Origin: an uncultured virus (IMG/VR IMGVR_UViG_3300025085_000013)
Lineage: Duplodnaviria; Heunggongvirae; Uroviricota; Caudoviricetes
IMG/VR virus record: IMGVR_UViG_3300025085_000013
Coordinates: 51,718 to 71,717 of that record
DNA length: 20,000 bases
Direction: 5' to 3' (one strand)
Each line of letters opens with the position of its first letter. Within the stretch, counting starts at the first letter, position 1. The notes under the pieces were generated by a model. The model worked only from the letters and a program-made list of their open reading frames with translations, made no database searches and was not told the DNA's origin. Shown here in pieces: positions 1 through 20,000 of this stretch. A program made the translations under genes and the position numbers.

Positions 1-387
1 AGAAGCATCACCACCCATAGCAGGATTTGCCGTTGCTGTTATTTCACTAGACTTCCCATCTTGGCTTGTACCTATTGTCGGGCCATCAAAGTAACCATTA
101 AATACTTCACCACCAGTAAGACCACCATACATTCCTCTAAAATTAAATAAAGCAAACTTATTAAAAATAGATCTAGGAATTTCCGCCTTCATACCAGATG
201 GTACTGCTATTGAATCGGCTTCTGCTTTATTTTGATAAAATGATTTATATACACCTTCTGTAATATCTTTAGCTAAACCAGCAGATTCACCACCAAATGC
301 ACCTAATTTTAAGCTAGTGCTTTTATTAGGGTTTGTTGGAAACATCGCATCATTTATACTACCTACTGCATCACTAAAACCTCCCAT
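1..387 (-). CDS. Hypothetical protein, N-terminal part (runs off the window); possibly a virion/late protein
   Basis: Not in the ORF track. ATG at 387 opens an uninterrupted frame MGGFSDAVGSINDAMFPTNPNKSTSLKLGAFGGESAG... to position 1. It is preceded by the TGAATATATA motif at 409-418. Confidence 0.8.
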   Translation of the reverse strand, partial: MGGFSDAVGSINDAMFPTNPNKSTSLKLGAFGGESAGLAKDITEGVYKSFYQNKAEADSIAVPSGMKAEIPRSIFNKFALFNFRGMYGGLTGGEVFNGYFDGPTIGTSQDGKSSEITATANPAMGGDAS

Positions 388-408
388 AAGTTAAACTCTT
401 ATTTTTTG

Positions 409-418
409 TATATATTCA
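409..418 (-). promoter_or_regulatory. Putative late-type promoter TGAATATATA
   Basis: Part of an exact 20-bp repeat (400-419 = 8178-8197). It overlaps the TGA stop of the upstream gene, and the motif recurs before several genes. Confidence 0.6.
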
Positions 419-979
419 GCTTAAGCTGTTGAGATACTTATCTATGTCAATATCACCTCTTTGGAATTTATCTAACCAACCTTTTTTAAATCTAGCATTA
501 AACTCCTGTGAGCTATCAGTTGAAAGAGAACCTTTAAAAAATGGCCTTGATGATATATCTCTTATTTCTTTTAGGTTTTTTGATATTATATAAAACTGAA
601 CTTTTTCAAATAAACCTTGTAAATCATTTTTAGTTTTTTTACACATAACAGATTCTACTATTACATAAAACCGTTCCCTATCATTTTCATTAAACCTATC
701 TTCTAATGATTTTACATTTTTGAAGTCTTCTTTTTTAAGTGGCATTTTTCTGGCTCTATTATCAAACTCATATTTAAAATTCATATCAAAAAAATTGGAT
801 TTTAAATATTTCATATTATCATACATTTTAATAATGCGAATTTGATACTGTGGATTAATAGGATCCCACTGCGTATCCATGATAAGACCTTTTATAGGTA
901 ATAAAACATTAGGCCTACTAAAAGAAGATAATAGACAATAAACAGTTTGGCCTTTTGTAAATATTCTATGGGCTTTCAT
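416..979 (-). CDS. Hypothetical protein (187 aa)
   Basis: ORF track; ATGA overlap with the upstream gene; no recognisable motif. Confidence 0.75.
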   Translation of the reverse strand: MKAHRIFTKGQTVYCLLSSFSRPNVLLPIKGLIMDTQWDPINPQYQIRIIKMYDNMKYLKSNFFDMNFKYEFDNRARKMPLKKEDFKNVKSLEDRFNENDRERFYVIVESVMCKKTKNDLQGLFEKVQFYIISKNLKEIRDISSRPFFKGSLSTDSSQEFNARFKKGWLDKFQRGDIDIDKYLNSLS

Positions 980-1365
980 TCAAATTCTATAATGTTCTCA
1001 AATAGATCTGCGCTACCGTTTACATTAATTTCTGGTGAATGATATATGTTGTATTTTAATTCTCTATCGGTTAAAGATTCTACATATGTCTTTATACCTG
1101 TTACTGTAGATTCATTAAGATTACCAAGTACATAAAAAATTGAAGAAGTAGTATTTCTATCCAATACAGTTTGCAACTGCTTCATAAGATAAGACGATAC
1201 AACAGCGTCAGACGGTTCAAATTGATAAAAATCATTCTTGGTTAGTTTGTTAAAAATATCCATGTAATTAATACATTCAATATTTCTAGGAACTGCACCT
1301 AAAAAGGTTTTTACTCTTACCGCATCCTTTGAGTATATAAAATTAAATTCTATGTTTGTTTCCAT
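976..1365 (-). CDS. Hypothetical protein (129 aa)
   Basis: ORF track; overlaps both neighbours in operon fashion. Confidence 0.75.
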   Translation of the reverse strand: METNIEFNFIYSKDAVRVKTFLGAVPRNIECINYMDIFNKLTKNDFYQFEPSDAVVSSYLMKQLQTVLDRNTTSSIFYVLGNLNESTVTGIKTYVESLTDRELKYNIYHSPEINVNGSADLFENIIEFE

Positions 1366-1679
1366 TCAGTTAGTAAATCGATCTCTGCTTGGAGCTCTCT
1401 TATTTTACTTTCTAGTTCTTTTTTATTAGGCTCATAATGAGTACCCCATTCCGTCTTTAACCTGAGTACTTCTTTTTCAAATTTATTACCGCCTTCTAAA
1501 CCTAGATCCTCGCATAGCTCCCAAAAGAACTTCATAATATATTCGTACTTATTACGGCTTTCATCATTAGATTCATATACATCTGTTGAAGTCCACTGTT
1601 CTTTACCGCCGCCATGATTATCATCGATCACTCTCTTAATAACCCCATTCCTTGCAGGTTCTAAAACGATTTTAATCAT
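1350..1679 (-). CDS. Hypothetical protein (109 aa) with C-terminal coiled coil
   Basis: ORF track; heptad pattern KELESKIRELQAEIDLL. Confidence 0.75.
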   Translation of the reverse strand: MIKIVLEPARNGVIKRVIDDNHGGGKEQWTSTDVYESNDESRNKYEYIMKFFWELCEDLGLEGGNKFEKEVLRLKTEWGTHYEPNKKELESKIRELQAEIDLLTEWKQT

Positions 1680-2046
1680 TAAGTCTATTATTTAAAGATT
1701 CTCTTGCTTCTTTCATTAGCTTTCTTGCTACCTTTTTATCGGTATGCCATGATTCTTTATCTTTAACAGTTAAAATAGCATCAGCTTCTCTTAACATTTC
1801 AATTTCTTTATCATTATAGCCAACTTCTTTCCATGCTATAATTTTACTTTCTTCCATGCTCTCAAGCTGTTCTGTAATTTTCTTCTCTACTGCATCAGTG
1901 TTAGCTTTATGTAATTCTATACCTTTATCAATAGATGCCTTTGTGAGTTTCATCCATTCATTAAAAGGTAAGTTTCTTTTCGCCTTTAGTATACCTTGAT
2001 ACTTCATCGCTAATCTTCTCTGTCTTCTATTCGGTGCTTGTGTCAT
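1672..2046 (-). CDS. Hypothetical helical protein (124 aa) with Arg-rich N-terminus
   Basis: ORF track; PNRRQRR at the N-terminus; AATATATA motif at 2061-2068 upstream. Confidence 0.75.
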   Translation of the reverse strand: MTQAPNRRQRRLAMKYQGILKAKRNLPFNEWMKLTKASIDKGIELHKANTDAVEKKITEQLESMEESKIIAWKEVGYNDKEIEMLREADAILTVKDKESWHTDKKVARKLMKEARESLNNRLND

Positions 2047-2082
2047 GTGATTGATTTTATTATATATTATACCTTAAATTGC

Positions 2083-2568
2083 TTAGTCAATTTTATATCT
2101 AGTTTTAATTAATTCTTTAATACTATCAAAAAGACTATCCAAAATTAAATCTTCTGATATTTGATTTTTAATAAATGATTCTAGTTCCTCGTTTACTTCT
2201 TCACTATCAAATGATGAACTAATAATTTCATAAATAGCCTTTTTAGGGACACTTATTGGAAAGGTAAGATTCAGTTTTACTTTATCATTCTTTTTCTGCT
2301 TATCAAAAAGAGTTCTTATTGGAGATGAGGTTTCTTTTTGTGGTGGCAATTTTTCTTTATAGACCTCTGCTTTTATTGATGCTGGTGTAGGTGAATTAAA
2401 ATCTAAAGGATCTCCATCCAAAGGTTCTAAAAATTCAGATATTAGATTAGTTGATATTCTTCCACCACTCTCAAATATAGTCCACCCATCCTCGGTAGTT
2501 TTAATAACTTCTACCGACCCTATCTTATCACCTTTAATCCACTGTAGTTTTTCTTCTATACTTTCCAT
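2083..2568 (-). CDS. Hypothetical protein (161 aa)
   Basis: ORF track; preceded by an AAAC-N17-TATAAT motif. Confidence 0.75.
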   Translation of the reverse strand: MESIEEKLQWIKGDKIGSVEVIKTTEDGWTIFESGGRISTNLISEFLEPLDGDPLDFNSPTPASIKAEVYKEKLPPQKETSSPIRTLFDKQKKNDKVKLNLTFPISVPKKAIYEIISSSFDSEEVNEELESFIKNQISEDLILDSLFDSIKELIKTRYKID

Positions 2569-2588
2569 ACTATTATCCCTTTATAGTT

Positions 2589-2615
2589 ATTATACATAAA
2601 AAAATAAAATTGTTT
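2589..2615 (-). promoter_or_regulatory. Putative promoter AAAC-N17-TATAAT
   Basis: On the + strand, GTTT at 2612-2615 and ATTATA at 2589-2594 with a 17-nt spacer; the same spacing occurs at five other intergenic sites. Confidence 0.65.
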
Positions 2616-2627
2616 TAAATTTAAATA

Positions 2628-5600
2628 TTATGATGGATCACTGATAAATACCTTATATGTAATATTGACTTCATCTAGCTCCAAAGTTCCACCTTTACTA
2701 GCTGCAAACCCCAAGAAAATCCTTGTAGTTGATGGATTAACGGGTACACTAATATTAAAGCTTGCTGTGCCACATAAGAATTTTCCAGCATTTACATCTT
2801 GGTCGTCAAAGACGGTAAATTGAGCATTAGAGAATGTTATACCATCATCAGGCCCTAAGCCAGTTAAGGCCATCATGTCATCGCCGGTTCCGCCGGTTGA
2901 TGGAGGAATTATATCACCACATTCCCACGTCCACATTTTCACATGAAAATCACCAGTATTTGAAACACCTGTATTATTTGTAAAAACAGTGAAGTACACA
3001 TTGTATTGTTTACTACCAGCTACAACCGATTCATTTGGTACTACACCACAGGTCATGGTTGTAGGTCTTGCTTGATCAGCCCTGGTAGGCCCATGAGCTC
3101 CCACAGATGTTATTTCACCAATTACTATACCGCCTGGGTAAGAACCTCCTTGTACCGTCCTAGCCCAAATCGAATCAGACCAACCACCTAGGAGTGCCAA
3201 TCCGCCACTAGAAGCCGCCGCATCACCTACCTGCCATCCAGCAGTATTGTAATTAGGAAGACCATCACTTACTACTATAGAACTTTCAAATTGAGGAGCA
3301 ATTGAAGTTCCGCTGCCTCCTGTTATACCTTGTGTACCTTGTGTACCAGTAGTACCTTGTACTCCTGTTATGTTATAAGATATTGAATATGTATCACCTG
3401 CAGCAAATTGCCCGTCACCAGCAATATATTGAAGAGCGATTAAGAGGGAATTGGTACCGGAGGTTGGATTACCATTTACTAAATAGATACCGAATTGTGA
3501 CGGATCATCTACTTTATATAAAGCTATTTGATCACCTGAAGAGATTCCTGCTAACCAACCATCAACGACAGAGGCATTAGCATCAGTTTTTGAAATATTT
3601 ACAAGTGATGCTAATGATGGGTCATTATTAGAAATATTAAAATCATTATTTGCAGGTGCACCTGCACCGGAAGTTGAATTACAAATCCATCTTAAAGCAT
3701 TTGCACCATCTACACCATTTACACCTACACCTTGAATACCTTGAATACCTTGGGTACCTTGAATACCTTGAATACCTTGTGTTCCTGCAGTACCTGGCTG
3801 ACTAACACAATAAACTACTTCATCATCTCCACTAAAAGTTTGATTAGGTCCACTAACCCATACAACAGTATAAACTAAATTTCCTGTCGGTGTTGTCACT
3901 AGAGTTACTTCATAATTATCAGGATTAGAATAAGTACCATCAGAACTTTGGGAAAATGAAAGTATTGAGCCTACTACTGCCGCTTGATTATTACTAGAAG
4001 TTGGACTAATAAACACCTGTGTTACTAAATTAGCAGTTGCATTATTAACAGCGAATGTCCCAGGAGCGGTACCACCTATTGTAAATACCTCTCTATTTAT
4101 TAGTTCACAACCTGGTCCAACTATTAGTGGACCTGCCTGGTATGTACATACAGTATAAACAGGGCTAGGATTATTAGCTAAAAGAAAAGCACCACTAATT
4201 ATAGTAATATTATAAATTATACCATTAGAAGGTTGAAGGGCCGCAGGAATTTTACTGTCAACCCTAAGTATCATCTTATTAGCTGGTGTAGCTGGATCTT
4301 GTATAGTAATCGTAGCGTTTTCATTTAATGCATTATCTCCAATAAACTGACAACCTGAAGTATTACCGATGAATACCTGCGTTGGTGTTGAGTTATCAAC
4401 TTGTACATATTGTTGTACAGTAGATGAAAATCCATTATTAAAAAACGCAGTAGGAGTAAAACACCCACCTTCTGCGCCGGTTGTTCCTTGTGTTCCTTGA
4501 TCACCAGTTATACCTTGTGTTCCTTGTAAACCAGTGATACCTTGAATACCTTGAGTTCCAGTACCTTCAATACCTTGTAAACCTTGAGTTCCTTGTAAAC
4601 CAGTGATACCTTGAATACCTTGAGTACCTTGAGTTCCTGTGCCTTCAATACCTTGAGTTCCTTGTAAACCTTGAATACCTTGTAAACCAGTTATACCTTG
4701 TGTTCCTTGTAAACCAGTGATACCTTGAATACCTTGAATTCCAGTTCCAGTTATACCTTGGGTTCCTTGTGTTCCTTGTAAACCGGTTATACCTTGAATA
4801 CCTTGAGTTCCTGTACCTTCAATACCTTGTGTACCTTGAGTTCCTTGTAAACCAGTGATACCTTGTAAACCAGTTATACCTTGTATACCGGTACCAGTTA
4901 TACCTTGTGTTCCTTGTGTTCCTTGAATACCAGTGATACCTTGAATACCTTGAGTTCCAGTTCCAGTTATACCTTGGGTTCCTTGCGTTCCTTGTGCTGA
5001 AACACTACCTGCTATACCTTGTATACCTTGTAAACCAGTTATACCTTGAGTTCCAGTTATACCTTGTATACCGGTACCAGTTATACCTTGTGTTCCTTGT
5101 GTTCCTTGAATACCAGTGATACCTTGAATGCCTTGTGTACCTGTACCTTCAATACCTTGTGTACCTTGAGTTCCTTGCAAACCAGTGATACCTTGAATAC
5201 CTTGAGTTCCAGTTCCAGTTATACCTTGAGTTCCTTGTGTTCCTTGAGCCGAAACACTACCTGCTATACCTTGTATACCTTGTAAACCAATTATACCTTG
5301 AATACCCTGAGTTCCAGTTCCAGTTATACCTTGGGTTCCTTGTGTTCCTTGAGCCGAAACGCTACCTGCTATACCTTGTATACCTTGTAAACCAGTTATA
5401 CCCTGAGTTCCAGTTCCAGTAATACCTTGTGTACCTTGTGTTCCTTGAGCCGAAACGCTACCTGCTATACCTTGTATACCTTGTAAACCAGTTATACCTT
5501 GTGCACCTGTACATCCAGCGGTATCAAATCTAACTTCATATACATGATCCAGTGTTCCAATACCACTTGGGCCAGCAAGAAAAGTAACAGTTAATTCTCT

Positions 5601-7565
5601 AAATGTTGTAGAAGAAGAGAGGGCATTAGCATCTACTTCCCATTGCCATTCATCACCGGTTGCCGGATCTTCAATATGCATAATTGATCCAGGACAAACA
5701 TACTCCAAGTATCCTCCTCTATTTATACCATTAGAACCTGTCGTACCCCAGTCTGTTGTATTTAATTCAAAGAAAGTAACATTACTAAAATTTGTAGTAC
5801 TATTTCCAATAAATTCACCAGATGTTGGATCAGCTACACCGGTTGTTGTATTTCTTAAATACCAATTACCTAAATAACCAATACCTCCTGTTATACCTTG
5901 AATACCTTGTGTACCAAATGTACCTTGTGCGCCTTGCGCGCCAGTTCCTGTAATACCTTGGATACCTTGAATACCTTGAGTACCTGCACCAGTAATACCT
6001 TGAGTACCTTGGGAACCTGTTATACCTTGTGAACCTATTATACCTTGTGTTCCTTGAGTTCCTTGCGCACCTTTATCTCCTGTTACAACAAATGATATTA
6101 ATATGTCTTCATCCATAGTAAATGGTGCAGTTTCAGTAAATGCAACAGGTACTATTTCTAATTCCCACCATGTACCTGGAGCAGAAGGTCTGTCATATAC
6201 TTCAGTTATTTGCCAAAGTATAAATTCATTTGAATCAGCCTTTGATGATATCCTAACATGCCCTTTAGGTATAGAAGTACTTGATTTTATTGTGTTTAAG
6301 AATGTAGATATGTCAGTTCCAGTAACACCATTATCATTTATAGACATAATGGTAGCTAGGCTTTGGTTTGCTGTATTTAAAGAAGCATAACTAAATCCAG
6401 GATCGTCAACTACTAATGTTGTATTAAATTGATAATCAAAAGTAGCACCACCAAAAGTACCATCGGCTCCTGTTACACCTTGAATACCTTGTGTACCTTG
6501 AATACCTGTAATACCTTGAGTTCCTGCACCTGTAATACCTTGGATACCTTGAATACCTTGAGTTCCTGCACCTGTAATACCTTGAATACCTTGAATACCT
6601 TGAATACCTTGTGTACCTGCGCCTGTAATACCTTGGATACCTTGAATACCTTGAACACCTTGTGTTCCTGTAATACCTTGAACGCCTTGTAAACCTTGAA
6701 TACCTTGTAAACCTTGAATACCTTGAATACCTTGCGTACCTTGTGTACCTTGTGCTCCAGTTAGACCAGCAGAACTAGGTGCAATGTTTATCCAATTATT
6801 ACCATCCCATTGTAAAAGATCAGCATTCTGTACATTAGTTATTGCAACATCATCCAAATAATCAATAAGAGGCTGCCCACTATTTAAATTCTGTAATTCA
6901 AGAGCACCTTCATCAAAATTATAAACTACGTTATTGTTTGCAGCATCCAATTGGATTTCTAACACTTCACCAGTACCGGTAACATTAGTTACGTTAAGCC
7001 CTCTGAATGTTAAATCTTGGCCGCTCATCCCAGCAAATAAATCTTGGCCACCTATTCCTATATTTAAACCTTGATTTACCTCGCCTGCATTACCATTATT
7101 TATTATCTTAATTGCCTTAACTGTATTGTCATATTGAAAACTAATACCTGGGCCTGCTATTAATCTAAGAGTATCATTATCAGTTGTAGACGCTAATGTA
7201 AAATCGAGACCTGCTGCGAGGGCTGGTGTTGGGCCAGTATAATTAACTAATACTTTACCATACCCATTTGATCCACTTACTGTTATATCACCAGTACCTA
7301 TACCTCCGATGATATCCCATTCATTAGTATCAAACGAGCCTTGTGTTGTTCTTTTATTAGCTCTCCACCAAGTTAAGGTTTCTTCCGGAGTCCCAGTAGC
7401 ACTAACAACTTCAACTGGGTGATATACTACATGCCCGGTATCGTAAGACCTGTTATCTACCCATGGGTTTGCTACTGCCTTGAAGTTTTCATCTACCTCT
7501 CCGTTAAAAAGTTCTCTTTGAACCTCAGTTCTGTAGATGATGTATTCTTTTAGATTGAATGCCAT
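2628..7565 (-). CDS. Collagen-like (Gly-X-Y) repeat protein, probable tail/head fibre or adhesin (1645 aa)
   Basis: Five blocks of GIQ/GTQ/GIT/GLQ triplets alternate with beta-rich globular domains. N-terminal W-x5-Y-x2-G-x-VVY motif resembles CBM5/12. TGAATAAATA motif upstream at 7583-7592. Confidence 0.85.
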   Translation of the reverse strand: MAFNLKEYIIYRTEVQRELFNGEVDENFKAVANPWVDNRSYDTGHVVYHPVEVVSATGTPEETLTWWRANKRTTQGSFDTNEWDIIGGIGTGDITVSGSNGYGKVLVNYTGPTPALAAGLDFTLASTTDNDTLRLIAGPGISFQYDNTVKAIKIINNGNAGEVNQGLNIGIGGQDLFAGMSGQDLTFRGLNVTNVTGTGEVLEIQLDAANNNVVYNFDEGALELQNLNSGQPLIDYLDDVAITNVQNADLLQWDGNNWINIAPSSAGLTGAQGTQGTQGIQGIQGLQGIQGLQGVQGITGTQGVQGIQGIQGITGAGTQGIQGIQGIQGITGAGTQGIQGIQGITGAGTQGITGIQGTQGIQGVTGADGTFGGATFDYQFNTTLVVDDPGFSYASLNTANQSLATIMSINDNGVTGTDISTFLNTIKSSTSIPKGHVRISSKADSNEFILWQITEVYDRPSAPGTWWELEIVPVAFTETAPFTMDEDILISFVVTGDKGAQGTQGTQGIIGSQGITGSQGTQGITGAGTQGIQGIQGITGTGAQGAQGTFGTQGIQGITGGIGYLGNWYLRNTTTGVADPTSGEFIGNSTTNFSNVTFFELNTTDWGTTGSNGINRGGYLEYVCPGSIMHIEDPATGDEWQWEVDANALSSSTTFRELTVTFLAGPSGIGTLDHVYEVRFDTAGCTGAQGITGLQGIQGIAGSVSAQGTQGTQGITGTGTQGITGLQGIQGIAGSVSAQGTQGTQGITGTGTQGIQGIIGLQGIQGIAGSVSAQGTQGTQGITGTGTQGIQGITGLQGTQGTQGIEGTGTQGIQGITGIQGTQGTQGITGTGIQGITGTQGITGLQGIQGIAGSVSAQGTQGTQGITGTGTQGIQGITGIQGTQGTQGITGTGIQGITGLQGITGLQGTQGTQGIEGTGTQGIQGITGLQGTQGTQGITGTGIQGIQGITGLQGTQGITGLQGIQGLQGTQGIEGTGTQGTQGIQGITGLQGTQGLQGIEGTGTQGIQGITGLQGTQGITGDQGTQGTTGAEGGCFTPTAFFNNGFSSTVQQYVQVDNSTPTQVFIGNTSGCQFIGDNALNENATITIQDPATPANKMILRVDSKIPAALQPSNGIIYNITIISGAFLLANNPSPVYTVCTYQAGPLIVGPGCELINREVFTIGGTAPGTFAVNNATANLVTQVFISPTSSNNQAAVVGSILSFSQSSDGTYSNPDNYEVTLVTTPTGNLVYTVVWVSGPNQTFSGDDEVVYCVSQPGTAGTQGIQGIQGTQGIQGIQGVGVNGVDGANALRWICNSTSGAGAPANNDFNISNNDPSLASLVNISKTDANASVVDGWLAGISSGDQIALYKVDDPSQFGIYLVNGNPTSGTNSLLIALQYIAGDGQFAAGDTYSISYNITGVQGTTGTQGTQGITGGSGTSIAPQFESSIVVSDGLPNYNTAGWQVGDAAASSGGLALLGGWSDSIWARTVQGGSYPGGIVIGEITSVGAHGPTRADQARPTTMTCGVVPNESVVAGSKQYNVYFTVFTNNTGVSNTGDFHVKMWTWECGDIIPPSTGGTGDDMMALTGLGPDDGITFSNAQFTVFDDQDVNAGKFLCGTASFNISVPVNPSTTRIFLGFAASKGGTLELDEVNITYKVFISDPS
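4480..5510 (-). repeat. Intragenic 9-bp-period collagen repeat tract with higher-order duplicated units
   Basis: (ccttgNNNN)-type periodicity; the unit encoding GIQGIAGSVSAQGTQGTQGITGTG occurs four times (near 5000, 5255, 5360, 5455). Confidence 0.9.
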
Positions 7566-7585
7566 TTAATCTTATCTTTTTTTAT

Positions 7586-8167
7586 TTATTCAGGTGGTTC
7601 ATTAATAATAGTAGCATCATCATAAGGAAATTCATCAGTATCTTTTCTTGATGTAAACACCTCTCTTAATTGATTTAAATACCATGTCCCTTGTGACCAA
7701 CCAGGCACTGCATAACACGGTGAGTAAATACCTAATGTATATATTCTATAAATTTCATCCCAATATTTTCTATACTCTTTCACTGCTTTGTTAATAAATG
7801 AAACTTGTCTATCTACGAGAACTGAACGTTGTGAATTTCTTTGAATATCAAAAGAAGACCCGGTAGTCAATGTAAAATTACCTGTTAAATCGGATGCTCT
7901 ATATTCAGTTGTAAATTCATATAGTTCACTTGCTCCTAGGAATAATTGTATAGAAACAATATCACCTATAAAACAAGGATCAAATGGGACATAATTATTC
8001 TGATAGAATAATTCCATTTCTTCAATACTGTTAAAATCCGTAAATTCAGTTTTTTGATTTACTTGGTCATAAAATCCTACACGGATTTTAGACACATCTA
8101 TTTTGTACTTTTTTAAGTAGACAAAAAAATCAAGAGATAGTTTAAATGTTAATGCTTCAACGACCAA
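7586..8167 (-). CDS. Hypothetical protein (193 aa, TTG start), likely late/structural
   Basis: ORF track; directly upstream of the fibre gene and preceded by TGAATATATA at 8187-8196. Confidence 0.7.
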   Translation of the reverse strand: MVVEALTFKLSLDFFVYLKKYKIDVSKIRVGFYDQVNQKTEFTDFNSIEEMELFYQNNYVPFDPCFIGDIVSIQLFLGASELYEFTTEYRASDLTGNFTLTTGSSFDIQRNSQRSVLVDRQVSFINKAVKEYRKYWDEIYRIYTLGIYSPCYAVPGWSQGTWYLNQLREVFTSRKDTDEFPYDDATIINEPPE

Positions 8168-8186
8168 AAGTATGTACTATTTTTTG

Positions 8187-8196
8187 TATATATTCA
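8187..8196 (-). promoter_or_regulatory. Putative late-type promoter TGAATATATA
   Basis: Exact 20-bp repeat with 400-419; overlaps the TGA stop of the deaminase gene. Confidence 0.6.
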
Positions 8197-8667
8197 GTCC
8201 TTTATAGAGTGGTAGTCATTTACTAGGTTAGAAATTTTACCATAGGTCACATTACATTCACTAAATATTTTAAGATGAGACATGTCTCTGTAGTCTTGTA
8301 TCCAATAAACATGCTTAAATCCAGCATTAACTAAAATTTTAGTGCACATTTTACAAGGGGAGAGTGTTAAGAGTATTATGTAATTTTGTGGATCATATTC
8401 TTGAAACTTGGCAATCATATTTACCTCAGCATGAATAAATCCACTTTCACCAGGTGTTAAAGAATCTTCTTCTGTTCCAGTATTTTTATTTGTACCAGCC
8501 CCACTATAAGATCCATTATACCCAAAGCTTGCTATTTTACTAAAGTCTTTTTTTAAGGCCATGCAACCAACCTTAGTAGTAGAAGAATTCGAAAGATCTC
8601 TAATACTTAACAAAATATTAGTAAATGCTTTTAGCTTTATTTGAAGTCGCTGAAGTTTGGAATCCAT
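8194..8667 (-). CDS. dCMP deaminase (cytidine/deoxycytidylate deaminase family)
   Basis: Zn-binding HAE (HAEVN) and PCxxC (SPCKMC) motifs, plus KVGC and GYNG motifs. Confidence 0.9.
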   Translation of the reverse strand: MDSKLQRLQIKLKAFTNILLSIRDLSNSSTTKVGCMALKKDFSKIASFGYNGSYSGAGTNKNTGTEEDSLTPGESGFIHAEVNMIAKFQEYDPQNYIILLTLSPCKMCTKILVNAGFKHVYWIQDYRDMSHLKIFSECNVTYGKISNLVNDYHSIKD

Positions 8668-9227
8668 TTTTGTTTTATTAAAGTCGCCTTCATTTTTACC
8701 TCAGGTAAATCTTTATTAAGACTGTTTGCAATTTTTATATTTTCTTTATCATCATCAAAGAATTTAAAATTCCTAAATCCCATTTGCACAAATTTCATAA
8801 AGGCATCTTTTTTCTTCTGTGCAGTAGAACCAGTAAACCCTAACGAAGGATCATTAATTGCAAAGATAAAATCAGGATTAACATCAACACCGTTATGCAT
8901 TAAAAAATCATAGATAAGTTTTGAATCGTCTCTCGCAGTAATAATACCTACAGCAGTACCTTTTGAAATTGTTCTTTTAAGAATGTTAAAAACCCAATCA
9001 ATTATTTTACCAGCCTTAAGAATTTCTAAATCCCTAAAGTCATTAAAATCAAACTTATCATGCGGCTTGGTTTTAAATGTATTAAATTCTTGTGGCGTAA
9101 GATCTATTTCATATCCTGTTTTTGGATTAAAAACTCTAATCTTACTTTTGGTTACAATCAAAGTATCATCAACATCAAAGACAGTTATATCTTTCCCCCA
9201 CTTTCTATACTTCTCAAATAATTCCAT
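8637..9227 (-). CDS. HAD-superfamily phosphatase/nucleotidase-like protein
   Basis: DxD motif FDVDDTL, ITAR (motif II), K, and FFDDD (motif IV). Start revised to the ATG at 9227 (MELFEKY), just downstream of the AATATATA motif at 9232-9239. Confidence 0.8.
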   Translation of the reverse strand: MELFEKYRKWGKDITVFDVDDTLIVTKSKIRVFNPKTGYEIDLTPQEFNTFKTKPHDKFDFNDFRDLEILKAGKIIDWVFNILKRTISKGTAVGIITARDDSKLIYDFLMHNGVDVNPDFIFAINDPSLGFTGSTAQKKKDAFMKFVQMGFRNFKFFDDDKENIKIANSLNKDLPEVKMKATLIKQKWIPNFSDFK

Positions 9228-9286
9228 ACAATATATATTGGTTACTTTCTGTTGCATCACCACAGGTGAGATATGAAATGGATACA

Positions 9287-10609
9287 TTAACAATTTCTTC
9301 CATTTTCATATATATGTTTTACTACCGGGAATCTTAATGAATATCCACCATTCTGATTTTGACTTTCTTCAAAATATTGAACAGTTACAGTTTTACCAAT
9401 TAGTTCATTATGATTATTAAGGTAATGTTCTCTTTGTTCTTTAGAGAATCCAGATCCAACACTTACTTTATTACCTTTATGTTCAATTATAATATTACTT
9501 AAACCTTCTTTCTCAACTTGTTTTCCATTTTCTGTCCATCGCATTGTACCGTTTATACATTCTAAAATTGTATATTCAGCATCATGGAATTTTTTAACTT
9601 TTAAAAGATTATGACTTCTTTTACCTTCATAGCCAATATTCTTTCTAACCATGATTCCTTCAAACCCAGCCTCTTCGGCTTCTTTTGCCATTTCAGTAAA
9701 TTGTTCTTCGGTAGTTAATTGTTCTTGTGGTAAGAATTCTAACATAGAAGATTTAATTTCTTCCGGTAAAATATCATAACCATTCTTAAGTCTTTCAGTA
9801 AGAGGAGTAGTTCCAACCTTATCATCAAATTCATCTAAGGTTAAAAAATCAAATACAAAGAATTTAGGATTTTCAATTTGATGATCCTTCTTTCTAATTT
9901 GTTTCATAATTCCTTGGAAGTCTTCATTACCATCTTTATCTACCATACAGATTTCTCCATCTAAAATAAAGTCTCCACCTATTTTAGAAATTTCATTTTC
10001 TAAATTACCTAAGGTAGTAAATTCTTTACCGTTCCTTGAAAAGAATGTTACAGTATTCATTTCTTTTCTACAGATACATCTTACACCATCCAATTTTCTG
10101 GATCCGTACCATTCTCCACTTTGAAAATCTACTCTCTTAGGATTATATGCATTTGCTAAAGCGACTTTAAATGTTGGAATTAAATCTGGGTGGACTGCCT
10201 TATTGATAGAGGTAGTACCACATCCCATATTAAGGTCTCGGTTTAGCATATAGTAAATAATATCTTCCCATTGTTTATTCTCTAGGACGAATCTATTTAC
10301 ATTTGCAATTGCAGTATGACCAGTGCATACCCTATTTCTTAAATCATCCAATAAGGTAAAGATACTACCGTATGTATTTGGGTGACCTAGTAAATCTGAA
10401 TTCTTTTTACAATTCTTAGGAGTTACATTATACTTAAAATAAGGATTGTAGGTATAGAAGAAAACTTTCTGTAAGAATTCTCTATCAGAATTTTCATCAG
10501 AGTTATCAGCATACTTTTTAAGAGTTGCAATTTTATGATTACCTGAAGAGGAAGATCGCATTTCATCCAAGAAGGATTGTAGATAAGTAAGGTTTGTGTA
10601 TTCAGTCAT
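9287..10609 (-). CDS. lig: ATP-dependent DNA ligase
   Basis: KxDG adenylation motif (RKLDGVRC), LDGEI, FDFL, EGIMVR, LLKVK, and C-terminal OB-fold SLRFP. Confidence 0.95.
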   Translation of the reverse strand: MTEYTNLTYLQSFLDEMRSSSSGNHKIATLKKYADNSDENSDREFLQKVFFYTYNPYFKYNVTPKNCKKNSDLLGHPNTYGSIFTLLDDLRNRVCTGHTAIANVNRFVLENKQWEDIIYYMLNRDLNMGCGTTSINKAVHPDLIPTFKVALANAYNPKRVDFQSGEWYGSRKLDGVRCICRKEMNTVTFFSRNGKEFTTLGNLENEISKIGGDFILDGEICMVDKDGNEDFQGIMKQIRKKDHQIENPKFFVFDFLTLDEFDDKVGTTPLTERLKNGYDILPEEIKSSMLEFLPQEQLTTEEQFTEMAKEAEEAGFEGIMVRKNIGYEGKRSHNLLKVKKFHDAEYTILECINGTMRWTENGKQVEKEGLSNIIIEHKGNKVSVGSGFSKEQREHYLNNHNELIGKTVTVQYFEESQNQNGGYSLRFPVVKHIYENGRNC

Positions 10610-10692
10610 ATTCCGTTTATTTAATTATATTATAAATATAATAAAAATAATTGGGAATTGAAAATTTTGAAGCAGTTATTTTCAAAAAGTTA

Positions 10693-10944
10693 TTAACAAT
10701 TTTTCAATTTGTCCTGTATCTCTTTAAGCTTTGCGCATTTTTCAAAATCCTCCCTTTCTTCAAAATGTAGTAAGATTTTGTCTAAACTTTTAACTCTATG
10801 CTTTGCAGTTTTTTCATCATATTGTAAAACCTGGTCTGGAAACATTATAATTGTATTATAACATAAATTCATATATTGATCCCAGCTCTGATTTTCTAAC
10901 TGATCCAATAATGACTTCATAAATTCTTCGTCATTAATATCCAT
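10693..10944 (-). CDS. Small protein with C-terminal UVR (UvrB/UvrC) coiled-coil motif
   Basis: EEREDFEKCAKLKEIQDKL matches the UVR pattern (E-x-F/Y-E-x-A-A-x-L-R-D). Confidence 0.65.
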   Translation of the reverse strand: MDINDEEFMKSLLDQLENQSWDQYMNLCYNTIIMFPDQVLQYDEKTAKHRVKSLDKILLHFEEREDFEKCAKLKEIQDKLKNC

Positions 10945-11752
10945 CTTGTATATCTTTCATTTTTTTAACCAATGCTTCTTGTTCCTCAGATAATTGTTTA
11001 GGTAAATCTACTAGTATATTTACGAAAAAGTCACCTAAGATATTAGGATTATTATAAGCAGGAAATCCTTTACCTTTTATTCTAAGCATAGTACCGTTCT
11101 TAACACACTTAGGAATATTATAACTTATTGTTTTATCAAATACTTTTACTTCTCCCTTACCTCCAAGTAAAGCATCATATAAACTTATATGCTTAATTGT
11201 ATGCAAACCTTTTTGGTCCAAATAAAAATTAGGATCATCTTGTACTAATACAGTTAAAATAAGATCACCGCTTTGGTTTTCGGTCATGCCTCTTTGACCT
11301 AATCCTTTTAATCTCATTCTCTGCCCTGGCTTTACACCGCTTTTAATATCAACACTCACAACTCTTGTACCTACTCTTATTTCCCTACTACATCCAAAAT
11401 AAGCTTCTTCTAAAGTAATGTAAACTTGTGCAGTAATATTACCACCTCTAGTATTAAATCCATATCTTTGGTTAAACATATTAGTAAAACCTGGATCATT
11501 TCCTGTTTTTATAAAGTCTTCAAAGAAACCTTCTTCAAATTTACCGAATGGGTTATTTGCAGCTTGATCATATTGTGATCTCTTTGTAGAATTACTTAAA
11601 GTTTCATATGCATCTGCAATTTCTTTAAACTTTTCTTCATTACCTTTAGACTTATCAGGGTGATATTCTTTGGCTAATTTTCTATAAGCTTTTTTAATAT
11701 CATTAGCAGTGGATGTTTTATCAACACCTAATATTTTGTAAGGGTCTTTCAT
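10934..11752 (-). CDS. DnaJ-class co-chaperone lacking a Zn finger (CbpA-like)
   Basis: J-domain (DPYKILGV, HPD motif in YHPDK), G/F-rich linker and DnaJ_C domain (LRIKGKG, GDLIL). Start revised to the ATG at 11752, an ATGA overlap with the upstream stop. Confidence 0.92.
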   Translation of the reverse strand: MKDPYKILGVDKTSTANDIKKAYRKLAKEYHPDKSKGNEEKFKEIADAYETLSNSTKRSQYDQAANNPFGKFEEGFFEDFIKTGNDPGFTNMFNQRYGFNTRGGNITAQVYITLEEAYFGCSREIRVGTRVVSVDIKSGVKPGQRMRLKGLGQRGMTENQSGDLILTVLVQDDPNFYLDQKGLHTIKHISLYDALLGGKGEVKVFDKTISYNIPKCVKNGTMLRIKGKGFPAYNNPNILGDFFVNILVDLPKQLSEEQEALVKKMKDIQDGY

Positions 11753-12093
11753 TTCCAAAATAACTGTATTCCTATTAAGCTACATGCTAAACACAGTGAC
11801 ACTATTGTTTTTGTGGTAATCCCTTCACCAAGAAAGTACCAAGTTAAAAATGTAAATGAAATAATCCCAGACCCAAAGGCGATAAATCTACCTGGCCATA
11901 ATAAACCATCATAGTATTCTACCATAAACCTGGTACCATAAATTAATATGTAACTAATTGCAGTTCCAAATAAAACTGAAACTGTTAATGGATTCTTTTT
12001 AAACCAAGGCCATACAAATTGACCATTAGTTTGAAACCATATTGCTGCCTGACCAGTAAAGAACAACAAAAATGCTAAAATTAACTTATTCAT
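11749..12093 (-). CDS. Small 4-TM membrane protein, SMR/DMT-like
   Basis: 114 aa with four hydrophobic segments; the FLGEGIT loop before the last helix resembles SMR/EamA proteins. Confidence 0.55.
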   Translation of the reverse strand: MNKLILAFLLFFTGQAAIWFQTNGQFVWPWFKKNPLTVSVLFGTAISYILIYGTRFMVEYYDGLLWPGRFIAFGSGIISFTFLTWYFLGEGITTKTIVSLCLACSLIGIQLFWK

Positions 12094-12355
12094 CTATATA
12101 ATATTTATACCCCATCCTAACCATGTGATCCATGTGGCTTTCCATTTGTTTTGCAGTTATCCACACTGAAGGTTCTGGCTTTACAATACCATCTTCTCTT
12201 TTATCAAAAGCTTTATTTAAAAACCATTTCTCTTTTTTACTTTCCCACCAAAACCATACCTTTTGCCATGATCTAGGTTTTTTCATATAGACTTTATTAC
12301 CTTTATCCATGTGAGCTATGAATTGTTTATAAGTAATATCTTTATCCTTTTTCAT
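12086..12355 (-). CDS. Hypothetical Trp/Lys-rich protein (~89 aa)
   Basis: ORF track; the ATG at 12355 (MKKDKDITY) is more plausible than the longer start buried in the upstream gene. Confidence 0.65.
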   Translation of the reverse strand: MKKDKDITYKQFIAHMDKGNKVYMKKPRSWQKVWFWWESKKEKWFLNKAFDKREDGIVKPEPSVWITAKQMESHMDHMVRMGYKYYIDE

Positions 12356-12527
12356 TAATATCTTTAATTTGAAGTTTTTTGATTTTTTCATCTAACCTAA
12401 ACTTCTTTTCTTCGAGCCTGTTCTTAATTTCCATTTGATCTGCAATTCTTTCTAATACAGATGCTAATTTCGGTATATCCTTTTCTAATAATTTACGACC
12501 CGTACTGGTTCTTAAAAATTCTGACAT
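12342..12527 (-). CDS. Hypothetical small coiled-coil protein (61 aa)
   Basis: ORF track; first gene after the AAAC-N17-TATAAA motif. Confidence 0.7.
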   Translation of the reverse strand: MSEFLRTSTGRKLLEKDIPKLASVLERIADQMEIKNRLEEKKFRLDEKIKKLQIKDINEKG

Positions 12528-12542
12528 AATAAGTTGTTTATT

Positions 12543-12569
12543 TTTATATGTAAAAACGCGAGTTAGTTT
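12543..12569 (-). promoter_or_regulatory. Putative promoter AAAC-N17-TATAAA
   Basis: GTTT at 12566-12569 and TTTATA at 12543-12548 with a 17-nt spacer; heads the leftward DnaJ operon. Confidence 0.55.
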
Positions 12570-12571
12570 TA

Positions 12572-12581
12572 TGAATATATA
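12572..12581 (+). promoter_or_regulatory. Putative late-type promoter TGAATATATA
   Basis: Same 10-mer as at 409-418 and 8187-8196, here on the + strand in front of the only + strand genes. Confidence 0.65.
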
Positions 12582-12598
12582 ATCAAAATAACAATATT

Positions 12599-13102
12599 AT
12601 GAAAAAGGTACCTTTATTTGAAGATTTTATTCCTGTAGGTTTTGCTCCTAGTGATTCTGCATCCTTTTCCTTAGGAGGAACTAATAGAGCAGAAACAGGA
12701 TATGATATGAATGCTATAGTAGGCCCAGTACAAACACTAGGTAATCATGTAGCAGAACAGGCAAATAGCTACGAATCAAACGATAATGCAGAACATACAG
12801 CAGAGGCATATATCAAAGAAGCAAAAGAACATATTAATAATAAAATAGATGAAGCATGCGAAAGTTATTCTGCTATGTCTGAATCTACTCTTAATGAAGG
12901 GACTGATATTAGTTCATGGAATCAGGCTGGTATTAAAGGCTCTGATAATGCTCAGATAACTACCTTTGTTGGACCTAAGGATATTGAAGATTTTGGACTA
13001 GGTAGAAAATGTATGCAAATAAACATTGGTAGAAATTATGTACAATTAAATCCTGCTGATATTGTAGAATTAAAAGATCTACTTAAAAATTATAAAGTAT
13101 AA
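12599..13102 (+). CDS. Acidic hypothetical protein, possible capsid-internal protein
   Basis: ORF track; N-terminal MKKVPLFEDF and internal IDE/LNE motifs. Confidence 0.75.
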   Translation: MKKVPLFEDFIPVGFAPSDSASFSLGGTNRAETGYDMNAIVGPVQTLGNHVAEQANSYESNDNAEHTAEAYIKEAKEHINNKIDEACESYSAMSESTLNEGTDISSWNQAGIKGSDNAQITTFVGPKDIEDFGLGRKCMQINIGRNYVQLNPADIVELKDLLKNYKV

Positions 13103-13347
13103 TGATACCTAAATTTAACAACTATTTAAATGAAGCATCTGATTATGAATTTAAACCTAATGAGGCTGCTACTAGATTAAAGGCTAGGGAAAAAGAAAAT
13201 ATCCAAAGATATAGAGCAGCTCAAGATAGAGGCGATAATTATGCAATTGCTTTATATGAGTTAAAAATAAAAATGGATAAAATTGATCTTGAAGGATTAA
13301 AGGTACAGACCGAAATTCATAAACTCAAAACAAAATTCGGTAAATAA
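13102..13347 (+). CDS. Hypothetical protein (81 aa), possible capsid-internal protein
   Basis: TAATG coupling with the upstream gene; N-terminal MIPKFNNYLNE. Confidence 0.75.
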   Translation: MIPKFNNYLNEASDYEFKPNEAATRLKAREKENIQRYRAAQDRGDNYAIALYELKIKMDKIDLEGLKVQTEIHKLKTKFGK

Positions 13348-13724
13348 TGGAAAACAATCAAGAACGAAAGGATTTGAGTAAGATCCGCCACTATAAAGGA
13401 ACAGTACAAGATTTTAAAAATTATTGGGATGAAATGGCCGGGCAAGATACTAATGCAACAGGTACTCCTGCATACCAAGACTTTGGTGGGGTTCACCCTG
13501 CTCGCGGTGCTGGTGATAGTGAACATTGGAAAACTTCAAATATAGATGAATCTAAAAAATCAGATGCATTAGCAAAAGCAATGGATAAAGCAATGATTAA
13601 GATAGATGATTCAATGTCTTATACAGATTTTGCTTTAGCAATTGGTAAGATCTTAAGAGAAGATTATGGAAAACATACCTTTGATGGTTTTATGAAAGTT
13701 CTTCATAAAGACTTAGGAATATAA
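13347..13724 (+). CDS. Hypothetical protein (125 aa)
   Basis: TAATG coupling with the upstream gene; followed by a terminator. Confidence 0.75.
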   Translation: MENNQERKDLSKIRHYKGTVQDFKNYWDEMAGQDTNATGTPAYQDFGGVHPARGAGDSEHWKTSNIDESKKSDALAKAMDKAMIKIDDSMSYTDFALAIGKILREDYGKHTFDGFMKVLHKDLGI

Positions 13725-13731
13725 TTTAACT

Positions 13732-13760
13732 AAAAAAGACCACTCTATGAGTGGCCTTTT
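13732..13760. terminator. Bidirectional intrinsic terminator
   Basis: AAAAAAGACCACTC-TAT-GAGTGGCCTTTT between convergent genes, with A and T tracts on either side. Confidence 0.8.
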
Positions 13761-13777
13761 AGTCTTATAGCTTTTTA

Positions 13778-14311
13778 TTATCTTAGTTTGATATACTTCT
13801 TTCTATTCTGAATATACATCTGACCGATAGGTGCAGTAAGTAATTCTCTTCCATATACATCATAGATTTTATTATCACCAATCATAGTAGAAGTTAACTC
13901 TTCTATACCAACAGTACCACCCATAGACATTCTCATCCATGCTTGCCCGTCCCATACTTGATTGAAGCAACAGCTCATTGTATCAACATAACCTAATGAA
14001 TCTGTTAAGGTATAACTAATACAAGTTGTGATTGTATCATAAGGCATACCAGTAGACATATTATAATTGTATACTACATGTGTACAAGCATTATTGAAAC
14101 AACTATCTTCACCTAACATATCTTGTCCACCATAAGTGACAGCATATAGCGGAGCCATCATTGGTAAACCATTACCTGTAATTGGTATTGCTATTTCTAA
14201 TTGATACTGTGAACCTGTTGTGTAAGTCATATTTGAATCACATAACGTCTGTGCTTGTAATTGTAGGCCAAGCGAAACCATTATCATCATTAAAATCTTC
14301 TTCATCTTCAT
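13778..14311 (-). CDS. Secreted Cys-containing protein with T9SS (Por) C-terminal sorting domain-like tail
   Basis: Sec signal peptide MKKILMMIMVSLGLQLQA|Q; C-terminus VGIEE...KIYDVYGRE...GQMYIQNRKKYIKLR. Confidence 0.7.
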   Translation of the reverse strand: MKMKKILMMIMVSLGLQLQAQTLCDSNMTYTTGSQYQLEIAIPITGNGLPMMAPLYAVTYGGQDMLGEDSCFNNACTHVVYNYNMSTGMPYDTITTCISYTLTDSLGYVDTMSCCFNQVWDGQAWMRMSMGGTVGIEELTSTMIGDNKIYDVYGRELLTAPIGQMYIQNRKKYIKLR

Positions 14312-14384
14312 TTTTATTTAATTATATAGAGAGCTACATTTTTAGTTTAGGTTCAACTCTCAAGAACCTTACAGCTTCAAGGGA

Positions 14385-14957
14385 TTATTTAAATAATTCA
14401 TCTAAGTTATTTTTCTTAATTACTTGATTTAGCATATTAACATAGTTTTTTGCTTCGGCATAACTTGCACCTAAGTATTCAAAGTATTCTTCTTCGCTAT
14501 CTAACTTACTTAAATACCTACATTGATAAAATGCATAGTCATATACTGATTCTCTCCAATGATTATAGTATGCATGATTTCTTGAAGTACCTTCTGCTGT
14601 TGTAATTCTACGTCTTGCCTGTTTCATACCAAAGAGGTTATTGTTTTCTAAAAAGATATCACTTTTAAAATGACCAGTTTCTAGAATAGATTGTGCCATT
14701 ACTATGTGAGGATAATCAACATTAAGATCTTTCAGCATGGATACTAACTTATCTTGTGAAAAGGTATCAATCTCTGTAATAAAAATTTGAGTTTCTCCTT
14801 CTTGTAAATTTTCAATGAGAACTTCCTTTGCGGTAGTTCTACCAAACGAAAACCCAACTATTAAAACTATTGTTAAAATTCCTAAACAATATAATAACCA
14901 AGTTTTAATACATACTTGGTTATACATTAATTTATCTTTATCATATTTAAAAATCAT
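14385..14957 (-). CDS. GH73 glucosaminidase (peptidoglycan hydrolase) with N-terminal membrane anchor
   Basis: AQSILETG catalytic Glu, NNLFGMK and YAE motifs; hydrophobic segment WLLYCLGILTIVLIVGFSFG. Confidence 0.85.
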   Translation of the reverse strand: MIFKYDKDKLMYNQVCIKTWLLYCLGILTIVLIVGFSFGRTTAKEVLIENLQEGETQIFITEIDTFSQDKLVSMLKDLNVDYPHIVMAQSILETGHFKSDIFLENNNLFGMKQARRRITTAEGTSRNHAYYNHWRESVYDYAFYQCRYLSKLDSEEEYFEYLGASYAEAKNYVNMLNQVIKKNNLDELFK

Positions 14958-14966
14958 ATACTAAAT

Positions 14967-15059
14967 TTAAGTTAAACAAAAAAGCATTAGAGTAAAATAA
15001 CCTAATGCTATAATTAGAAATATATCTATTGATTCTAATTTGGTTAAAAATCCTTTCAT
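14967..15059 (-). CDS. Small membrane peptide (30 aa)
   Basis: Not in the ORF track: MKGFLTKLESIDIFLIIALGYFTLMLFCLT*. It fills the gap between the pspC-like and GH73 genes. Confidence 0.55.
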   Translation of the reverse strand: MKGFLTKLESIDIFLIIALGYFTLMLFCLT

Positions 15060-15060
15060 A

Positions 15061-15276
15061 TTAATTTGATTCATTATGCCATTCATAATCTAAGTCTATT
15101 GAACTTTTTACTGGTTTAGATAAAAATATCCATAGTATGACATACACCCAAAATACTGCTGGTAGTACAAATAAAGAACCGACTCTAAATAAAATAGGTG
15201 GTATACCTGACCAATTACCTAATCCTTCACATACGCCTCCAATATAACCGTTTCCTCTATATAGTTTTTTATTCAT
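15061..15276 (-). CDS. PspC-domain membrane protein
   Basis: KKLYR...IGGVCEGLG...FRV...YVILWI matches the PspC domain pattern. Confidence 0.85.
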   Translation of the reverse strand: MNKKLYRGNGYIGGVCEGLGNWSGIPPILFRVGSLFVLPAVFWVYVILWIFLSKPVKSSIDLDYEWHNESN

Positions 15277-15285
15277 ATTTGTTTT

Positions 15286-15789
15286 TTAAAAATTACCTTC
15301 TGCAACCTGAAAACAATCAAGTCCATTTTCTCGCCACATCTTAACTACCTTATCTCTATCATCAAAGACACAAAGAATATCATTTTTCTTATCTCCTTCA
15401 AATAATGTATCTAACCAGTGCTTCTTTAACTTATCGTCTGGCATCCACTTAAATGGATGACTGGTAGGTCTCATTTTCAATATATCAAAAGGTACATTAT
15501 TTTTATTTAACCATTCTCGTGTAGCATCTTTGGTTGCTTTACTTCGACCTGATAATATTACAATAGTATGACCAGCATCTTTAAGAATTTTTGCTATCAT
15601 AATAACCGAATGATTAGGCTTATCCATTGCAATGTTTTTAGGATTAAAGAATTCATCCCAATTCATCTTACCTTCTATAGTAGATGAAAACTCCCTTCGT
15701 TCTTCAATATCAGCAAGGGTACCATCGAGATCAAAGATAACAGTATTTTGGGTACCGTCCATATCAAATTCACTTATATCTAATTTCAT
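15286..15789 (-). CDS. HAD phosphatase similar to the 3'-phosphatase domain of T4 polynucleotide kinase (PseT)
   Basis: FDLDGTL, SGR, MRP, D-x-x-K and FDDR..VVKMWRENGLDCFQV motifs; no kinase domain. Confidence 0.85.
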   Translation of the reverse strand: MKLDISEFDMDGTQNTVIFDLDGTLADIEERREFSSTIEGKMNWDEFFNPKNIAMDKPNHSVIMIAKILKDAGHTIVILSGRSKATKDATREWLNKNNVPFDILKMRPTSHPFKWMPDDKLKKHWLDTLFEGDKKNDILCVFDDRDKVVKMWRENGLDCFQVAEGNF

Positions 15790-15842
15790 AATTAATTTAT
15801 TTAATTTAAATATAACAAGTTTACATATAAAGTGAAAGATAA

Positions 15843-16043
15843 TTAAGACCTTTTTTGCTCTTGGTCTCTGAGTTTTTGAATGTAGATTGCTTTAAGTTTT
15901 TGCTCTCTTTTCTTAACGGAAGGTTTCGTATATTCCTTCCTTTCTCTAATACTTCTAATTTGCTTAGTTCTCTTTTGTTTCTGTTTATACTTCTTAAGCA
16001 TTTTATCAATAGAGTCTTTACCACTGTTTTTAATTATAATCAT
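15843..16043 (-). CDS. rpsU: Ribosomal protein bS21, Bacteroidota-type (66 aa)
   Basis: MIIIKNSGKDSIDKMLKKYKQK...RKEYTKPSVKKR...KAIYIQ. The true start is the ATG at 16043; the ORF-track extension runs through the tRNA. Confidence 0.9.
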   Translation of the reverse strand: MIIIKNSGKDSIDKMLKKYKQKQKRTKQIRSIRERKEYTKPSVKKREQKLKAIYIQKLRDQEQKRS

Positions 16044-16071
16044 ATAGTATATATTTAGTAGCTTAACAATG

Positions 16072-16144
16072 TTGTGCCTGAAGGGCTCGAACCTCCACTC
16101 TTCTGGACCAAAACCAGACGTGTTGCCAGTTACACCAAGGCACA
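16072..16144 (-). tRNA. tRNA-Gln(UUG)
   Basis: Cloverleaf: acceptor TGTGCCT/AGGCACA, D arm GTGT/ACAC, anticodon arm TCTGG-TTTTGGT-CCAGA, T arm GGAGG-TTCGAGC-CCTTC. U1-A72 pair; CCA not encoded. Confidence 0.95.
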
Positions 16145-16151
16145 ATTAAAA

Positions 16152-16496
16152 TTATTTGTTGTTATTAACGATGACAGAACTGACAGCTGCTTCTATTTTT
16201 GATAAACGAGTATTTAATTTAACTTCAAATTTATCTAGACGAGAATCAATATATTTACTGAATTCTTTAACTTCTCCTCTAATCTCAATATCAAGGTTTT
16301 CAGTTTCATCCTGTACCTGTGTAGCAAGTGTATGTAATTCTTCATTAAGATCATCTGCAATTTCATTAATATGATCAGTAAGATCTCTTTCAACTATTTT
16401 TAAGTCTGAAACTTTGCTCCAAACATTAACAATACCAACGACCCCTAATATAACCAAGACCGTTAATATACCTAAAGTAAAATAAAGTGTTTCCAT
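16152..16496 (-). CDS. Membrane-anchored coiled-coil protein (114 aa)
   Basis: N-terminal TM helix followed by heptad repeats. Confidence 0.75.
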   Translation of the reverse strand: METLYFTLGILTVLVILGVVGIVNVWSKVSDLKIVERDLTDHINEIADDLNEELHTLATQVQDETENLDIEIRGEVKEFSKYIDSRLDKFEVKLNTRLSKIEAAVSSVIVNNNK

Positions 16497-16511
16497 ATTT
16501 GTTTGTTTATT

Positions 16512-16538
16512 ATTATATTGTAAAAAAATGATTTGTTT
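16512..16538 (-). promoter_or_regulatory. Putative promoter AAAC-N17-TATAAT
   Basis: GTTT at 16535-16538 and ATTATA at 16512-16517 with a 17-nt spacer. Confidence 0.65.
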
Positions 16539-17490
16539 ATTTTAACCAATCTACATTATCTCCTGCTGTTATATGACCATTTGCCCAATACTCCCATTTA
16601 AGGTTTAGATACTCTTCCTCTGATTTTGCTATATTAGATTCTTTATCATTTTGTAATTTCCACCAATTAGGATTCTTTTTACTTTTTCTATAATCAGGTA
16701 AAAGAAAATGAATATTAGGATCATAATCAGGTTCTCCTCTCCACCAATCAGGTGCAAATTCTCTAGGACCTTTATCTGTCATTCTACTATGAAAGAATGG
16801 CCCTTCTCCATAACAATCAGAATTTAACCACCTAAATCCATTAATCTTAATAAGACAATCAAGAATAGACTGGTCATGTCTATGTTCTATAAAACAAGAA
16901 TCCTGTTCTTCAAATAACTCATCTGTGATATATTTGTAATTATCTTCTAGACACAGATTAAGCCATTCTTGTATAAAGGAAATACCTTCTTTAGTTTTCT
17001 TAATTGCAATAAATCCACTCTCTACTTGTAAACAATTGCATAAATCTGAATTACCTAGCATATCCAATCTTCTTAATAAAGATTTTTTTGTAAATTGATT
17101 AACCTTATATGAAGTTGTACCGCTCGCCCAAACTGGCTGAGTATCTAGTAACCCAATGTAATCATTAAACCTTTCTTTTTTATGTGAGAGTATTCTAGAA
17201 CCTGCATCTATATAAAAAAGATAATCACCATCATTCATTTGCATTAATTGCCTTAGTATGATATAAGGCTTCCATATCCAATAACCAAAACCTCTTACTT
17301 TAGAAAATGAATCGGTATGTAAATTCATAAAATGCTGAATAGTATCTGGAGATTCTATAATAACCCCATCAAACCACCCAGTGGAAGTGGCTTCATCAAA
17401 TAGAGTTTTTGACCTATTCTTAAATAAGCCATTTCCAAAAGTAATAAAATACTTTTTAGGATCTTTATTTATGTATTGACCGATATCCAT
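16537..17490 (-). CDS. Putative glycosyltransferase (GT-A-like)
   Basis: GYWIWKPYII, YIDAG and EHRHDQSIL motifs. Start revised to the ATG at 17490 because the promoter and terminator lie in the longer 5' extension. Confidence 0.65.
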   Translation of the reverse strand: MDIGQYINKDPKKYFITFGNGLFKNRSKTLFDEATSTGWFDGVIIESPDTIQHFMNLHTDSFSKVRGFGYWIWKPYIILRQLMQMNDGDYLFYIDAGSRILSHKKERFNDYIGLLDTQPVWASGTTSYKVNQFTKKSLLRRLDMLGNSDLCNCLQVESGFIAIKKTKEGISFIQEWLNLCLEDNYKYITDELFEEQDSCFIEHRHDQSILDCLIKINGFRWLNSDCYGEGPFFHSRMTDKGPREFAPDWWRGEPDYDPNIHFLLPDYRKSKKNPNWWKLQNDKESNIAKSEEEYLNLKWEYWANGHITAGDNVDWLK

Positions 17491-17500
17491 TATATTATTT

Positions 17501-17527
17501 ATTATATGGAAAAAAGAGATAAGGTTT
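17501..17527 (-). promoter_or_regulatory. Putative promoter AAAC-N17-TATAAT
   Basis: GTTT at 17524-17527 and ATTATA at 17501-17506 with a 17-nt spacer. Confidence 0.65.
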
Positions 17528-17533
17528 AAGCAC

Positions 17534-17565
17534 AAAAAAACCCAGGGTCCTAGAATCCTGGGTTT
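17534..17565 (-). terminator. Intrinsic terminator
   Basis: AAACCCAGG...CCTGGGTTT stem followed by a U-tract on the minus strand, downstream of the beta-barrel gene. Confidence 0.85.
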
Positions 17566-17585
17566 CTTTATATATGTAAATTAGA

Positions 17586-18014
17586 TTAGAATCTTAATCC
17601 AAGTCCTAATGTTAAATTTGTTGTTTTATTCCCAGTGTGGTAAACCACTTTAGGGTCAACGAAAATAGCATCTTTATGGAATGTGAACATTTTACCTAAA
17701 CCTAATTCTAGGTTATCAGTTTCAAATTCACTCATAGCAGCATATAGGAAAAAATCCTGGCCACCTGCGTTCATAAAATACCTTGCATGTACGTCTAATG
17801 CAAGATCTTCAGTTGAGTCAGCTTGAGCAATACCTAAACCTACCATAAGTTTATCGGATACTCCGTAACCTAAAGTTGGTGTCATTGACCATTCTGTCCA
17901 TGCAACATTTGCAACGTCACCAGTACCTACGTACCAATCACCTTTTGCATTTTGCGCGTTTGCTCCAAAACCTACTAGGATTGTTAGAGCGAAAGTTAAA
18001 ATTAAATTTTTCAT
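17586..18014 (-). CDS. Small outer-membrane beta-barrel protein (Bacteroidota-like)
   Basis: Signal peptide ending ANA|Q, amphipathic beta-strands, and C-terminal beta-signal LGLGLRF. Confidence 0.8.
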   Translation of the reverse strand: MKNLILTFALTILVGFGANAQNAKGDWYVGTGDVANVAWTEWSMTPTLGYGVSDKLMVGLGIAQADSTEDLALDVHARYFMNAGGQDFFLYAAMSEFETDNLELGLGKMFTFHKDAIFVDPKVVYHTGNKTTNLTLGLGLRF

Positions 18015-18173
18015 TTTTAAAATTTGTTTTTGTTATTAATTGTTTTCACTTATTATAAAACACTTGAATATTTTGAGAAATGAATCTAGTACTTAAATTT
18101 CCATAAATTTTCAAATGAGTAGCCGTAAACAGACACGTTTACAGTTTTCTTTAGTTTCTTTAAATTATATTTA

Positions 18174-18200
18174 ATTATATAGCATATAATAAATTTGTTT
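18174..18200 (-). promoter_or_regulatory. Putative promoter AAAC-N17-TATAAT
   Basis: GTTT at 18197-18200 and ATTATA at 18174-18179 with a 17-nt spacer. Confidence 0.65.
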
Positions 18201-18245
18201 CAGAACTGTTATAGTATTTATTCAATATGAATCTATTTTTATAAT

Positions 18246-18274
18246 AAAAAAAGGCCAGTTTAAACTAGCCTTTT
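18246..18274 (-). terminator. Intrinsic terminator
   Basis: AAAAGGCTAGTTTAAACTGGCCTTTTTTT on the minus strand, after the hexapeptide gene. Confidence 0.8.
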
Positions 18275-18294
18275 AGATACTATTTTATAAATTT

Positions 18295-18741
18295 TTACTC
18301 TTCTATTGATACAACAGATCCTGATGGAATGGTAGTATTATTAGGAATAGTAACTCCTTCGTTTACGGTTACATTATCTCCTATAGTTACACCATCACCA
18401 ATATTACAATTTAAATCTATAATTGAACCAGCTCCAATATAAACCTGGTCACCTATTACAGTACCTGGTCTTATTAAAGAACAACACCCAACAGTTAATC
18501 CTTTACCAAAAGTAACACCTGTTAAATTATTACACCCTTTAAATAATGTTGAAAATTCTGAAAACCTTAATAATGTAGTTTGTACAACTAATCGTTCTTC
18601 TCCACTCTTAACTGCAATAACCCATTGATTGGTAGCCAATGCTTTATCATAAGTATCTTTATCATATACTTTATATTCATCCGATGGTAGTAATGAAGTT
18701 ATTTTATCTGACCAATTACCAGAAACATAAATATTTATCAT
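18295..18741 (-). CDS. Hexapeptide-repeat (left-handed beta-helix) protein, PglD/NeuD acetyltransferase-like
   Basis: Repeats VIGDQV-YIGAGS-IIDLNC-NIGDGV-TIGDNV after a short alpha/beta N-terminal domain. Confidence 0.75.
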   Translation of the reverse strand: MINIYVSGNWSDKITSLLPSDEYKVYDKDTYDKALATNQWVIAVKSGEERLVVQTTLLRFSEFSTLFKGCNNLTGVTFGKGLTVGCCSLIRPGTVIGDQVYIGAGSIIDLNCNIGDGVTIGDNVTVNEGVTIPNNTTIPSGSVVSIEE

Positions 18742-18771
18742 AATCTTTTAATTAATTTATTGTATATATTT

Positions 18772-19239
18772 TTAAGAAGAGTAATTTATCTTTACATCGC
18801 CTAATGTAGTATCAGTAACCCAATAAGGTGGTGGTGCGGTAACACTATGTAGATAAATTTTCGTTGGCTTATTTTGAATCTCTCCATAAAATTCTTCTAA
18901 CTCTTCTTCAGTCATAGATTCAATCATATCATTTAATACCATATCTAATGCATGTGATTCATCAAACTCTTCTTCTGGTGAATGGCGATCTACGTAAGGG
19001 TCGTGTTTAGGTTTTTTGCCTGGTATAACTGCATAAAGTTTAGAGCCTATTAATTCAGCTACTAAAACATCATCTACATAAATTTCTTTTACTGTGTTGT
19101 ATGGAAGATTGCCTGGGGTTAATTCTTCATATAAGTCTGATTGAGATGAGATGATTTTTGCCACATATGCTTCAGTGTACTTAACATCATACTCAGAAAC
19201 TTTACCATTTAGTGTAATTGTTTTTACTTTGTGTACCAT
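18772..19239 (-). CDS. Acidic hypothetical protein (155 aa)
   Basis: ORF track. Confidence 0.7.
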   Translation of the reverse strand: MVHKVKTITLNGKVSEYDVKYTEAYVAKIISSQSDLYEELTPGNLPYNTVKEIYVDDVLVAELIGSKLYAVIPGKKPKHDPYVDRHSPEEEFDESHALDMVLNDMIESMTEEELEEFYGEIQNKPTKIYLHSVTAPPPYWVTDTTLGDVKINYSS

Positions 19240-19260
19240 TGATATTGATTTATAAAAAAA

Positions 19261-19685
19261 GGAAGACGATGCGAAAGGATTTGAGAATACCTTTATTAAC
19301 GAAAGCTGCTTTATATTAGACTACCACTCTTTGGACTGCCATCCTATTACTTAATTAAACCGGCCGAGGTTCAATCATCGTAATTGATCATCATAATCTT
19401 TAAGTGTACCTTACGCCACATACTCTTTGCGTTGTTCAGTCATTAACCAGGATTCAGCGGTTTGCTTACCTGGAAGTCTTTGCAAAATCTCTTAGATTTT
19501 TAATGCGTTAAACCTTTAGCTCTGGTGATTAGCCAGTTCTGAATTTCTCATTTAAGATATCAGTGAACCATCGTCCTAGCCAAGTGCCTTATTCCCTTTT
19601 GCTCAGGAATTTTTCAGCAACGCATCTACACATAATTGGAATAATCATTTAGGAGCTACCTAAAGCTTTCCGTTCTGTGCCTTCC
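19261..19685 (-). ncRNA. Candidate large structured non-coding RNA (~425 nt), family unknown
   Basis: No ORF of 60 aa or more. Terminal helix GGAAGGC/GUCUUCC followed by U7, nested long-range helices and at least six hairpins. G-U pairs favour the minus strand; promoter motif directly upstream. Confidence 0.7.
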
Positions 19686-19724
19686 CATAATTTTAAAGAA
19701 CTTATTAATCCGTTTGGATTTATT

Positions 19725-19751
19725 ATTATATACTTAATTTAAAAATAGTTT
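19725..19751 (-). promoter_or_regulatory. Putative promoter AAAC-N17-TATAAT driving the candidate ncRNA
   Basis: GTTT at 19748-19751 and ATTATA at 19725-19730 with a 17-nt spacer. Confidence 0.65.
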
Positions 19752-19753
19752 CA

Positions 19754-19999
19754 CTATTCAGAAGTATTAATTATACCGCCTATGATTTTAGTATCTGCTA
19801 AATGATCAAATTTACCATAAGTATTAATTCTATATCCTGTTTCTATTGGTTCAAATGATTGAATACATAATCCATTAAACTCATCACTGAAGAAGTTACC
19901 TAAGTCTGTATGTTCATTTAAACAAGGCCCTCCGCTTGGATCTACCATACTAATCCATGGATTTGACTTTACGAGATTCTGATATTGTTTTGCAATAAC
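19754..19999 (-). CDS. Hypothetical protein, C-terminal part (starts beyond the window)
   Basis: Frame is open from the window edge (VIAKQYQNLVKSNPWISMVDPSGGP...) to the TAG at 19754. Confidence 0.7.
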   Translation of the reverse strand, partial: VIAKQYQNLVKSNPWISMVDPSGGPCLNEHTDLGNFFSDEFNGLCIQSFEPIETGYRINTYGKFDHLADTKIIGGIINTSE

Positions 20000-20000
20000 A

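Follow-up and report, generated by a model that had tools for sequence, protein, structure and literature searches.

The longest ORF-free stretch of the phage DNA described here encodes, on its minus strand, an RNA of about 427 nt (19260..19686) that, judging from comparative sequence analysis, is built of two diverged manA-like units (Rfam RF01745) held within one closing helix. An earlier note on this DNA had inferred a large, structured minus-strand noncoding RNA with a promoter-like motif and a U-tract end, all of which was upheld, the RNA being conserved as well, and had suggested a possibly undescribed class, which was not: both halves match manA weakly, and relatives exist whose 3' half passes the manA cut-off. 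It is almost certain that this is a real noncoding RNA derived from manA in tandem. The P8 stems of its two units very probably exchange strands in every subfamily, as predicted from covariation and duplex energies. The best explanation overall, which we regard as probable, is a free-standing structured phage RNA that arose by tandem duplication of manA and acts in trans as an RNA-only oligomer. The manA fold and its oligomers were known; the P8 swap, the permuted core, the conserved loop pairings, and the reading of some seed rows given below stem from the present analysis.

The window, i.e., the whole stretch of 20,000 nt analysed, makes up the final 20 kb of a linear 71.7-kb virus record (G000) that is estimated to be 24% complete; the full phage genome is probably near 300 kb. 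Named PHROG families were assigned to 10 of the 32 encoded proteins, with primase, helicase, SSB, baseplate, and head-tail genes among the products, and further genes of the phage specify a DNA ligase, DnaJ, a tRNA-Gln, and the ribosomal protein bS21. The bS21 gene (PF01165, 31.4 bits; 15843-16046, minus strand) lies directly downstream of the tRNA-Gln gene (16071-16144), and bS21 was found on 6 of 12 related RNA-bearing records, on five of them above cut-off. In the available part of PMC9723584, hosts among the Bacteroidetes are predicted for the 293-331-kb bS21 phages of that study, but different phyla are named as hosts of further bS21 phages. The carriers of the RNA are probably marine jumbo phages infecting Bacteroidota, a host assignment that is helped by the presence of one RNA of subfamily B on a contig of a Flavobacteriaceae MAG. 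Two other minus-strand ORFs of the window deserve mention: one of 1645 aa (2628-7565), probably a tail fibre, with extended G-X-Q repeats of the collagen type, and one of 142 aa (17586-18014), without a Pfam or PHROG match, that has a signal-peptide-like start and a C-terminal Phe and resembles by eye a small outer-membrane barrel.

As the earlier note had seen, no ORF-free stretch of the window is longer than the gap at 19240-19753 (514 nt, against 236 nt for the next internal gap), which is also richer in GC than the other spacers: 0.35 for the gap and 0.39 for the RNA vs 0.16-0.21 in the remaining four internal gaps that reach 60 nt. With the 155-aa protein encoded downstream as query, 17 viral loci were obtained, and the gap is conserved at those with sufficient upstream DNA, at ~88% nucleotide identity even where protein identity is 50%. 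Searching contigs from viral, metagenome, and GTDB collections with sequence patterns gave at least 243 loci, many of them redundant (at least 119 matches in the metagenome part), chance matches amounting to 4 of 25 in one scan and 14 of 34 in another. Fifteen of 101 cores were dropped for absence of the first motif; these include single manA RNAs and a true member of subfamily B, L168, which was later restored. After filtering, at least 81 distinct full-length RNAs were retained, which among the matches listed comprise 36 of subfamily A (that of the window RNA), 3 of A', 36 of B, and 6 of C. Identity to the window RNA is 62-64% for A' and about 45-50% for B.

Three alignments were built. The first, A1, has 40 rows: the window (replacing the identical L001), the other 35 A sequences, L076, and the three A' sequences, whose rows were not counted for P1 because MAFFT misaligns their 5' arm. 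A2 has 33 rows, i.e., 28 of the 36 B sequences and five that the filter had missed, with eight close relatives omitted, and A3 holds all six C sequences. The GTDB scan, which used an exact pattern, returned two matches, one due to chance (L222) and one a type-B RNA (L223) on the Flavobacteriaceae contig mentioned above; within the limits of such a scan there was no sign of a host gene for the RNA in GTDB. The contig carries the end of a ligase gene, small ORFs, and tRNAs, and is possibly a binned phage. The same MAG (G013) contains two bS21 genes, scoring 57.6 and 38 bits, which would fit a phage contig that was binned with it.

The relation to manA is visible as a weak Rfam match. In the window, manA was detected at 19638-19442 with 26.1 bits (E 0.0033; gathering cut-off 55.2), and the second half (19442-19274), when searched alone, gave manA with 16.1 bits (E 0.033). 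Scores of 26-36 bits in A' and B are likewise below the cut-off, and in one Rfam scan of 20 loci manA appeared at E <1 in all but one, or in 18 of the 19 tandem ones. Two A' loci (L186 and L203) show two separate manA matches each, one per half, and in these and in L039 unit 2 scores 29-33 bits. The earlier note could not match the sequence by eye to tmRNA, RNase P, SRP, or 6S RNA, and Rfam gave none of these for the window RNA at E up to 5; nor were group I/II introns, or the tRNA-like ends and tag ORF of a tmRNA, found in it. GOLLD and ROOL are missing from the window at the same threshold and from 36 loci at E up to 0.5-2.

The 3' halves of subfamily C are much closer to the family, scoring 73.4, 64.5, 62.9, and 45.6 bits, so that three of the four loci (L233, L230, and L241, but not L229) pass the cut-off. 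The available part of the manA alignment in supplementary file 5 of PMC2864571 includes at least five rows that begin with the P9 hairpin of unit 1 in a C-type RNA; these rows have no 5' strand of P2 and carry an unpaired P2 3' strand at their end. Such rows, at least five in the part of the 2010 alignment available, can be read as the back halves of type-C tandem RNAs, so that the tandem family may already have been half captured there. The manA score of C is consequently in part circular, because like halves sit in the seed as far as it was available.

The likeness extends to the architecture. The manA core GACUGAAUAA-hairpin-UAAGGU is present twice, with AC/GU and GC/GC closing pairs that covary, and so are, again with covariation, the P4 arm with its three hairpins and the final GGUA hairpin, P9. 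The 5' hairpin P1 and the closing helix P2 are present once each for the whole RNA, and the loop types of the former are those of the seed rows. Shared with manA are thus a 5' hairpin with a GACG, GAUC, or UAGCU loop, a closing helix, a (GA)CUGAAYAA-hairpin-UAAGGY core, a three-hairpin arm, a P8 region with AAAAUCU, a GGUA..AAUCC hairpin, and the occurrence in marine phages. In contrast to manA, the tandem RNA has two cores per chain within a single closing helix, measures ~400-430 nt instead of ~195, and swaps its P8 strands; A, A', and B score far below the cut-off, the neighbours are tRNAs and unrelated genes, and the phages carry bS21 and are not cyanophages. Neither a P8 closed within its unit nor a single unit of ~195 nt, both traits of manA, was found. 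The tandem RNA is best ranked as a variant of manA, since it appears to descend from and work like it, yet fails the family score and the single-unit architecture.

All elements of the fold lie on the minus strand. The ends of the RNA pair with each other (19686-19680 with 19266-19260), and this terminal helix, already proposed in the earlier note, is paired in 99.2% of the cells of A1, where it is nearly invariant, and has 5 of 8 pairs doubly changed in B. It is followed by the 5' hairpin arm, equivalent to manA P1 (19629..19679; apical loop UAGCU at 19658-19654), whose stems covary, and by the equivalent of P2 (19268..19626), in which 19626-19621 pairs with 19273-19268 to enclose both units; this closing helix is 100% paired in A1 with 3 of 6 pairs doubly changed, and 98.2% paired in B with 2 of 5. 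Unit 1 (19447..19620) comprises a CUGAA..UAAGG core with the hairpin 19610-19591, a three-hairpin arm (19584-19514), the P8 region, and the hairpin 19473-19447. Unit 2 (19274..19442) repeats this order with a GACUGAA..UAAGG core and the hairpin 19432-19413, a three-hairpin arm (19406-19325), the P8 region, and the hairpin 19294-19274, and in both units the helices covary. Covariation among homologues thus bears out a structured RNA: a first model, whose P8 helices were later replaced, has 98.2% of the cells of A1 paired and 45 of 121 pairs doubly changed, as compared with 15 in shuffles. In B, the full model has 97.1% of cells paired and 64 of 116 pairs doubly changed, counts that represent few independent events, the sequences being related.

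In the first model P8 was closed within each unit. Such helices are 95.8-100% paired but contain zero double changes, and they were dropped after column scans. The scan of all columns of B revealed that the 5' strand of P8 in unit 1 pairs with the 3' strand of P8 in unit 2. In the window RNA this helix, X (19296..19511), joins 19511-19505 to 19302-19296, while helix Y (19318..19479), nested in X, joins the unit-1 3' strand 19479-19475 to the unit-2 5' strand 19322-19318. Helix X is paired in 86.8% of A1 cells with 6 of 7 pairs doubly changed, in 99.5% with 4 of 6 in B, and in 100% with 1 of 8 in C, and RNAalifold predicted it unaided on B. The figures for Y are 100% and 1 of 5 in A1 (the change coming from one sequence), 100% and 0 of 4 in B, and 91.7% and 2 of 8 in C.

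In A1, the scan of free columns used those unpaired in the first model and was hence blind to X, Y, and the loop pairing K3 discussed below. When all columns of A1 were scanned, 27 of 88,410 helices passed, including K1, K2, and K3 and some chance AU-rich helices, whereas X and Y fell below the filter of 93% pairing plus two changes. Of the 30 pairs in the final long-range set, 13 are doubly changed in A1, vs 2-4 in slid controls. By duplex energy, the swapped pairing beats the within-unit pairing in 30 of 31 distinct segment sets (11/12 in A/A', 15/15 in B, and 4/4 in C), the two forms being tied in L039. In single manA RNAs (165-181 bits) P8 is closed on itself in all five that were parsed.

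With X and Y in place, core 1 would consist of the closing helix, P3, P4-P7 of unit 1, helix X, and the last hairpin, which together make a complete manA core. Core 2 would consist of the first P9 hairpin, P3, P4-P7 of unit 2, and helix Y, and it reads as a circularly permuted manA core grafted on the tip of the P8 of core 1; its absent P2 is replaced by a short linker of 4-5 nt between 19447 and 19440. The strand exchange presumably came after the tandem duplication.

The strands named in the earlier note are all present where it had placed them, but as a set its four long-range helices covary no better than shuffles (122/500), and three of the four pairings have been replaced by others. The second enclosing helix proposed there is 74.1% paired in A1, and the long-range helix AUGCGUUG/UAACGCAU 85.0%. 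The suggested UUCUCA/UGAGAA pseudoknot is 92.9% paired with 0 of 6 pairs doubly changed, and its UGAG lies within a covarying stem. Among the six local hairpins, those at 19648-19664, 19591-19610, 19522-19536, 19447-19473, and 19274-19294 stand, each with double changes, whereas the one at 19484-19500 (94.9% paired, with zero double changes in the aligned columns) competes with two loop-loop pairings. The folding energy of the window RNA is not better than that of shuffles (z -1.16, with 17 of 100 shuffles as good); the plus strand folds worse (z +0.87), and 13 members span z values from -1.25 to -4.6. The nested model evaluates at -74 vs -105.5 kcal/mol for the MFE structure, which differs from the covariation model.

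Four loop pairings are conserved, of the types known from manA oligomers, the loop numbering being mapped from the Rfam consensus and not from the preprint figures. K1, of the L5-L7 type (19390..19529), joins the unit-1 L7 AUCA (19529-19526) to the unit-2 L5 UGAU (19393-19390); it is 99.4% paired in A1 with 2 of 4 pairs doubly changed, all from the three A' rows, 94.9% with 1 of 3 in B, and invariant in C. K2, of the L8-L9 type (19283..19491), joins GAGA (19491-19488) to UCUC (19286-19283) in the last hairpin loop; it is 98.8% paired in A1 with 2 of 4, all again from A' rows, and weak in B (84.8%, none). Only these two reach at least 95% pairing among the 2917 four-pair helices in the columns of A1 left free by the first model. 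K3, of the L3-L8 type (19482..19602), joins GCAAAA (19602-19597) to UUUUGC (19487-19482), with 99.2% pairing and 2 of 6 doubly changed in A1 and 100% with 3 of 4 in B; in alignment A3 it was not found in unit 1 of C. It competes with the local hairpin 19484-19500, which is of similar energy in most rows and is like a small hairpin in single manA. The counterpart in unit 2, K3' (19303..19425), joins GAGU (19425-19422) to 19306-19303; it is 100% paired in A1 without a double change, 91.8% with 5 of 6 in its B equivalent, and 100% with 1 of 6 in C. In both K3 and K3', the L3 of the unit pairs with the strand that precedes the 3' arm of P8.

Two further observations concern these loops. In four B sequences (L115, L136, L199, and L204), the unit-1 L7 has changed from GACA to GAAA and the unit-2 L5 has become a longer loop, with complementarity restored at one pair. 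Furthermore, a loop UCGGCC with the palindrome GGCC (19362..19367) is invariant in all 40 rows of A1 and absent from B and C; its pairing with the GCUGA motif of unit 1, which is 98.5% paired, was rejected, having no double change and conflicting with a covarying pair.

The 5' hairpin loop is of a different kind. It is AGCU in 36 of 36 A sequences, GAUC in 29 and GGCC in 6 of 36 B sequences, GACG in 3 of 3 A', and, by eye, AAUU in 6 of 6 C. A GACG loop can kiss another by means of two C-G pairs. In the available part of the manA seed, rows carry GACG, GAUC, and UAGCU at this position. Switching among GGCC, GAUC, and AGCU is used as a criterion for intermolecular kissing in the part of PMC12286853 that was available, and by that criterion the switching of the 5' loop palindrome supports self-association, which we judge to be probable.

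The following scenario would account for these data. A manA RNA was duplicated in tandem, whereupon the P8 stems exchanged strands, and the loop pairings of manA oligomers were retained with sequences that now differ between the two cores. The RNA would be stable, transcribed from a phage promoter or inside tRNA clusters, and its copies would join via the self-complementary 5' loop, perhaps also via K1-K3 between molecules, to form an RNA-only oligomer to which each chain supplies two subunits. By analogy with GOLLD and ROOL, such a particle might work in trans in the infected cell, offering host factors a scaffold or a decoy, and would not be a switch that controls the gene behind it. As each chain carries two unlike cores, rings with an even number of members should be preferred. 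It is conceivable, if tentative, that palindromic loops let chains with two cores of different sequence and a fixed swap build RNA-only cages, even in their number of members, which marine jumbo phages would produce in abundance; that a closed cage exists in cells is rather doubtful.

The strongest competitor, although an unlikely one, is a monomer with the same fold, in which the loop pairings are intramolecular, the subunit contacts of manA have been internalised, and the molecule either is catalytic or has a protein, a metabolite, or another RNA as its ligand. Covariation is blind to whether a pairing is intra- or intermolecular, X and Y are nested, and K1-K3 do join parts of one chain. A monomer would also explain why a second L5-L7 contact is lacking in A, where unit-1 L5 (GAUG) and unit-2 L7 (GGCA) have no 4-bp partner and a second ring-closing contact is not evident, and it would suit the invariant unpaired motifs of the core. 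What it leaves without a purpose is the 5' loop, which stays self-complementary through its sequence switches, a property needless in a monomer.

The RNA is very likely free-standing and not cis-regulatory. The alternative, a tandem riboswitch or cis-regulatory leader of the downstream gene, is improbable, although Rfam types manA as Cis-reg, PMC2864571 lists it as a probable riboswitch in 5' UTRs, an ATG follows the RNA by 14-36 nt at many loci, and a promoter lies upstream in A. In the window, the downstream gene (18772..19239, minus strand) encodes the 155-aa protein, with its ATG 17 nt past the aligned RNA end and without a Pfam or PHROG match. It follows the RNA in 23 of 37 A loci, a count inflated by its use as the first search query, and a different protein does so in four; the association of gene and RNA is thus not a fixed one. 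Of 86 loci, 8 have the start of a tRNA less than 20 nt beyond the RNA (at 6-19 nt) and 3 a tmRNA-like gene there, and in B several unrelated proteins come next. Such varying neighbours and the tRNA-cluster context argue against a cis switch. A 5'-UTR position before sugar, nucleotide, chaperone, or photosynthesis genes, as in manA, was not found, the neighbours being unknown proteins (that of the window was scanned for families), tRNAs, and the tmRNA-like gene. Moreover, the ends of the RNA pair into a closed domain that covaries in B, and no alternative terminator or sequestering helix was found.

Highly improbable is a separate, new class of large RNA that resembles manA by convergence or chance. 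Such a class would fit the lack of any Rfam family at its cut-off on the window RNA, the identity of only about 45-50% between A and B, and the outcome of a blastn search of A, B, and C RNAs against 50,697 annotated phages, which gave nothing beyond one 44-nt promoter-like match. It is opposed by the recurrence of manA in nearly all of the 20 loci mentioned above, by the agreement with manA in core motif, helix order, three types of loop pairing, and types of 5' loop, and by subfamily C, which bridges to manA and whose 3' halves appear in the available part of its seed. Least credible of all is a conserved DNA element or small-ORF region in place of an RNA gene: the MFE z-score is nonsignificant and a 35-codon GTG ORF lies on the plus strand, but this ORF varies in length and frame among rows (29-41 codons) and is missing in some, the minus strand of the window RNA has no ORF of at least 25 codons and the relatives no conserved one, compensatory changes occur throughout, and the G-U-compatible changes are those of the minus strand.

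Among known systems, the closest are the manA oligomers themselves, for which bioRxiv 10.64898/2026.07.01.735769, in the part available, reports cryo-EM structures of pentamers, octamers, decamers, and a 60-mer, the pentamers being joined by L5-L7', L8-L9', and L3-L8' kissing loops and the cages having been refolded in vitro at about 3 mg/mL. The same three kinds of complementarity are conserved in the tandem RNA as K1, K2, K3, and K3', whereas the RNAs described in that part are single units of <200 nt. The words "tandem" and "in vivo" are absent from the main text as far as available. Strand exchange between like RNA units is also reported there for the EGFOA dimer, but between two molecules of another family in vitro, and not within one chain and fixed by covariation. 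GOLLD and ROOL are, according to the available part of PMC12286853, large phage RNAs found near tRNA clusters that form multimers by kissing loops, some of them palindromic; the tandem RNA is shorter, has a different fold, and matches neither in Rfam.

Literature searches found no publication on tandem or strand-swapped manA, although related variants may stand in preprint supplements. In the available part of PMC10690425 the candidates are at most 151 nt long, and three motifs of the RNA are absent from six of its supplements, though fragments may still be listed in that paper. manA has been an orphan riboswitch candidate since 2010, and RNA-only cages were recently shown in vitro, the available text of the preprint giving no evidence of them in nature; the tandem family gives evolutionary support for cage-type loop contacts and for a palindrome-switching loop. 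If the cage with two subunits per chain is correct, the contacts seen in test-tube manA cages would be under selection, and manA would be a structural phage RNA and not a riboswitch. A natural duplication that is both strand-swapped and circularly permuted would also illustrate how big ornate RNAs grow from smaller ones.

A discrete transcript, expected by the earlier note, is weakly hinted at. Four runs from four studies were used, of 24 listed (shares 0.20-0.30), all of them RNA runs, taken as contigs only and chosen for containing the stretch. In two of these four marine RNA runs, coverage within 17500-20000 is confined to the RNA (listed pieces in 19257-19679 in X5 and a contig at 19299-19676 in X13), although the empty flanks may reflect flank divergence in related phages. 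In the other two, contigs run into the upstream gene: in X1, the summed contig depth reaches 18,964 on the RNA vs 0-93 on 17500-19263, and one deep contig continues to 19966, while X4 has low depth on the RNA.

The AAAC-N17-TATAAT motif noted earlier upstream is indeed there (19751-19725, minus strand), 39 nt before the RNA, and is one of 6 copies in G000, all intergenic, where 0.73 are expected; a looser form precedes 36 of 37 A RNAs vs 1 of 49 A', B, and C RNAs. The other copies lie at 18200, 17527, 16538, and 2615 of the window (minus strand) and at G000:C1:11733 (plus strand), and a similar promoter-like stretch precedes an ORF in the 462-kb phage LR756500. Next come a 5-bp leader hairpin with an AAAC loop (19707..19720, minus strand), of which, by eye, one pair is changed on both sides in L007 and L008, and a conserved box, GTTCTTT(A/G)A(A/C)A (19691..19701, minus strand). 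The strict box pattern precedes 76 of 86 cores, variants precede most of the others, and G000 has one copy. The box presumably resembles rrn boxA. In 13 genomes of the Flavobacteriaceae family concerned, counts of the boxA pattern are close to those of a reversed control. PMC10250234 describes boxB-boxA leaders and, in the part available, gives no consensus.

At the other end, the terminal helix is followed by a U-tract (19254..19260, minus strand), identified from its sequence and not called by the terminator scan. Four loci (L076, L125, L129, and L192) lack it and have a conserved downstream stretch in its place, together with an extra insert between promoter and box; in L076 this stretch is followed by tRNA-Gln. 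The tmRNA-like gene directly downstream of the A' RNAs (L039 1699-1815, L186 648-763, and L203 649-765) is 116-117 nt long and scores above cut-off (54.9-66 bits); it keeps tRNA-like ends, but its tag and pseudoknot region of 300 nt is replaced by only ~43 nt. Other manA-like units below the cut-off occur in L027, L231, L234, and L236 (27-45 bits), L028 giving no match, and L231, L234, and L243 have in common a different conserved module upstream of the manA-like unit.
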